NCBI GenBank assembly: GCA_964541375.1
Contig: CAZIPT010000004.1
Span: 1-60,052 of the forward strand
Source: an uncultured Eubacteriales bacterium
Lineage (GTDB): Bacteria; Actinomycetota; Coriobacteriia; Anaerosomatales; JAAXUF01
Length of the DNA stretch: 60,052 nt
Direction of reading: 5' to 3'
Part shown: one piece after another, positions 1 through 60,052 of the stretch
Layout: each line of letters begins with the position of its first letter
Numbering within the stretch: the stretch's first letter is position 1
Translations under genes and position numbers: made by a program
The notes under the pieces: model-generated
The model's database searches: none
What the model was told of the DNA's origin: nothing
The model's input: the letters and a program-made list of their open reading frames with translations, nothing else

Positions 1-2
1 TC

Positions 3-125
3 AAGCGGCTGGGCGCGCACGTGACCATCACCGCGGCAGGCTACGGCGGTGCGAGTCCCGTGGCCTCGAACAACTCCAAGTCGGGTGCAGCGAAGAATCG
101 CCGAGCAGAGCTGCTACTGAAGTAG
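3..125 (+). CDS. OmpA-like peptidoglycan-binding domain protein, 3' end only (runs off window)
   Basis: Manual translation KRLGAHVTITAAGYGGASPVASNNSKSGAAKNRRAELLLK* matches the OmpA C-terminal GYG..P.ASN....G...NRR.E motif. Confidence 0.8.
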   Translation, partial: KRLGAHVTITAAGYGGASPVASNNSKSGAAKNRRAELLLK

Positions 126-173
126 CTTTCCGGCGGACAGTATCGGGTGTGCCCTTGACCCGAGAACCAGGAA

Positions 174-206
174 GGGCCGGCGGGGGAGCGAAGTCCCCGC
201 CGGCCC
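174..206. terminator. GC-rich hairpin, probable terminator
   Basis: Perfect 12-bp inverted repeat GGGCCGGCGGGG/CCCCGCCGGCCC between the OmpA-like gene and the partial tRNA copy. Confidence 0.65.
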
Positions 207-218
207 GCTGCTGTTCCT

Positions 219-263
219 TGGTGCCCCCGAGACGATTAGAACGTCCGACACCAGGTGTAGGAA
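219..263 (-). repeat. att-like duplication of the 3' part of tRNA-Arg(CCT)
   Basis: 43/45 identity to 3648-3692 (mismatches at 238 and 257); identity ends exactly at the anticodon-loop boundary. Confidence 0.92.
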
Positions 264-359
264 GCTAACTAGTCGTGGTTCCGATGGTCGCTGCTGAGTG
301 CGCATGGTGCCGTTCAGCCTTGCCGATGAGCGCAGTCAGCTCTGGTGGATCACGGCCAA

Positions 360-381
360 TCCGTGGCAGATCAGTAGCAGA
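360..381 (+). repeat. Tandem 11-bp repeat, putative integrase arm-type sites (left end)
   Basis: TCCGTGGCAGA-TCAGTAGCAGA; CAGATCAGTAGCAGA at 367-381 is identical to 3564-3578. Confidence 0.6.
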
Positions 382-395
382 CGGAAGGCTGGCCT

Positions 396-3353
396 CTACC
401 TCACGGTGACGATCTTGGTGACCGGACCGCTGTTCGTGTAGTCGGTTCCGGTGTAGGAGATCGACATCTTCCACTTGCCGGCCGTCTTGGGCTTGTAGCG
501 ATAGGACAGATAGCCGTCGGAGGCTCGCCCGCTCATGGTCTTGGTGGTGACGGTCTTGTAGTAGGTCTTCTTGTAGTGGATTGTCCTGCGACGAATCCTC
601 CTGTGTGCGGTCACGGTCACTCTGCGAGACAGCGTGATCGTGGCGGTACCCGCTCCCGCAGCAGCTGGTGGCGAGATGTGTCCGTGGAAGGTCGCGTACT
701 TGCCGTGGGTGGGGCGGGAAGATGCTGCGGGTTCAAAGAGCGCTGTGATCGCGGCGAGACTGACATCCAGTCGCGTCGTGGCACCGGCAGTCGTGGCTAC
801 CAGCCGGGTGGCGGGGGCGTATCCAGACATGGAGAAGGTCACCCTATGTGTTCCCGGAGCCACACCGGCAACCGAGTAGGTCCCGTTAGCCTCCGTGCTG
901 GCCAGCGGGCATTCCGGCACAGAGACCGAAACCCCCGCGAGCGGGTTGCCGCCCCAGGTTACCCTGCCCTGCAAGGTGCCGCCATCGACGAGGAAGACGT
1001 AGGTGTTTATGCCCCCGATCAGCGTGCTGCTCTGGGACCCTGTGTTCACAGAGTCGGCCATCTGGCTGTCAGCGGCGAAGGCGTACAGGACGTGCACTCC
1101 GAGTTGCAGCGGCTGCGTGATGCCGCTCCGTGTCGCGCCGCTGCCAGTCGCCTTGAGCCAGGCGCCCTGGACTGTGTCCACTTGGTAGTAGATGTCGCGT
1201 ACTGATGGCGCGTTCGGGGCGAAGGCGCTTGCGGCCGTGAAGGTGAATGTCGGGTTGGGTGAGGAGGTGCGGTCCGAAGGCAGAGGCGTGATGGCCACCG
1301 TCAAGGGCACCGGCTGTTCATTCTGCTCGTCGATGACGGTGACGTCGTGACTGCTGTAGTTCACGACATAGACCCTGTTCGTCACCGGGTTGACCGCAAG
1401 GCTCAGGGGATTTGTCCCCACCGCGACAGTGGTCACGGCGCTGGTGATCCCGTCGACGACGTTGACGTTCGTTGTGTCCGTGTTGGCGACGTAGACCTTG
1501 TTCGACACGGGGTTGACGGCGACGGCAGCCGGATACGCCCCCGCCGCGACCGTGTTGGCTGCGTTCGTGGCCCCGTTGATCACCGTGACGTTGTGGCTCG
1601 CCCAGTTGGTCACGTACACCGTGTTCGTCACAGCGTTGACAGCCACGTCGCTGGCACTGCTGCCGACCGGGACCGTGCTGGGGCCGTTCGTGGCCCCGTT
1701 GATGACTGTGACCGTGCTCCTGTTGGCGACGTATATCTTGTTGGTCACCGGGTTGACCGCCACGGCCTCGGGATTCGTCCCAGCCGCAACCGTGCTGGTT
1801 GCGTTGGTGGCGCCGTCGATGACGGTGACGTTGTTGCTACCCCGGTTGGCGACGTAGACCTTGTTCGTCACGGGGTTCACCGCCACGGCCCTCGGGTTTG
1901 TCCCGGCTACGACTGTGCTGGTGGCGTTCGTGGCCCCATCGATCACGGTGACGTTGCGGCTGCCATAGTTGGCGACGTAGACCTTGTTCGTCACGGAGTT
2001 GACCGCGATAGCCTGTGGATTCGTCCCGGCTGCGACTGTGCTGGTGGCGTTCGTGTCCCCGTTGATCACCGTGACATCGTGGCTGTTGTAGTTCGCGACG
2101 TAGATCCTATTGGTCATTGGGTTGACCGCCACGGCCTCCGGGCTCGTCCCTGCCGCAACGGTATTCACAGCGTTGGTGGTTCCGTCGATGACCGTGACGT
2201 CGCTGCTACCCCGGTTGCCGACGTAGATCTTGTTCGTCACAGGGTTGACTGCGATAGGACGCGGACTCATCCCTGCATCCACCGTACTCCTGGCGTTGGT
2301 GGCACCGTCGATCACGGTCACGTCGCTGCTGTCACGGTTGGCCACTTAGACCTTGCCGGTCACGGGGTTGACAGCGACGCCGTATGGGCCGTCCCCGGCT
2401 CCGACAGTAGAAGCCGTGTCCGTCGCTCCGTCGATCACCGTCACGTTATCGCCAAAGAAGTTCGCCACGTAGATCCTGTTGGTCGACGGGTTGAGACCCA
2501 CTGACCACGGTGTCGCCCCTGCGACGACGGTAGTCAGGACGTCATCGGCGTCTCCGTCGATGACTGTCACGTTGTTGTCACCCTGGTTCGCCACGTAGAT
2601 CTTGTTTGTCACAGGGTTGGCGGCCAACGCTCTGGGCCGATAGCCCGTGGAGACCTTGCCCACTGTGAGATCGCTCGCCCCGTCGAGAACAGACAGGACG
2701 TCGCTGTCGTAGTTCGCTACGTAGACCTTGTTGGTCACGGGATTGATGGCCAAAGCGCAGGGCGTCGTTCCAACGCCGATGTCGACAGTGGAGTGCAGTG
2801 CGCCGTCGATTACCGTCACCGACATCCCGTTGTAGTTGGCCGTGTAGATCTTGTTGGTTAGCGGGTTGACGGCGACGGCACTTGGATTCGTTCCAACAAC
2901 GATTCTGGCGGTTGAGTTACTGGAGCCGTCGATCTCGGTCACGCTGGAACTCATGAAGTTGGCGACGTAGATCTTGTTGGTCACGGAGTTGACGGCCAGG
3001 GACTGCGGGCGCGCCTCGACAGCCACGGTGACGACGGAGTTGGTGGCGCCATCGATCACAGATACGGTGTCGCTGTCTTTGTTGGCCACGTAGATCTTGT
3101 TGGTCACGGAGTTGACGGCGACTGCCCAAGGTTGCGACCCAACAGCAATGGTCGCCGTGGTGTTGGCAGCGCCATCGATCACCGTGACGGTCGAGCTGGA
3201 GTAGTTGGCCACGTAGACCTTGTTGGTAACTGGGTTGACCGAAGCGGTCCAAGGAAAGGTCCCGGCCGGCACTGCTAGCACACTCTGTGCGGCCCCGAGG
3301 ACGAAGGCGACGACCAGCACTGGCAGAACTACCGTGCGGAGATACCCATTCAT
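396..3353 (-). pseudogene. Secreted YncE/YVTN-type beta-propeller protein (16 repeats) with carboxypeptidase-regulatory-like domain and basic C-terminal domain; in-frame TAA at 2346-2348
   Basis: ORFs 2346-3482 and 396-2345 abut in the same frame; KV*VAN replaces the repeat consensus KVYVAN; ATG 3353 with GAAAGGGG RBS and a signal peptide. Confidence 0.85.
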
Positions 3354-3556
3354 CACCGTTCCCCTTTCGGCGTGTTTCGGTCGGCTTTCCCTTCGCTTTG
3401 AACGCCAACGGCACGACGACGAGGATTCGTTGCGGGAGCACGCCGAGGCGCGAGCATCACTTTGTCGCGAACGCCCTCTCACATGAAGGGAGAAGGCTCA
3501 TCCGCATACTAGTTTCATACCCGCCGCTCAATCCCCGCCCCGCTTCGGTCCTGGAC

Positions 3557-3578
3557 TCAGTATCAGATCAGTAGCAGA
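3557..3578 (+). repeat. Tandem 11-bp repeat, putative integrase arm-type sites (tRNA end)
   Basis: TCAGTATCAGA-TCAGTAGCAGA, 70 bp from the tRNA 3' end. Confidence 0.6.
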
Positions 3579-3647
3579 GGTCAACCAGCCCCCACAACAG
3601 AACAGGCCAGCCAGGGCGTGAAACCCTCGCTGACCTGCTGTTTTCTG

Positions 3648-3723
3648 TGGTGCCCCCGAGACGATTCGAACGTCCGACACCAGGTTTAGGAAACCTGTGC
3701 TCTATCCCCTGAGCTACGGGGGC
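3648..3723 (-). tRNA. tRNA-Arg(CCT)
   Basis: 76-nt cloverleaf GCCCCCG...CGGGGGC-ACCA; anticodon arm CAGGT-TTCCTAA-ACCTG; GTTCGAA T-loop. Confidence 0.97.
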
Positions 3724-3924
3724 GAATGGTGCCCCAACGGGGCAGTCGGTATTGTAGCGCGACGCCTACGGTTCTGGGAGACGGAGCCGGCGGCGGTGGC
3801 CTATCTTCACACGCAGCAGACGCGCGGGCGTTGCGCGCATCGCTGTAGCGGGTACGCACATCGAGTAGGAGGCCGTCTGCTCGCCTCCTTCGATCCGGCG
3901 ACCCCTGAGAAGGAGTAGAGAGTC

Positions 3925-4296
3925 ATGAAGCTCAACAAAGCGCTCGCGGCTGGCCTGCTGCTCGCACTGGTCCTCGCCCTCGTCGGCTGCTCAGGCAGTG
4001 GCGCCACATCGAGCCCGCCGTCCAGTGGAACCGCCCCCGCGAGCACGTCTGCCGCCGGGGCAACAGTCGTCGAGAAGGGCTTCGCGTTCGACCCGGCGAC
4101 GCTCGACGTCAAGGTGGGCGACACGGTCACCTTCAAGAACGAGGACTCGGCACCACACAACGTGAGCATCGACGGCAAGGAGCTCGGCAACCAGGATCAG
4201 GGCGCAAGCGTCACCTGGACCGCCGAGAAGGCCGGTTCGTTCCCGTACTCGTGCACCATTCACCCGGCGATGACCGGTGAGATAGTCGTCAAGTAG
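3925..4296 (+). CDS. Cupredoxin (plastocyanin/azurin family) lipoprotein
   Basis: Lipobox LVGC; type-1 copper ligands HN...CTIHPAM. Confidence 0.9.
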   Translation: MKLNKALAAGLLLALVLALVGCSGSGATSSPPSSGTAPASTSAAGATVVEKGFAFDPATLDVKVGDTVTFKNEDSAPHNVSIDGKELGNQDQGASVTWTAEKAGSFPYSCTIHPAMTGEIVVK

Positions 4297-4320
4297 CGGG
4301 CGCGACCGGAACGGAGCGTT

Positions 4321-4986
4321 GTGGACACCAGCCTTCTGCTCTCGCTTGCATTGATCGCCCTAGGTATTGCCGCCAACCCTCCTGGCATCGTCGTGCAGAT
4401 CGGTGTCTTGTCGACGCCGAACGGTCGCACCAAAGGGCTCGTATACCTTGCGGGGCTTCTGGTGTCGTTGGTTGCGTTCGCTGCTCTGGCGGTAGCCATC
4501 TTTGGCCGATTCGATCTCTCGACAAAAGGAACGCCCACCACTGCCGCGTACGTGATACACCTCATCGCCGGGTTGATCGTCGTCGGGGCGGGGATCTGGC
4601 TCTGGCGTCAGCCAGCGCAGGCGGTGGGTGGGTTCATCGGAAAGGCACTGGAGGATCTGGGCACGATAAAGCTCGGCACGGTGTTCCTGCTGGGCTTCCT
4701 TCTGGTGAACTACCCCCTCGAGATCGCCGGCGCCACGACCATCCTGCAGGCGAAGCCCCCAACCACGGGTGCCGCGATCGCCTACTTCCTCTACTTCGTC
4801 ATCATTGCGAGCTCGACGATCTGGCTGCCCGTCGTCATCCAGATGGCCGCCGCCGGCAAGTGGGACGACTGGTCGACGGCGTCCCGCACTTGGATCGTGA
4901 AGGACGGCAATGTCGTTTTGGGCGCGCTGATACTGGTAATCGGAGTCGCGATTGCAGTGCAGGCGGCGCTTGCACTCATCAAGTAG
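4321..4986 (+). CDS. GAP/Sap-like integral membrane protein
   Basis: About 6 hydrophobic helices; N-terminal ALGIAANP and late W...DGNVV pattern resembling the GAP family. Confidence 0.65.
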   Translation: MDTSLLLSLALIALGIAANPPGIVVQIGVLSTPNGRTKGLVYLAGLLVSLVAFAALAVAIFGRFDLSTKGTPTTAAYVIHLIAGLIVVGAGIWLWRQPAQAVGGFIGKALEDLGTIKLGTVFLLGFLLVNYPLEIAGATTILQAKPPTTGAAIAYFLYFVIIASSTIWLPVVIQMAAAGKWDDWSTASRTWIVKDGNVVLGALILVIGVAIAVQAALALIK

Positions 4987-5048
4987 TCGCCCGCGAAGCC
5001 GAATCGGACGGGGAGCTAGGCGGAGTCACTGGCCAGTCGTCAAGTAGC

Positions 5049-6056
5049 TCACTGGGTCGGGGCCGGGCGCCCCTCCCGCACGTGGCAGCGGGCGCAGAAG
5101 AGCGACGAATGGCACTCGAGGCACTTTCCCACGCCCGTATCTCGGGCGGTGATGAAGTGCTGCTTTACCCACGGCCCCTTCGAGGGGTCGTACTCCTTGT
5201 GATGGCACTTCGTGCACATGTCGGGCTTGGCGCTGTGGCACCGGTCGCAGACAGCGCGATTCGCCTGCGCGGTGGCGGCGTGGCCGGTCTTGCCCTGGGC
5301 CCACCGCTTGGGATGTGGCATCTCCAAGCCGTGGCAGTTCGTGCAGAACTCCTTCTTGTGACACATGCCGCACTGCTGCTGGTCGGCCTTCCATAGCTTG
5401 CCGTGGTCGGCAGACTTCCAGGCTTTGACCTCGTGGGACTTGGGCAGCAGCTGGTAGTCGGCCGGGTGGCATAGGCGACAGTCCGCCGACGCCTTAGGGG
5501 TCGCGGGATTGCCGTGGCAGGTGTAGCACTGCGCCATCAGCGAGATCGCCTTGCCGCGGGTTTCCACCGGGTGTGCGGTTCTCACATGGCAGGAGACGCA
5601 AGAGCCGTTGCGCTTGGCGTGCTTCGGGTGGTCGATGATGATCCGGAAGCCGGACGTGGCCTTTCGGTTCACGTCATGACACTGCAGGCACACCGCATCG
5701 GGCACAGGATTCGTGCCCGGGACCTTCGAATCGACCGGGTCCTTGTAGTCGCCCTTCACGTGGACAGTGACATCGCGCACCAGCAGCTGGCCCCTGCCGA
5801 CAAGTCGCTGCGGCAGCGCATACCATGGAGTCGGGTCCTGGTGGCACTTCACGCAGCCGACCTCGGTGTGAGCGGACTTGGTCCACGTCGCATATCGCGG
5901 TTTCATCTCATGGCACGACGCGCACAGGCGTGGCGAGGCCGTCGCGAAGTCGATCGTCACTGCGAGCGCCAGCAGGATGACGAGCGTCACAGCGGCGATG
6001 ACAAGCCAACTCCGCGCGGAACGCGGAGCGCGGTCGATTCCCGGCTCACCACCCAT
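5049..6056 (-). CDS. Membrane-anchored multiheme cytochrome c (12 CxxCH; NapC/NirT-like N-terminus)
   Basis: N-terminal TM helix; 12 CxxCH motifs counted; first motif CASCHEM as in NapC/NrfH. Confidence 0.9.
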   Translation of the reverse strand: MGGEPGIDRAPRSARSWLVIAAVTLVILLALAVTIDFATASPRLCASCHEMKPRYATWTKSAHTEVGCVKCHQDPTPWYALPQRLVGRGQLLVRDVTVHVKGDYKDPVDSKVPGTNPVPDAVCLQCHDVNRKATSGFRIIIDHPKHAKRNGSCVSCHVRTAHPVETRGKAISLMAQCYTCHGNPATPKASADCRLCHPADYQLLPKSHEVKAWKSADHGKLWKADQQQCGMCHKKEFCTNCHGLEMPHPKRWAQGKTGHAATAQANRAVCDRCHSAKPDMCTKCHHKEYDPSKGPWVKQHFITARDTGVGKCLECHSSLFCARCHVREGRPAPTQ

Positions 6057-6216
6057 GACGTCTCACCTACCTCGCGGTTCGAAGCTCGCGGCCGAGATTC
6101 TCGGCTGAAGACCCACCGTTGCAGTGCATAAGAATGCTGGCTCGTGGCCTGCCTCGCAAATGTGGTGCCTCTTGCCCGGTGTCATGCGTGCGAGTCGTCA
6201 TCCCGCTCCACGCGGA

Positions 6217-7335
6217 CTACGGCGTCCCAGTCCCCACGCCAGCAAGCGCCGACCACGCGCCGGCCTTGGTCCCCGGCCAGCTGTAGAGGCTCGCGCCAAT
6301 GCATCCGCTCTCCTGAGTGCCGCGCACAAACGCCTGGACTTCGGCGGTCGAGGACTTCTCGGCGATGCCGCCGATCATGTGGATCGGGACAGCCGAGCAT
6401 CCCGGCTTCGAGCGCAGGATGCGGGCGTTGCCGACCGTGTCCGAGTACGAGAGTGCCGCGCCCTTGCCGTGGTAGGTGTAGTAGCCCATCGGCACGAAGA
6501 CGTCGTAGATAGGCGCTAGGTCGGTGTAGGGAAAAGTACCCCAGTAGCTGCCCTTCCTCGAGAGACCAACGGGCGATGGAATGATGGCGCCGAGAGGATA
6601 CGCCGGCCCTACCGCTGCGCGAATCTGCCGGGAGAGCGCCATCAGTGCGCGGTTGCGCGGCTTCTGCGACTTGATGGCGCCCGACTCGATGTCCAGCGCG
6701 AACGAGTCGAACCTCTGACCGTCGCTTGTTTGCAGCTGAATCGCCGAGTTGATCCGGGAGAAGTCCTTTGCCGGGTCGATCATGTCCGGCAGGTACCAGG
6801 CAACGATCTTCATGTCGTGCGCGTGCGACTCGCTGATGAACTGCTTGATCTTCTCGGGTTTGAAGAGCTCGCCGCTGGATCGCGAGTTGCCGGTTTCGAG
6901 GTAGAGCGTCTTGACCCCGTGAGCGGCCATGTCGGCTACGGCGGCAGCCGGATCCTTCCAAGCGCGGTCGTCGTAGATGTCCACCCAGCTGCCCAGCCCG
7001 CGGTACGCGCCGATTCGGGTTTGAGCCGGAGCCGGAACAGGCGTCGGAGCGCCGGGGGCAGGGGAGGGGGCGGGGGCGGTCGCGACCGGCGTCGCCGTCG
7101 GCAAGGACGGGGCCGAGGAGGTCCAGCTCGGCTGGGCGCTGTGCGACGCGGAGCTCGCGGTCGGAGAGGCCTCGATAGGTGCCGAGGTGCTCGGCGTCGA
7201 TGACGTGCCGCGCGAGTTGCCTTGGCTCAGCGCGTAGACGCCGACGCCTGTGCCGATCAGCACGATGCCGCCAACCAGGAGGCCCAGCCCGAGCATGACG
7301 AGCTGTCGTCCTGACAGTTGGGGCAGTGCCGGCAT
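6217..7335 (-). CDS. Membrane-anchored putative glycoside hydrolase (TIM-barrel-like)
   Basis: ATG 7335 with GAGGAGG RBS; TM helix, Ser/Pro/Thr linker, then domain with FALDIES and VFVPMGYY motifs. Confidence 0.6.
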   Translation of the reverse strand: MPALPQLSGRQLVMLGLGLLVGGIVLIGTGVGVYALSQGNSRGTSSTPSTSAPIEASPTASSASHSAQPSWTSSAPSLPTATPVATAPAPSPAPGAPTPVPAPAQTRIGAYRGLGSWVDIYDDRAWKDPAAAVADMAAHGVKTLYLETGNSRSSGELFKPEKIKQFISESHAHDMKIVAWYLPDMIDPAKDFSRINSAIQLQTSDGQRFDSFALDIESGAIKSQKPRNRALMALSRQIRAAVGPAYPLGAIIPSPVGLSRKGSYWGTFPYTDLAPIYDVFVPMGYYTYHGKGAALSYSDTVGNARILRSKPGCSAVPIHMIGGIAEKSSTAEVQAFVRGTQESGCIGASLYSWPGTKAGAWSALAGVGTGTP

Positions 7336-7630
7336 AGCGCCTCCTCGGGCTACTGAGGGCCGTCGTGATCGAGTCGATTCTCCTGCATTTGCGTTCTGGT
7401 CGCTCGACTCCTTCGATGCGCAAGCGAAATGCCAACGACCGGCGGGCGCGCGTACGGACGCGCGGAGGGTGCGCGTGCGCGTTGTTGGCGAGGACAGTCG
7501 GGCCGCGTTTGCGGCACTTGACAGGCGAGCGAGGGGGCACTTACCTGAGCTCTGGGGAATTGCTCTTTTGGGGTGACGTCGACGCTGGTGATGAGCCGGC
7601 AGAAGCTCGAGATTACAGGGGAGATGCATG

Positions 7631-8134
7631 ATGAAGACGCTGGTCGTGTACGGAACCAAGTCCGGATGCACCGCCGGAATCGCCGACCGCATCGGAATCG
7701 ATCTGGGAAAGCAGGGCGTCACGGTCGACGTTGTGCCCGCCGAGAAAGCTGGCGATCCCGCAGGCTACGATGCGGTCGTGGTGGGCAGCGGGATCCGCGC
7801 CGGGCAGTGGCATGCGTCCGCGAAGCGGTGGGTCGAGGCCAATGCCGAGGCACTCAAGTCGATGCCCGTGGCCTTCTTCACGTGCGGCATGATGATTCGC
7901 GAGGAGGGCAAGCAGGCCGAGGTCCTCGCCTACACGGATCCGATCATCGCAGCCACCGGGATCACGCCCGTCGACATCGGGCTCTTCTCTGGCTGGTTCG
8001 AGGCCGAGCAGTTCGGCTTTGCCGAGCGCTCCATTCTCAAGCTCATGAAGACCCCCGAGGGCGACTTCCGCGACTGGGCCGCCATCGACGCATGGACCGA
8101 GAGGGTCGCTCCCGCGCTCAGCGTCGGTGCATAG
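7631..8134 (+). CDS. Flavodoxin-domain protein (HemG-like)
   Basis: VVYGTKSGCTAGIA FMN loop; GDFRDW C-terminal motif. Confidence 0.85.
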   Translation: MKTLVVYGTKSGCTAGIADRIGIDLGKQGVTVDVVPAEKAGDPAGYDAVVVGSGIRAGQWHASAKRWVEANAEALKSMPVAFFTCGMMIREEGKQAEVLAYTDPIIAATGITPVDIGLFSGWFEAEQFGFAERSILKLMKTPEGDFRDWAAIDAWTERVAPALSVGA

Positions 8135-8159
8135 CGCGCGGGCGCGAGGCGGTGAGGGT

Positions 8160-8381
8160 GTGGTCAGCGCCAACATCCTGGCCGGCGTGACGTGGGGTCT
8201 GTGGCACGCGCCGTTCATCTTGCTCGGATTCAACTATGGCAACCTGTGCATCCTGGGCATAGTCATGTGCGGGCGGCTCGTTCCTCCGGGCCGCTTGATG
8301 TGTCGGTCGAGGGAGTACTTGGGGTCAGTGTGTGCTCCAGCGATCATCTACCGAGCGAACGAAGGCGGGGTGAGGACGTGA
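8160..8381 (+). pseudogene. Fragment of a CPBP/Abi intramembrane protease gene
   Basis: GVTWGLWHAPFILLGFNY motif present; N-terminal EE motif region absent. Confidence 0.55.
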
Positions 8382-8824
8382 ACGTACGCATCGGCTCGGC
8401 ACTGCTCGCGCTGGTTCTGGCGGGGGTAGTGGCGGGATGCTCGGCAGGAAGTCCGGCCAAGAGTCCCGGCGGCGGTACCGCGCCAGCCGGGCAGACTGGC
8501 GGCCAGGGCGCTACGCAGGTAGCGCCGGGACTCTACGACCAGGCCGACGGGACGGTGCAGGCGGTCGGCAGGCTGGAGTATCGAGACCTCGAAGGCGGCA
8601 TGTGGGCGATCGTCGGCGGCAGTGAGGCAACCGGTGACGCGGGCAAGACTGTCGCCGTGATCGCCAACGCCAACGACCTGGGATCGCAGCTTCAGGCGCT
8701 CAAGGGAGAACAGGTGGTTGCCAAGGGGCAGAAGTTCGACGGCGCGTCGATCCGTATGGCCGGGCCCGAGATCACCGTGATGAGTATCGAGCGGGTATCG
8801 GACACTCACGGCGCAGCTCAGTAG
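8378..8824 (+). CDS. Hypothetical lipoprotein
   Basis: GTG 8378; lipobox VAGC; DLEGGMW motif. Confidence 0.75.
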   Translation: MNVRIGSALLALVLAGVVAGCSAGSPAKSPGGGTAPAGQTGGQGATQVAPGLYDQADGTVQAVGRLEYRDLEGGMWAIVGGSEATGDAGKTVAVIANANDLGSQLQALKGEQVVAKGQKFDGASIRMAGPEITVMSIERVSDTHGAAQ

Positions 8825-8867
8825 TCGCGCCCGACGCTGCGAGACAACCACTCCCGCTTCCTTCCCG

Positions 8868-8975
8868 GAACACGAAGAAGCCCGGCTCTGCCAAACCGGG
8901 CTTCTTCGTACAAGGAGGGGGGATGACTATGTGGTTTCTTGGGTTCGAGCCTTGGCTAGAGGCCTTTGCCGCAAC
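8868..8975 (-). ncRNA. Candidate sRNA with anti-SD motif (or small ORF 8923-9009 on + strand)
   Basis: Minus strand reads CAUCCCCCCUCCUU directly before the terminator; CCGATAG promoter-like motif upstream. Confidence 0.3.
8872..8909. terminator. Intrinsic terminator hairpin
   Basis: Perfect 14-bp inverted repeat ACGAAGAAGCCCGG/CCGGGCTTCTTCGT. Confidence 0.8.
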
Positions 8976-9048
8976 CCCACTATCGGACATGCGTGCGAAG
9001 GCCAAATGAATCGGGTTTGGAGATAGTGTGGAGGATGGAGGTGCCCGC

Positions 9049-9543
9049 TTGAGCTCACGTGATCCTTGGTGGAAGGGCCGCCGAGGCGAGTGGTACGTCG
9101 TCGTCCAGGGCCTGCTGTTTGCGCTCGTCATTCTCGGGCCCCGCACCGCGCCCGGGCTGCCTGCGTGGGGCGCGCGAGCTGCGGCGGTCGCCTCGGCGAT
9201 CGGTCTCGTGCTGATGCTCCTGGGAGGCGCGCTCGCGGTCGCGGGGCTTCTTCGCTTGGGCGGCAACAACCTCACCGCGCTGCCCTACCCGCGCGAGGAG
9301 TCGACACTCGTCGTGACCGGCCCCTATCGGCTGGTACGCAACCCCATCTACAGCGGCCTGATCTTCGGTGCCTTTGGCTACGCGCTCTGGGTCAACGGAT
9401 GGCTGACGCTTCTCTACGCGCTGACGCTCTTCGTCTTCTTCGACATCAAGTCGCGAAAGGAAGAACGCTGGCTCGCCCAGAAGTTCTCGGACTACCCTGC
9501 GTATCAATCACGCGTGAAGAAGCTGATTCCCTGGGTCTACTGA
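9049..9543 (+). CDS. Isoprenylcysteine carboxyl methyltransferase (ICMT/PEMT) family protein
   Basis: LVVTGPYRLVRNPIYSG and EERWL...YPAY motifs; TTG 9049 after GGAGGTG. Confidence 0.85.
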   Translation: MSSRDPWWKGRRGEWYVVVQGLLFALVILGPRTAPGLPAWGARAAAVASAIGLVLMLLGGALAVAGLLRLGGNNLTALPYPREESTLVVTGPYRLVRNPIYSGLIFGAFGYALWVNGWLTLLYALTLFVFFDIKSRKEERWLAQKFSDYPAYQSRVKKLIPWVY

Positions 9544-9583
9544 CTCGTCGCCCGCCCAGAAGGAGCCGCGAACACCAGCTGCG

Positions 9584-10357
9584 TCACCTTCGCAGGTAGC
9601 TCAGGAGTCGCAGCATCTCGAAGTAGAGCCAGACCAGCGTAGCCAGCAGCCCGAAAGCCGCATACCACTCCATCGAGGCAGGAGCGCCTTCGTTCACGCC
9701 CACTTCGATGAAGTGGTAGTCGAGGAAGAGGTTGAACGCCGCGACCGTGGCGGTGACGGCGCTGATCGCAAAGCCGAGCCAGCCGGACCCAAGCACGTTG
9801 ACGCCGAACAGCTGGAGCACGAAGAGCGCGAGATAGAGGAAGAGCACGCCAAACGTGGCCGCGACCACCACTTGGATGAACCGGCTGCTCACGCGCACGA
9901 TCCTGAACGAATAGAGCACCAGGGTCACGAGCATGACGCTGATCGTCGCGAGCAGCGCCTGCAGCACGATGCCCTGGTACTGCGCGTTGTAGACCTGCGA
10001 GATCGCGCCGCCCCAAGCGCCTGCAACGACCGCATAGAGAGGGCCGAGGACGATGGCGATCCCGGGGTTCTTCGCGGCCAAGAAGGTCATGCCGATCAGG
10101 CCGAGGTAGATGACCAGGAAGATCATCGCGCTCGACGGCCTCATCAGCGTGCCCACGTTGTTCCAGCCCACTGTGCCGGCGGTCAGCGCGATCGCGACGA
10201 GCAGCGTGGCCTTGATGCTCGTGCCGCCGATGGTCATGGTCTTCGCTTCGGCGGCCGCTCGCGCCGAGTCGCTCGTGGCCCCTAGGCCCGCGCCTGCGGC
10301 GGCGGCACCGCCAGCGGCGACCGCGAAGGTCTTGTCGTTGAGCATTGCGTTTGCCAT
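9584..10357 (-). CDS. Bax inhibitor-1/YccA family membrane protein
   Basis: 7 TM helices; EWYAAFGLLATLVWLYFEMLRLL C-terminus. Confidence 0.85.
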   Translation of the reverse strand: MANAMLNDKTFAVAAGGAAAAGAGLGATSDSARAAAEAKTMTIGGTSIKATLLVAIALTAGTVGWNNVGTLMRPSSAMIFLVIYLGLIGMTFLAAKNPGIAIVLGPLYAVVAGAWGGAISQVYNAQYQGIVLQALLATISVMLVTLVLYSFRIVRVSSRFIQVVVAATFGVLFLYLALFVLQLFGVNVLGSGWLGFAISAVTATVAAFNLFLDYHFIEVGVNEGAPASMEWYAAFGLLATLVWLYFEMLRLLSYLRR

Positions 10358-10457
10358 CGGAGCTCCTGTTCGGTGTCGATCAGTCTTGCGTGGTCTCTAC
10401 CCGCCTCGGCGCGCGGCGCAACCGGCGAGGCGGGTCGGTCAACTCCAGCGTGGTCCT

Positions 10458-10838
10458 CTACACAAGCCGACCGACCATGATGCCCGCGAACACGGCCGCC
10501 AGCCCAACCGCCGCCGAGCCGAACATGTTGAGTGCTCCCTGCAGGTAGAGTCCGCGCTGCATGAGCACGATGCTCTCGTAGGACAGCGTCGAGAACGTGG
10601 TGTAGCCGCCCAGGATTCCCACTCCCAGGAACAGACGCCACACCGGGGGTATGAGTGCTCGCTCGGCCGATATCGCCATCACGATGCCCAGCAGGAACGC
10701 GCCGGAAATGTTGACGATGAATGTCCCCCACGGAAGCGACCCGCCCCAGCGCTCGACGGTCCACCAGCTCAGCACGTAGCGCAGCCCACCGCCGATCCCC
10801 GCTCCGGCAACAACGGCAGCGACGTCGGTCGGGTTCAC
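10458..10838 (-). CDS. crcB: Fluoride efflux channel CrcB/FluC
   Basis: GGGLRY, PWGTFIVN and GILGGYTTFSTLSYE motifs; GTG 10838 with GGAGG RBS. Confidence 0.93.
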   Translation of the reverse strand: MNPTDVAAVVAGAGIGGGLRYVLSWWTVERWGGSLPWGTFIVNISGAFLLGIVMAISAERALIPPVWRLFLGVGILGGYTTFSTLSYESIVLMQRGLYLQGALNMFGSAAVGLAAVFAGIMVGRLV

Positions 10839-10941
10839 GGTCGTACACCTCCACGTCCAGGGACTTGCGGCCGATGGCGAGCACCAGGCGCTCCCTCGGG
10901 GTCGATCGCTGGCTTGCCGCGCAAAGCATAGCGCACGGCAC

Positions 10942-10986
10942 TTGCAGCCACTTTGCTCTGCGGGTACTGTTTCGATAGGCGTCGAA
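10942..10986 (+). promoter_or_regulatory. Sigma70-type promoter with adjacent palindrome (probable ArsR operator)
   Basis: TTGCAG-N17-TACTGT followed by TTCGA-N6-TCGAA at 10971-10986. Confidence 0.55.
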
Positions 10987-11004
10987 CTTCCGAGGAGACC
11001 ATTC

Positions 11005-11364
11005 ATGCACCCCACCGCCGAGCAGTCCCAACGCACCGATCTGCTCTTCAAGGCACTCGCGTCGAGCGTACGACGCGAGATCATCACCATGCTCGCGACG
11101 GCCACCGGCGAAAGCGACGGGCGTTGTTGCGGGGACGAGGTGTGTGCCTGCACGTTTGCGGAGCGTCTCGGGCTGGGTGCGCCGACCATCTCTCACCACA
11201 TGAAGATCCTGCTTGACGCGGGCCTCGTGACCGCCGAGAAGCGCGGCCTGTGGGTCTACTACCGGCTCGCGCCCTCCGCACTCGCCGATGTCGCGGCGGC
11301 CGTATCCGGACTCGCGAACATCGAGACGCTCGCGGGCGGGGACACGGGGTGTGCGTGCGGCTGA
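11005..11364 (+). CDS. ArsR/SmtB family metalloregulator
   Basis: FKALASSVR...CCGDEVCAC...TISHHMKIL...KRGLWVYY; ATG after GAGGAG. Confidence 0.92.
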   Translation: MHPTAEQSQRTDLLFKALASSVRREIITMLATATGESDGRCCGDEVCACTFAERLGLGAPTISHHMKILLDAGLVTAEKRGLWVYYRLAPSALADVAAAVSGLANIETLAGGDTGCACG

Positions 11365-12290
11365 AAGACCGCCTCTCGAGAGCGGCCACCGCACTTGGAA
11401 TCGTGCTGGCGCTCTGGTGCGCGGCTCCCGAATCCGCAGTCGCTTGGGCGAACGGCCCGCAGTTCGGGGAGGGGTTCGGCACCCATGACTGGGTGCTCTA
11501 CCAGGCAAATCAGAGTGCCCGACAGGCAGGCTACGACTGGGTCGACTGGCCCACCGCGCAGTCGGCCACCGACGATCCCGACATGGTCATCCGCGATTTC
11601 TACTACCACGCGTACGACCGTACCGGCGTTCCCTACGGCGACTCCCCGGCCCGCGTCGCAGAGCTCTATCGACAGGCGGTCGACGAGCTGCGAGGAGGCG
11701 ACCGGCTCGCAGCCAGCCGCACTCTCGGCCTGCTCTCGCACTATCTCTCGGATACCGCGAATCCGCTCCACACCGACCAGTCGCCAGCGGAGTCGAAGAT
11801 ACACTCGCGCTATGAGGACGCGCTCGATGACCGGACTGGTTCTCCAAGCGACGAAGCCGCGCTGCTCAAGCCGCATACCGCAGTGCCGACGCGCGACGCC
11901 GCCGCGCTCACGGTGCAGCTCGCCTCCGAGGCGAACTCGGACTACATAGCGCTGGTCTCGGGCTTCTCGGCAGGGGGCAACACGCCGGAGGTGGAGCAGA
12001 TCTCGGCGAGAGCGCTGAGTGCGGCAGTGGGCGCGGTCGCCGACACGATCGCGGGGATCAGCGTGGACGCGGGCCGGGAGCGAGGGGCCGCCGGGGCCCC
12101 GGAAGCGGATGCAGGGCAGGCCGCTGCCAGGAGCGCGTCGGTGGCGGACGAGGGGCGCGGAGCGGGTTCGCCGCTGCTGGCCACAGAGCTCCTACCGGGT
12201 GCGCTCTGGTGTGTGGTGGGCGTGGTCCTGGGCCTGGCCCTCGTGGCCGTGCTTGCGGCGGTAGTGCTGCTGCGCAAGAGGCGCGGTTAG
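11355..12290 (+). CDS. Zinc-dependent phospholipase C / S1-P1 nuclease superfamily protein with C-terminal membrane anchor
   Basis: Signal peptide then mature-start Trp; TH, DDPD, HYLSD..NPLH and HSRYE ligands; C-terminal TM + RKRRG; start approximate. Confidence 0.75.
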   Translation: MRLKDRLSRAATALGIVLALWCAAPESAVAWANGPQFGEGFGTHDWVLYQANQSARQAGYDWVDWPTAQSATDDPDMVIRDFYYHAYDRTGVPYGDSPARVAELYRQAVDELRGGDRLAASRTLGLLSHYLSDTANPLHTDQSPAESKIHSRYEDALDDRTGSPSDEAALLKPHTAVPTRDAAALTVQLASEANSDYIALVSGFSAGGNTPEVEQISARALSAAVGAVADTIAGISVDAGRERGAAGAPEADAGQAAARSASVADEGRGAGSPLLATELLPGALWCVVGVVLGLALVAVLAAVVLLRKRRG

Positions 12291-13267
12291 CGCGTCGAGT
12301 TCAGGTAGGCGACGACGCCGTCGCTGATGCCCGTCGCGAGTTTCTGCTGGTAAGCAGGGGTTGCGAGCAGCCGATCCTCGGCGGCGTTGGACATCATCCC
12401 CATCTCTACTATGACCGCAGGAACCTTACTCCAGTTGAAGCCGCTCATCGCCGCAGTCGGCATGATCCCGCGGTCCTTGGCGCCCGTTGTCTTCAATGCC
12501 GCCGAATGGATCGCCTTGCCTGCCTTGGCCGACGGCGCCACGATGGGCCCCGTCCATTGGTTCTTGGCGGGCACCATGGTCAGCAGACCGTGAAGGCTGC
12601 GGTTGGTCACGTCGTCGCAGTGGATGCGGAGCAGCAGGTCAGCGCCTGCCTTGTTGGCGATTGCCGCGCGCTGCGAGTTGCTGATGTTCACGTTCTGTGA
12701 CGTTCGGACCATGATCACTTTCACGCCACGCGCCTGAAGCTCCTTTTGGATGAGGAGCGAGACCTTGAGGTTGACGGCGGACTCGAGTTGGCGGGTCGCC
12801 GAGCCGCTCGCGCCGCTGGTGACCGAGGGCTTGGTCGTCTTGGCACCGGGTCCTATCGGCTCGGGCGTGTTGCTGCCTTTGCCCTGGTGGCCTGCGTCGA
12901 TCACGACTACGAATGCGCCGTTCTTGGTGGTCGTCGCGGGAGGTGGCGTGGGCGCAGGGGCAACCGCCTTGGGCTTGGGAGCGGGGGGCGTCGCCTTGAC
13001 GACGGGCTTGCTTGCGGCTGCCGATTCAGCGCTGCTCACGGTGGGCGTGGCCGGCTTGGCGACTACTCGCGGTTCGATGGAGGGCTTGGCTACAGGGACG
13101 TCGATGGTCTTGGTCGTGTCCGGGCCGACCATGGCACCCGCGAACGCGAACACGCCCCACCCGGCGAGCGCCACGGCGACCAGGATACCCACAAGCGTGA
13201 CGACGATCCGCGTGACTGACGCGGAGTCATCTCGGCGATGCCTGTAGCCTGGATCTGCGGGAGCCAT
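12287..13267 (-). CDS. N-acetylmuramoyl-L-alanine amidase (Amidase_3)
   Basis: IDAGHQG, E, RIHCD and IVEMG motifs; TM anchor and Pro-rich linker. Confidence 0.92.
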   Translation of the reverse strand: MAPADPGYRHRRDDSASVTRIVVTLVGILVAVALAGWGVFAFAGAMVGPDTTKTIDVPVAKPSIEPRVVAKPATPTVSSAESAAASKPVVKATPPAPKPKAVAPAPTPPPATTTKNGAFVVVIDAGHQGKGSNTPEPIGPGAKTTKPSVTSGASGSATRQLESAVNLKVSLLIQKELQARGVKVIMVRTSQNVNISNSQRAAIANKAGADLLLRIHCDDVTNRSLHGLLTMVPAKNQWTGPIVAPSAKAGKAIHSAALKTTGAKDRGIMPTAAMSGFNWSKVPAVIVEMGMMSNAAEDRLLATPAYQQKLATGISDGVVAYLNSTR

Positions 13268-13386
13268 GTTTCTCCGTCACTTTGGGCACGTTCTCCAACG
13301 AGCGCGGTTCGAACTCGAGCGCGTTCCAGTCGTGGTAAAGAGAACCCTATGCCAACCACGGCAGGTGTTGAGGCCGCGCCCGACCG

Positions 13387-15267
13387 CTAGGGCGTCGGCG
13401 TTGGCCCATCGATCGTGATGGTGACGGTGGAACCGATGTCGGCTCGCTTGCCGGCGATGGGGTCTTGGCTGGTGACCGCGAGCGTGTTCGAGCCCGCCGC
13501 CACCACGACGGTGACCTTGAAGCCGGCTCCGGTCAGCGCGGATCGGGCCTCGGCCTCGGTCTTGCCGATGACTGCAGGCACGAGCGCAGTCGCCGGGCCG
13601 CTGGCCACCGTGATGCTGACCGTGGAGCCCTTGGCCACCGAGACACCGCTGGGCGGGTTCTGGGACATGACCGAGCCCTTATCCACCTTGTCGCTCGTGG
13701 ACTCTCGGGTCGAGACCTTGAACCCGGCCTTCTGAAGCGTCGAGGTTGCTGATGACTGCGACTTTCCGGTGACATCGGGAACCTGTATGAGCTCGGTCCC
13801 GCGAGATACGACGTAGCTGACCACACTGCCCTTCGCCGCCTGGGTGCCCCCGGCCGGAGTCTGCTTGAAGACGGTCCCGGAGGTGACGTCCTTGTTGAAC
13901 TCCGACGGGAGCGCTTGCGGGCTGAAGCCCGCTGTCTCAAGCGCCTTGAACGCCTCGGACTCCGTCATGCCCGTGACGGTGGGCACCGAGCTGAGGTTCG
14001 GGCCCCGGGAAAGCGTCAGCGCGACGGAGGTGCCCTTCTTCGCGCTGGAGTTGGCCGCCGGTTGCTGGCTGACCACTGAGCCCGCAGGCACGGCGTCGGA
14101 GAAGTCGTCTGTCACGGCGCCTACAACGAAGCCGGCTTGGGTCAGGAGCGTCTGGGCCTCGGCGCGTGTCTTGCCGGTGACGTCGGGGATGGCGGCGCTC
14201 TTGGGACCGAAGGCGCCCATGCCCCAAGCTACGCCGAGACCGGCCATCGCGAGCAGCGCGACGGCAAGAATCCAAGGCCACACAGGGCGCTTCTTGGCAA
14301 CCGGACTGCGTGCACTCTGCTGGCCGTAGCCGTCGGAGCCAGCGGTGCCGACGGAGGGGAGCACGGACGTGGCGTCCATCCGAGCGGCCGCGGCTGCCGC
14401 GGCGCCGCCCGCAACCATTGCGCCGGCGGCTGCCGATGCTGCGTGTACCGGCTCGCCCGCGACCACGCGCCGCAGATCCTGGCGCATCTCATCCGGCGAC
14501 GAATACCGGTCCGGCGCCCGCTTCTGCATGGCCTTGACGATGATCGCCTCGAGGCCCGGATCGATCTGGCTATTGCGAGCGCTCGGCGGCAGGGGCTGCT
14601 CGTTGACCTGCTTCAGCGCCACGGCGACGGGTGTATCGGCATCGAACGGCAGTGTGCCGGTCACGCATTCGTAGAGCACGACGCCGAGCGAATAGAGGTC
14701 GCTCGCGCCCGTGAGCTCCTTGCCCTGGGCCTGCTCGGGCGACACGTAGTGCGCGGTGCCGAGAACGGAGCCGGTCTGCGTCATGGTGGAGTTGCCCGCT
14801 CGAGCGATGCCGAAGTCCATGACCTTCACCGAGCCATCAGGCTGCACCATGATGTTGTGCGGCTTGATGTCCCGGTGGATGATGTCGTAGCCGTGGGCGA
14901 CCGAAAGTGCCGATGCGACCTGCGCGCCGATATCGGCGACCTTCTTGGAGGGCAGCGCACCCTTGTCCAGGATGATCGACTTCAGGTCGGTTCCTCGGAC
15001 GTATTCCATGACGATGTAGTAGGTGTCGCCGTCGGCGCCCCAGTCGTACATGTTCACGATGTTGGGGCTCTGGAGGTTGGCTGCCGCCTGGGCTTCCTGG
15101 CGGAAGCGCGAAGCGAAGGCCGGATCGGACGCGTAGCGAGCGTGCATCACCTTGACGGCGACGGTGCGCCCGAGCGTCTCGTCCACAGCCTTGTACACGT
15201 CGGCCATACCGCCGGTGCCGATCTTCTCGGTCACGCGGTACCTGCGGCCAAATACCAGATCTTCCAC
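13387..15267 (-). CDS. pknB: PASTA-domain Ser/Thr kinase (PknB/Stk1)
   Basis: GTGGMADVY, HRDIKPHN, DFG; TM; four PASTA repeats. Confidence 0.95.
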   Translation of the reverse strand: MEDLVFGRRYRVTEKIGTGGMADVYKAVDETLGRTVAVKVMHARYASDPAFASRFRQEAQAAANLQSPNIVNMYDWGADGDTYYIVMEYVRGTDLKSIILDKGALPSKKVADIGAQVASALSVAHGYDIIHRDIKPHNIMVQPDGSVKVMDFGIARAGNSTMTQTGSVLGTAHYVSPEQAQGKELTGASDLYSLGVVLYECVTGTLPFDADTPVAVALKQVNEQPLPPSARNSQIDPGLEAIIVKAMQKRAPDRYSSPDEMRQDLRRVVAGEPVHAASAAAGAMVAGGAAAAAAARMDATSVLPSVGTAGSDGYGQQSARSPVAKKRPVWPWILAVALLAMAGLGVAWGMGAFGPKSAAIPDVTGKTRAEAQTLLTQAGFVVGAVTDDFSDAVPAGSVVSQQPAANSSAKKGTSVALTLSRGPNLSSVPTVTGMTESEAFKALETAGFSPQALPSEFNKDVTSGTVFKQTPAGGTQAAKGSVVSYVVSRGTELIQVPDVTGKSQSSATSTLQKAGFKVSTRESTSDKVDKGSVMSQNPPSGVSVAKGSTVSITVASGPATALVPAVIGKTEAEARSALTGAGFKVTVVVAAGSNTLAVTSQDPIAGKRADIGSTVTITIDGPTPTP

Positions 15268-15393
15268 GTAGAGCCCCCGTGCTCGTCACCTGCGGGAAAG
15301 ATTCCCCACTGCCGATATTCTAGTCTACTTATCCAGCTTCTCAGGCCCTATGACCCCGCGCGTTTCCGCAGCGTTGCCGCATGGCCGTTGTGC

Positions 15394-18150
15394 CTACTTC
15401 GCCTGCTGTGCCTTGAGGGCCGCCTGGAGCACCGGTCTGGCGGCTGGCGCAGCCACCTGACCGCCGACGCCGCCGCCCTCGATCATGATCGCCATCGCGA
15501 CGGTCGGGTTGTCGGCGGGGGCGAATGCGATGAACCACGCGTTGGTTGGTTTGCCCTTGCCGACCTCGGCTGTTCCGGTCTTGCCGGCGATCTTCACGCC
15601 CTCGATCTGCGCTCGTGCACCAGAGCCGCCGGTCACGACCTTCTGCATGATCTGTGTGACCTGCTCGGCGGTGGCCGCGTCTGTGGCGGTGGTAAACGTC
15701 CTGGGCCGTGCCTGCGCGAGCGTGCGTCCCGATCGGTCTCGGACGCCTCCCACCACGTACGGCGCCATGACCACTCCGTCGTTGGCGATGCCCGCCGCGA
15801 CGAGCGCCATCTGCAGCACGGTGGACTGCGGTCCGGCAGGGCTCTCGTGCTCGCCGACCGGCTGGCCGACGCCCGCCCAGGCGGTCTCCCATGTGGTCAT
15901 CTCGGCGGGGTTTGGCATGAGTGACGTCTTTGCCGGCAGTTCGTAGGGGACCTTGGCGTCGAAGCCGAACTGGTCGGCCTGCTTGACCAGCGCGGGTGCG
16001 CCCATCTTGACCGCAAGTTGCGCGAAGACGGTGTTGACCGACTTCATCGTGGCCGAGACCAGGTCGATCTTGTCGTAGCTGCCGCCCTCGAAGTTGGTGA
16101 CCGGCGCGTTGCCGATGTCCATCGAGCCGGGACCCGGGAGCACGGTCTCCGGCGTCGCGACTCCACTCGCGAGCGCTCCGGTCAGCGTCACGACTTTGAA
16201 GGTCGAGCCCGGCGCGTAGACGGCCGAGCGCGCGCGGTCGATCAGCGGTGCGCCGGAGCCAGGGGCCTGCAGCTTGGCCCAGTCGGCGTCGATGTCGTTG
16301 GGGTCGTAGCCGGGGTTCGCGGTCATCGCGAGCACGGCCCCGGAGCGCGGGTCGAGCACCACGGCAGCGCCCTTACGGCCGTCCAGAGCCTTGATCGCTG
16401 CCGACTGCACTCCGCTATCGAGCGTCAGCAACACGTCGTTGCCCGGCACCGAGCGACCCACCGCGCCGTCGAACGCGTCGCCCCACGTCGCGAAGATGCG
16501 CTGGCCACCGGCGAGCACGTCGTTCTCGGCGGCCTCGATGCCGGCCCGGCCGTAGCGCGGGCTGAAGTAGCCCACCGTGTGCGCCGCGAACTCGCCCTTA
16601 GGGTAGACGCGCTTGTACGTGCCGTTGCCGAGCGGTTCCGACTGCGCGAGCACGATGCCGTCTCGGGTCAGGATCGCGCCGCGGTCGCTGCGCGCCTCGG
16701 CAGCAAGGTTTCGCGTGTTGACTGCGTTGTTGGTGAGCGAACGGGCGTCGATGACCTGGATCCAGGTGAGGTTGGCGATCAGCGCGACCATGAGACCCGC
16801 GATGACGATTGTTACGCCGGTCAGGCGCCGACCAAGCGCAAGCCTGCCGAGAACCCCAAGGTCGGTCGAGGTCAGCTGCATCTCGGTCTCGATGCCGGTG
16901 CCCTCATCGCCCGCGCGCAACAGCAGCGCGAGCGCGATGAAGCTCGACAGAAGTGACGAGCCGCCGTAGCTCACGAACGGCAACGTCACGCCGGTCAATG
17001 GGATGAGCCGCGTGACGCCGCCCACGATCACAAACGCTTGCAGCGCGATTGCGGCGACCAGTCCGACAGCCGTGAAGGCCGCCATGTCGGTCTTGGCGCG
17101 CGAGGCCGTGGCCAGCCCGCGCACCGAGAAGATCAGGAAGCAGATGATGACCGCCGCGCCGCCCAGCAGCCCTAGTTCCTCGCCGATCGCCGAGAAGATG
17201 AAGTCGGTCGAGACGAACGGAATCCGCGTGGGCAGGCCCATGCCGAGCCCCGCGCCCGTCAGGCCGCCGGCAGCCAGCGCGAAGAGCGACTGCAGGAGCT
17301 GGTAGCCCTTGCCCGCCGCATCGGCGAAGGGGTTGAGCCAGATGTCGACGCGCGTGCGGACGTGGCCAAAGGCGAAGTATGCCGCCGTTGCACCGACGCC
17401 GAAGAGCGCGAGGCCCACTACCACGTAGGCTGCTCGGCCTGTGGCGGCGTAGAGCATCACCAGGAAGATCGCAAAGAACAACAGCGACGACCCCAGATCT
17501 CGCTCGAAGACGAGCACCAACAACGAGACGACCCACATGAGCAGCAGCGGCCCCAGCGTGCGCGGCTCCGGCAGCTTGATGCCGAGGACGCTTCGGGTTG
17601 AGACGGAAAGCATCTCGCGGTTCTCGGCGAGGTAGGCGGCGAGGAAGAGCACGATGAGGATCTTGGCGATCTCACCGGGCTGGAACGACAGGCCGCCGAT
17701 GCGGATCCACAGCTTCGCGCCGTTGATCTCCCGGCCGATGAACGCGGGCAAGAGCAGTAGCCCGAGACCGGTGACCATGAGCGTGTACTTGTAGCGCGCA
17801 AGGCGCTCGAGCGACGGTACTGCGATGAGCGTGAGCACGAGAGCGGCGACACCGATGAAGAGCCACACGACCTGGCTGGCGGCCAGCTTGGGGTCGAGGC
17901 GCGTGACCATCGCCAGGCCGATGCCCGAGAGCGCGTACGCGATCGGCAGCAGCCCGGGATCGGCGAGGGGCGCGAAGCGGCGCACGGCCATGTGCGCCAG
18001 CAGGAATGCGAGCAGAAGCGAGCCCGGAACGAAGAGGCTCGCCACATCGACCGTCTTGAGGCGCTGGGCATCCACGAGCGCGAAGATCAGCAGTACCGGC
18101 GGCGTCGCGGCCAGCAGCAGGAGTAGCTCGGTGGTGCGGCGAGGTCTCAT
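15394..18150 (-). CDS. Fused RodA/FtsW (SEDS) and PbpA class B penicillin-binding protein
   Basis: SEDS motifs FQPGEIAK, TDFIF, LPFVSYGGSS; transpeptidase STFK, SVN, KTG in one 918-aa frame. Confidence 0.93.
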   Translation of the reverse strand: MRPRRTTELLLLLAATPPVLLIFALVDAQRLKTVDVASLFVPGSLLLAFLLAHMAVRRFAPLADPGLLPIAYALSGIGLAMVTRLDPKLAASQVVWLFIGVAALVLTLIAVPSLERLARYKYTLMVTGLGLLLLPAFIGREINGAKLWIRIGGLSFQPGEIAKILIVLFLAAYLAENREMLSVSTRSVLGIKLPEPRTLGPLLLMWVVSLLVLVFERDLGSSLLFFAIFLVMLYAATGRAAYVVVGLALFGVGATAAYFAFGHVRTRVDIWLNPFADAAGKGYQLLQSLFALAAGGLTGAGLGMGLPTRIPFVSTDFIFSAIGEELGLLGGAAVIICFLIFSVRGLATASRAKTDMAAFTAVGLVAAIALQAFVIVGGVTRLIPLTGVTLPFVSYGGSSLLSSFIALALLLRAGDEGTGIETEMQLTSTDLGVLGRLALGRRLTGVTIVIAGLMVALIANLTWIQVIDARSLTNNAVNTRNLAAEARSDRGAILTRDGIVLAQSEPLGNGTYKRVYPKGEFAAHTVGYFSPRYGRAGIEAAENDVLAGGQRIFATWGDAFDGAVGRSVPGNDVLLTLDSGVQSAAIKALDGRKGAAVVLDPRSGAVLAMTANPGYDPNDIDADWAKLQAPGSGAPLIDRARSAVYAPGSTFKVVTLTGALASGVATPETVLPGPGSMDIGNAPVTNFEGGSYDKIDLVSATMKSVNTVFAQLAVKMGAPALVKQADQFGFDAKVPYELPAKTSLMPNPAEMTTWETAWAGVGQPVGEHESPAGPQSTVLQMALVAAGIANDGVVMAPYVVGGVRDRSGRTLAQARPRTFTTATDAATAEQVTQIMQKVVTGGSGARAQIEGVKIAGKTGTAEVGKGKPTNAWFIAFAPADNPTVAMAIMIEGGGVGGQVAAPAARPVLQAALKAQQAK

Positions 18151-18162
18151 CGGCGGCGTCCC

Positions 18163-19299
18163 CTAGGGTGCCGGCGGCGCTGCGCCGGTGGGAAGCGCCG
18201 ACGGGGGAGCCAGCGGCTCGTTCTCCGGGGCGATGGACTGCCGATAGCTCTCGACGGCGGCCTGCGCCTCAGCGAGCGATGGCATCAGCAGTCCGGCCTT
18301 GAGGCGCGGTTGGATGGCGAAGTCGAGTTCGTCGACCGGGATGGTGGTCTCCTCGGCGCGCTTTGAGAGCGTGATCCCCGCGAAGCTGCCGGGGACTCCC
18401 TGGTAGACCACGACGAAGCCGTTCTCGGCGATGATGTAGGCGCGTGAGCTCGCCACTCGGTACGCCGCGAACACCACGCCGCCCACCACGAGCGCGAAGA
18501 GCAGCAGCCAGCCGACGAGTGCGAGCCACCCGCGGCCGCGCCGCGCGCCGTCCGCGTCGACGGTGGCCCCGCGCACCGCTCCCTCACCGCCTATGTCGAC
18601 GATGACCACCGAGATGTTGTCGTGACCGCCGGCGTCGTTGGCCGCGTCGACCAGCGCACGGGCTGCTGCAGCCGGGTCGGCGTAGGTGGCGAGCGTCTCG
18701 GCGATCATGGCGTCCTCGAGCATGCCGGTCAGGCCGTCGCTGCACAGCAGTAGCCGGTCGCCCGGGCCAGCGGTGAGCTCGTAGGTGTCGGCGACGACCG
18801 CCGGGTCGGTTCCCAGCGCGCGTGTGATGACGCTGCGGTTGGGGTGGTAGCGCGCCTCGGCGTCGGTGAGCTGGCCTCGGCGGATCATGTCGGCGACCAT
18901 CGAGTGGTCGTCGGTGATCTGCTCGAGCCGACCCGAACGCAGCAGGTACGCGCGCGAATCGCCGATGTGCGCGATCGCTATCTGGGTGCCCTCGACGATG
19001 GCGGCCGTCATCGTTGTGCCCATGCCCGCCTTGCCGTAGCCCTCGCGCGCCGAGCGGATCACCTCGCGGTTAGCGGCCTTGACCGCGCGTGCGAGCGCCT
19101 TGGCGTCCGGACGACGCGGGGCGTGGTCACGCACGGTCTGGATCGCGATGGAGCTTGCGACCTCGCCGGCTTCATGCCCGCCGAGACCATCGGCGACCAC
19201 GAAGAGCGGCGGCTGGGCCAGGACGCTGTCTTCGTTGTGCGTGCGCACACGCCCGATGTCGGACAGCGCCGTCCAGCTCAGCTTGGTGCGCGCGCTCAT
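18163..19299 (-). CDS. pstP: PP2C-type Ser/Thr phosphatase (PstP/Stp1)
   Basis: NEDS, VADGLGGH, HIGDSRAY, LLCSDGL and GGHDNIS motifs; TM. Confidence 0.92.
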   Translation of the reverse strand: MSARTKLSWTALSDIGRVRTHNEDSVLAQPPLFVVADGLGGHEAGEVASSIAIQTVRDHAPRRPDAKALARAVKAANREVIRSAREGYGKAGMGTTMTAAIVEGTQIAIAHIGDSRAYLLRSGRLEQITDDHSMVADMIRRGQLTDAEARYHPNRSVITRALGTDPAVVADTYELTAGPGDRLLLCSDGLTGMLEDAMIAETLATYADPAAAARALVDAANDAGGHDNISVVIVDIGGEGAVRGATVDADGARRGRGWLALVGWLLLFALVVGGVVFAAYRVASSRAYIIAENGFVVVYQGVPGSFAGITLSKRAEETTIPVDELDFAIQPRLKAGLLMPSLAEAQAAVESYRQSIAPENEPLAPPSALPTGAAPPAP

Positions 19300-19712
19300 G
19301 ATCGGTCTACCTTGAGTTTGACGCTCCCGATATCGATCGCGTCTCCGGGTCGGAGCTGCTGTGGAGCGGTGAGACGCTGGCCGTTGAGTACCGTGCCGTT
19401 GGTCGAGCCCAGGTCTTCGATGACCGCGCCGTCACCGGCGGGGGAGATACGCGTGTGTTTGCCCGAGACGAAGTCGTCGCCGATGACGATGTCCGCCCCG
19501 GGCGACCTGCCGATGACCACCGGCCCGTTGATCGGAACGGTGATACCCATGAGCGCGCTCGGACCCTGAACCACCTTGACGATCCAGGCGCCTGCGCTCT
19601 TCTTGCGCTGCCCCGCGACCAGCCCGATCCCCGCCTTCACGGCGGCGAACAGGAACAGGTAGAGGAGTGCGAGCAGCAGAAGACGGCCCGCAAGCAGGAC
19701 GACATCGATCAT
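19296..19712 (-). CDS. FHA domain protein (FhaB/FipA-like)
   Basis: N-terminal TM; IGRS...SGKH...STNGT; ATGA overlaps with both neighbours. Confidence 0.9.
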   Translation of the reverse strand: MIDVVLLAGRLLLLALLYLFLFAAVKAGIGLVAGQRKKSAGAWIVKVVQGPSALMGITVPINGPVVIGRSPGADIVIGDDFVSGKHTRISPAGDGAVIEDLGSTNGTVLNGQRLTAPQQLRPGDAIDIGSVKLKVDRS

Positions 19713-20566
19713 CTGCGCGGCCTCGACTCGTGGAACAGAAGCTCGGTTACGCCGATAACCACGACATCGCCGTCTCGCAGGCGTAGCGAGTCGACGCGCT
19801 CGCCGTTGACCAGCGTGCCGTTGGTCGATCCCAGATCCTCGATCCGCCAGCCCGAGCCCTCGCGTACGAACGCCGCGTGCTGTCGTGAGGTGTTGGCATC
19901 GGCCAGGCACACGTCGCACGAGGCAAGCCGGCCCACCACCATGCGGTCCCCGCGCAGAACCACGTCGCGGTCGAGGCCTCCGATGCTCACGGTGGCGGAA
20001 CGGTCCTCGACGCTCGCCGGCACCCATTCATCGGGATCGAGGCCCTCGGCGGTTTCGATGTCGAAGAGCAGTCCCGATCTCACCACCGGAACCATCGGTG
20101 GGACAGCGGGAATCGACCCGACACGGCCGTCAGAGTCCGCCGGGAGGCCACCGCTGGAGATCGGCAGCTCTTCGTTGAGCTCCGCGGCCATCTCCTCGGG
20201 CGACAGCAGCTCGCCGATCACATCGAACCGGCCGAGCTTCAGGTCGTTGTCGACCAGGAAGCGGACGACGGGCCTGGTCGCGAGCGCGTACGAGTGGTCA
20301 CGCGCCTCACTGACCAGGTAGGTCTCGAGCTCACCGGCGAGCGTCTCGGCGAATCCGCCGAGCTGAGCGTCGTCGGCCGGAGAGAGCAGCACGTTGTAGA
20401 GGGTGGGAGCGAAGACCTTGCCCACACCGACCACCTTGCGGCGCTCCATCTCGCGCGCCAGCTTGCGAGCGATCTCGGCGGGCTGGACGGGGGAGCGGAA
20501 GACGCGCGCGAAGCCGCCTTCGACGACGTTGCCGATGCGGTCCTCGAAGTCCGAGAGAATGCTCAC
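19709..20566 (-). CDS. FhaA-like protein (DUF3662 + FHA)
   Basis: FRSPVQPAEIARKL N-terminal domain; GR...SRQH...STNGT FHA domain. Confidence 0.9.
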   Translation of the reverse strand: MSILSDFEDRIGNVVEGGFARVFRSPVQPAEIARKLAREMERRKVVGVGKVFAPTLYNVLLSPADDAQLGGFAETLAGELETYLVSEARDHSYALATRPVVRFLVDNDLKLGRFDVIGELLSPEEMAAELNEELPISSGGLPADSDGRVGSIPAVPPMVPVVRSGLLFDIETAEGLDPDEWVPASVEDRSATVSIGGLDRDVVLRGDRMVVGRLASCDVCLADANTSRQHAAFVREGSGWRIEDLGSTNGTLVNGERVDSLRLRDGDVVVIGVTELLFHESRPRR

Positions 20567-22371
20567 TGCGATTCCGCCTCTTCCCACGCATCATCGTCGT
20601 CGGAGGTGTCGCGGTCGGACCTGCCGACAAGACCCTCCTCCTCGGCACGCAGCGGAGCTCCGAGCGCCGCGACCAGTCCCACAAGTATAAGGGAGGCACC
20701 GAGCGAGACGAGGAACGGTGTTCCAGCCCAGATAGCGCCGTCGCCCCAGTCATGGGCGGCCTGTCCGGCAAGCACCTGCGTTCCGTAGAGCACGGCTCCG
20801 CCGAGGGCCGTGCCCAGCAACGCGGCGACTCGAGAGGCCCGGCGGGCCAGGAACGACATGACCACGGCTGCCAGCGGCCAACCCGCCAGAGCCATCCACG
20901 TCGCCGGCTGGCTGAATGTCGCGCGCACCGCGGCCCCCGCAAGCAGAATGCGTTGCGGGTCGGTGAACACGAGCGGGTCGACGATCGCGTACGGCGCGAC
21001 GGAGCCGGACACGCAGGCTGCGAGCAGTACCAGCGTCCCGCCGACGAGCGCGGCGGCCGCGGCTTCAAGCGGTGGCAGGACGAACCCCGCCAGGAGCGGC
21101 ATCGCGTACGGGACGTGCACGACCGCGAGCAGCGGCGCCGAGAGGGGCAGCACGGCCCCGCCCGCGCTCTTGCGTGCGCCGAACCACCACCACGCTGCAG
21201 CACCGGCGGCGAAGAGCGTCGCCAGTACCCACAGGCGAAGCGCGTACAGTCCGACCGTGAACGCGACGAGACCGAGGCCGGTACCGAGGGAGGGCGCGAA
21301 TCCTCCCGCAACTGCAGCTGCCCCTGCCGCTGCCAGCAGAGGGAGCGGCTCGATGCCGAGCGGGGACAGCCCCGCCCATGTCAGCCAGGCAGATTCGACC
21401 GCCGCCACCCCGCGCAGCAGCGCGAAGCCGAGCCGGCCCTGAAGCCGGTCCCACAGGCCGATTCGATCCCAGTCCGGGTTCTCGGCGGTTTCGGAATCGA
21501 TGGCGGAGTGCGCCTCGGCCAGCTCGCCCAGAGAATCGAGGCCGGCCGCCGGATCGCCCAAGTACGGCAACAGCGCATCGGTGAAAGCAGCGACGCTGGG
21601 GTAGCGTTCGAGAGGCTGCGGCCCGAGCCCGGCGAGCACCACATCGTCGACGGCGTCGTTGAGCCGCGGCGCAACCGACGTGGGCGGGGCGGGATCGAGC
21701 GTCTCGAGTCGGTCTCGCGCCTCCACCACGCTCGTGGCGACAAACGGGTTTGTGCCGGTGAGGCACTCGTAGGCGAGCACCGCGAGGCCCCATTCGTCGG
21801 TGGATTCGTCCACCGCCATCCCGTCGATCTGTTCCAGCGGCATGTAGCCCAGAGTCCCGCCCGTCCCGCTCCCGTGCCCCGTCGCCGAGGACAGCTCCGC
21901 CATCCCAAAGTCGGCGACCTTGATCCGGCCGTCTCGGGAGATCAGAACGTTGCCGGGCTTGATGTCGAGATGCAGGACTCCATTGCCGTGCGCGAACTCC
22001 AGAGCATCGGCTACCGCGCCAACAACGGCCGCTGTCTCATCGGCATCGAGCGGTCCTCGGATGCGGTCGAGTAGGACCTCGAGCGAACAGCCGTCGACGA
22101 ACTCCATGATGAGGAACGCCTCGTCGAAGTCGGTAGCGAAGTCGTAGACGGTCACGATCGCGGGGTGGTTGAGCATCGCAGCGGTGCGAGCCTCGGCCAG
22201 GCCGGGCGGGTTGTGCTGCACGGCGCCGCGCGCGTCGAGCGGAAGGGGGAGACGCTTGATGGCCACCCGGCGCTGCATCCGCGTGTCCCACGCGAGAACG
22301 ACGACGCCAAAGCCGCCTTCGCCGAGCTCGGCGATGGGGCGGTAGCGGTCAAGGATGAGCTGTTGCTCCAC
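20563..22371 (-). CDS. Ser/Thr protein kinase with polytopic C-terminal membrane domain
   Basis: GEGGFG, VAIK, HLDIKPGN, DFG; many hydrophobic helices; GTG 22371 after GGAGG. Confidence 0.88.
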   Translation of the reverse strand: MEQQLILDRYRPIAELGEGGFGVVVLAWDTRMQRRVAIKRLPLPLDARGAVQHNPPGLAEARTAAMLNHPAIVTVYDFATDFDEAFLIMEFVDGCSLEVLLDRIRGPLDADETAAVVGAVADALEFAHGNGVLHLDIKPGNVLISRDGRIKVADFGMAELSSATGHGSGTGGTLGYMPLEQIDGMAVDESTDEWGLAVLAYECLTGTNPFVATSVVEARDRLETLDPAPPTSVAPRLNDAVDDVVLAGLGPQPLERYPSVAAFTDALLPYLGDPAAGLDSLGELAEAHSAIDSETAENPDWDRIGLWDRLQGRLGFALLRGVAAVESAWLTWAGLSPLGIEPLPLLAAAGAAAVAGGFAPSLGTGLGLVAFTVGLYALRLWVLATLFAAGAAAWWWFGARKSAGGAVLPLSAPLLAVVHVPYAMPLLAGFVLPPLEAAAAALVGGTLVLLAACVSGSVAPYAIVDPLVFTDPQRILLAGAAVRATFSQPATWMALAGWPLAAVVMSFLARRASRVAALLGTALGGAVLYGTQVLAGQAAHDWGDGAIWAGTPFLVSLGASLILVGLVAALGAPLRAEEEGLVGRSDRDTSDDDDAWEEAESQ

Positions 22372-22523
22372 ACGCCTCCGAATGTCGCCACCGGCCGGTC
22401 TGGTCCCCGAGGCCATTCTAGCCGAGCCGCCGGGCGTCCCTAGCTCAGGACTACGCGCGCGCTCGCGGGACCGAGGCGGTATCATCATGTGAGCGGACTT
22501 CAAGTGGACTGGGGAGGTCGACC

Positions 22524-23888
22524 ATGAAGCGCGTTGTTGCATGCCTCGCGGTTGCGGGAGCGTTGATCGGCGCACTGTACACGCCGGCGATTGCGCTGGG
22601 CTTACTGTCGCAGCCGGCGGACGGCCAGAAAGTGGCCCTGACGAACTGGGCGGAGGTCATCTACGAGTATCCGGTGGGAAGCGGCATCTGGTATTTCGAC
22701 GGGATCACCGGGAACTACACTACCGACGTCTCGCCCCTCTACTACGGACCCACCGGTTCCAGCGTGAGCCTGGTCGATCCGCACCTCTCTGTCGAGTACC
22801 GCACCGCTGCCGACGCTGTCCTGAGCCGAGAGACGTTCGCCATCGGCTCGAATATCATCGGTGCCTACGGAGACCCGTCCTCCTATAGGCCGTTTCACCT
22901 TCGTCTGAACCTGCCGGCTGGCGCAGATCCCCTCCGGACCCGCTCCGCGATCGAGGTGGCACCTTCCGATCCGGAGTTTCCGAAGTACCAGTTCGCGACA
23001 GCGAACCGCTCGGCCGTGTACGAAGAAATCGACGTTGCGTGGGGAACGATCGATAGCACCACACTTGGCGGAGGACGCACCCAGCGCACGGTGACCGTCA
23101 CGAACAACTCCGGCCATCTCGTGGGCCCCATCCGCATTGCGGGCAGGGAGACGTATGGGTCAGGGGGCAGCCCGCCTTTTCTGGACTCTCACGACGTGAC
23201 GCCGGAGGACCCCGCCAAGGCGCTCCTTCTCGGCAACGGGGAGTCGACGACGTTCATCTTGCGAGGCCTCGCGGTCGCGCCCGAACTCCCGCGCACGCCC
23301 GGTTGCTGGATCGAAGCCGAGCGTCCCAGCCTCATAGGCACAGTGACTTGGGCTGGCACCCCGCTTTCCGGCGTCACGGTGACTCCGTGGGGCAACTACA
23401 CCCCGATGACGACCATCGCCAACGGTAAGTACGCCAAGGTCGGGCTTGTCGGCCTGCCGGCAGGCAACTCGGTCACCTATTCGAAGCCTGGCTTCGACAG
23501 TCAGACGCGCACAGTCGTCCTCTCTGGAGGCGGCACGGCGACTCAGGACGTCGCGATGACGATCACGCCTTCGATCGCACGGTCGCCTAAGCCGTCATCG
23601 CTCACCTACAAGCGGCGCAAGGGCAAGGTCAAGTACACCCTCTCAGCCACAGTGAAGGCCGCCGACGCGACTCCAGCCGCCGGCGTCCGTGTTCGCCTGG
23701 AGAAGAGCGCCAACGGGCGCACCAAGTGGAAGACGGTCGCGACTTTCACCACCGACTCCGCTGGCAAGGTTGCGAAGAGCTACACATCCAGGAAGAAATC
23801 GACGACATACTACCGCTGGGTGGTCATCCCACAGTCGGCAGTCAGCGCGACTCCCAAGACGACGAAGCAGAAGGTCAGAGTCAAGTAG
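22524..23888 (+). CDS. Secreted protein with carboxypeptidase-regulatory-like domain and Lys/Arg-rich C-terminal domain
   Basis: Signal peptide; GTVTWAGTPLSGVTVT domain; GGGGAGG RBS. Confidence 0.8.
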   Translation: MKRVVACLAVAGALIGALYTPAIALGLLSQPADGQKVALTNWAEVIYEYPVGSGIWYFDGITGNYTTDVSPLYYGPTGSSVSLVDPHLSVEYRTAADAVLSRETFAIGSNIIGAYGDPSSYRPFHLRLNLPAGADPLRTRSAIEVAPSDPEFPKYQFATANRSAVYEEIDVAWGTIDSTTLGGGRTQRTVTVTNNSGHLVGPIRIAGRETYGSGGSPPFLDSHDVTPEDPAKALLLGNGESTTFILRGLAVAPELPRTPGCWIEAERPSLIGTVTWAGTPLSGVTVTPWGNYTPMTTIANGKYAKVGLVGLPAGNSVTYSKPGFDSQTRTVVLSGGGTATQDVAMTITPSIARSPKPSSLTYKRRKGKVKYTLSATVKAADATPAAGVRVRLEKSANGRTKWKTVATFTTDSAGKVAKSYTSRKKSTTYYRWVVIPQSAVSATPKTTKQKVRVK

Positions 23889-23914
23889 ACTCGCGCACTC
23901 CAGGAAGCTCGATT

Positions 23915-23942
23915 CGAAGGGCGGGATTCTTCCCGCCCTTCG
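23915..23942 (+). terminator. Terminator hairpin
   Basis: CGAAGGGCGGGA/TCCCGCCCTTCG inverted repeat. Confidence 0.7.
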
Positions 23943-24091
23943 GCGCGAGGTGCCGGCCGAAGGCGCGTAGACGCGAGAGACCTCGCGAATGCGGGTAGCT
24001 ACTAAGTTCAGACGCGGTAGAGACCAGCGATAGGGAGCATGGGGGAGACTTGCTTCCAGCTTGGTCGCGTTCTCGATGAGGGGGGTGCCTG

Positions 24092-26050
24092 ATGGCGCCG
24101 CGGGTGAAGGATGCGCTCTTGGTGGCACCAGCGCCTGACGAGCTCGGTCCCATGCTGGGGCCGAAGCCGACGCTCGCGCTGCGCGATCGGGTCGAGCATG
24201 CCACGCACGCGGGCACGTGGCGCCTCGACTTGGACACGGGTCAGCTGGACTGGTCGCCGGGAATGTTCAATGCCGCGGGCATCGAGGCTGGGTCCGTCGG
24301 TAGGGACCTGGCGGCAGTATCCGTCGGGCTGATGCACCCGGACGACCGGCAACGCGTCGAGGAGCTCATGCTTGACGCTCGGGATACGGGAGCCATTCCC
24401 GACTACGAGTATCGGATCATCCGGCCTGACGGAGAGATTCGCACGATGGCGGCATCCGCCGAGGCCGAATTCGACGCCGATGCGAGGCCTGTCGCTCTTG
24501 TCGGCTGTGCGCAGGACGTCACCGAGACGCGCGACGTGGAACAGGTGATCGATGCCCGGCTCCGACTCCTGCACTTCGCGGCGTCGCACTCACTTGGCGA
24601 TCTCTTGCAGGAGACTCTCGACGAGGCGGAGACCATGACCAGCAGCCTCATCGGCTTCTACCACTTCGTCGATGATGGCGAGGAGGGCCTGACGCTGCAG
24701 AACTGGTCCACGCGCACCAAACATGACTTCTGCAAAGCGGCTGGGCGAGGTCTGCACTATCCCGTCTCACAGGCGGGCGTCTGGGTCGACTGCGTGAGGC
24801 AGCGCGATGTCGTCATACATAACGACTACGAGTCCCTGACCACCAAGAGGGGGTTGCCTGAGGGACACGCTCCGGTCGTGCGGGAGTTGGTGGTGCCGGT
24901 GCTGAGGGACGGGTCGGTTCGGGCGATCCTCGGAGTCGGCAACAAGCAGGTTGACTACACCGCGCGTGACGTCGAGGTCGTCTCGGCGCTGGCGGACTTC
25001 GCCTGGGAGATAGCCGAACGGAAGCGTACTGAGGAGGAGCTGGAAGAGAACCGCGAGCGAAACACCGAGCTCACCCAGACCATTGCGCAGGGTGTCGTCT
25101 ATCACGATGCCAACGGGAAGGTCACTGCGGCGAACCCGGCGGCGTGCCGAATCCTGGGCCTGTCGATGGACGAGATAACCGAGCGGTTCGCCCTCGACAA
25201 CGGATTCCAGATGATTCGTGAGGACGGCTCGAGGCTGCCCAGCAGGGAGCACCCGGCAGTCCTTGCGCTCAGCACCGGATGCGAGGTCAGAGGTGTGCCG
25301 ATTGGCATTGTCAGCCCGGGGCACGACGACGTCGTCTGGCTGCTGGTCGACGCGGTGCCACGCTTCCGCGCCGAGTCGGACGAACCGTTCGAGGTCCAGT
25401 CCACCTTCACGGACATCACCGAGATCAAACGCGCTGAGTCGGAGCTTGCCTCGAGCTTCGAACAGCTCGAGGTGATGTACGAAGAGACGATTGCCACGAT
25501 CGGCAACATCGCCGAGTTGCGAGACCCCTACACCGCGGGACATCAGAAACGGGTTGGCAAGCTGGCGGCCGTGATCGGGCGGCGGATGGGCTTGGATGAC
25601 GATGCCGTGCGGGGGCTTCTCATCGCGGGAACAGTCCACGACATCGGCAAGATGACGGTCCCGGCGGAGACGCTGAGCAGGCCCGGAAAGCTCAGCGACA
25701 CGGAGCTGGAGTTGGTGCGAACTCACACGTCCGCCGGCAGTGCGATCCTCGGACACATCGACTTCCCCTGGCCCGTCGCCGCAGTCGCTCTGCAACACCA
25801 CGAGCGTCTTGACGGCTCGGGCTATCCGGAAGGACTCGCTGGTGATCAGATTCTCCTGGAGGCACGGATCATGGCCGTTGCCGACGTGGTTGAGGCGATG
25901 TCGTCGCACCGACCGTATCGTCCCGCGCTGGGTGTCGATGCCGCGCTGGAAGAGATCACGCGGGGGCGGGGCAGCGTCTACGACCCGGATGCGGTCGACG
26001 CATGCGTGGCCGTCATCAGGGAGGATAGGTTCTTGATGGAGCCCATCTAG
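24092..26050 (+). CDS. PAS-GAF-PAS-HD-GYP cyclic dinucleotide phosphodiesterase
   Basis: RDPYTAGH, HDIGK, HHERLDGSGYP, RPYR motifs. Confidence 0.92.
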   Translation: MAPRVKDALLVAPAPDELGPMLGPKPTLALRDRVEHATHAGTWRLDLDTGQLDWSPGMFNAAGIEAGSVGRDLAAVSVGLMHPDDRQRVEELMLDARDTGAIPDYEYRIIRPDGEIRTMAASAEAEFDADARPVALVGCAQDVTETRDVEQVIDARLRLLHFAASHSLGDLLQETLDEAETMTSSLIGFYHFVDDGEEGLTLQNWSTRTKHDFCKAAGRGLHYPVSQAGVWVDCVRQRDVVIHNDYESLTTKRGLPEGHAPVVRELVVPVLRDGSVRAILGVGNKQVDYTARDVEVVSALADFAWEIAERKRTEEELEENRERNTELTQTIAQGVVYHDANGKVTAANPAACRILGLSMDEITERFALDNGFQMIREDGSRLPSREHPAVLALSTGCEVRGVPIGIVSPGHDDVVWLLVDAVPRFRAESDEPFEVQSTFTDITEIKRAESELASSFEQLEVMYEETIATIGNIAELRDPYTAGHQKRVGKLAAVIGRRMGLDDDAVRGLLIAGTVHDIGKMTVPAETLSRPGKLSDTELELVRTHTSAGSAILGHIDFPWPVAAVALQHHERLDGSGYPEGLAGDQILLEARIMAVADVVEAMSSHRPYRPALGVDAALEEITRGRGSVYDPDAVDACVAVIREDRFLMEPI

Positions 26051-26144
26051 CCCTTGGCTCGCGGAGCACAGAGTGTCGCATGCCGATTCACCTTGCCGGT
26101 ATGCGAAACTGGTCCCGATCTAGCGCCCCGTTTCAGGAGCTTCC

Positions 26145-27158
26145 TTGTCGCCCACGCTCACGGTTGTCATCCCTGCGCTCAACGAATCCGAGCGCCTGCC
26201 AGACCTCCTCGGCACGCTGGCGCGGCAGACGCGGCCGCCGGACCAGGTCGTGATCGCGGACGCGGGTTCGACCGACGGCACTCGTGCCATCGCCGAGCAG
26301 CACGGCGCGCAGGTGGTCGAGGGCGGCAAGCCTGCAGCCGGTCGCAACGCAGGCGCCCGCGTCGCGACCTCCGACCTCATTCTGTTCCTCGACGCCGACG
26401 ACGAGCTGGACGACGACTTCGTCGCGACCGCGATTGCCGAGTTCGGCGAGCGCGAATTGGCCGTTGCGACCACCTTCGTCGACCCGATCGAGCGCGACGC
26501 TCGCAACGTCTTCGCGTGCGAGGTCGTCAACATGTACCTCGACGTGATGCAGTACGTCGCGCCGCACGCGCCTGGGTTCTGCATCCTCGTTCGCCGAGAA
26601 GTCCACGAGACCATCGGCGGCTTCGACGAGACCGTCGTGCTCGCCGAGGACCACGACTACGTTCAGCGCGCGGCCGGTCAGGGCACTTTCCGCGTGCTCC
26701 GAAACTGCATGGTGGGCACATCGATGCGGCGCATTGAGAAGGAGGGCCTGGTCCGCCTCGCCTTTAAGTACCTCTACTGCGAGCTGTACGTGGTCACTGG
26801 TCGTCCCATCCGAGAAGTCCCGTTCGACTACGAGTTCGCCGCGTTCGCGCCCACCGCCGAGAAGGGCGGACCTCCGGCCATCGAAGCGCTGCGAGCGCAG
26901 ATCGGCGAGCTGGCGGACGCGGTCTTCTCGGCGTCTGCTGATGGCATCGAATCGCTGGTCAAGCTCGGCTCGGCCGATGTTTCGCCGACGGCGTTCGACC
27001 GCGCTTTGCGCGAGCTGGCCGGCGCGGACATCAAGCGGCTGGAGCGCTACATCGGCGCACGCGCGCGTCTTGCGCGGCGTACGCCTCGGAAGGCGGCGGA
27101 GCGCATTCGCGCTGCTGGCGGCGCCATCTGGCGAGGTCTCGGCGGGAACGCCGAGTAG
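26145..27158 (+). CDS. Glycosyltransferase family 2
   Basis: VVIPALNE, DAGSTDGT, GRNAGA, FLDAD and GGFDE...ED motifs. Confidence 0.9.
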   Translation: MSPTLTVVIPALNESERLPDLLGTLARQTRPPDQVVIADAGSTDGTRAIAEQHGAQVVEGGKPAAGRNAGARVATSDLILFLDADDELDDDFVATAIAEFGERELAVATTFVDPIERDARNVFACEVVNMYLDVMQYVAPHAPGFCILVRREVHETIGGFDETVVLAEDHDYVQRAAGQGTFRVLRNCMVGTSMRRIEKEGLVRLAFKYLYCELYVVTGRPIREVPFDYEFAAFAPTAEKGGPPAIEALRAQIGELADAVFSASADGIESLVKLGSADVSPTAFDRALRELAGADIKRLERYIGARARLARRTPRKAAERIRAAGGAIWRGLGGNAE

Positions 27159-27211
27159 GGCAACGAGGCCGCTCGGGCAGGAATAGCGCGTCTCGGTGGG
27201 TATATCACTCC

Positions 27212-27310
27212 TTGAAGGGGAGTAGTCGGCCGGGCGTTGCTCGGCGGTCCGGTCGTCATCACGGGTGCCTCGCACGGACCCCGGGCGGACCATAAGGAGA
27301 CCAGACCTTC
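27212..27310 (+). ncRNA. yybP-ykoY (Mn2+-sensing) riboswitch
   Basis: AAGGGGAGTAG 5' signature, GTCGTCATCACGG...CCGG internal motif, GACCTT closing strand; upstream of a P-type ATPase. Confidence 0.85.
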
Positions 27311-27339
27311 GGCGCGAAGCATGCCGAGGGTCTTTCTGT
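27303..27339 (+). terminator. Riboswitch expression-platform terminator
   Basis: AGACCTTCGGC/GCCGAGGGTCT hairpin + TTCTGT; its 5' arm overlaps the aptamer 3' strand. Confidence 0.7.
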
Positions 27340-27407
27340 GTCCTCGTCCTGTCCCGGCCTAGCTGGGTGAATTCGCGTCGCATGCCGTCTGGACACAGGA
27401 GGAAGCG

Positions 27408-30116
27408 ATGACGACCGCCCCGTCAGCACCCGAGAAACCGATAGGCCCGCCGCCCACGGCCTGGTACCGACTGTCGGTCCCCGAGACGCTCGAACGCGCG
27501 CAGACCCGGTCGGGCCGCGGCTTGGATACGGCGACCGCAGCCGAGCGGCTTGCGATTGACGGCCCCAACGAGCTCGCACCGCCTCCGCGGCCTTCTCGGC
27601 TGCGGATGTTCGTGTCGCAGTTCAACGACATCATGGTGTGGCTGCTGATCGTCGCCGCGTCGATTGCCGCAGTGGGGCGGGACTGGGTGGACGCCGCGGT
27701 GATCATGGTGATCATCGTGCTCAACGCGGTGTTGGGGTTCGTCCAGGAGAACAAGGCCGAGCAGGCGATCGACGCCCTGCGTGAGATGTCGGCGCCCCAT
27801 GCGACGGTGCTGCGCGACGGACGCAAGGCAACGCTTTCAGCTGGCGAGCTGGTGGTGGGCGACATCGTGGTTCTGACGGCGGGCGACATCGTGCCGGCCG
27901 ACCTGCGCCTGATCGAGGTCGCCGATCTGCAAGTCGACGAGTCCTCCCTCACAGGCGAGTCGCTGGCGGTCCTCAAGAGCACCGACGCTCTCGACGGCGC
28001 CGACCTGGTCCTGGGCGACCGCGGCAACATGGCGAGCCTGGGCTCGACGATCCAACGGGGCCGCGGGCTTGGCGTTGTCGTGGCGACCGGCGAGCGCACC
28101 GAACTCGGCCGGATCGCCGAGGTCGCCAGCGGTCAGGAGCCCTTGACGCCGCTCCAGCGCGAGCTCAAGCGCGTCGGCCGTTTCATCGCGGCGTTCGTGG
28201 TGGTCGCCTCAGGCCTGGTGTTCGCCGCCGGAGCCATCGCGGGCCGACCGCTCGACGAGATGTTCCTCGCAGCGATCTCGCTGGCCGTCTCGGCGATTCC
28301 CGAGGCGCTGACGGCTGTCGTGACCATCACGCTGGGTGTGGGCGTCAAGCGCATGGCCGAGAAGCGCGCGATCGTGCGCAAGATGCATTCGGTCGAGACG
28401 CTCGGGTCGACCGACGTGATCGCTACCGACAAGACCGGCACGCTCACGCTCAACGAGATGACGGTCGTTGCGCTCGAGGGCCCCGACGGCAGCTCCATCG
28501 GTCCCGCCGACATGGGAGCCGATGCGCCCGATTGGGCCAAGCGCATGCTCCGCGCCGGCATCATGGTCAACGACGCCGAGGTCACCGCCGCCCAGGCGGT
28601 GGGTGATCCCACCGAGACCGCGCTGGTCGCTGCGGCGCAACGCGCGGGCCTCGAAAAGGCCGTGCTTGAATCGCTGGCGCCGCGCCTCCACGAAGTCGCG
28701 TTCACGTCGGAGCGCAAGATGATGACCACGCTCCATCAGGACTCCGACGGCTGGATCGCCTACACCAAGGGCGCTCCCGAGAAGGTCCTGCGTCTGTGCA
28801 CGCTCGACCCGCGCACGCTCGCCGAGGTCGAGGCCACACTTGTGCGCATGGCCTCGGGCGGCCTGCGCACCCTCGCAGTCGCCGAGAGACGCTTTGACTC
28901 GCGCCCGGAGAACCTCGAACTCGCCGAGGAGCAGCTCACCCTGCTCGGCGTGGTCGGCATGGTCGATCCGCCCCGGCCGGAGGTGCCCGAGGCGATCCGC
29001 GTCGCGCAACACGCCGGCGTGCGCGTGATCATGGTGACCGGCGACCACGAGGTCACCGCCCGCGCCATCGCGACCGAGGTGGGACTGCCTGAGGGTGGAA
29101 GCGTGCTCAGCGGCCGTGACATCGAGCGCATGGACGACGACGAGCTCGCCGTCGCACTGGTCGACGCCAGCGTCGTGGCCCGGGTCGACCCGCTGCACAA
29201 GATGCGGATCGTGAAGGCGCTGCAGGCGGGCGGGCACGTCGTCGCGGTCACCGGCGACGGCGTCAACGACGCGCCGGCTCTCTCGGCAGCCGATGTGGGC
29301 GTCGCGATGGGCATCACAGGCACCGAAGTCGCCAAGGACGCTTCGGACATGGTGCTCGCCGATGACAACTTCGCGACTATCGTCTCGGCGATAGCTGAGG
29401 GGCGCGTGGTCTTCACCAACCTCTCGAAGTTCATCCAGTTCCTGCTCTCGGCCAACATGAGCCAGGTGCTGCTGATGTTCCTTGCCACGGTGGCCGGCCT
29501 GCCCGTTCCGCTCTACCCGGTGCAGCTGCTCTGGACCAACATGGCGACAGACAGCCTCCCGGCCCTCGCGCTTGGCGTCGATCCTGCCGAGGAGGGCATG
29601 ATGGACCGCCCGCCGAGAGGCCCCGGCGAAGGCATCATGACTCGGCAGTCGGTCGCGCAGATCGTGGCGCGTGGTTCGGTGCTGATGGTCGGGACACTCG
29701 GCGCGTATCTGGGCGTGCTCGCGTTCTATGGAGTGCCGCTTTCGCACGACGCATTCGCGCCACAGTACGCGCACTACGTGATGTCGGCGCAGACCGCCGC
29801 GTTTACCGCGCTGGTCTTCCAGAAGCTGCTGTTCTCGCTCACGTTCCGATCGCTGGAACACTCGATCTTCTCGCGCGCGAGCTTTGGGAACCCGCTACTA
29901 CTTGGGGCGATCGCCGTCGGTGCGCTCATGCAGCTGGTCGTCGTCTACTTTCCCGGCGCCGAGGAGATCTTCCGCACCGTGCCGCTGGGGCTCGCCGAGT
30001 GGCAGATCATGGCGCCGGCGATCGTGCTGCCCGTGCTGGTGATCGACGCGTTCAAGGTATTTCGGGCACGGCGTGCGGCGCGGGTGAAAGCGGACGCCGA
30101 CCGCCTCGCCGCCTAG
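27408..30116 (+). CDS. Cation-translocating P-type ATPase (type II, YoaB/Ca2+-ATPase-like)
   Basis: TGES, DKTGTLT, KGAPE, TGD, GDGVNDAPAL motifs; 10-TM layout. Confidence 0.93.
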   Translation: MTTAPSAPEKPIGPPPTAWYRLSVPETLERAQTRSGRGLDTATAAERLAIDGPNELAPPPRPSRLRMFVSQFNDIMVWLLIVAASIAAVGRDWVDAAVIMVIIVLNAVLGFVQENKAEQAIDALREMSAPHATVLRDGRKATLSAGELVVGDIVVLTAGDIVPADLRLIEVADLQVDESSLTGESLAVLKSTDALDGADLVLGDRGNMASLGSTIQRGRGLGVVVATGERTELGRIAEVASGQEPLTPLQRELKRVGRFIAAFVVVASGLVFAAGAIAGRPLDEMFLAAISLAVSAIPEALTAVVTITLGVGVKRMAEKRAIVRKMHSVETLGSTDVIATDKTGTLTLNEMTVVALEGPDGSSIGPADMGADAPDWAKRMLRAGIMVNDAEVTAAQAVGDPTETALVAAAQRAGLEKAVLESLAPRLHEVAFTSERKMMTTLHQDSDGWIAYTKGAPEKVLRLCTLDPRTLAEVEATLVRMASGGLRTLAVAERRFDSRPENLELAEEQLTLLGVVGMVDPPRPEVPEAIRVAQHAGVRVIMVTGDHEVTARAIATEVGLPEGGSVLSGRDIERMDDDELAVALVDASVVARVDPLHKMRIVKALQAGGHVVAVTGDGVNDAPALSAADVGVAMGITGTEVAKDASDMVLADDNFATIVSAIAEGRVVFTNLSKFIQFLLSANMSQVLLMFLATVAGLPVPLYPVQLLWTNMATDSLPALALGVDPAEEGMMDRPPRGPGEGIMTRQSVAQIVARGSVLMVGTLGAYLGVLAFYGVPLSHDAFAPQYAHYVMSAQTAAFTALVFQKLLFSLTFRSLEHSIFSRASFGNPLLLGAIAVGALMQLVVVYFPGAEEIFRTVPLGLAEWQIMAPAIVLPVLVIDAFKVFRARRAARVKADADRLAA

Positions 30117-30207
30117 TCCAGACCCGAGAGGCGTCGGCACTGAGCGTCTCCCCTTGGTCGAGGTGGGCGCGCACAATCGCGAATGACGGGCTGTAGTCGA
30201 TCTCGGT

Positions 30208-30235
30208 AGCCATGAGGAGTCTCTTTCTCATGGCT
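30208..30235. terminator. Hairpin between convergent genes
   Basis: AGCCATGAG/CTCATGGCT inverted repeat. Confidence 0.6.
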
Positions 30236-30270
30236 CATTCAAGGCATCACTTCTGATTGCCGCGGAAGGG

Positions 30271-31092
30271 CTACTTCGCGAACGTCGCCAGAAGCCACGC
30301 GCCGATCAGCGGCATCGTGAAGATGAACCAGTCGTTGAAGATGTGCGCACCGGTCGAGACCCAGATGTTCTTGGTCTTCATGTAGGCGAGCGAGAGAATC
30401 AGGCGAGCGAGGCTGATTGTCAGGAGGACCTGCATCACGTTCCAGTTGTAGGTGGGCAGGTGGAGCAGCCCGAAGATGATCGCCGAGATCACCCAGGCCC
30501 ACAACACGCTCCCCTTGCGGCCCATCTTGAACGTCTTGGTAAACAGATACATGATCGCCAGGAAAGGCAGGATGGTGAGGAGCTCCTCGCCAAACAACTG
30601 AATTCCGGTGCCGGAGTAGAACGCGAAGAGCCCGGCCGGCCCCTTGCCGACGACTGCGGTGGCAGCCGGGTTCGCCGCAGTTGTGAAGAGCCTCATGGTG
30701 ATGGCGCCGACACCCGTCGTCACGAGGACGTTGATGATGCCGAACCCGAACATCCACAAGACGTCCTTGAAGCCGACCTTTCGGAAGATCGCCTTCCAGT
30801 GCTTGGGGGTTACGAAGGCGAGTGCGAGGAGCGGGATCGCGACGAACAGCACGCGGGGGATGAATGGGAGCCAATCGCCCTTCAAGTGGTCGAGGCCGTA
30901 CCCGAGAATCAGAAAGCTCACCGCCACGGCGACCATGACGATCGCCCACTGGACGCCTGTGATGATCGTCGGCCAGCCGCGGTAGTAGGGGAAGTCGTCC
31001 CCGTTCTTGTACTCGAGCCAGTTGAATCGCTCATTCTTGGGCACCTCAGGTGCGCCCATCGTGCTCGACGATGCATCGGCGGTACGGGACAC
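30271..31092 (-). CDS. CPBP (Abi/CAAX) family intramembrane glutamic endopeptidase
   Basis: GEEL, FGLLH, AHIFND motifs. Confidence 0.88.
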   Translation of the reverse strand: MSRTADASSSTMGAPEVPKNERFNWLEYKNGDDFPYYRGWPTIITGVQWAIVMVAVAVSFLILGYGLDHLKGDWLPFIPRVLFVAIPLLALAFVTPKHWKAIFRKVGFKDVLWMFGFGIINVLVTTGVGAITMRLFTTAANPAATAVVGKGPAGLFAFYSGTGIQLFGEELLTILPFLAIMYLFTKTFKMGRKGSVLWAWVISAIIFGLLHLPTYNWNVMQVLLTISLARLILSLAYMKTKNIWVSTGAHIFNDWFIFTMPLIGAWLLATFAK

Positions 31093-31199
31093 GGGTTTCC
31101 TCCTCCTGTTGGGCTGCGGGACGATGCTGCTTCAGATGTGCCCATATTCCGCGTATTCGGACCCGGGGACGCATAGGATTCCTCGGCAGTAGATGGATG

Positions 31200-31419
31200 A
31201 CATCGGGGCAGTATCGTCTGCGATATCGTCTCGATAGCTGAACGGCGCGTCGGCGACGTGCGCCTTGAGGTCGGCGAGGCGATTGTCGGCCTCGGACTGG
31301 GTGATGAGGCCGTCGCCGACCTCACTGTCGAGTGCGGCCTTGGGCGCATGCGGCGCGAGCTCGACGATCTGGGCGGCCGTCACGTTCTTCGGCGCGCCAC
31401 GGCGCGGGTACGAAGTCAA
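31200..31419 (-). pseudogene. Possible remnant of a hypothetical protein gene
   Basis: Protein-like helical stretch KAALDSEVGDGLITQSEADNRLADLKAHV with no convincing start. Confidence 0.3.
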
Positions 31420-31452
31420 AATGCTACGCGCTGTCCGGTCGTCGGCGATGGG

Positions 31453-33507
31453 CTAGCCGTCTGCGGTTGCCGCTTCCTGCATGGATTGTCTGATCTGCCG
31501 AGCATGGAGCCCCATGCCCAGGCGGTCGCAGAGTGCCAGCGCGTCAGCGAACGCAAGGTCGGCGGCGGGTTGGTCAGCGCGGTCTTGCGCGAGCAGCGCC
31601 TCGACCCAGAGCGCGTTCACGAGCGTCCACTCGTCGGCCGGGTCGCGGTCATTGAGCGCAGTGGACAAGCTCTTCTCGGCGGCTGTGTCGTCGCCCAGAA
31701 GGTGCAGCGCGTGAGCGCGGTAAGCCTCGAAGATGGCCGAGAACGGAGGAGATCCGGCTTCGGCGCCGGCGGCAATACCGATGTCGGCCCACTCCAGCGC
31801 ATCGGCAGGCAAGTCGAACTCGAGCATCGCTTCACACAACTGACGCGTGAACAGCGGAACCTGTTCAGGGATGATCTCCGGCATGTGCGCCTTGATCAGC
31901 TCAGCTGCAGCGAGACAGGCCGCCCGCGAATCGCGGGGCCTCATCAGGAGACGCGAAGCGTGGAGCGCGTGCTCCGGAAGGTAGGCCTCGTAGTCGGGCA
32001 GCGGGTTGAGCTGACGCACCCGTGCCTGCTTCCCCATGAAGTAATACGTGGTCATTGCGAGCATCCGCGCGGGAATCTCACCACTCGCACGCTCCATCCC
32101 GGGCGGCAAGGTCCCCAAGACCGCGAGCAGCTCCTCGTGCCGCTGGGCGCTGACCTTCATGTCGCCCGTGAGAAGTGCCAACTCAGCGTAGTAGATCATG
32201 AAGGTGATCGTCGCCGACGGGTCAGCGGAGTAGGGGACGAGCCCACTGACCCTCTCGAGACGCTCGCCGGCGCTGGTCAGCCGGCAGGTGGCGAAATCCA
32301 TCACCGACATCATCGTCTCGATCCGGATCTCGTAGTCACGGTTGTGGAGTCGCTTGGCCAGCTTAAGTCCCTCTTCACTCAGGCTCGCCAAACGCGCGCC
32401 ATCCCCGGTGACTGCCGCCACGTTGGCGGCGGTGTGCAAGGCGCGGCAGTAGATGGCAGATTCCCCGAATCGTCGGTAGTAGGAGAGGGCATGCTCGATC
32501 TCGGGTACGGCGAGATCAGGTCGCGGGCCGGTATACGTGCCGATCAGCGCGGACGCGCGCGATAGTGAGACTCGAGCGAGACCCTCCTCGTCGTCTGCTT
32601 CCTGGTACAGCCGCTGCGCCCGTTCAAGCGTCCTTAGTGCTGCATCCGAGTCGCCGGTATCGGTCTGGCTGTCGGCCATCGCGACGAGTAGCCCAGCCCG
32701 GTAGAGCGGCCCCCCGATGACGTCCTTACCGAAGCGGTCGGGGACCCCCCTGCGCTGTCGCGAAGGCTTCTTACTGTCACGGGGTTTCAGGCCGATCTCC
32801 CGGCACAACTCCATGGTTGCGGGAGACGGTTCAACGCCCAGCTCGTCCAGCAATTGCGTGCGGCACGCCTCAAATTGCTGGAGCGCTCCTGCAGGGTTTC
32901 CGCTCTGGCCGTGCAAGCGCATGAGCGCGCAGTGCGCTTCCTCATTCAGGGGCTCAGCGGCCACCAGTCGGGTGGCGTAGGGGATCGCCGCCTCGTAGAG
33001 GCCCGCCCGGCTGAGTTCGGTTACTGCCTGGCGCAGTAGAGCGAGATGTACCGCATCGAGCCGGCGGCGTTCCTGGGCGGCCCAATCGCTGTCGATGGTT
33101 GGCAGGAACAGCCCCGTGTACCCTGCGGCTGCGCTGATCACTTGCGATAGCGAACCCTCAGGAGAATCGAGTGCTGCTCGGGCAGCTCCTTCAAAGTCCA
33201 GAGCGTCGACTACGACATCGTGGCCGTTGGGTCGAACGCAGACGTCGGTTCTGCGCACCTCAAGAACGCCGTCACACCCCGCCGCTCCCAGAGTGCCGCG
33301 CAGTCGGTACAGCGACTGCCGCAGATTGGCGGACGCACGAGCGTCTGTCACCTCGGGCCACAGCATCGATCGCAGCCGCTCGCGCGAAATCCATTTCTCC
33401 TTGTTCCACAACAGAAAGGCAGCGAGTTCAGCAACCTTCGAGGTAGGAAAGCTCACCGGTTCGTTGTCGACAAAGAGAGAGAGTCCACCCAGCATTCGTG
33501 CGCGCAT
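31453..33507 (-). CDS. SARP/BTAD-domain transcriptional activator with TPR-like C-terminus
   Basis: ATG 33507 after GGGGGAG; SRERLRSMLWP...NLRQSLYRLR wHTH; EPLNEEAH...LM...ELGVEPS BTAD; the longer ORF start overlaps the upstream gene. Confidence 0.9.
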   Translation of the reverse strand: MRARMLGGLSLFVDNEPVSFPTSKVAELAAFLLWNKEKWISRERLRSMLWPEVTDARASANLRQSLYRLRGTLGAAGCDGVLEVRRTDVCVRPNGHDVVVDALDFEGAARAALDSPEGSLSQVISAAAGYTGLFLPTIDSDWAAQERRRLDAVHLALLRQAVTELSRAGLYEAAIPYATRLVAAEPLNEEAHCALMRLHGQSGNPAGALQQFEACRTQLLDELGVEPSPATMELCREIGLKPRDSKKPSRQRRGVPDRFGKDVIGGPLYRAGLLVAMADSQTDTGDSDAALRTLERAQRLYQEADDEEGLARVSLSRASALIGTYTGPRPDLAVPEIEHALSYYRRFGESAIYCRALHTAANVAAVTGDGARLASLSEEGLKLAKRLHNRDYEIRIETMMSVMDFATCRLTSAGERLERVSGLVPYSADPSATITFMIYYAELALLTGDMKVSAQRHEELLAVLGTLPPGMERASGEIPARMLAMTTYYFMGKQARVRQLNPLPDYEAYLPEHALHASRLLMRPRDSRAACLAAAELIKAHMPEIIPEQVPLFTRQLCEAMLEFDLPADALEWADIGIAAGAEAGSPPFSAIFEAYRAHALHLLGDDTAAEKSLSTALNDRDPADEWTLVNALWVEALLAQDRADQPAADLAFADALALCDRLGMGLHARQIRQSMQEAATADG

Positions 33508-33638
33508 CGTTGCTCCCCCGAGCTGCTCGCAGTGCCCCCTTGGCCTCGCGCAGGAGTGCAGCAGAGACCAACAGCAGGTTATTCCACTGGTCCCAGGGAT
33601 TGCAAACATGGTGGATGAGCGGGAGCTGGCGACCGCAA

Positions 33639-33672
33639 AGAAGAAGGGCGGGATTGCCCCCGCCCTTCTTCT
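33639..33672. terminator. Terminator hairpin downstream of 33696-34961
   Basis: AGAAGAAGGGCGGG/CCCGCCCTTCTTCT inverted repeat. Confidence 0.75.
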
Positions 33673-33695
33673 ACTTTCGACGATCTGTCGGGTCC

Positions 33696-34961
33696 TTACC
33701 TCGCGGTAAACGACTTGGCGCCCGAGGTGCACGGTTCGTAGACCGCCGATCCAGCGTAGCTTGCCACCATCTTCCACTTCCCGGAGTACGGCAGCTTGTA
33801 CGAAAGCGTCAGGCGTCCGTCGGCCGCGGCGCTCATGGGCTTGGTGGCCCGCAGTCGCCAATACTTGACCTTGACATTCTTCATCTTGCCTCGGACCCGC
33901 TTCTTGACGGTCTTTGTCTCGTACCGGTAGAGGGCGAGGTTGGTGCTTCCCGCAGTTGCCGCCGCCCCGGGAGTCAGAGATGCCGAGAAGATGGCCGACT
34001 TGTGGTGCTTCGGAGTCGATGGGGTGACGCTCGGCACTGACAGAGCAGCTACCTGCTTTGCGGTGATTGTCGGCGGTGGTGGCGTGCCGAAGCGAAGGGT
34101 AATCGTCTTGGCGTCTTCGACATTGCCGTCGTTGTCGACCGACCAGTAGGACACGTTGGTTACGCCCGGTACGTACGCGAATTGAACCGGGGCCGTGTAT
34201 TTGGTCGTCGTGCCGGTTCCGATGCGATAGTAGATCGTCGGCGGCAGGCCGGTGTTGTCGGTGGCACTCATTGCCAGTGCGACTGGCCACTGTACCCAAC
34301 CGCCGGGGTAGCCCGTGACCGTTGTGACCGGCTTTATGTCGTCGGGCGGGCCCAGTTCGACGAGGTCCCAGTAGGACAAGCGCTCCTTGTAGAGGTCGCC
34401 CCCCTGGGTCCTGAGCCAGATGCGCACGGCGCCTGCGTTTGCGGGAGCGGTTGCGGTCAACCTCATCTGGGTCCACCCGTTGCCGTTCACCCCAAAATCA
34501 CTGCCAAGACAGGCGGTGGAACCGAGGGCGTTGCCGCCCACTTTCGTTAGAAACTCCATGTAGGCGACGGTTGCGTCAGGAACGTTGCTCTTTGCCCATA
34601 CCTTCAGTCGTATCGGCTGTCCCCCCGGTATCGCCACATCTTGCATGACCGATCCGTACCAGGTGATGTCCACCCACGGTACGAACTGCTTCGAGGGCAC
34701 GGCCGTCCTGACACACTGAAGTCCATGGTGGATCGGGTAGACATCGATGAGGCTAACGCGCTCTCGGTCGTTGTACGGCCATAGCGCAGGAAGCGACGGA
34801 TTCGCCCCTGCTTGCTCGAAGCTCGGATTCTCCACGACGTAGGCGAACGCCGACGGCGCCGCTGCGAGTCCGATGATGAGCGCGAGCGCGAGACCTATCA
34901 TCACGCGCGATCCCCGGGAGCGCGGTACCTCCCAACCATGATCCAGCCTACTTCTGTTCAT
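33696..34961 (-). CDS. Secreted protein: CBM4/9-like domain, Ig-like domain, Lys/Arg-rich C-terminal domain
   Basis: GGAGGGAGG RBS; signal peptide ending AFA; NPSFE...YWDLVEL; YWSVDNDGNVE. Confidence 0.78.
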   Translation of the reverse strand: MNRSRLDHGWEVPRSRGSRVMIGLALALIIGLAAAPSAFAYVVENPSFEQAGANPSLPALWPYNDRERVSLIDVYPIHHGLQCVRTAVPSKQFVPWVDITWYGSVMQDVAIPGGQPIRLKVWAKSNVPDATVAYMEFLTKVGGNALGSTACLGSDFGVNGNGWTQMRLTATAPANAGAVRIWLRTQGGDLYKERLSYWDLVELGPPDDIKPVTTVTGYPGGWVQWPVALAMSATDNTGLPPTIYYRIGTGTTTKYTAPVQFAYVPGVTNVSYWSVDNDGNVEDAKTITLRFGTPPPPTITAKQVAALSVPSVTPSTPKHHKSAIFSASLTPGAAATAGSTNLALYRYETKTVKKRVRGKMKNVKVKYWRLRATKPMSAAADGRLTLSYKLPYSGKWKMVASYAGSAVYEPCTSGAKSFTAR

Positions 34962-35122
34962 GTCTTCCTCCCTCCGTGACCCCCCGCGTGATCAGATTCC
35001 AAACCGACGGACTCTGTGAGAGTCGGCGGGCGCCGCCTGGTTGAATTCCAAACTCGCTTTTGACGGAAGCCGACTCTTCGCAAAGGCCCGCTCAACCCTT
35101 GCGTGACTGAGCCTAGCGGCGC

Positions 35123-35144
35123 GAGCGTCACAAGAGCGTCACAA
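35123..35144. promoter_or_regulatory. Perfect 11-bp tandem repeat, candidate SARP/OmpR-type operator
   Basis: GAGCGTCACAA x2, about 160 bp upstream of 34961. Confidence 0.5.
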
Positions 35145-35411
35145 GCGGGATGCGTTTGCCGCGAACAATGCCGAGCGCGGCCCGGCGAGTCGAGGGTGTC
35201 TCGATCAGCGCGGGGCGGCAATGGTCCTGTCGGCGGCGGCTGTGCTCGCGTAGCACATTGAGCGAGAAGGATTCAAGGTGAAGCTGCACAGGGCGAGCCG
35301 CCCTTGATTGGCGGCCCCAATGGTGTCAAGTGGTGCTGCAACAAGGCATCGAGCCAAGCCTCAGCGGTTGCCCACACCCACCTGCGGTGCTAGTATCCAT
35401 TCTCGCGCTAC

Positions 35412-35497
35412 GCGGGTGTGGCGGAATGGCAGACGCGCATGGTTCAGGTCCATGTGGGGGCAACCCCGTGAAGGTTCAACTCCTTTCACCCGCACCA
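35412..35497 (+). tRNA. tRNA-Leu(CAG)
   Basis: 86 nt GCGGGTG...CACCCGC-ACCA; anticodon arm CATGG-TTCAGGT-CCATG; long variable arm. Confidence 0.97.
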
Positions 35498-35507
35498 CGA
35501 ACCAATT

Positions 35508-35541
35508 GCAGCCTCATCCCCTTTGGGTTGGGGCTGCTTTC
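35508..35541 (+). terminator. Terminator after tRNA-Leu
   Basis: GCAGCCTCATCCC/GGGTTGGGGCTGC hairpin followed by TTT. Confidence 0.7.
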
Positions 35542-35584
35542 TCTCCTGGGCGAGTTCGGCGCTGACTCTTTGGACACCGGATGA

Positions 35585-36550
35585 TCAGGGAGGGGGAGTC
35601 TGCGCGGGATGGGCGTTGCGCAAGTAGATGCGATCGTCTCTTTGGACCAGGCTCCCCAACAGCGGACGTAGAAGGTTCTTGGCGATTTGCTTCGGTCCGA
35701 GCCAGTCTGTCCGGTACTCGCACTGAATTCGGGACGGCATCCTCACTTCTTCCATGCCGGCCTCTTGGGCCATCCGGACGAGAGTTGACCTTCTGTAGCA
35801 GTTGATGTGCTCCAAGGGGGCGACCGGCATGAGTGAGTCTTCGGAACCTGTCGGCGCAGCCCAATCCATTCGCCTGAGCTTTCGCTCTATTCCGCCAGCA
35901 GTTGGAACGGCGATCTTGAGCATCCCCGTGCTCTTGAGGGATCCGGCCAGATGGCGCAGCGTATTCAGTGGTTCCGATATGTGTTCGAACACCTGCTCTG
36001 TGTTGATGAAGTCGAAGCGATACTCGGGTATCTGGTCCCAGCTAATGACTTGTATGCCGTTCGCCGTTGCGTGTTCAACGCGCTTCCGCGAGAGCTCCGT
36101 GCCGTAGGAATCGCATCCGAATGCCTTGGCCATAAGCGCCCAGTCGGCCCAGCCCATGCCGAAATCGAGGAACGCAAGCGACGGGGGGCTTTGCCCGAAG
36201 AACGAGATCAGCTGCATGATCTCCTGTGCGTAGGGTGCACACTGGGCCAGCTCCTCGGATCTCGCACGTTCCCGGGAGTCTGTCGGTGATATCCAATGGT
36301 CGTAGAGGCGCTGCGCCATGCTCGGGTCTGGGATATCCCTCTGGAAGATCAGACTACAGACCTAGCACTCGCACAGAACATAGGCGCAGCCGTCAAGGCA
36401 GCCGAATTCCTGTGGATCGGGATTCACGTAGAAGTCTCTCAGATACTCTCTGAGCGGGGATTCATCGTATGGCGCCTGATACCTCGTGACGAATCTGTTA
36501 GAACCACAAGCGGGACACGCCGTTCGAGTCTCAAGCGACGTACAGCCCAT
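35585..36550 (-). pseudogene. Class I SAM-dependent methyltransferase with N-terminal Zn-ribbon; in-frame TAG at 36362-36364
   Basis: CPAC...C*VC reads on in frame into SLIFQRDIPDPSMAQRLY; LDFGMGW and EQVFEH motifs. Confidence 0.8.
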
Positions 36551-36672
36551 GAGCTCTTCCACCTCGTGCACTAGGATGCCCCCGGATTGCCGGACTGTCC
36601 CCAGCCCAGCTCATCGAGCATAGGTCAGCGAATCCGGCCAGACAAGAAGCCGCCCCGCCGCCGCCCTCGTCC

Positions 36673-37458
36673 TCAGCCGAAGCGCACGCAGCGCATCGAC
36701 ATGCTGCCCATCTCGACTCCGGTGTGCGTGAAGGTGACGGCGTCGTCTCCGTCGCTCATCGCGGTCGGGTACAGCAGCGGCAGATAGTGGTCGTTGGTCG
36801 GTACTGAAAGCTGCGCCATCGTCCCGGCACGCTGGTAGTTCACCAATGCGTCACGGTCTCCTCGGCTGATAGCGTCAGCGATCCAGGCGTCGAACTCCTC
36901 GGCCCACGGACGTGCGGGGGCGGCCGGTTCCCAGCTGATGCCGGCGAAGCTGTGGACCATGTTGCCGCTGCCGACCACGAGTACGCCCGCGTCGCGCAGA
37001 GGCGCGAGCCTGCGGCCGATCTCCCAGTGGGTCTCGGCGGGGGCACTCGCGTCCAGCGAGAGTTCGAAGACGGGGACATCAGCGTCGGGCCACATGTGTC
37101 GCAGCACCGACCACGACGCATGATCGAGCCCCCAACCGTCGTCGGCGACCGCCTCGGCTACCAGTTCGCAGACCGTGTTCGCGTCCGCAGGCGAGCCGAG
37201 CGCAGGATACTGCACCGCGTACAGCTCCTCCGGGAAGCCGCCGAAGTCGTGAATCGTGCGGGGATTCGCCGCGCTCAGTACGTGCGTGCCGCGGGTGAGC
37301 CAGTGCGCCGAGACCACCAGCACCGATCTGGGTCGCGGCAGGTCTCCTGCCAGCGTGCTCAGGCTGCGCGTGAAGTCGGAGTCAGCAAGCGCGTTCATCG
37401 GATTGCCGTGCGCGAGGAACAGCGCAGGCATCCGTTTCGTTGTCTCGTAGCCGTCCAT
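36673..37458 (-). CDS. ygiD: 4,5-DOPA extradiol dioxygenase (LigB family)
   Basis: MPALFLAHGNPMNA, SAHW, HDFGGFP, GLDH, GSGNMVH, DHYLPL motifs. Confidence 0.88.
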   Translation of the reverse strand: MDGYETTKRMPALFLAHGNPMNALADSDFTRSLSTLAGDLPRPRSVLVVSAHWLTRGTHVLSAANPRTIHDFGGFPEELYAVQYPALGSPADANTVCELVAEAVADDGWGLDHASWSVLRHMWPDADVPVFELSLDASAPAETHWEIGRRLAPLRDAGVLVVGSGNMVHSFAGISWEPAAPARPWAEEFDAWIADAISRGDRDALVNYQRAGTMAQLSVPTNDHYLPLLYPTAMSDGDDAVTFTHTGVEMGSMSMRCVRFG

Positions 37459-37683
37459 GGAGCCTCCGTCTGTCGGCAGAGCGATACTTCGACGACCGCT
37501 CGGTGCAGCAAAGGGTCAGCCAGAACGACTGACGCTTCTGGCGGAGATCGTTTCACGGACGCCGTCCGCCGCGACCGCCGCATCGTCGCCGGGCTCGCGT
37601 CGAAGCCCCCGCTGGCATGTCGTCCCGCGCGCCTGTAGTGTGCCTCTCGGAAACGGCAGACCGCATTGGAGTGGCAGATCGGC

Positions 37684-38181
37684 ATGGATATCTCGCAGAT
37701 CACGCCCCGGCTCTTCATCTCGTCGTGGCCGCAGCGCGGTGAGTCCCAGGACTTGGCGGCTCTGGGAGTCGAGCTCGTCATCAGCATGACCAGGCGCGAG
37801 CCCTATCCGGAATTCTGCGCGCAGCCTCTGAGATGGGTGCATGCGCCATCCATAGACTCTCCGATCACTCCTATCCCCATGGCGCGGTTCCGCACCGGCA
37901 TCGAGGCGGCTATTCCCGTGCTGGCCCAGGGCGGGGCCGTCCTGTGCCACTGCCGAGAAGGCCGCCACCGCGCCGTCGCCATGGCGTGCTGCATCCTGAT
38001 CGCTCAGGGGTGCTCGGCGGAGTCGGCGATGAAGCTCGTCGAGGCAGGACGCGTGGTCGCTCGGCCTCGGCACTTCTGGATCGCGGCCCGTATCAGGAAG
38101 TTCGAGCACCTGTGGTTGACCTCGCTGCGTGACGAACTCCAGCCGCCGGCGGCCATCGCTGAAGACGCTTGCCGCAGCTAG
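37684..38181 (+). CDS. Dual-specificity protein phosphatase family protein
   Basis: HCREGRHR CX5R loop. Confidence 0.85.
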   Translation: MDISQITPRLFISSWPQRGESQDLAALGVELVISMTRREPYPEFCAQPLRWVHAPSIDSPITPIPMARFRTGIEAAIPVLAQGGAVLCHCREGRHRAVAMACCILIAQGCSAESAMKLVEAGRVVARPRHFWIAARIRKFEHLWLTSLRDELQPPAAIAEDACRS

Positions 38182-38203
38182 CTCTACGGCCGAGGCAAAC
38201 GCC

Positions 38204-38524
38204 CTATCGCTTCAGCGGGCCGCGCCAGGCCGACGTCCCGCCGGAGACGTTGCGCACGTTGGAGAAGCCGGCCTTCATCAGCCGCTTCGTTGCCCGGGCG
38301 CTCCGGTTACCGCTCTGGCAGATGACCAGGATCTCGGCATCCGGGTCGAATCGCGTCACAGCCGACTTGGGCAGCCCACCCAGGGGCAGGTTGATCGCCC
38401 CGGGGACGTGACCCGCAGAGAACTCGCTCAGTTCGCGTACGTCGATCAGCGTCGCCGAGTCACCCTTGAGCTCCTGAGCGAGCTGGTCCACGCTGATGCT
38501 CTGCACGCGAGGTCCGAAGAACAT
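38204..38524 (-). CDS. Rhodanese-like domain protein
   Basis: LIDVRE...GHVPGA...CQSGNRS. Confidence 0.9.
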   Translation of the reverse strand: MFFGPRVQSISVDQLAQELKGDSATLIDVRELSEFSAGHVPGAINLPLGGLPKSAVTRFDPDAEILVICQSGNRSARATKRLMKAGFSNVRNVSGGTSAWRGPLKR

Positions 38525-38564
38525 GTCCCACTCCCTTGTCGGCCTTTCTCAGCCGAATCGCCTA

Positions 38565-39521
38565 TCAGCCCAGCGGTTCTTCTACCGGAACCGGGTCGGG
38601 GCCCGACTCCGCGAACACTACCGCTCCCACGATCACCGCGCACGCGGCGAGTTGTATCCACGACAGCGACTCGCCAAGCAGCGCCCAACCCGCCAAGAGC
38701 GCGATCGCGGGTATGAGGTTGATCGCCAGCGACGCACGGCTCGCGGGCAGTAGCTTCAGCGCCGAGTTGTAGAGCCCGAACGCGCCGAGACTCACGGCGA
38801 CTCCCAGATAGGCGACGCATACCCACGCCACCGGTTCCGCGTCGATCCACGTCAGCGGGTTGGATGCGAACGCCATGGGTGCGAAGAAGACGGCTCCGAC
38901 TGCGGCTTGCAGGCCGGTGATCAGCCAAGGGCTGTATCGGCGGCTCAGGTGCTTGGTCGCGAGCATGGAGCCAGCCGCGGCGACCATCGCGAGGAGTTCG
39001 AGGGAGTTTCCGAGCAGCGGCGCCGAGGCGTTCTCCTGCGCGTTGCCGCCAAGCGACAACGCGGCGACACCGGCGAGTGAGAGAGCGATGGCCACCGCAC
39101 CCCGCCAGGTCAGTCGTTCGTGCAAGAAGAGCCAGGCGCCGCCCGCGACCAGCAGCGGCACGATCGCCGAGATGACCCCCGCCTGACTGGAGGTGGTGAA
39201 CTGCAGCGCGAAGCCCTCGAAGAGGTAGTACAGACACGGAATGCAGAGTGCGGCGAGCAGCAGCACCTTCCAGTCCCCGCGCCGGTAGTCGGGCCGCGGA
39301 ATCCGGCGCCAGAACGGGGCGAAGACGAGTGTCGCGACGATCATGCGCAACCAGATGACGGTCATTGGCGAGAAGGAGCCCAGCGCGGTCTTGAGAGCGA
39401 CAAAACTCGTGCCCCAGAAGAAGACTGCGCCGCCGAGAAAGAGCAGCGGCAGGATGGGGCGACGAGGTTTGGCGTCGGTCAAGCGTGCCTCCGGGTCCGT
39501 ATGCGTGTACCAGTCAGTCAT
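38565..39521 (-). CDS. DMT/EamA family transporter
   Basis: Duplicated EamA halves, FWGTSF, about 10 TM. Confidence 0.9.
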   Translation of the reverse strand: MTDWYTHTDPEARLTDAKPRRPILPLLFLGGAVFFWGTSFVALKTALGSFSPMTVIWLRMIVATLVFAPFWRRIPRPDYRRGDWKVLLLAALCIPCLYYLFEGFALQFTTSSQAGVISAIVPLLVAGGAWLFLHERLTWRGAVAIALSLAGVAALSLGGNAQENASAPLLGNSLELLAMVAAAGSMLATKHLSRRYSPWLITGLQAAVGAVFFAPMAFASNPLTWIDAEPVAWVCVAYLGVAVSLGAFGLYNSALKLLPASRASLAINLIPAIALLAGWALLGESLSWIQLAACAVIVGAVVFAESGPDPVPVEEPLG

Positions 39522-39662
39522 TGTCGCAGACGGGCGGGCTACTCGGCGGTTCAGGATACGAACGCCGCCGAGGAGGGAATAGCAAAGCTACGGAGCGGCC
39601 TCTTGCGACTGCAGCGGTGGGGGTCTGATCGCGGGGCCGCGTTCCGAGAGGTGGCAATCTCA

Positions 39663-42038
39663 GTGCGCATCGCACGGGATACAGATCGGCTTCGACCAGC
39701 GCCGGGCACCGCCGTCGGCGGTACCGTTCCCACGCGCTACCCCCAGGCGGTGGGGACGTTCCGTTGGGACATGAGTACGCACGAGCTGACGCTGTCCTCG
39801 GAGATGTTCGGGATACTGGACTTCGACCCCGCAGAATTCCATGGCGAAGCGCGCGAGCTCCTGAATACCCGAGTTCACCCAGACGATCTGGAGACCGTTC
39901 GTTCCGCCGCTCATCGCGTACTCGAAGGCACGCGAACCGACCCCATAGCCTTCCGGGTTGTCACCTCTGATGGCCACGTGCGAGTGGTCTGGGTCACTGC
40001 GGAGATCGAGCGCGATCAGCAGGGATTGGCCACCGCGCTGGTCGGGCACGTGGTCGACATGGGCGAGTTCCACATGCATCGGCGCATCGCAGAGGCCCGC
40101 CTTCGAATCCTCGACTTCGCGCCCGATCACACCTTGGATGAGCTACTCGAAAAGACCCTCGATGAGGCCGAGGATCTGTCCGGGAGTCGTATCGGGTTCT
40201 ACCACTTCGTGGACACGGACCAGGTCAATCTGACGCTTCAGAACTGGTCGACGCGAACCAAGGCGGAGTATTGCAAGGCCGGTGGCAAGGGCGAGCACTA
40301 TCCCATTGCATCTGCAGGAGTCTGGACGGAGTGCATCGGCACCAAGACGCCGGTCATCCACAACGACTACGCGAACCTAAAGGGTCGCAAGGGGCTGCCG
40401 GAGGGGCATGCCGAGCTGGTACGAGAACTCGTCGTTCCCGTGATCCGCCAGGGTCTTGTGTGCGCAGTTCTCGGGGTCGGCAACAAGCCCTTGGACTACG
40501 ACCAGTCCGACCTGGAAGCCATCGCGATGCTTGCGGATCTCGCCTGGGACGTCGCCGAGAGCAAGATCGTTCGCCAAGCCCTCGAGCAGAGCGAGAGTCG
40601 CTACAGGATGCTCTACGAGCATATGAACGAGGGCGTCGTGTTCCAGAGGGCCGACGGCACCATCCTCTCTTCGAATCCGGCCGCTCAGAGAATCCTCGGG
40701 CTGACCGAGGACGAGTTCACCTCGCGAACTTCGCTCGACCCGCGCTGGCAGTCGGTTCACGAGGACGGATCTCCCTTCCCCGGCACCGAGCATCCGACAA
40801 TGGTCGCTTTGCGCACGGGACTGCCGGTGCTCGACGTGACGATCGGGCTGTACAACCCCGTCGAGAACAGGCGCCGATGGATGATCGTGAGCGCGGTACC
40901 GCTGTTCAGACAAGGAGAGTCGGATCCATACGAGGCTTTCGTCACGCTCACCGATATCACCGAGCTGAAGGAGTCGCGCAGAGGCGTCGACCGCACCAAC
41001 GAGCTGCTTCTGGGGCTGAGAGATGCGACCACCCATCTGCTTGCGCACCATGACCTCGGCGAGAATGACGTCACTGCGGCCCTGCAAGCAATCGCTGTGT
41101 CCTCCAACGTGGACTGTGCTTACATCCACGAGGACCGTGAGGGGGCTAACCCGGACTACCTCGATGGCGAGGGATGGTTCGCCTGGTGCCGAGAGGCCGG
41201 TGGGGTTCGCGAGCCTCCCGCACAAGCCGAGCGTCTGTCGTCGTTCAAGCGCTGGCGGGACAGTTTCTCGGCCGGGGGTGTTGTGAGTCTTCGGGGTGAT
41301 GAGGTCGCTACCGAGGAGACCTCGGTAGCCCGAGCGCGCGGAGTCGTTTCGGTGCTGGCCGTTCCGGTCTTCTCTGACGAGCGCCTCTGGGGTTGTCTCG
41401 TGCTCGAAGCGTCGGGCGAGCCTCGGAGCTGGGAGCCCAGCGAGATTGAGACCGTTCGCAACGCGGCGAGCCGGCTCGGAACGACTATGGAACTCAGCAG
41501 CCGCGCGCTCCGCGATTCGCTCACAGGACTCTACAATCGGCGCTACTTGGGCGAGATGCTGGTCCAGACGCTTGCCCGGGCGCAGCGCGAAGGCTCTCCA
41601 CTGAGCGTCGTGTTCTTCGATATCGATGACTTCAAGTTCGTCAACGACAGTCATGGTCATTCGGCAGGCGACCGCGCGTTGCGCGAGGTGGCGACGCACC
41701 TCTTGAAGCACACCCGAGCCGAGGACACAGTCGCGCGTCTGGGCGGAGACGAGTTCGCGGTTGTGATGCCCAGCGCGACCGCCGAAGACGCGCTCAAGTC
41801 GATAGAGCGCTGGCGTATCTCGGTTGCGACCAACAGCACATCATGGGGTATTGTCGACGGCCTACGTCTGACCATCTCGGCGGGCGTTTCGAGCACGGAC
41901 ACTGCGAATTCGGTCGCGGAGCTGCTCGATCAGTCCGACCTGGCGATGTTCTCGGCAAAGAACGCGGGACGCAATCGCGCCGAGATCTACAGCGAGGCCA
42001 CTCCCAAATTGAGGACGGCTACAGCACCCTCGAACTGA
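39663..42038 (+). CDS. PAS-GAF-PAS-GAF-GGDEF diguanylate cyclase
   Basis: DSLTGLYNRR, RAED I-site, GGDEF; start at GTG 39663 is an estimate. Confidence 0.9.
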   Translation: MRIARDTDRLRPAPGTAVGGTVPTRYPQAVGTFRWDMSTHELTLSSEMFGILDFDPAEFHGEARELLNTRVHPDDLETVRSAAHRVLEGTRTDPIAFRVVTSDGHVRVVWVTAEIERDQQGLATALVGHVVDMGEFHMHRRIAEARLRILDFAPDHTLDELLEKTLDEAEDLSGSRIGFYHFVDTDQVNLTLQNWSTRTKAEYCKAGGKGEHYPIASAGVWTECIGTKTPVIHNDYANLKGRKGLPEGHAELVRELVVPVIRQGLVCAVLGVGNKPLDYDQSDLEAIAMLADLAWDVAESKIVRQALEQSESRYRMLYEHMNEGVVFQRADGTILSSNPAAQRILGLTEDEFTSRTSLDPRWQSVHEDGSPFPGTEHPTMVALRTGLPVLDVTIGLYNPVENRRRWMIVSAVPLFRQGESDPYEAFVTLTDITELKESRRGVDRTNELLLGLRDATTHLLAHHDLGENDVTAALQAIAVSSNVDCAYIHEDREGANPDYLDGEGWFAWCREAGGVREPPAQAERLSSFKRWRDSFSAGGVVSLRGDEVATEETSVARARGVVSVLAVPVFSDERLWGCLVLEASGEPRSWEPSEIETVRNAASRLGTTMELSSRALRDSLTGLYNRRYLGEMLVQTLARAQREGSPLSVVFFDIDDFKFVNDSHGHSAGDRALREVATHLLKHTRAEDTVARLGGDEFAVVMPSATAEDALKSIERWRISVATNSTSWGIVDGLRLTISAGVSSTDTANSVAELLDQSDLAMFSAKNAGRNRAEIYSEATPKLRTATAPSN

Positions 42039-43470
42039 GCCTCGCAAGCGCGTTGCGCAGCCGCTGCAGGCGTCCCACACTATGAGCATCGTCCAGGGTG
42101 TACTCCTGGGAGCTTGCCAAGTCCTCTTCGTAGATGGCGTCCTGCGAGGCGGCGACCCCTTCGTCGTAGAAGAAGATGCTCAGCTCGTCGTGCAGCTCGA
42201 AGCTGCGAATGTCGAAGTTCGTGGTGCCGATGACGGCTACCGATCCGTCGATCGTCATCGTCTTGGGGTGGAAGAACCCGGCCTGGTACTGAAAGACCCT
42301 GCCACCCCCGCGCACGAAGTCATCAAGGTAGGTGAACGCCGCCCACCACGGGATCTTCTTGTCGGGAACGCCCGTCATCATCAGACGCGTTTCGACGCCG
42401 GCGAGCGACTGGGCGATGAGCGCGTCCTCGATACCTTCGTCCGGTACGAAGTAGGGCGACTGGATCTGCACGCGCTTCTCGGCGGAGGCGATAGCCAGGA
42501 GGTAGGCGTTGCGCACTGCCGCCCACCGGCTTTCCGGGCCGGAGTTCGCAACCTGCGCCCAGACTACGTTGGTGGCGACTTCGTCGTCGACGGCCGGGAA
42601 GTAGCGTGGTTCGAAGAGGCTGTGGCGCGTGGCGCGCAGCCAGCGGATGGCGAACAGCCGTTGAAGGTCGGCAACGAGTGGGCCGCCAAAGCGGACGTGC
42701 GTGTCGCGCCACGAGTTGTAGCGCGGCTTGCCGTCGATGTACTCCTGCCCCATGTTCATGCCGCCTGAGTAGGCGACCCGACCGTCCACCACCACGATCT
42801 TGCGGTGGTTCCGATAGTTGAGCTTGGTCCACTTGGCTGCGTCCGCCGAGACCCCGGCGCCCGCCTTGCGCAACGCCTTCAGCTGGCGCTTTCCGTAGGT
42901 GATCGAGCCCACCCAGTCGTACAGCACGCGAACCTCCACGCCCTGTCGCACCTTCTCGGCGAGCAGGTCGCAGAAACGGCCCGTGAGCGCGTCCTGCTCC
43001 CAGATGAAGTACTCGAGGTGAACGTGATCGGTGGCCCCCTCGATGTCGGCGTAGAGGCGCGCGAACTTCTCGGCGCCGCTGGGGAAGATCTCGAGGTCGA
43101 TGCAGGGGAGCGGCTCCGTGCCGCCTTGCGCGCGGATCGCCGTGATCAACCGGCCGATGAGAGGCGGGTCTCGACGTTCGAGCGCGGCGATGTCCTGCGC
43201 GTAGCGTGCGTAGACGGGTGCGAGCATCTCATCGCCCAGCCTCAGCGCTTCGACTCGAAGGCGGTCGTTTCGCGCGATGAGGCGCCAGTTGCGTCCGAAG
43301 AGCACGTACGCGACGACCCCGAGGCCGGGAAGCAGCAGTAGGATCAACATCCACGCGAGGGTGGTCGAGGGGTCTCGCTCTTCGTAGATGAGCGTGAGCA
43401 TGACCCCAAGGATCACCGCATAGAATGCGATGCCGAGGAGCCCGTAGTTTTGGACGGCGGCGAAGCTCAT
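42019..43470 (-). CDS. cls: Cardiolipin synthase
   Basis: Two N-terminal TM; two HKD motifs (HRKIVVVD, HPKTMTID). Confidence 0.92.
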   Translation of the reverse strand: MSFAAVQNYGLLGIAFYAVILGVMLTLIYEERDPSTTLAWMLILLLLPGLGVVAYVLFGRNWRLIARNDRLRVEALRLGDEMLAPVYARYAQDIAALERRDPPLIGRLITAIRAQGGTEPLPCIDLEIFPSGAEKFARLYADIEGATDHVHLEYFIWEQDALTGRFCDLLAEKVRQGVEVRVLYDWVGSITYGKRQLKALRKAGAGVSADAAKWTKLNYRNHRKIVVVDGRVAYSGGMNMGQEYIDGKPRYNSWRDTHVRFGGPLVADLQRLFAIRWLRATRHSLFEPRYFPAVDDEVATNVVWAQVANSGPESRWAAVRNAYLLAIASAEKRVQIQSPYFVPDEGIEDALIAQSLAGVETRLMMTGVPDKKIPWWAAFTYLDDFVRGGGRVFQYQAGFFHPKTMTIDGSVAVIGTTNFDIRSFELHDELSIFFYDEGVAASQDAIYEEDLASSQEYTLDDAHSVGRLQRLRNALARLSSRVL

Positions 43471-43582
43471 GCCAACGAGTCTACCTGAAGAAAGCGTCGG
43501 CTCATCTGCGGGTATAGTGAATGGCACGGTGTAGAATCCAGCGCGGGGGCGACGCAACCTCCACGACCATCGAGGAGGAGCC

Positions 43583-44167
43583 ATGCATCAAGGAAGCCGC
43601 ATCGCGAAGGCGGTCTGTGGGGTGGCCTTGTCGGCGACGCTGGTGTTCGCGTTTCAGGCGCTCGCTGCAACGGCCGCAGTCGCGGCTCCCGGTGATGCGC
43701 CCGTGACGAGTCTGGAGGAAAGCCCGTCGGTCACCCCGACGCCCACTACGCCTCCCGCGCCCGTCGACAAACGCCCGATCGCGCCGAGTTTCGTTCCCAA
43801 GCGGGGGAAAGCGATCTTCCTCAACCGTGCGAAGCAGCGAATCTACCTGTACGACAACGGTCGGCAGATCGACACGTTCCTGTGCTCGACGTCGCACACT
43901 CTGCCCAGGCGCGGCACCTACTACTACAAGTTCAAGCGCCCGGCATCAAGCGCCGGCTCGGTCACGTTCAGGTGGCAGACGGTGTTCACCAAGGGCCCAC
44001 ATGGAGGCAACATCGGCTTCCACACGATCCCCGTGAACAGCCGCGGTCACGAGATTGCCCCCGTGGGCAAGCCGGTCTCGCACGGCTGCGTGAGGTGCCC
44101 AAAGAAGAAGGCGTACTTCCTCTACCGATGGATCACTAAGAAGACGCCGATCATCGTTCGCCCGTAG
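43583..44167 (+). CDS. L,D-transpeptidase (YkuD family), secreted
   Basis: IGFH...SHGCVR; signal peptide. Confidence 0.88.
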   Translation: MHQGSRIAKAVCGVALSATLVFAFQALAATAAVAAPGDAPVTSLEESPSVTPTPTTPPAPVDKRPIAPSFVPKRGKAIFLNRAKQRIYLYDNGRQIDTFLCSTSHTLPRRGTYYYKFKRPASSAGSVTFRWQTVFTKGPHGGNIGFHTIPVNSRGHEIAPVGKPVSHGCVRCPKKKAYFLYRWITKKTPIIVRP

Positions 44168-44185
44168 CTCGCAGACTAATCCGCG

Positions 44186-44611
44186 CTAGGCCTCGGCGAC
44201 CTCGACCAGCGTGATGTCGAAGGTCAGGTCCTGCCCCGCGAGCGGGTGGTTGAAGTCCAGCGTTACCGACTCGTCGCTGACCTCGGCGACGATCGCCGGG
44301 ACGCGCTGACCTTCCGGTCCGGAAAGCTCGACCGCCCAGCCCACCTCAGGCGCCTCGGGGAACGCCGACAGCGGGAACTGCTGCAGCCCCTCATCGTCGT
44401 GCTCGCCGTAGGCCTCTGCGGCCGGAATGGTGACAGTGACCGACTCGCCGATTTCGAGGCCGAGAACAGCCGCGTCGAATCCGGAGATGACCTGGCCCGA
44501 GCCCACCACGAACTCGAGAGGCTCGCGCCCTTCGCTGCTGTCGAACTCACTGCCGTCGGACAGGGTACCTCGGTAGTTCACCTTGACGGTGTCTCCGGAC
44601 TTGGGTGCCAT
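44186..44611 (-). CDS. FKBP-type peptidyl-prolyl isomerase (SlyD/FkpB-like)
   Basis: FDSSEGREPL, AYG, DFNHPLAG motifs. Confidence 0.92.
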   Translation of the reverse strand: MAPKSGDTVKVNYRGTLSDGSEFDSSEGREPLEFVVGSGQVISGFDAAVLGLEIGESVTVTIPAAEAYGEHDDEGLQQFPLSAFPEAPEVGWAVELSGPEGQRVPAIVAEVSDESVTLDFNHPLAGQDLTFDITLVEVAEA

Positions 44612-44752
44612 GGAATGCCTCCCTGAGGCTCAAAGGTGGGTGCGTTTCTCGCCGACACTGTACAGCACCAAGGGGCTCGCGTCGCGTCGACGCCGGAGTG
44701 TGCGCCGGGTGCCGGCGGGGAATACAGGAGTGGGGCCGGGCATCGCCCGCCG

Positions 44753-44830
44753 TTCGACAAAGGGCTGCCGTTGGCGTACAAGTGCTCAGTGCATCCGCAG
44801 GTGATCGGCACGGTGACCGTCCGCGAGTGA
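44753..44830 (+). pseudogene. Cupredoxin C-terminal remnant
   Basis: FDKG...YKCSVHPQVIGTVTVRE* resembles YxCxxHPxMxGxVxV, with no upstream part. Confidence 0.4.
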
Positions 44831-44899
44831 GCGGGCTTGTCGGCGGCCTCTCGTGGGCCACCGGTGCCCGTCTGCGATGAGGGACGAGCGAGGCGTTTG

Positions 44900-45118
44900 A
44901 TGGAACGAGATCCGTACGCGCCCGTCAAGGGCAAGTGCATCTGGTGGCGCGAGTTCCCCGTCGCAGAAGACGTGTGGGACGTGCGGCTCAAGGACTCTCA
45001 GAGGACGATCTCGTGCTCATGCTTCGTGGAGGGCAAAGGCTGGATCTTCACCCGAGATGAGCTGCCCGCGGAATGCCCCGACTCGCGCGCCTGCCGCTAC
45101 TACATCAAGAACATCTGA
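44900..45118 (+). CDS. Small Cys-rich hypothetical protein (72 aa)
   Basis: ATG after GAGG; GC-ending codons; 5 Cys. Confidence 0.65.
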   Translation: MERDPYAPVKGKCIWWREFPVAEDVWDVRLKDSQRTISCSCFVEGKGWIFTRDELPAECPDSRACRYYIKNI

Positions 45119-45169
45119 TACTCAGGCGCTTGATGAATCGAACGATGTCCCGATAGGAGCTACGTCTGC

Positions 45170-46879
45170 ATGCATGTCCGCGACCTCCCCCACGGCCGAA
45201 AGCTGTCGATTCTGGCCGGCGTTCTATTGGCGATGCTGCTGGGTGCGCTCGACGCGACAATCGTCGGACCGGCGATGCCCAATATCGTCCGCGAGTTGGG
45301 CGGTATGTCGCTGCTGTCGTGGGTGTTCACCATCTACTCGCTCACCTCGACCATCACTATCCCGATCGTGGGCAAGTTGTCCGACCTCTACGGCCGCAAG
45401 TGGTTCTATCTAGGGGGCATCACGCTCTTCCTGGCGGGTTCCGCGCTGTCGGGAGCGGCCGGTGAGCCGTGGCTGAACGCGACCTTCACGTCCCTGACGG
45501 GCGCGCCCCAGCAGATGTTCCAGCTCATCTTCTTCCGAGGAATCCAGGGCATCGGTGGCGGCGCGATGATGGCAAACGGCATGGCGATCATCGGAGACCT
45601 GTTCGAGGCGCGGGAGCGGGCCCGTTACCAGGGGCTCATGGGAGCGGTCTTCGGCCTCGCTTCGGTGCTCGGGCCGCCCCTGGGAGGCTGGCTTACCGAC
45701 TCGTACTCGTGGCGATGGATCTTCTACATCAACATCCCGATCGGCATCGTCGCGCTGACCGTGCTGGCGGTGACCATGCCGCGCCCGGAGCCCGGTCAGC
45801 AGCACCGTATTGACTGGTGGGGCGCAGCCGCACTCACGGCCGGGCTGGTGCCGCTGCTTCTCGCGCTGAACTGGGGCGGTTCGGTCTACGCCTGGGGGTC
45901 CGGCCAGATCCTCGGTCTACTCGGCGCCGCTGCGATCGCGCTGACCGCCTTCGTGTTCCGCGAGCTCAACGCGTCTGAGCCGATTCTCGACGTGACGCTT
46001 TTCACGGATCGAAGCTTCTCGGCGAGCATGACGGTGCTGTTCCTCTCCGGCGTGGGCATGTTCGGCTCGATCATGTTCCTGCCGACGTTCATGCAGGTCG
46101 TCCTGGGCAGAAGCGCATCGAGCTCCGGCAGCCTTCTCATGCCGATGCTCATCGCGATGATCGGCTCCTCGATCCTGACCGGCCAGCTGATTGCGCGCAC
46201 GGGGCGCTACAAAGCGTTTGGGCTGGTGGGGATGGGCGTGGCGGCGCTCGGCATGTTCCTGCTCTCAACCATCACCGCAGATGTGAGCGGCCTGAGCCTC
46301 GCCATCTACATGGTGCTGGTGGGCGCGGGCATCGGCTCCACGATGCCACTGTTCACGATCTCGCTGCAGTCGCAGTTCCCGGCGCGAATGGGCGAGGTCA
46401 CCGGCGCGCTGCAGTTCTTCCGCTCCATCGGCGGAACTGTGGGTGTCGCCCTGCTCGGCGGGGTCATGAACGCGACCTTCGCACGCGAACTGGGCGTGCT
46501 GCTCACGGAGCAGAAGGCGAACTTCGGCACCGCGTACCCCATGCTCGCCAAACTTGCCGAGGAGCCCGGCAAGCTGCTCAATGCCGGAGCGATGCAGGCA
46601 CTTGCGGCGTCGCTACCGCCGGCCGCGAAGCCACTCCTGCAGCCGTTCTTCGAGGACGTGAAGGTCGGTCTGACCACCGGGATCGCCACGGCCTTCCTCT
46701 GGGGCAGCGTGCTGATGGCGCTGGCGTTTGTGGCGATGTGGTTCGTGCGCGAGACGCCGCTCTTCGCCAAGCCTCACCTCGACACGGCCGCCGAGATCGG
46801 TTCCGAACTCTTCGCCGAGGAGGCCGTACAGCCCTCCGAGCACGAGCCCCATGCGATGGGCGAGACCGATGCCGACTAG
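45170..46879 (+). CDS. DHA2 (EmrB/QacA) family MFS efflux transporter
   Basis: LDATIV, GKLSDLYGRK, RGIQGIGGG, WRWIFYINIP motifs. Confidence 0.92.
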   Translation: MHVRDLPHGRKLSILAGVLLAMLLGALDATIVGPAMPNIVRELGGMSLLSWVFTIYSLTSTITIPIVGKLSDLYGRKWFYLGGITLFLAGSALSGAAGEPWLNATFTSLTGAPQQMFQLIFFRGIQGIGGGAMMANGMAIIGDLFEARERARYQGLMGAVFGLASVLGPPLGGWLTDSYSWRWIFYINIPIGIVALTVLAVTMPRPEPGQQHRIDWWGAAALTAGLVPLLLALNWGGSVYAWGSGQILGLLGAAAIALTAFVFRELNASEPILDVTLFTDRSFSASMTVLFLSGVGMFGSIMFLPTFMQVVLGRSASSSGSLLMPMLIAMIGSSILTGQLIARTGRYKAFGLVGMGVAALGMFLLSTITADVSGLSLAIYMVLVGAGIGSTMPLFTISLQSQFPARMGEVTGALQFFRSIGGTVGVALLGGVMNATFARELGVLLTEQKANFGTAYPMLAKLAEEPGKLLNAGAMQALAASLPPAAKPLLQPFFEDVKVGLTTGIATAFLWGSVLMALAFVAMWFVRETPLFAKPHLDTAAEIGSELFAEEAVQPSEHEPHAMGETDAD

Positions 46880-47777
46880 GCGCGCCGCCTCCGGCACAGA
46901 CTCCGGCGCGCGCGATCTCACCGGATTCGTGGCCCTCGTCGCCGAGCAGGGCCGCGAGCTCTACCGCGACTTTGCCTGGCGTCGGACCCACGATCCCTAC
47001 GCGGTGCTCGTGAGCGAGGTCATGCTGCAGCAGACGCAGGTCTCGCGGGTCGAGAGCCGCTTCGATGTGTGGCTCACCGACTTCCCCACGCTGGAGGCGC
47101 TCGCGGCCGCACCCCTTGAGGCCGTACTCGAGTCGTGGCAGGGCCTGGGATACAACCGGAGAGCGATCGCCCTCAAGCGGGCCGCCGAGCAGGTCGTCGA
47201 CGACTCCACCCCCGCCGGTCTCGGGCCGACCACGCGGCCCGCCGACGAGGCCGCCCTGCGCGCGCGGCCCGGCATCGGCCCCGCGACGGCGGCCGGCGTG
47301 CTCGCCTTCGCTTTCGGCCAGCCGTCGGTCTATCTGGAGACCAACGTGCGTACGGTCTTCTTGCACGAGCTCTTCGCCGACCGCGACGGCGTCCCCGACA
47401 GCGAGATCGTGCCCCTGGTGGCGGGCTCGATCGAGGAAGCGGTACGGCAGGGTGTCTCGGCACGCGAGTGGTACTACGCCCTGCTCGACTACGGCGCGCA
47501 CCTCAAACGGACGCTGCCCAACCCGTCGCGGCGAAGCGCCCATCACACGCGGCAGTCCAGGTTCGAAGGTTCGCGTCGGCAGAAGCGAGCCTGGCTCCTT
47601 CGGGCGGTGATGGCCGGACCGGGCGATTCCGCTGAGGATCTCGCCCACGCGCTCTCCGCCTCCGAGCGAAGCGCAGGCCGTGACTCCGTACCCGCGGATG
47701 ACGTCGCCGGCATCCTTGCGGCGCTTGCGCGCGAGGGATTTGTGGCCGAGCGGGACGGCGGCTGGTTCATCGCCTGA
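46869..47777 (+). CDS. mutY: A/G-specific adenine glycosylase (short MutY without Fe-S motif)
   Basis: WRRT.DPY.VLVSEVMLQQTQV, WQGLGYNRRA, HhH PGIGPATA. Confidence 0.85.
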   Translation: MPTRRAASGTDSGARDLTGFVALVAEQGRELYRDFAWRRTHDPYAVLVSEVMLQQTQVSRVESRFDVWLTDFPTLEALAAAPLEAVLESWQGLGYNRRAIALKRAAEQVVDDSTPAGLGPTTRPADEAALRARPGIGPATAAGVLAFAFGQPSVYLETNVRTVFLHELFADRDGVPDSEIVPLVAGSIEEAVRQGVSAREWYYALLDYGAHLKRTLPNPSRRSAHHTRQSRFEGSRRQKRAWLLRAVMAGPGDSAEDLAHALSASERSAGRDSVPADDVAGILAALAREGFVAERDGGWFIA

Positions 47778-47793
47778 GTAGGCCACGGCTCGG

Positions 47794-48996
47794 CTACCGG
47801 TCGTGCGGCTCCACCATCGCGCGCGCCGCTTCAGTCGCCTCGCGCGCGACGTCTGCGTAGACGCGGCCCGTCTCACGCGCGATGCGCGCCACGTCGTCGT
47901 GCTCGGGACGCAGCCGTCCCGCGCCGACCTTCACGCGCACAGGCCCCCACTCGGTCGCGACCTGGATGACCTCACGGGGGACTACGACTCGCTGGGTCAT
48001 GCGAACTCGAACGCCCAGCGACCCGGTCAGCTCACTCACGCGCCCGGCCATTCGCGCCATGTCGGCATCTGCACTCAGCACAGAAAGCAGCACCGCCGAT
48101 CGACCCTTCTTCATGACGATCGGTGTCTGCCACACGTCGAGCGCTCCCTCGCCGAGCAACTCCTCGGCGGCGAATGCGAGCGCTTCGGGTGAGAGGTGGT
48201 CGAGGTTGGTCTCGAGCAGTGCGACGGATTCGGTGATCGAGCCGTCCGGCGCCGGCGCAACTTCGGGCGTGAGCTCGGCGAGAAGCAGCCGGCAGACATT
48301 GGGCACGCCGATGTCCCGCGTGCCCGCGCCGTAGCCGATGCCGAGGATCGTGGCCGGCGGCATCGCCGAGAACCCGTCCACGCACGCCGCGAGAAGCGCC
48401 GCGCCGGTGGGGGTGGTGAGTTCGCCCTCGGAGGGGCCCGTCACGAGCGGCACCTCGGCGCCTTGCAACAGCAGCGCCGTCGCGGGTGCGGGGACCGGCA
48501 GTATTCCGTGAGAGGTCTCGACCGTGCCCGAGCCTACGGCCACCGGGGTAGCCAGCAGCGAGGTGATCCCCAGAGCGTGCAGCCCCGCGCACACGCCGAC
48601 CATGTCGATGATGGAGTCGATCGCCCCGACTTCGTGGAAGTGCACCTCGTCGACGCTGGTCCCGTGGACGCTCGCCTCGGCCTCGGCGAGTACGCCGAAG
48701 GCCCGAATTGCGCGCTCAAGAACCGGCGCGGGCAGACCAGCGCCGTTCAGAGACGCCCGAATGTCGGCCCAGCTCCGCGAGTGGGGCTGTCCTTCCGCGG
48801 CCACGCGCACACCCACGGCGCTCACGCCGCGCGAGCTCACGCGCTCGACCACCACGCGCGCCTCGGGCGCGAGCTTCGCGGCGATGTCGGCGAGGTGCTC
48901 GGCGGTGAATCGGCAGCCGTCCGTCCCGGCGTCGAGCAGCGCGCCGAGGAACTTGTCGCCGGAGACGCCGGTCGAGCAGTCGAGGTAGCCGATCAC
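47794..48996 (-). CDS. larC: Nickel pincer cofactor biosynthesis protein LarC
   Basis: GVSGD, HFHEVGAIDSIID, ELTTPTGAA, ETNLD, MKKGR motifs. Confidence 0.92.
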   Translation of the reverse strand: MIGYLDCSTGVSGDKFLGALLDAGTDGCRFTAEHLADIAAKLAPEARVVVERVSSRGVSAVGVRVAAEGQPHSRSWADIRASLNGAGLPAPVLERAIRAFGVLAEAEASVHGTSVDEVHFHEVGAIDSIIDMVGVCAGLHALGITSLLATPVAVGSGTVETSHGILPVPAPATALLLQGAEVPLVTGPSEGELTTPTGAALLAACVDGFSAMPPATILGIGYGAGTRDIGVPNVCRLLLAELTPEVAPAPDGSITESVALLETNLDHLSPEALAFAAEELLGEGALDVWQTPIVMKKGRSAVLLSVLSADADMARMAGRVSELTGSLGVRVRMTQRVVVPREVIQVATEWGPVRVKVGAGRLRPEHDDVARIARETGRVYADVAREATEAARAMVEPHDR

Positions 48997-49829
48997 GGCG
49001 TGGTCTTCTCGGCAGGCGGCAGAGTGGAGCGGTCGATGGTGGTGTCGGCCAGCCGGGCCGGCGGCCGGTTGATGCGGGCGGCGAGCACAGCGGCGCCGTA
49101 TCCGTTGTCGATGTTGACGACGCCGATGCCCCCAGCGCAGGAGTTCAGCATGGTGAGGAGCGCCGCGACGCCGCCGAAGTTGGCGCCGTACCCCACGCTG
49201 GTGGGAACGGCGATGACCGGCACGTCGACCAGGCCCGCGACGATTGACGGCAGGGCGCCTTCCATGCCGGCGACGGCGACGATCGCTCGGGCCGAGCGCA
49301 GCGTGTCCGTATGCGCAAGCAGCCGGTGGACGCCGGCGACTCCCACGTCGAATAGCCGAGTGACCCGGCAGCCCATGACCTCGGCGCAGACAGCGGCCTC
49401 TTCGGCGACCGGGATGTCTGCGGTGCCCCCGGTCGCGACCACCACGTGGCCCTCGCTCGGCGGGTCTTCTCGGCGGTCGACGACGATGACGCTGGCGGCC
49501 TCGTGCCAGACGGCGTCGGGAGCGACCTCGCGAAGCGCCGAGAACTGCTCGGTCGAAGCGCGCGTCGCGAGCACCACCTCGCCATGCGCCAGGATCTCGG
49601 TCGCGATCCCCGCAACCTGCTGTGCGGTCTTGCCCTGGCAGAAGATGACCTCGGGAAAGCCGGTTCGCACGTCGCGGTGGTGGTCGACGCGCGCCGAGAT
49701 GGTGCCCTCAGCCGATCCGGCCGCGATCTCGGCGAACGGCAGCGAGGAGAGTTCCTGGGCCGCCTGGTCGGGCGAGAGCGCTCCCGCCGAGACGGCTGCG
49801 AGCAGTTCGATGAGGTGCTGCTGATCCAC
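48993..49829 (-). CDS. larB: Nickel pincer cofactor biosynthesis protein LarB
   Basis: GFPEVIFCQGK, DVGVAGVHR, AGMEGAL, PTSVGYG, VNIDNG motifs. Confidence 0.95.
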   Translation of the reverse strand: MDQQHLIELLAAVSAGALSPDQAAQELSSLPFAEIAAGSAEGTISARVDHHRDVRTGFPEVIFCQGKTAQQVAGIATEILAHGEVVLATRASTEQFSALREVAPDAVWHEAASVIVVDRREDPPSEGHVVVATGGTADIPVAEEAAVCAEVMGCRVTRLFDVGVAGVHRLLAHTDTLRSARAIVAVAGMEGALPSIVAGLVDVPVIAVPTSVGYGANFGGVAALLTMLNSCAGGIGVVNIDNGYGAAVLAARINRPPARLADTTIDRSTLPPAEKTTP

Positions 49830-49924
49830 GATCCTGGCTCCGGTCTGGTGGGGTTCTTTGCGCTCAAGAGTGCGATTGGTGCTCGGCTATACTTGTACCA
49901 CGACAGCGACGGGAGCAATGACGC

Positions 49925-50743
49925 ATGCCCAGATACGCCTTTCTCGGCCCGGCCGGGACCTTCTCGGAAGAAGCTCTGCTCACGTTGGGAATCGCCGACC
50001 TCGAGCCGGTGGCCTGCGCGAGCATCGGCGACGTGTTCGAGGCCGTGGAGCGCGGGCAGGCCGACGCCGGCATCGTCCCGATCGAGAACTCCGTCGAGGG
50101 TTCCGTGCCGGCGACGCTCGACGCTCTCGCGTTCGACACCTCGCTGGAGATTCAGGCCGAGATCGTTCTCGATATCCACCACGCGCTCATCACAGCGCCG
50201 GGAGCGGACCTGGCGCGTATCGAATCGGTCGCTTCGCACCCGCAGGCGACCGGGCAGGCACGCCGCTGGCTGGCGCGCAACCTCCCCGGCCGCACGATCG
50301 TGGCCGCCAACTCAACCGCCGAGGCGGTGCAGCAGGCCGTAGGCGATCCCGCGGTCGCCGCGGTCGGTACCCGGCTGGCCGCCGAGCTCTACGGCGGTGA
50401 GATCCGCGAGCCCGCTATCGAGGACTACGCGGACAACCAGACCCGGTTCGTGGTCATCGGCCGCGGGCTTCGCGAGCGCACGGGCAACGACAAGACTTCG
50501 CTCGCGCTCTTCATGAAGGCCGACCGTCCGGGCAATCTGCACATGATCCTGGGAGAGTTCGTCTACGGCGGCATCAACCTGAGCAAGATCCAGTCGCGAC
50601 CCACAAAGCGGCAGCTCGGCGACTACATGTTCTTCATCGACCTGCAGGGCCACGTCGACGACGCGAACGTCAAGACGGCGCTTGACTGCCTGCGGCTGAA
50701 GTTGCGCGAAGTGCGCATCCTGGGGAGCTATCCGCGGGCGTAG
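49925..50743 (+). CDS. pheA: Prephenate dehydratase
   Basis: LGPAGTFSEEA, PIENSVEG, NQTRF, ACT domain with QSRP. Confidence 0.95.
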   Translation: MPRYAFLGPAGTFSEEALLTLGIADLEPVACASIGDVFEAVERGQADAGIVPIENSVEGSVPATLDALAFDTSLEIQAEIVLDIHHALITAPGADLARIESVASHPQATGQARRWLARNLPGRTIVAANSTAEAVQQAVGDPAVAAVGTRLAAELYGGEIREPAIEDYADNQTRFVVIGRGLRERTGNDKTSLALFMKADRPGNLHMILGEFVYGGINLSKIQSRPTKRQLGDYMFFIDLQGHVDDANVKTALDCLRLKLREVRILGSYPRA

Positions 50744-50758
50744 CGACCGACGTCGGCG

Positions 50759-51187
50759 CTACTTGTTCGAGCTGTAGACGCGCCCGGCGTCGTAGACTCC
50801 GTCGACGTCGGCGAGGATCCTGACGACCGTGTCCTCGGTACCGGCCGGGACTGAGATCACGTAACGCCCGCCGCCCAGGTCGGTGATCGTGGAGTTCTCG
50901 AGGCCGGCGACGCGCAGTACGGCCGAGAGGTCACCGCCTTGAGCGACCCATGCCGACACCACGCCTGGAGCCGCATTCAGCCCTTCAACCGGCACGATCT
51001 TCTTGCCGCGGTTGGTGGAGCCTCCGCCTCTCACGGTCGCGGAGCCAAACCCGCCGAACAGCATCAGCGCCAGAACCACGGCGACCACGGCCAGTGCCAC
51101 ACCGACGAGACTGAGCACTTCGCGGTTGGCGCGCGCGCGAACCGCGGCAGTATGGGCATGCGGCTTCAGGATTGGTTCGTCGGCCAA
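50759..51187 (-). CDS. Hypothetical membrane-anchored protein
   Basis: TTG 51187 after AAGGGGG; one TM followed by a small alpha/beta domain. Confidence 0.6.
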   Translation of the reverse strand: MADEPILKPHAHTAAVRARANREVLSLVGVALAVVAVVLALMLFGGFGSATVRGGGSTNRGKKIVPVEGLNAAPGVVSAWVAQGGDLSAVLRVAGLENSTITDLGGGRYVISVPAGTEDTVVRILADVDGVYDAGRVYSSNK

Positions 51188-51468
51188 GTGGTTCCCCCTT
51201 CGAGCATCCCCCTCACAGAATGCTCTCCACTCTTGAAGATGTCGGCCGACCGCGTCGCACACGCCGCCGCCGCTGACTCGCTTCGATGTGAGTCCGCAGC
51301 GCTGGTAGTGGGCCGGCTCCACAAGCATAGCCGAGTGGGGCGGCATGCAGGTCATTGCTCGGCAAGAGTGATGCGCTATTCGGTGAACGGTCTACGGGGC
51401 TGCGCTCTGCGCGCTCGGCTGAGGACGCTGCTGTTGCAGCGATCGGGCGACAGAGTCCTCGCGCGAAT

Positions 51469-52266
51469 TCACAGCGGCGCGAGAACCTCGCGCACGATCT
51501 GCTGGTAGTCCGGTTCCACATCGCCAGACCGCCACGCGTCGACGACGGCGACTCCCGCCGGCTCGAAGAATCCACGCAGGTAGGCCTCGTAGTTGTGCGC
51601 GTCCAGCTCTACGGTCCCGTCGGCGCGCACGTAGTTGCCGCTGTGGACGCACTCGAGCCGCTCGAGCCCCTCGCGCCAGTCGCCGACAAGTGCCGCGATC
51701 TGATCGCCACTCGCCGAGCGGACCGGCGTCAGCAGCTCGACTCCGGCGTGGGCAAGCACGCGGGTCTCTGCATCGATTGACGCAGCGGTCTGCGAGAGCT
51801 TTATGCGGCCGTCGTGGGTATCGCGCTCGCCCGTGATGACCGGTGCGTTCCCGAGCGCCCACGACAGCGGGACGCGCGCCATGTGCACGTAGAGGTGACA
51901 CGCGAGGCAGGGCGAGCACATCCCCCACCGTGCGCCGATCTCGGCGGCGAACCGGCCGTTGAGCGCCGCCCACAGTGCCGGCGAGCCGAGTCGGATCGGA
52001 TCGAGCACATCGGCCTCTCCGTCCAACAGCGTTCGCAGCGCTGCGACGGCGTCGAGCACTGAGTCGGCACGGCCGTACTCGGTTCCCGTAGCCACGCTTG
52101 TGGGCAGAATCGCCGAGAACCCGCCGGCGCGGACAGCTTCCACTGCGGCGGCGATCGAGTCACGCCCGGCTATCGCTGTGATCGCGAGCCCGGGCAGTGC
52201 CCGGAGCAGGTGGAGCCTCGGACCTCCGATGGCTTCGGTGGGGTGCTCGGCGGCGATGAAGCTCAC
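51469..52266 (-). CDS. Hypothetical protein with PP-loop-like motif and Cys cluster
   Basis: IAGRDS resembles SGGxDS; CSPCLACH; ITGER; GTGA overlap with the upstream cyclase. Confidence 0.65.
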   Translation of the reverse strand: MSFIAAEHPTEAIGGPRLHLLRALPGLAITAIAGRDSIAAAVEAVRAGGFSAILPTSVATGTEYGRADSVLDAVAALRTLLDGEADVLDPIRLGSPALWAALNGRFAAEIGARWGMCSPCLACHLYVHMARVPLSWALGNAPVITGERDTHDGRIKLSQTAASIDAETRVLAHAGVELLTPVRSASGDQIAALVGDWREGLERLECVHSGNYVRADGTVELDAHNYEAYLRGFFEPAGVAVVDAWRSGDVEPDYQQIVREVLAPL

Positions 52267-53183
52267 TGCGTCTGCGCCCTGAACTCGGCACGAGCTCGCT
52301 TCGCCTCATACATGGCGATATCCGCGCGCATGATGAGCGACCGCACGTCGTCCTTGATGGGATCGAAGACCGCCGAGCCGACACTGGAGGTCACTTGGAG
52401 CGAGGTGCCGTCGATCACGATCGGTTCGCCGAGCCGGGTAGCCAGCTTTTCGACGATGCCCTGAAGGGCTCCCGCCGTGGCCAGCTGTGGGAAGATCACG
52501 ACGAACTCGTCCCCGCCGAAACGCGCGGCGGTGTCTATCTCGCGCACGCTGTTTGAGAGCCGCTCGCCCAGAGTGACCAGAACGCGGTCGCCGGTCTCGT
52601 GACCGAAACGGTCGTTGACCGACTTGAATGCGTCGACGTCGATGTAGGCGATTCCCACGGTGTTCCCATGACGCCTGGAGCCGGCGATGGCCAAGTCGAG
52701 ACGGTCCTCGAAGAGCGCCCTGTTGGCGAGGCCGGTAAGTGAGTCATGGAACGCGCGGTACTTCAGGAGTTCCTCGGCGCGCATCTTGTCTGTGACATCG
52801 TGGCTGACCGACACCACCACCGGCTCGTCGCCGGCATCGCCCTCGGCGAAGCAAGCATGGACCTCGACGAACCGGCGCTCGCCCGTGCGCATCCGTTCCG
52901 CGCGGAACACCAAGGAGCCGTGCTTGGCGATCTGGGCGACCATCTGATTTCGCTGCTCAGGCGTGAAGTTGCCCAAGAAGCCCCAGGGTGGCAGTTCGGC
53001 AAACTCCTCGCGCGTCAGGCCGGCGTGTTCGGCCGCAACGTCGTTGAAGAAGAGCACGCGACCGTCGATCGTGTGGACGAGGATGCTGTCGAGCGAACTC
53101 TTCAGGGCGAGATTGACGATCTTGAGCTGGCGTTGAAGCTCCGCCAGGTCGTCGGACTCGCAGTTGATGTGACGATGCGGCAC
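52263..53183 (-). CDS. PAS-GGDEF diguanylate cyclase
   Basis: HDSLTGLANR, REID I-site, GGDEF. Confidence 0.9.
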   Translation of the reverse strand: MPHRHINCESDDLAELQRQLKIVNLALKSSLDSILVHTIDGRVLFFNDVAAEHAGLTREEFAELPPWGFLGNFTPEQRNQMVAQIAKHGSLVFRAERMRTGERRFVEVHACFAEGDAGDEPVVVSVSHDVTDKMRAEELLKYRAFHDSLTGLANRALFEDRLDLAIAGSRRHGNTVGIAYIDVDAFKSVNDRFGHETGDRVLVTLGERLSNSVREIDTAARFGGDEFVVIFPQLATAGALQGIVEKLATRLGEPIVIDGTSLQVTSSVGSAVFDPIKDDVRSLIMRADIAMYEAKRARAEFRAQTQ

Positions 53184-53234
53184 GCGGTGGGGCTCTCTCT
53201 CGGCGTCACGGCCTTCTCAGGCCCTGTATCCATA

Positions 53235-53262
53235 CTATCGGTTGGCGGGTGCGCCACCATGA
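53235..53262 (-). promoter_or_regulatory. Sigma28 (FliA/WhiG)-like promoter
   Basis: TCAT-N16-ACCGATAG, about 50 bp upstream of the cyclase start. Confidence 0.45.
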
Positions 53263-53310
53263 ATCCGATGCGCGCTATGCCGTTCATCGAAAGGGAGAGG
53301 CCCCGAGATG

Positions 53311-53919
53311 TCAGCCCACGTCGCCCCACAGCCACAGGCTCGCCACGCTCCGCCACGGCCTCCAACGCATCCCCCGTTCCGCGAGCTCCTCACGGGTCGC
53401 GGCTCGGTCAAGCCCCATCGCCCGTCCGGCGCTGTTGCGTAGCCCCAGATCGTCCACGGCCAACACGTCGAGCCTGCCGAGCGCGAAGATCAGGTACATC
53501 TCGGCGGTCCACCGGCCAACCCCGCGCAGGCGCACCAACTCCTCGATGACCGCCTCGTCGTCGAGGGATTCGAGTCCGTCCCAGTCGATCTCGCCAGCGA
53601 TGGTGCAGCGCGCGATACCCTGCAGGTACTCGACCTTCCGCCCCGAGAGCCCCGCCGCCCGCAACACCGCCACGTCGGCGGCAGCCAACGATTCCGGGGA
53701 GGTGCCGACTCGCTCGGCGACACGCGCCCAAATGGTCGAGGCGGCCTTCTCGGAGAGCTGTTGCGAGACGATCGACCGGGCGATGACCGAGAAGCCGCCG
53801 CCTACAAAGGAACCGTCGACCCGTCCGACCCGGTCGATGAGCGCGCCGAGTTCCGGGTCTGCGAGCGCAAGCTCGCGAGAGGGTTCGTCGTCCGATGTGT
53901 ACGTGATCGTGCGCGGCAT
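53311..53919 (-). CDS. DNA-3-methyladenine glycosylase II (AlkA family)
   Basis: IVSQQLS, LRGVGRWTAEM, DDLG, WRPWRS motifs. Confidence 0.9.
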   Translation of the reverse strand: MPRTITYTSDDEPSRELALADPELGALIDRVGRVDGSFVGGGFSVIARSIVSQQLSEKAASTIWARVAERVGTSPESLAAADVAVLRAAGLSGRKVEYLQGIARCTIAGEIDWDGLESLDDEAVIEELVRLRGVGRWTAEMYLIFALGRLDVLAVDDLGLRNSAGRAMGLDRAATREELAERGMRWRPWRSVASLWLWGDVG

Positions 53920-53967
53920 GCATCCAGTGTACGCGCGCCGAGGAAGACCATGGGTTCCTCGGCAGGA

Positions 53968-54960
53968 TCAGGCCGTCTGGCGCTTGGCCATCTGCTCGAC
54001 CCGGAACTCCTCCCACCCCGAGAGGCCGTCCTGCTTCGCGCGGTACATGGCGTGATCCGCCCGGTTGATGAGCTCGTCGGTTGCCTCGCCTTGGACGTAG
54101 ACTGCCAAGCCGACGCTTGCGGTCACCGTGACATTGTGACCGCCGATCTGGATCGGCACATCGATGCAGCCAGAGATCGAGGCAGCGATGCTCGCGAGGT
54201 CGTCAACGCAGCCCAGCCGGGGGAACAGCGCGACAAATTCATCGCCGCCGACGCGAGCGACGGTATCGGACTCGCGCATGCACGCCCGGAGCCGCTCGGA
54301 GACGATCTTGAGGACTTCGTCGCCTGTAGCGTGTCCCAATGTGTCATTGACGGGCTTGAAGTCGTCCAGGTCGGTATAGACCACGCCGACGATGTCGCCA
54401 TGTCGATCGGAGTTGGCCAGTGCCAGCTGCATCCGCTCTTCAAGAAGACCTCGATTGGGCAGCCCCGTGAGCGGGTCGTGGAGCGCCATGTGGCGAATGC
54501 GCGCCTCGGCGTGTACCCGATCGGTGACGTCATGGATGACCGAGACCACGATCTCGCCGTAGCGGAAGGTGTTGCATGTTCGTGCGCGGATCTGGGTGTG
54601 CGTGTGCGAGCCGTCGGGTTTCGTCGGGCCGCGACCGGCGAACACGGCCCCGCCCGGCTTGCGGATCTCGGCCATCCGATCAGGAACAAGGTTGCGAGCC
54701 TCGGGTGGTATCCACCCCCACGGCTCCAAGTGGCCGAAGCTGTTGCGGCACAGGCCGTAGATCTCACACGCGGCCTCGTTGAAGTAGATGACCTCGCCGT
54801 CGAGGGTGTGCGCTAGGACCCCCTCACCTATGGCGTCGAGAAGGGAGGAGTGGAACTCAAGCGCCTCATGGCACTCCATGAGCGACTTTGCTGCTGCATC
54901 CGTCGGACGTAAACTCCGTTCGACTCGGTTATTGCCATGGTTGCCCCCCCGGACGTCCAT
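53968..54960 (-). CDS. PAS-GGDEF diguanylate cyclase
   Basis: HDPLTGLPNR, RESD I-site, GGDEF; paralog of 52263-53183; start uncertain. Confidence 0.9.
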   Translation of the reverse strand: MDVRGGNHGNNRVERSLRPTDAAAKSLMECHEALEFHSSLLDAIGEGVLAHTLDGEVIYFNEAACEIYGLCRNSFGHLEPWGWIPPEARNLVPDRMAEIRKPGGAVFAGRGPTKPDGSHTHTQIRARTCNTFRYGEIVVSVIHDVTDRVHAEARIRHMALHDPLTGLPNRGLLEERMQLALANSDRHGDIVGVVYTDLDDFKPVNDTLGHATGDEVLKIVSERLRACMRESDTVARVGGDEFVALFPRLGCVDDLASIAASISGCIDVPIQIGGHNVTVTASVGLAVYVQGEATDELINRADHAMYRAKQDGLSGWEEFRVEQMAKRQTA

Positions 54961-55010
54961 CTGGACTACACCCCATTCTGCCCTAAGTCCTACGACCTTC
55001 TATGGCACCT

Positions 55011-55037
55011 ATATCGGCAAGTGCGGCCGTTTCGTGA
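55011..55037 (-). promoter_or_regulatory. Sigma28 (FliA/WhiG)-like promoter
   Basis: TCAC-N15-GCCGATAT, 50 bp upstream of 54960. Confidence 0.55.
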
Positions 55038-55180
55038 AGGACTCTTGACGGAAACATTCGGTCGCTCAGTAACGCTTCGGCACCGCACTGCCACCCACGC
55101 CATGCAGGGACTTAGCCCTGGTTCCGCTATACTTCCAGCGTCCCTTGGGTCGCACATGGCAGCGCGTTTGTGGAGGCATC

Positions 55181-56464
55181 ATGCTCGACGCCCGATTCGT
55201 CCGCGACAACCCCGAGGCCGTTCGCGCTGCGATGGCGAACCGCCGGTCCACGTGGGACGTCGACACGTTCCTGAAGCTCGACGAGGAGCGCCGTTCGCTC
55301 ATTGTCGAAGTAGAGTCGCTCCAGGCCCAGCGCAACGAGGCCTCAAAGGCGATCGGCGCGCTGATGAAAGATGCGAAGCGCGACGAGGCCGAGATCGCCA
55401 AGGAGCAGGTGCGCCTCATCAACGAGCGCATCACCGGGCTCGAGGCGCACCTCGACGCCGTCGACGCAGACGTTCGCGACCTGCTGATGACCGCGCCCAA
55501 CATCCCCGACGCCTCAGTGCCGATCGGCGCCGAGGAGAGCGAGAACGTCGAGGTCAAGCGTTGGGGCACGCCGCCCACATTCGAGTTCGAGCCGCTCGGG
55601 CACTGGGACCTCGGCCCGGCGCTCGGCATCCTGGACTTCGAGCGCGCGGTCAAGCTCTCCGGATCGCGCTTCGTCCTTCTCGGCGGTATGGGCGCGAAGC
55701 TCAATCGCGCACTCATCAACTTCATGCTCGACACACAGAGCCAGGCGGGCTACCGCGAGTGGGCGCCGCCGGTGCTCGCAAACGCCGACACGCTGACAGG
55801 CACGGGCCAGCTGCCCAAGTTCGAGGAGGACCTCTACAAGACCACCGAGGGGCTCTACCTGATCCCCACGGCCGAGGTCATGCTCACCAACATCCATCGC
55901 GACGAGGTGCTCGAGGCCGAACAGCTGCCGCTCCACTACACCGCCTACACGCCGTGCTTCCGCGAGGAGGCCGGGTCCGCTGGCCGCGACACCCGCGGGA
56001 TGATCCGCGTCCACCAGTTCGACAAAGTCGAGCTCGTTAAGTTCGCCAAGCCCGAGGAGAGCTTCGACGCGCTTGAGGGCATGCTCCTCGACGCGGAGCG
56101 CATCCTGCAGCTGCTTGGGCTCGCCTACCGCGTCATCGTTCTGTGCACCGGCGATATGGGCTTCGGCGCGGCCAAAACGTACGACATCGAGGTCTGGCTG
56201 CCCAGCTACGGCGCGTACAAGGAGATCTCGAGTTGCAGCAACTGCATCGACTTCCAGGCTCGCCGAGCCGCCATCAAGTACCGCTCGCCCGTCGAGTTCA
56301 AGGGCTCACGCCTCGTGCACACGCTCAACGGTAGCGGACTGGCGGTTGGCCGGACGCTCGCGGCAGTGCTGGAGAACTGCCAGCAGGCCGACGGTTCGGT
56401 GGTCGTCCCCGAGGTGCTGCGCCCCTACCTGGGCGGGGTCGAGCGGATCACAGCAGAAGACTAG
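55181..56464 (+). CDS. serS: Serine--tRNA ligase
   Basis: LIPTAEV, FREEAGSAGRDTRG, EISSCSNC, HTLNGSGLA; ATG after GGAGG. Confidence 0.97.
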   Translation: MLDARFVRDNPEAVRAAMANRRSTWDVDTFLKLDEERRSLIVEVESLQAQRNEASKAIGALMKDAKRDEAEIAKEQVRLINERITGLEAHLDAVDADVRDLLMTAPNIPDASVPIGAEESENVEVKRWGTPPTFEFEPLGHWDLGPALGILDFERAVKLSGSRFVLLGGMGAKLNRALINFMLDTQSQAGYREWAPPVLANADTLTGTGQLPKFEEDLYKTTEGLYLIPTAEVMLTNIHRDEVLEAEQLPLHYTAYTPCFREEAGSAGRDTRGMIRVHQFDKVELVKFAKPEESFDALEGMLLDAERILQLLGLAYRVIVLCTGDMGFGAAKTYDIEVWLPSYGAYKEISSCSNCIDFQARRAAIKYRSPVEFKGSRLVHTLNGSGLAVGRTLAAVLENCQQADGSVVVPEVLRPYLGGVERITAED

Positions 56465-56511
56465 TCTCGAGACCGGGTGGCGCAAGCCGCGCCCCGTCAA
56501 CGAGCACGGTG

Positions 56512-57279
56512 CTAGTCGACGATCGCGTTGACTACTACCATCCCGGCCCTGATTCCGTTGTTTGCGAGAGGGTACGCATCGGCGGTCAGGTGCCGTGCCA
56601 GTCCGTCCAACCCAAGAACCTTCAGCGGGATGTTCTTCAGACTGCTATCCCCGTCAAGCAGCAGCCGACGGCGCTGTCGGCCGGCGGCGGTGGCATCAGG
56701 ATGCACGATCAGCTCTATCGGCCGACCCTCCAGGTCCTCGGGCGACTGAGCGCCCAGAACCCGCCGGCAGGCGAGGTTGGCGAAGAGGATCGTCGCGTCA
56801 TCGTGGATAAGCAGAATATCCGGCAGCACCTCGAGGGAGGCGCTGAACATGTCGCTCCGTGTCACGCCGGGGTCGGTGACCACCGATCCGACGGGGGACG
56901 AGCCTCCGACATCAGCCGCGACGCTGTACACGATGGCGATGACCCCCTCGTATTCGATGGGGCGGGCGTCGACAAGCGCCGCGATGGTCGTTCCATCGTG
57001 GCTGATGACCTTGGCAGGCAGTCCCAGGAGATGCTGACGGCACTCCACGATCAACGTACGCCGAATGTGACCCGGCGTGCTCATGTCCGGATGAACCAGG
57101 TCGCTGATGGAGCGGCCGACCACGTCGTCGATGGATGGCGCTCGCAGCAGACGGACGGCGGCATCGTTCGCGAAGAGGATTTTGTCCGCGTCACAGATTA
57201 TGGTCGGCCTGGAGAGCGCGTCGAGCGCGGCGCGGCATAGGCCCGCTAGCTGTTCGCCATCGATCGCTGTTTCGGACAT
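56512..57279 (-). CDS. Stand-alone tandem PAS-PAS protein
   Basis: Two similar repeats ILFAN...GR.I..L/IVHPD; no output domain. Confidence 0.8.
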   Translation of the reverse strand: MSETAIDGEQLAGLCRAALDALSRPTIICDADKILFANDAAVRLLRAPSIDDVVGRSISDLVHPDMSTPGHIRRTLIVECRQHLLGLPAKVISHDGTTIAALVDARPIEYEGVIAIVYSVAADVGGSSPVGSVVTDPGVTRSDMFSASLEVLPDILLIHDDATILFANLACRRVLGAQSPEDLEGRPIELIVHPDATAAGRQRRRLLLDGDSSLKNIPLKVLGLDGLARHLTADAYPLANNGIRAGMVVVNAIVD

Positions 57280-57443
57280 TCTCGGTCTCCGTTGGCAGAC
57301 GTGAGATCGTGCGCTGTCATGGTCGATTGTCGCATTCGGGAGTGACAAGAGGGTGCGACTCTCTCACTCCACTGTAAGCGAGTGCCGTGCCCGAGGTGGC
57401 GTTTCTGAGATTCCCGTAACGCCGTGTGCTCGACAGTGCGTCG

Positions 57444-58232
57444 CTACTCCGCGAGAAGCCGTTCGGCATTCCCGCCGAGAACGGCCTCAACGACGCCCTT
57501 GGCAAGCGGCAACGAGCGTAGCCAGGCGATTTCCGCTGCCGGGTCGGTCCAGGGCCCGTCGCTGCCGAAGAGAATCTTCTCGGCTCCGTGCGCATGAACG
57601 ATCTCGACGAAGTCCGCATCCGGCAGGTGCCCCAGCGTATAGGCGGTATCCAGGTAGACGTTTTGGCCGACCAGCACCTCTGCAACGTCGTTCCAGACGC
57701 GGAAGCCGCCCAGATGCGCCAGGACCACGCGCATGCGCGGGAACGCCGCCAGCATCGCCGAGAACGACTGCGGGGTGCCACGGACGGTCTCGTGCAGTTC
57801 GTCGGCGCCCGCATGGAAGAAGACCGTCATGTCGTGGGCGATCGCAGCCTCGTAGATTGCGGCAAGCCGAGGTTCGTCGGGCGCGAATGCCTGATGCTCG
57901 GGATGGAGCTTCATGCCGCGCAGGCCGAGAGCGGCCATGCGAGCGATCTCGATCGCCGGGTCATCCACCTCGGGATGCATGGCGCCAAAGGCGATGACCC
58001 CCCGGCCTGAGATCGAGGCCGCCCAGTCGTTGATTCCCGGTACCTGGCTCGCCTTTGTGGCGACGGGCTGGACCACCGATGCGGAGACCCCACTGCGCCT
58101 CATGATGTCGGCAAGCCCGTCGACGGTGCCGTCGTAGAAGGCGGTGAGCGTGCCCTTGCTTTGGAGAGCAGCGATGGCGTTAGGCGCCACCGCGTCCGGC
58201 CACGCGTGGGTGTGGATGTCGATGATCTTCAA
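57444..58232 (-). CDS. Amidohydrolase family protein (Amidohydro_2)
   Basis: IDIHTH, MKLHP, FHAG, AHLGG, FGSDGPW motifs. Confidence 0.88.
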   Translation of the reverse strand: MKIIDIHTHAWPDAVAPNAIAALQSKGTLTAFYDGTVDGLADIMRRSGVSASVVQPVATKASQVPGINDWAASISGRGVIAFGAMHPEVDDPAIEIARMAALGLRGMKLHPEHQAFAPDEPRLAAIYEAAIAHDMTVFFHAGADELHETVRGTPQSFSAMLAAFPRMRVVLAHLGGFRVWNDVAEVLVGQNVYLDTAYTLGHLPDADFVEIVHAHGAEKILFGSDGPWTDPAAEIAWLRSLPLAKGVVEAVLGGNAERLLAE

Positions 58233-58308
58233 CCGAGTGCTCCTCTGGGTGCTCAGTAATGGGAATCCTCTCTTAGCGTACCGCTTTGACGCTTTGGAGG
58301 AATCACTG

Positions 58309-60052
58309 ATGTCCCAGCACCCATCCGCACAGCTCGCACCGACCATCTTGGTGGTCTTCGGCCCGACCGGCGACCTGATGGCACGCAAGGTCGTGCCCTC
58401 ACTGTTCTACCTCATGGGCAAGGGGCTGCTGCCCGAGAAGCTCGTGGTGATCGGCTTCGGTCGACGCGAGTGGGGCGACGCCGAGCTGCAGGAGCACGTG
58501 CGCGGGATCCTCGCCGAGAGGGCTGCGACCGCAACGCCCGAGGAGGTTGAGCGGTTCCTTTCGCTCTTCCGCTACCAGCACGGACAGTTCGACGACCTCG
58601 AGACCTACCACGAGATGGCGCGGGCGATGGCCGCGATCCAGGAGGAGTGGGGCGTCTGCTCCAACAAGGTCTTCTACCTGGCGGTTCCGCCGAGCGACTA
58701 CGAGCTGATCTTCCGGCAGCTCTCGGCAAGCGGGCTGACCATCGAGTGCTCCGACGACACCGGCTGGACCCGCGTGCTGGTCGAGAAGCCGTTCGGTGAC
58801 GACCTCGATACCGCTCGCGAGCTCGACACCCTTCTCGGCAGTCTTTTCCGCGAGGAACAGATCTACCGCATCGACCACTACCTCGCCAAGGAGATGCTCC
58901 AGGGCATCCTGAACTTCCGCTTCACCAACAACCTCTTCGAGTCCGAGTGGAGCCGGCAGGCTATCGAGGCGATCGACATCACGCTTCTCGAGCAGATCGG
59001 CGCCGAGAAGCGCGGGGCGTTCTATGACCGCGTGGGCGCGTTGCGCGACGTCGGCCAGAACCACCTGCTCCAGATGCTCGCGCTGGTCACGATGGAGCAG
59101 CCCGCGACGCACGATGCGGACGACATCCGCGACGCGCGTGCGGCACTGATCGAGTCGCTGGCGCCGATGACGCCGGGCGAAGTCGCCGACGCGACGTTCC
59201 GTGCGCAGGTCGAGGGGTTCCTCGAGATCCCGGGCGTCTCGGCGGATTCGACCACCGAGAGCTACTTCCAGCTCCGCACGCACATGACCGGCTCGCGTTG
59301 GGCAGGCGTCGGCGTGACGATGGAGGCCGGCAAGTGGATGGGCGAGGCGTGCAAGCGCATCGTCGTCACCTTCCGCCATCCCGAGAAGTGCCTGTGCGAA
59401 GGGGTCGAGCACGTCGCGAACAAGATCGTCTTCACCATGGAGCCCAACGACCAGATCGAGATCTGCTTCTTCGCCAAGCGCGTGGGCTTTGAGGACGAGG
59501 TCGAGGAGCGCCGCTTCACCTTCTTCCTCTACGAGAAGACCGAAAAGGCCCAGTACGTGGAGGAGTACGCCAAGCTCATGTTCGACGCGATGCGCGGCGA
59601 CCAGACGCTCTTCGTCTCCACGCGCGAGGTCGACGCAGGCTGGAGCTTCATCGATCCGATTGTCGACGCCTGGCAGGCGGGCGCGGTCGAGCTCGACTAC
59701 TACGAGGCGGGTGATGCGGGGATAGTCGTGCGGGCAGACGAGGTCCTGTCGGCGAAAACGCGACGCGGGCAGGTGGGAGTCGCCGGGCTCGGCAAGATGG
59801 GCGCCGGGCTGGCTCTCAACCTGGTCGACAGTGGCTGGGAGGTCGTGGGGTTCAACCGCCACGCGGACGTGGCTCGCGCGATGGCGCCCGACGGCCTGAT
59901 TCCCGCCGAGACGCTCAGGGACCTGGTCGCAGCGCTGCATCCGCCGCGCGTCATCTGGCTGATGGTGCCATCGGGCGCGCCGGTCGACGAGCTCCTGTTC
60001 GGCGCCGACGGCGCTAGCGGGCTTTCGACGCTCCTCGCTCCCGGCGACACCG
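58309..60052 (+). CDS. zwf: Glucose-6-phosphate dehydrogenase fused in frame to 6-phosphogluconate dehydrogenase (runs off window)
   Basis: Manual translation from ATG 58309 (GGAGG RBS): FGPTGDL, EKPFG, RIDHYLAKE, QNHLLQ; no stop before VGVAGLGKMG...IWLMVPSG (Gnd NAD(P)-binding domain). Confidence 0.92.
   Translation, partial: MSQHPSAQLAPTILVVFGPTGDLMARKVVPSLFYLMGKGLLPEKLVVIGFGRREWGDAELQEHVRGILAERAATATPEEVERFLSLFRYQHGQFDDLETYHEMARAMAAIQEEWGVCSNKVFYLAVPPSDYELIFRQLSASGLTIECSDDTGWTRVLVEKPFGDDLDTARELDTLLGSLFREEQIYRIDHYLAKEMLQGILNFRFTNNLFESEWSRQAIEAIDITLLEQIGAEKRGAFYDRVGALRDVGQNHLLQMLALVTMEQPATHDADDIRDARAALIESLAPMTPGEVADATFRAQVEGFLEIPGVSADSTTESYFQLRTHMTGSRWAGVGVTMEAGKWMGEACKRIVVTFRHPEKCLCEGVEHVANKIVFTMEPNDQIEICFFAKRVGFEDEVEERRFTFFLYEKTEKAQYVEEYAKLMFDAMRGDQTLFVSTREVDAGWSFIDPIVDAWQAGAVELDYYEAGDAGIVVRADEVLSAKTRRGQVGVAGLGKMGAGLALNLVDSGWEVVGFNRHADVARAMAPDGLIPAETLRDLVAALHPPRVIWLMVPSGAPVDELLFGADGASGLSTLLAPGDT

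Follow-up and report, generated by a model that had tools for sequence, protein, structure and literature searches.

The segment at 264–3647 of the window—the whole stretch of 60,052 nucleotides analysed here, which is the entire contig C4—is, together with the repeat that bounds it, probably the remnant of a tyrosine-integrase island that inserted into the anticodon loop of a tRNA-Arg(CCT) gene. By its sequence, the element appears to be an integrase-less, att-flanked and CIME-like derivative of such an island, because its arms match those of integrase-bearing elements in relatives and because in a member of the same genus (G003) this site is occupied by an island and adjoins the same right flank. 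The features discussed below are, in order of position:

3–125, plus strand: gene of an OmpA-type peptidoglycan-binding protein, last 40 codons and TAG, cut by the contig end
174–206: 12-bp hairpin without mismatches in the spacer that separates the OmpA-type gene from the displaced tRNA half (inverted repeat I19)
219–263, minus strand: displaced 3' half of tRNA-Arg(CCT), tRNA positions 32–76, putative attR core
360–381, minus strand: distal (P) arm, two tandem 11-nt putative arm-type words
396–3353, minus strand: sole cargo gene, YVTN-type beta-propeller repeat protein, 985 codons, secreted
2346–2348, minus strand: in-frame TAA in the cargo gene, codon 336
3557–3578, minus strand: proximal (P') arm, two tandem 11-nt putative arm-type words (direct repeat family D9)
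3608–3632: hairpin (9-bp stem, one mismatch) a short way past the 3' end of the tRNA, read from the sequence
3648–3692, minus strand: right repeat copy, 3' 45 nt of the tRNA, putative attL core
3648–3723, minus strand: intact tRNA-Arg(CCT) (ARAGORN; Rfam tRNA, 62.7 bits)
3686–3692, minus strand: anticodon loop of the intact tRNA, putative overlap region
3925–4296, plus strand: cupredoxin gene (Pfam Copper-bind/Cupredoxin_1), right flank outside the element

The in-frame TAA, the second direct repeat (360–381/3557–3578) and the contig end at position 1 are absent from the preliminary description of this DNA.

The 45-mer at 3648–3692 recurs 3429 nt away at 219–263 in the same orientation (direct repeat family D6), with 43 of 45 positions identical; none of 100 shuffled sequences yielded such a second match. 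The repeat spans tRNA positions 32–76 and so comprises all 7 nt of the anticodon loop, together with the 3' half and CCA end. The mismatch at 238 falls within the T loop and that at 257 on tRNA position 38, the final base of the anticodon loop—both substitutions being unique to the left copy in a comparison with the tRNAs or tRNA copies of 15 relatives. A tRNA 3' end duplicated 3429 bp off, an identity that stops at the anticodon loop and a mismatch inside the presumed crossover heptamer had all been proposed for this locus, and each of them is borne out. A search for further copies brought up no third one: the 2.18-Mb assembly holds just two, with up to three mismatches allowed.

Relatives from the same order show where such repeats begin and end. 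Copies of the tRNA 3' half start at position 32 in seven cases from six relatives (G003, G012, G014, G019, G025 and, twice, G037), and two copies in G011 begin at position 27–28. Copies of the 5' half end at position 38 in five cases (G006, G011, G018 and, twice, G014), with three further, Blast-trimmed ones ending at 36–39 (G012, G017, G033). The two repeat types overlap in loop positions 32–38 only. Since 3'-half copies start around position 32 and 5'-half copies end around position 38, these boundaries place the crossover in the anticodon loop. The recurrence of tRNA-half copies in relatives likewise marks tRNA-Arg(CCT) as an insertion hotspot in this order. The earlier suggestion that a tyrosine recombinase acted at the anticodon loop gains support from the position-32 boundary and from arm-type words like those of integrase-bearing relatives.

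These words form a second layer of evidence. Read on the tRNA strand, the P arm carries TCTGCTACTGA followed by TCTGCCACGGA, starting 118 and 107 nt before the displaced half, and the P' arm carries TCTGCTACTGA followed by TCTGATACTGA, starting 70 and 81 nt downstream of the tRNA 3' end. The two arms share an exact match of 15 nt (3564–3578 on the P' arm), the maximum in 300 shuffles being 13. The word type is common to the window and the integrase-bearing elements G037e1, G136 and G025, which it matches in position and spelling; for the P arm, position and spelling agree with G037e1, G025 and G011. More generally, six of seven elements possess common direct words that start at +59 to +81, counted from the tRNA end, and at 105–140 nt upstream of the displaced half, and the seventh (G019) has a 22-nt word common to +60 and 161 nt upstream. 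TGCT words occur as tandem pairs 11–12 nt apart on both arms in five of the seven, and alignments A1 and A2 show no variation in the word columns. Word spelling tracks the integrase clade, whose paired members are 41% (G037e1/G025), 52% (G037e2/G012) and 38% (G003/G019) identical. We hence regard the 11-nt words as putative integrase arm sites.

Searches beyond the locus give the same association with the tRNA. With at most one mismatch, TGCTACKGANNTGCTACKGA has 10 occurrences, spread over 6 of the 146 order genomes, against 4 for the reversed control pattern; 9 of the 10 sites lie beside tRNA-Arg(CCT) 3' sequence. A pattern linking P' word and tRNA 3' end was met in the window only among the 146 order genomes, and not at all in metagenome_contigs or genome_contigs. 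The exact pair TGCTACTGANNTGCTACTGA is found at 50 loci in genome_contigs and in at least 118 stretches in metagenome_contigs; among these, the 130 loci L064–L193 were analysed, and none of them adjoins tRNA-Arg(CCT). They suggest that the word is used more widely, with no bearing on the window element. The literature searched did not yield TGCTAC(T/G)GA together with the term "arm-type".

The interval itself is free of an integrase, as had been claimed. No PF00589 match lies in this region of the window, the five small ORFs in the spacers show no Pfam match at E ≤ 1, and tblastn with nine island integrases (E up to 20) returned only noise in 264–3647; two matches at 3578–3709 came from over-extended query ORFs that cross the tRNA in G037e1 and G025. 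A tyrosine integrase elsewhere in the genome had been named as worth a search. In this 81% complete assembly, PF00589 matches only two Xer-type genes, on C3 and C24, and an integrase of the right clade was not found.

The cargo is a single surface-protein gene, as previously described, with the amendment that a TAA splits its frame into two contiguous same-frame ORFs (396–2345 and 2346–3482). The stop takes a place where other repeat units have Tyr, and the next codon is GTG. The protein matches YVTN/NHL/lactonase beta-propeller repeats (139 and 155 bits to TIGR02276) and CarboxypepD_reg; the gene comprises 16 units of ~123 nt (repeat family D2), and its C-terminal domain is lineage-typical. 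Its nearest full-length relatives are a paralogue on contig C7 of the same assembly (51% identity over 979 aa) and a gene on G029:C7 (56% identity across its best segment, of 435 aa). A search for an orthologue in another context gave just one distant locus in genome_contigs, with 45% identity over 141 aa.

Outside the element, the left flank is formed by the OmpA-type gene. An OmpA-like gene with its own hairpin had been reported here: the hairpin at 174–206 stands, and the gene is reduced to a C-terminal fragment of 40 aa that has no Pfam match, hits NCBIfam models of the OmpA/MotB type at E values of 1.5e-6 to 8e-3—all below the cut-offs—and is homologous to the C-termini of 756- and 781-aa open frames with PF00691 on contigs C18 and C25. 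In relatives, layouts of trailer plus hairpin like that at 174–206 come after the tRNA or after copies of it, and this hairpin is probably the original trailer/terminator of the tRNA, which the convergent gene would use as well. The hairpin at 3608–3632 has a homologous layout in G005, G037e1, G136 and G025 (alignment A1) and is part of the trailer/terminator supplied by the element. A promoter and terminator scan of 1–4400 performed no better than on shuffled sequences. On the right, the cupredoxin shows 79% identity (96 aa) with the product of a gene beside the tRNA on G003:C120, a contig that runs from the tRNA into this same flank; the cupredoxin gene is hence syntenic with this same-genus genome.

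The locus was compared with Logan contigs from four runs of one study on rock and groundwater metagenomes. Contigs from three of these runs reproduce 87–396 and 3090–3702 with 0 differences, and variant contigs match 1–210 with 7–17 differences and then diverge. Junction reads or circles had been proposed as a check on excision. Neither an empty-site joint (263 to 3692) nor a circle joint occurs in the contigs of the four runs, a result that is uninformative, as contigs miss rare forms.

A same-genus counterpart with an integrase comes from G003: its contig C109 (7395 bp) has the tRNA 3' half at 11–55 and the tRNA from 7332 to the contig end, which together enclose a 7.3-kb island with a 391-aa PF00589 integrase 113 nt from the tRNA. 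A PF00589 gene is also found beside the tRNA-proximal end in G012, G019:C8, G025, G037e1, G037e2 and G136, so that autonomous relatives at the same att site, with the same crossover, are known from six genomes, twice from G037. The integrases of G037e1 and G136 are 62.5% identical over 184 aa. Integrase-less units exist as well. In G005, two word pairs at a distance of 1243 nt, with all four words perfect, enclose a single DUF4352 gene, the tRNA-half copy having been lost; G011:C24 carries a 5.15-kb unit between two 3'-half copies with LuxR, cytochrome c3 and FAD_binding_2 genes; and the unit on G019:C6 has a truncated tRNA-half copy. Stacks of two to three units occupy tRNA-Arg(CCT) in G037, G011, G019 and G012. 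The proposed comparison of the locus across related genomes was thus fruitful in one respect, integrase islands with other cargo at the same tRNA, and not in the other. The sequence on the 3' side of the tRNA is different in each genome compared (G001, G002 with two copies, G004, G005, G007, G010, G013), and because no OmpA-type gene adjoins the tRNA in any of these, a clean empty site could not be defined.

The likely history would run as follows. The circular element would have carried an attP with a P arm of two 11-nt words ~105–118 nt upstream, a core made of the tRNA copy from the anticodon loop to CCA plus the trailer hairpin, and a P' arm of two words 70 and 81 nt beyond the tRNA end. 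Strand exchange in the 7-nt loop would have rebuilt the tRNA with the 3' half of the element (3648–3692) and displaced the original 3' half to 219–263. The integrase gene, with or without an excisionase gene—normally located just inside the P' arm and transcribed towards the tRNA—would later have been lost, leaving one YVTN surface-protein gene between two complete-looking att sites. Afterwards, two substitutions would have accumulated in the displaced half, one of them in the overlap heptamer, along with the nonsense codon in the cargo and the drift of two of the four arm words. On its own, such an element would be immobile and at most excisable by a cognate integrase from a sibling element. 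We infer both the deletion event and the present immobility; the former was not observed, as no relative has the same cargo with an integrase.

The substitutions in the displaced half, the TAA in the cargo and the two deviant arm words (the second of each arm) point to a fossil, as far as sequence decay can tell. The deviant words are weak evidence of decay, because word 2 varies in the integrase-bearing G025 as well. Against a plain fossil, three integrase-less loci (the window, G005 and G011:C24) keep their word pairs, which is more than simple decay predicts; the arms could perhaps be maintained because the units are still used. A cognate integrase could also lie in unassembled DNA, given an assembly that is 81% complete and a contig end 218 nt away.

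This retention feeds the alternative that the cassette is a working, non-autonomous 3.4-kb mini-element—a full attP and one cargo gene—whose integrase and excisionase come from elsewhere, the enzyme acting in trans or, once a sibling docks alongside, in cis (CIME-type accretion). We consider this unlikely. Both att cores and four arm words at family-typical positions would fit it, as would the recurrence of integrase-less units with conserved word pairs (G005, G011:C24), the tandem stacks in G037 and the living integrases for this word type in G037e1 and G136. However, mismatch 257 lies in the 7-nt overlap, and tyrosine recombinases normally need identity across the overlap. The cargo is a pseudogene in all three runs that cover it, with an identical TAA at 2346–2348 in contigs from X1, X2 and X3; the assembly contains no matching integrase; and the empty-site and circle joints are missing from the contigs of the four runs, where rare forms would not show. 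Searches of the remaining 145 order genomes, of genome_contigs and of metagenome_contigs did not give the arm-plus-core spelling again, and no relative or metagenome contig was found that combines this spelling, or the same cargo, with an integrase. The comparable units in G005, without a tRNA-half copy, and on G019:C6, with a truncated one, look fossil-like themselves. A wider version of the idea is distinctly unlikely in our view: elements with TGCTAC(T/G)GA arms at tRNA-Arg(CCT) would form a two-tier system in which integrase drivers (G037e1, G136, G025) service integrase-less cassettes, the arms being kept by selection for exchange in trans and the window cassette being recently disabled. 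Its corollary, that a cassette consists of a complete attP plus one or a few cargo genes, often for envelope or redox proteins, is to be taken with the same reserve. Where the preliminary description named a mini-element and a deleted remnant side by side, the integrase elements at the same tRNA and the signs of decay tilt the evidence to the remnant, and the mini-element gains no positive support.

It had further been suggested that the cassette is one unit of a tRNA-anchored array of surface-protein cassettes. In this case, a longer tandem array would continue beyond the contig end, with the OmpA-type gene in an older, adjacent element and another tRNA-half copy upstream—very unlikely as we see it, despite the stacks of two to three units in relatives, a 10-nt match to an arm word at 111–120, and a trailer and hairpin after the left copy that resemble the post-tRNA trailers of relatives. 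The 10-mer is opposite in orientation to all arm words, stands at +99 instead of +60 to +81 and is inside coding sequence (Leu-Leu-Leu-Lys); the OmpA-type gene, with its two chromosomal paralogues (756 and 781 aa), fits an ordinary resident gene; and at three mismatches or fewer the 45-mer occurs just twice in the assembly. An array of surface-protein cassettes finds no support, as the contig ends 218 nt beyond the left repeat. That the repeat arose by chance, by local duplication around the tRNA or through chimeric assembly of the MAG contig is extremely improbable and close to refuted. Such an artefact might be suspected because the MAG comprises 107 contigs, the region lies at the end of one of them, and variant contigs diverge after position 210. 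Yet no shuffle gave a second match, the left copy is not a collapsed repeat because two of its bases differ, contigs from independent runs bridge both junctions, and the position-32 boundary and the arm words are those of integrase-bearing elements elsewhere. An integron cassette, an IS or MITE, and a segmental duplication were also considered: no attC-like site, terminal inverted repeat or target duplication was seen, and these candidates were dropped because the ends match integrase att arms instead.

Read as a probable island remnant, the tRNA fragment and the strain-specific, broken surface-protein gene might be explained as traces of island traffic, and tRNA-Arg(CCT) would be the main hotspot for flexible genes in this uncultured subsurface actinobacterial order. 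The comparison also provides a testable attP model: a 7-nt anticodon-loop crossover and paired 11-nt words ~105–126 nt on either side, whose spelling tracks the clade. For the word type of the window, units that have full arms and no integrase occur about as often as autonomous ones.

An attP of the lambda/P2/HP1 type combines core sites with arm-type sites on both arms. The window resembles it by its tandem direct words on both sides of the core, ~105–126 nt from the crossover and roughly symmetric; here, word spelling co-varies with integrase clade, and the words of the window are predicted binding sites. Genomic islands in tRNA genes with an anticodon-centred attP were reportedly described by Williams in 2002.

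In the excerpts of the Islander paper considered here (PMC4383910), the anticodon-centred attP is the commonest class, with 2083 of 3919 islands. Its class A shares with the window an intact tDNA and a direct, displaced 3' fragment in the same orientation, a fragment boundary and crossover within the anticodon loop, and a restored tRNA. Unlike class A, the interval of the window has no integrase gene, which Islander, by the same excerpts, demands inside the interval (PMC4383910); such a candidate would be filtered out, and integrase-requiring pipelines of this kind will miss these units. The tycheposon-shaped islands of Prochlorococcus, following the part of their description used here (10.1101/2020.12.28.424599), are alike in the tRNA hotspot, repeated integrations, older elements pushed outward, partial tRNAs and lost hallmark genes, and the same source describes degenerate remnants, accompanied by partial tRNAs, at such hotspots. 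In contrast to them, the window belongs to another phylum and has neither an integrase module nor a replication module beside the tRNA in 264–3647, whereas its att arms are still recognisable and the tycheposon remnants are, in this part, without clear boundaries (10.1101/2020.12.28.424599). The nearest likeness is to the CIMEs of the ICESt1/ICESt3 family of Streptococcus thermophilus, as the definition excerpted from ICEberg 2.0 has them (PMC6323972): flanked by attL and attR, which are putative in the window, carrying cargo only (here the single YVTN gene) and no integration, recombination or transfer genes of their own, with autonomous relatives at the same att and, in relatives, tandem accretion. 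The window differs from these in its parents, which would be small tRNA-targeting islands, without conjugation genes in the stretches examined, and not ICEs; in its host, which XerD similarity places among uncultured actinobacteria of the Coriobacteriia type; in an att that retains both cores and all four words with 2 of 45 core positions changed (one in the overlap) and two of the four words deviant; and in a pseudogene as cargo, mobilisation being here a conjecture from sequence. Since CIMEs, tandem accretion and degenerate island remnants have already been described, current concepts are unchanged by this element, which would add to them an integrase-less case from tRNA-Arg(CCT).

The element, the segment 264–3647 between tRNA-Arg(CCT) and a displaced 3′ half of this tRNA, is framed by few features:

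3648–3723, minus strand: tRNA-Arg(CCT) (ARAGORN; Rfam 62.7 bits)
3557–3578: tRNA-proximal pair of arm-type words (P′ arm)
396–3353, minus strand: YVTN-type gene, the sole gene between the repeat copies
360–381: distal pair of arm-type words (P arm)
219–263: displaced 3′ half of the tRNA
174–206: perfect 12-bp hairpin, left of the displaced repeat

As the preliminary description had stated, the 3′ 45 bp of the tRNA are duplicated. The 45-mer at 3648–3692 has one further match in the window, at 219–263 with two mismatches (second match in 0 of 100 shuffles), and the search for more copies proposed there found no third one in the assembly at up to three mismatches. On the tRNA strand, the repeat begins at the 7-nt anticodon loop, TTCCTAA (positions 32–38), which indeed bounds the identity, and extends to the CCA end; a weak similarity goes on for a few bases of the trailer (repeat family D6, 46/50). 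One mismatch of the left copy, at 257, is loop position 38 and hence sits inside the presumed crossover heptamer, as already noticed; the other, at 238, falls into the T loop. Neither is found in any other of the tRNAs or copies of 15 relatives compared.

The tRNA is an integration hotspot in this order: a DNA search of 40 relatives found it in 38, many of which also carry partial copies kilobases off. In blast searches with the tRNA, 3′-half copies spanning positions 32–76, as in the window, occur in the genomes G003, G012, G014, G019, G025 and twice in G037, and two in G011 begin at 27–28. Copies of the 5′ half span positions 1–38 in G006, G011, G018 and twice in G014, with three further ones trimmed by blast (G033, 5–38; G012, 5–39; G017, 5–36). 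The two types have the loop alone in common, a comparative signature of strand exchange in the 7-nt anticodon loop that bears out the crossover proposed earlier. In Islander, attP is anticodon-centred in 2083 of 3919 islands, of which 3760 have 3′ and 159 have 5′ fragments (PMC4383910). The comparison for empty sites, once run, left none cleanly definable, as no two of the genomes examined agree in the tRNA 3′ flank. G001 of the same genus has partial synteny on the right side (homologues of g6217, g8192, g9066 and g10282, 46–67% identical) and shows neither the repeat nor arm words.

Further arrangements occur at this tRNA. G002 of the same genus carries two full tRNA-Arg(CCT) genes with near-identical trailers, both near the end of their respective contigs (L026, L027; C5, C1), one adjoining a 1041-aa Big_7/F5_F8_type_C surface protein. 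Contig C1 of G014 bears two 5′-half and one 3′-half copy (L055–L057; 31.8, 54.4 and 81.4 kb) and no full-length blast match to the window tRNA; its functional tRNA gene may have a diverged, element-supplied 5′ half. In G012 (C6, 796–873 kb; L039–L041), islands lie on both sides of the tRNA: upstream, a 5′-half copy ~42 kb away and an integrase immediately next to the tRNA; downstream, a 3′-half copy ~34.7 kb away and a partial integrase immediately next to the tRNA.

A second direct repeat (repeat search, family D9) lies inside the first: 360–381 and 3557–3578 are identical at 19 of 22 positions, 15 of them in an exact run, and this 15-mer exceeds any match in 300 shuffles (maximum 13). Its copies would flank the core if the element circularised at the tRNA repeat. 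We compared 260 nt inside each end of seven elements. Direct words common to both ends occur in six, at +59 to +81 past the tRNA end on one side and 105–140 nt upstream of the displaced half on the other; in G019, the seventh, a 22-nt word is common to both, at +60 on the one and 161 nt upstream on the other. The words form pairs 11–12 nt apart in five of the seven (G012, G025, both G037 elements and the window, whose second words are deviant). Since both arms lie ~105–126 nt from the loop, the inferred attP would be roughly symmetric, and its words might be bound by the arm-binding domain of an integrase, as in lambda-type attP sites.

Arm words of two elements (tRNA strand)
Window; P′: TCTGCTACTGA, TCTGATACTGA; P: TCTGCTACTGA, TCTGCCACGGA
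First G037 element (G037e1); P′: GATGCTACGGA, ACTGCTACGGA; P: TCTGCTACGGA, AATGCTACGGT

The words of G025, G011 and G136 are alike to this type, and the word columns are invariant in both alignments of the arms (A1, A2). Word spelling goes with integrase clade: the integrases of G037e1 and G025 (41% identical) go with TGCTACGG, those of the second G037 element and G012 (52%) with other words, and those of G003 and G019 (38%) with others again. Among the order's 146 genomes, the pattern TGCTACKGANNTGCTACKGA, with up to one mismatch allowed, gave ten sites, spread over 6 genomes, and the reversed control gave four; nine of the ten sites adjoin tRNA-Arg(CCT) 3′ sequence, and the tenth is the distal pair of G005.

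A 10-nt arm-word match (CTGCTACTGA) at 111–120 (+), at the end of the OmpA-type reading frame, runs opposite to every arm word, and its spacing from the left repeat is atypical; as it spells Leu-Leu-Leu codons, it is probably a chance match. The exact pair TGCTACTGANNTGCTACTGA is present in 50 genome_contigs loci (L064–L113), none of which has tRNA-Arg(CCT) beside it; 23 carry the label Acidimicrobiaceae or Acidimicrobiales. JBKQUM010000113.1 (L070/L071) holds two units 1519 nt apart—each a word pair, 103 nt and then a 43-nt repeat starting with a Lys(TTT)-type anticodon loop—and in five loci tRNA-Lys(TTT) lies 1.0–1.4 kb from the pair. It seems that integrases with other target tRNAs, in another class, use this arm word as well.

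Several relatives carry integrases at this tRNA. In G003 of the same genus, contig C109 (7395 bp) starts 10 nt ahead of a 3′-half copy and finishes inside the tRNA; its 391-aa integrase (PF00589, 2.6e-20; Phage_int_SAM_3) is directed towards the tRNA, with 113 nt between its end and the 3′ end of the tRNA. Contig C120 begins within the tRNA and runs into a cupredoxin gene 79% identical to that of the window. G003 thus has another island in this position, one that bears an integrase, and its right flank is that of the window. C109 uses a different arm word, GTGGACAG, repeated at 11-nt spacing (L028, 174–206 and 7253–7290), which we take to resemble the word in the arm sites used by the integrase of a well-studied temperate coliphage. 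A PF00589 gene also lies by the tRNA-proximal end in both G037 elements (in G037e1 with an adjoining HTH_17 gene), G025, G019 (C8) and G136, with a partial match in G012.

Other units of the window's word type lack one. In G005, of the same family, a P′ pair follows the tRNA and a distal pair lies 1243 nt from that pair, all four words being perfect; a single DUF4352 gene separates the pairs. Beyond the distal pair an EamA gene ends and no tRNA-half copy is found. In G011 (C24), 5.15 kb between two 3′-half copies hold both word pairs, a LuxR-type regulator, an rve fragment, a cytochrome c3-type and an FAD_binding_2 protein, and no PF00589 gene. In G019 (C6), a copy is truncated directly against a word pair. 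Hence, three representatives have an adjacent integrase (G037e1, G136, G025), three do not (window, G005, G011), and one is a fragment.

The window's element is integrase-less, as described before: nothing integrase-like is left between the repeat copies. The genome-wide search for a tyrosine integrase returned two PF00589 genes (157.7 and 154 bits), one meeting the NF001399 tyrosine-recombinase cut-off and falling just below the XerD and XerC equivalog cut-offs, the other of the same Xer-like build; island integrases are only 24–43% identical to them. The best matches of the XerD-type gene are in MAGs with the labels Coriobacteriaceae (66%) and Coriobacteriia (57%). The assembly is itself a metagenome-assembled genome (2.18 Mb, 107 contigs, 81% complete; 64.7% GC versus 61.8% in the element).

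The single surface-protein gene reported for the interval is the YVTN-type gene, with 16 repeat units of ~123 nt (family D2) and matches to TIGR02276 YVTN beta-propeller repeats (139 and 155 bits) and the Pfam families NHL, Lactonase, YNCE and CarboxypepD_reg. An in-frame TAA (2346–2348) stands where the repeat consensus has a Tyr codon; GTG is the immediate next codon, and 649 codons downstream are open. Window DNA is present in four metagenome runs, all from one study of rock and groundwater. Logan contigs of three (X1–X3, a single study whose samples may include the source) match 87–396, 3090–3702 and the TAA stretch with zero differences, so neither the junctions nor the stop codon arose as an artefact of this assembly, and the TAA is a real nonsense mutation rather than a consensus error. 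One X2 contig omits exactly 123 nt, one propeller unit, at 2965–3087 (shorter side 255 nt), which would reflect a population variant lacking one blade or a collapse in assembly. The protein's last ~110 aa (399–730) form a domain common to at least seven other open frames of its own genome (33–44% identity; window 33747–34067 and contigs C1, C5, C11, C25, C28), perhaps a lineage-specific envelope-anchoring domain.

Left of the repeat, the hairpin described earlier is present, and the OmpA-like gene reduces to its last 40 codons, with NCBIfam matches of ~1e-6 under the model cut-offs, no Pfam match, and homology to 756/781-aa paralogues on contigs C18 and C25. As the window is an entire contig, position 1 is a contig end, 218 nt past the left copy; the array of surface-protein cassettes suggested earlier would have to continue beyond it. 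Variant contigs over 1–210 occur in all four runs (7–17 differences), the match ending just before the left tRNA-half copy; one from X1 (1007 nt) runs on into YVTN-like repeats on the opposite strand. A related strain or a paralogous locus could be the source of these variants, or they could be graph artefacts.

The simplest history would be that an island of this arm-word family integrated at tRNA-Arg(CCT), lost its integrase module, and left an att-flanked, integrase-less unit to drift. Of the two alternatives in the preliminary description, the deleted island remnant, now immobile, is the one we consider probable: a fossil is favoured by the mismatched overlap heptamer, by the nonsense codon in the cargo gene, by the two deviant arm words and by the finding that neither a sibling nor an excised form turned up in the collections and run contigs searched. 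Two findings count against a dead element: word pairs persist in three integrase-less units, and the integrase-bearing G025 shows second-word variation too. We regard an element still mobilisable in trans or in cis as rather unlikely.

Useful detail comes from the attP model and from how often units at this hotspot lack an integrase; neither adds a new principle. The candidate arm words of the inferred attP are likened to the arm sites of lambda-type attP. The presumed remnant, att-flanked and without integrase, would fit the definition of a CIME as worded in ICEberg 2.0 (PMC6323972), and it shares the partial tRNA and the tRNA hotspot with the island remnants described for Prochlorococcus (10.1101/2020.12.28.424599).
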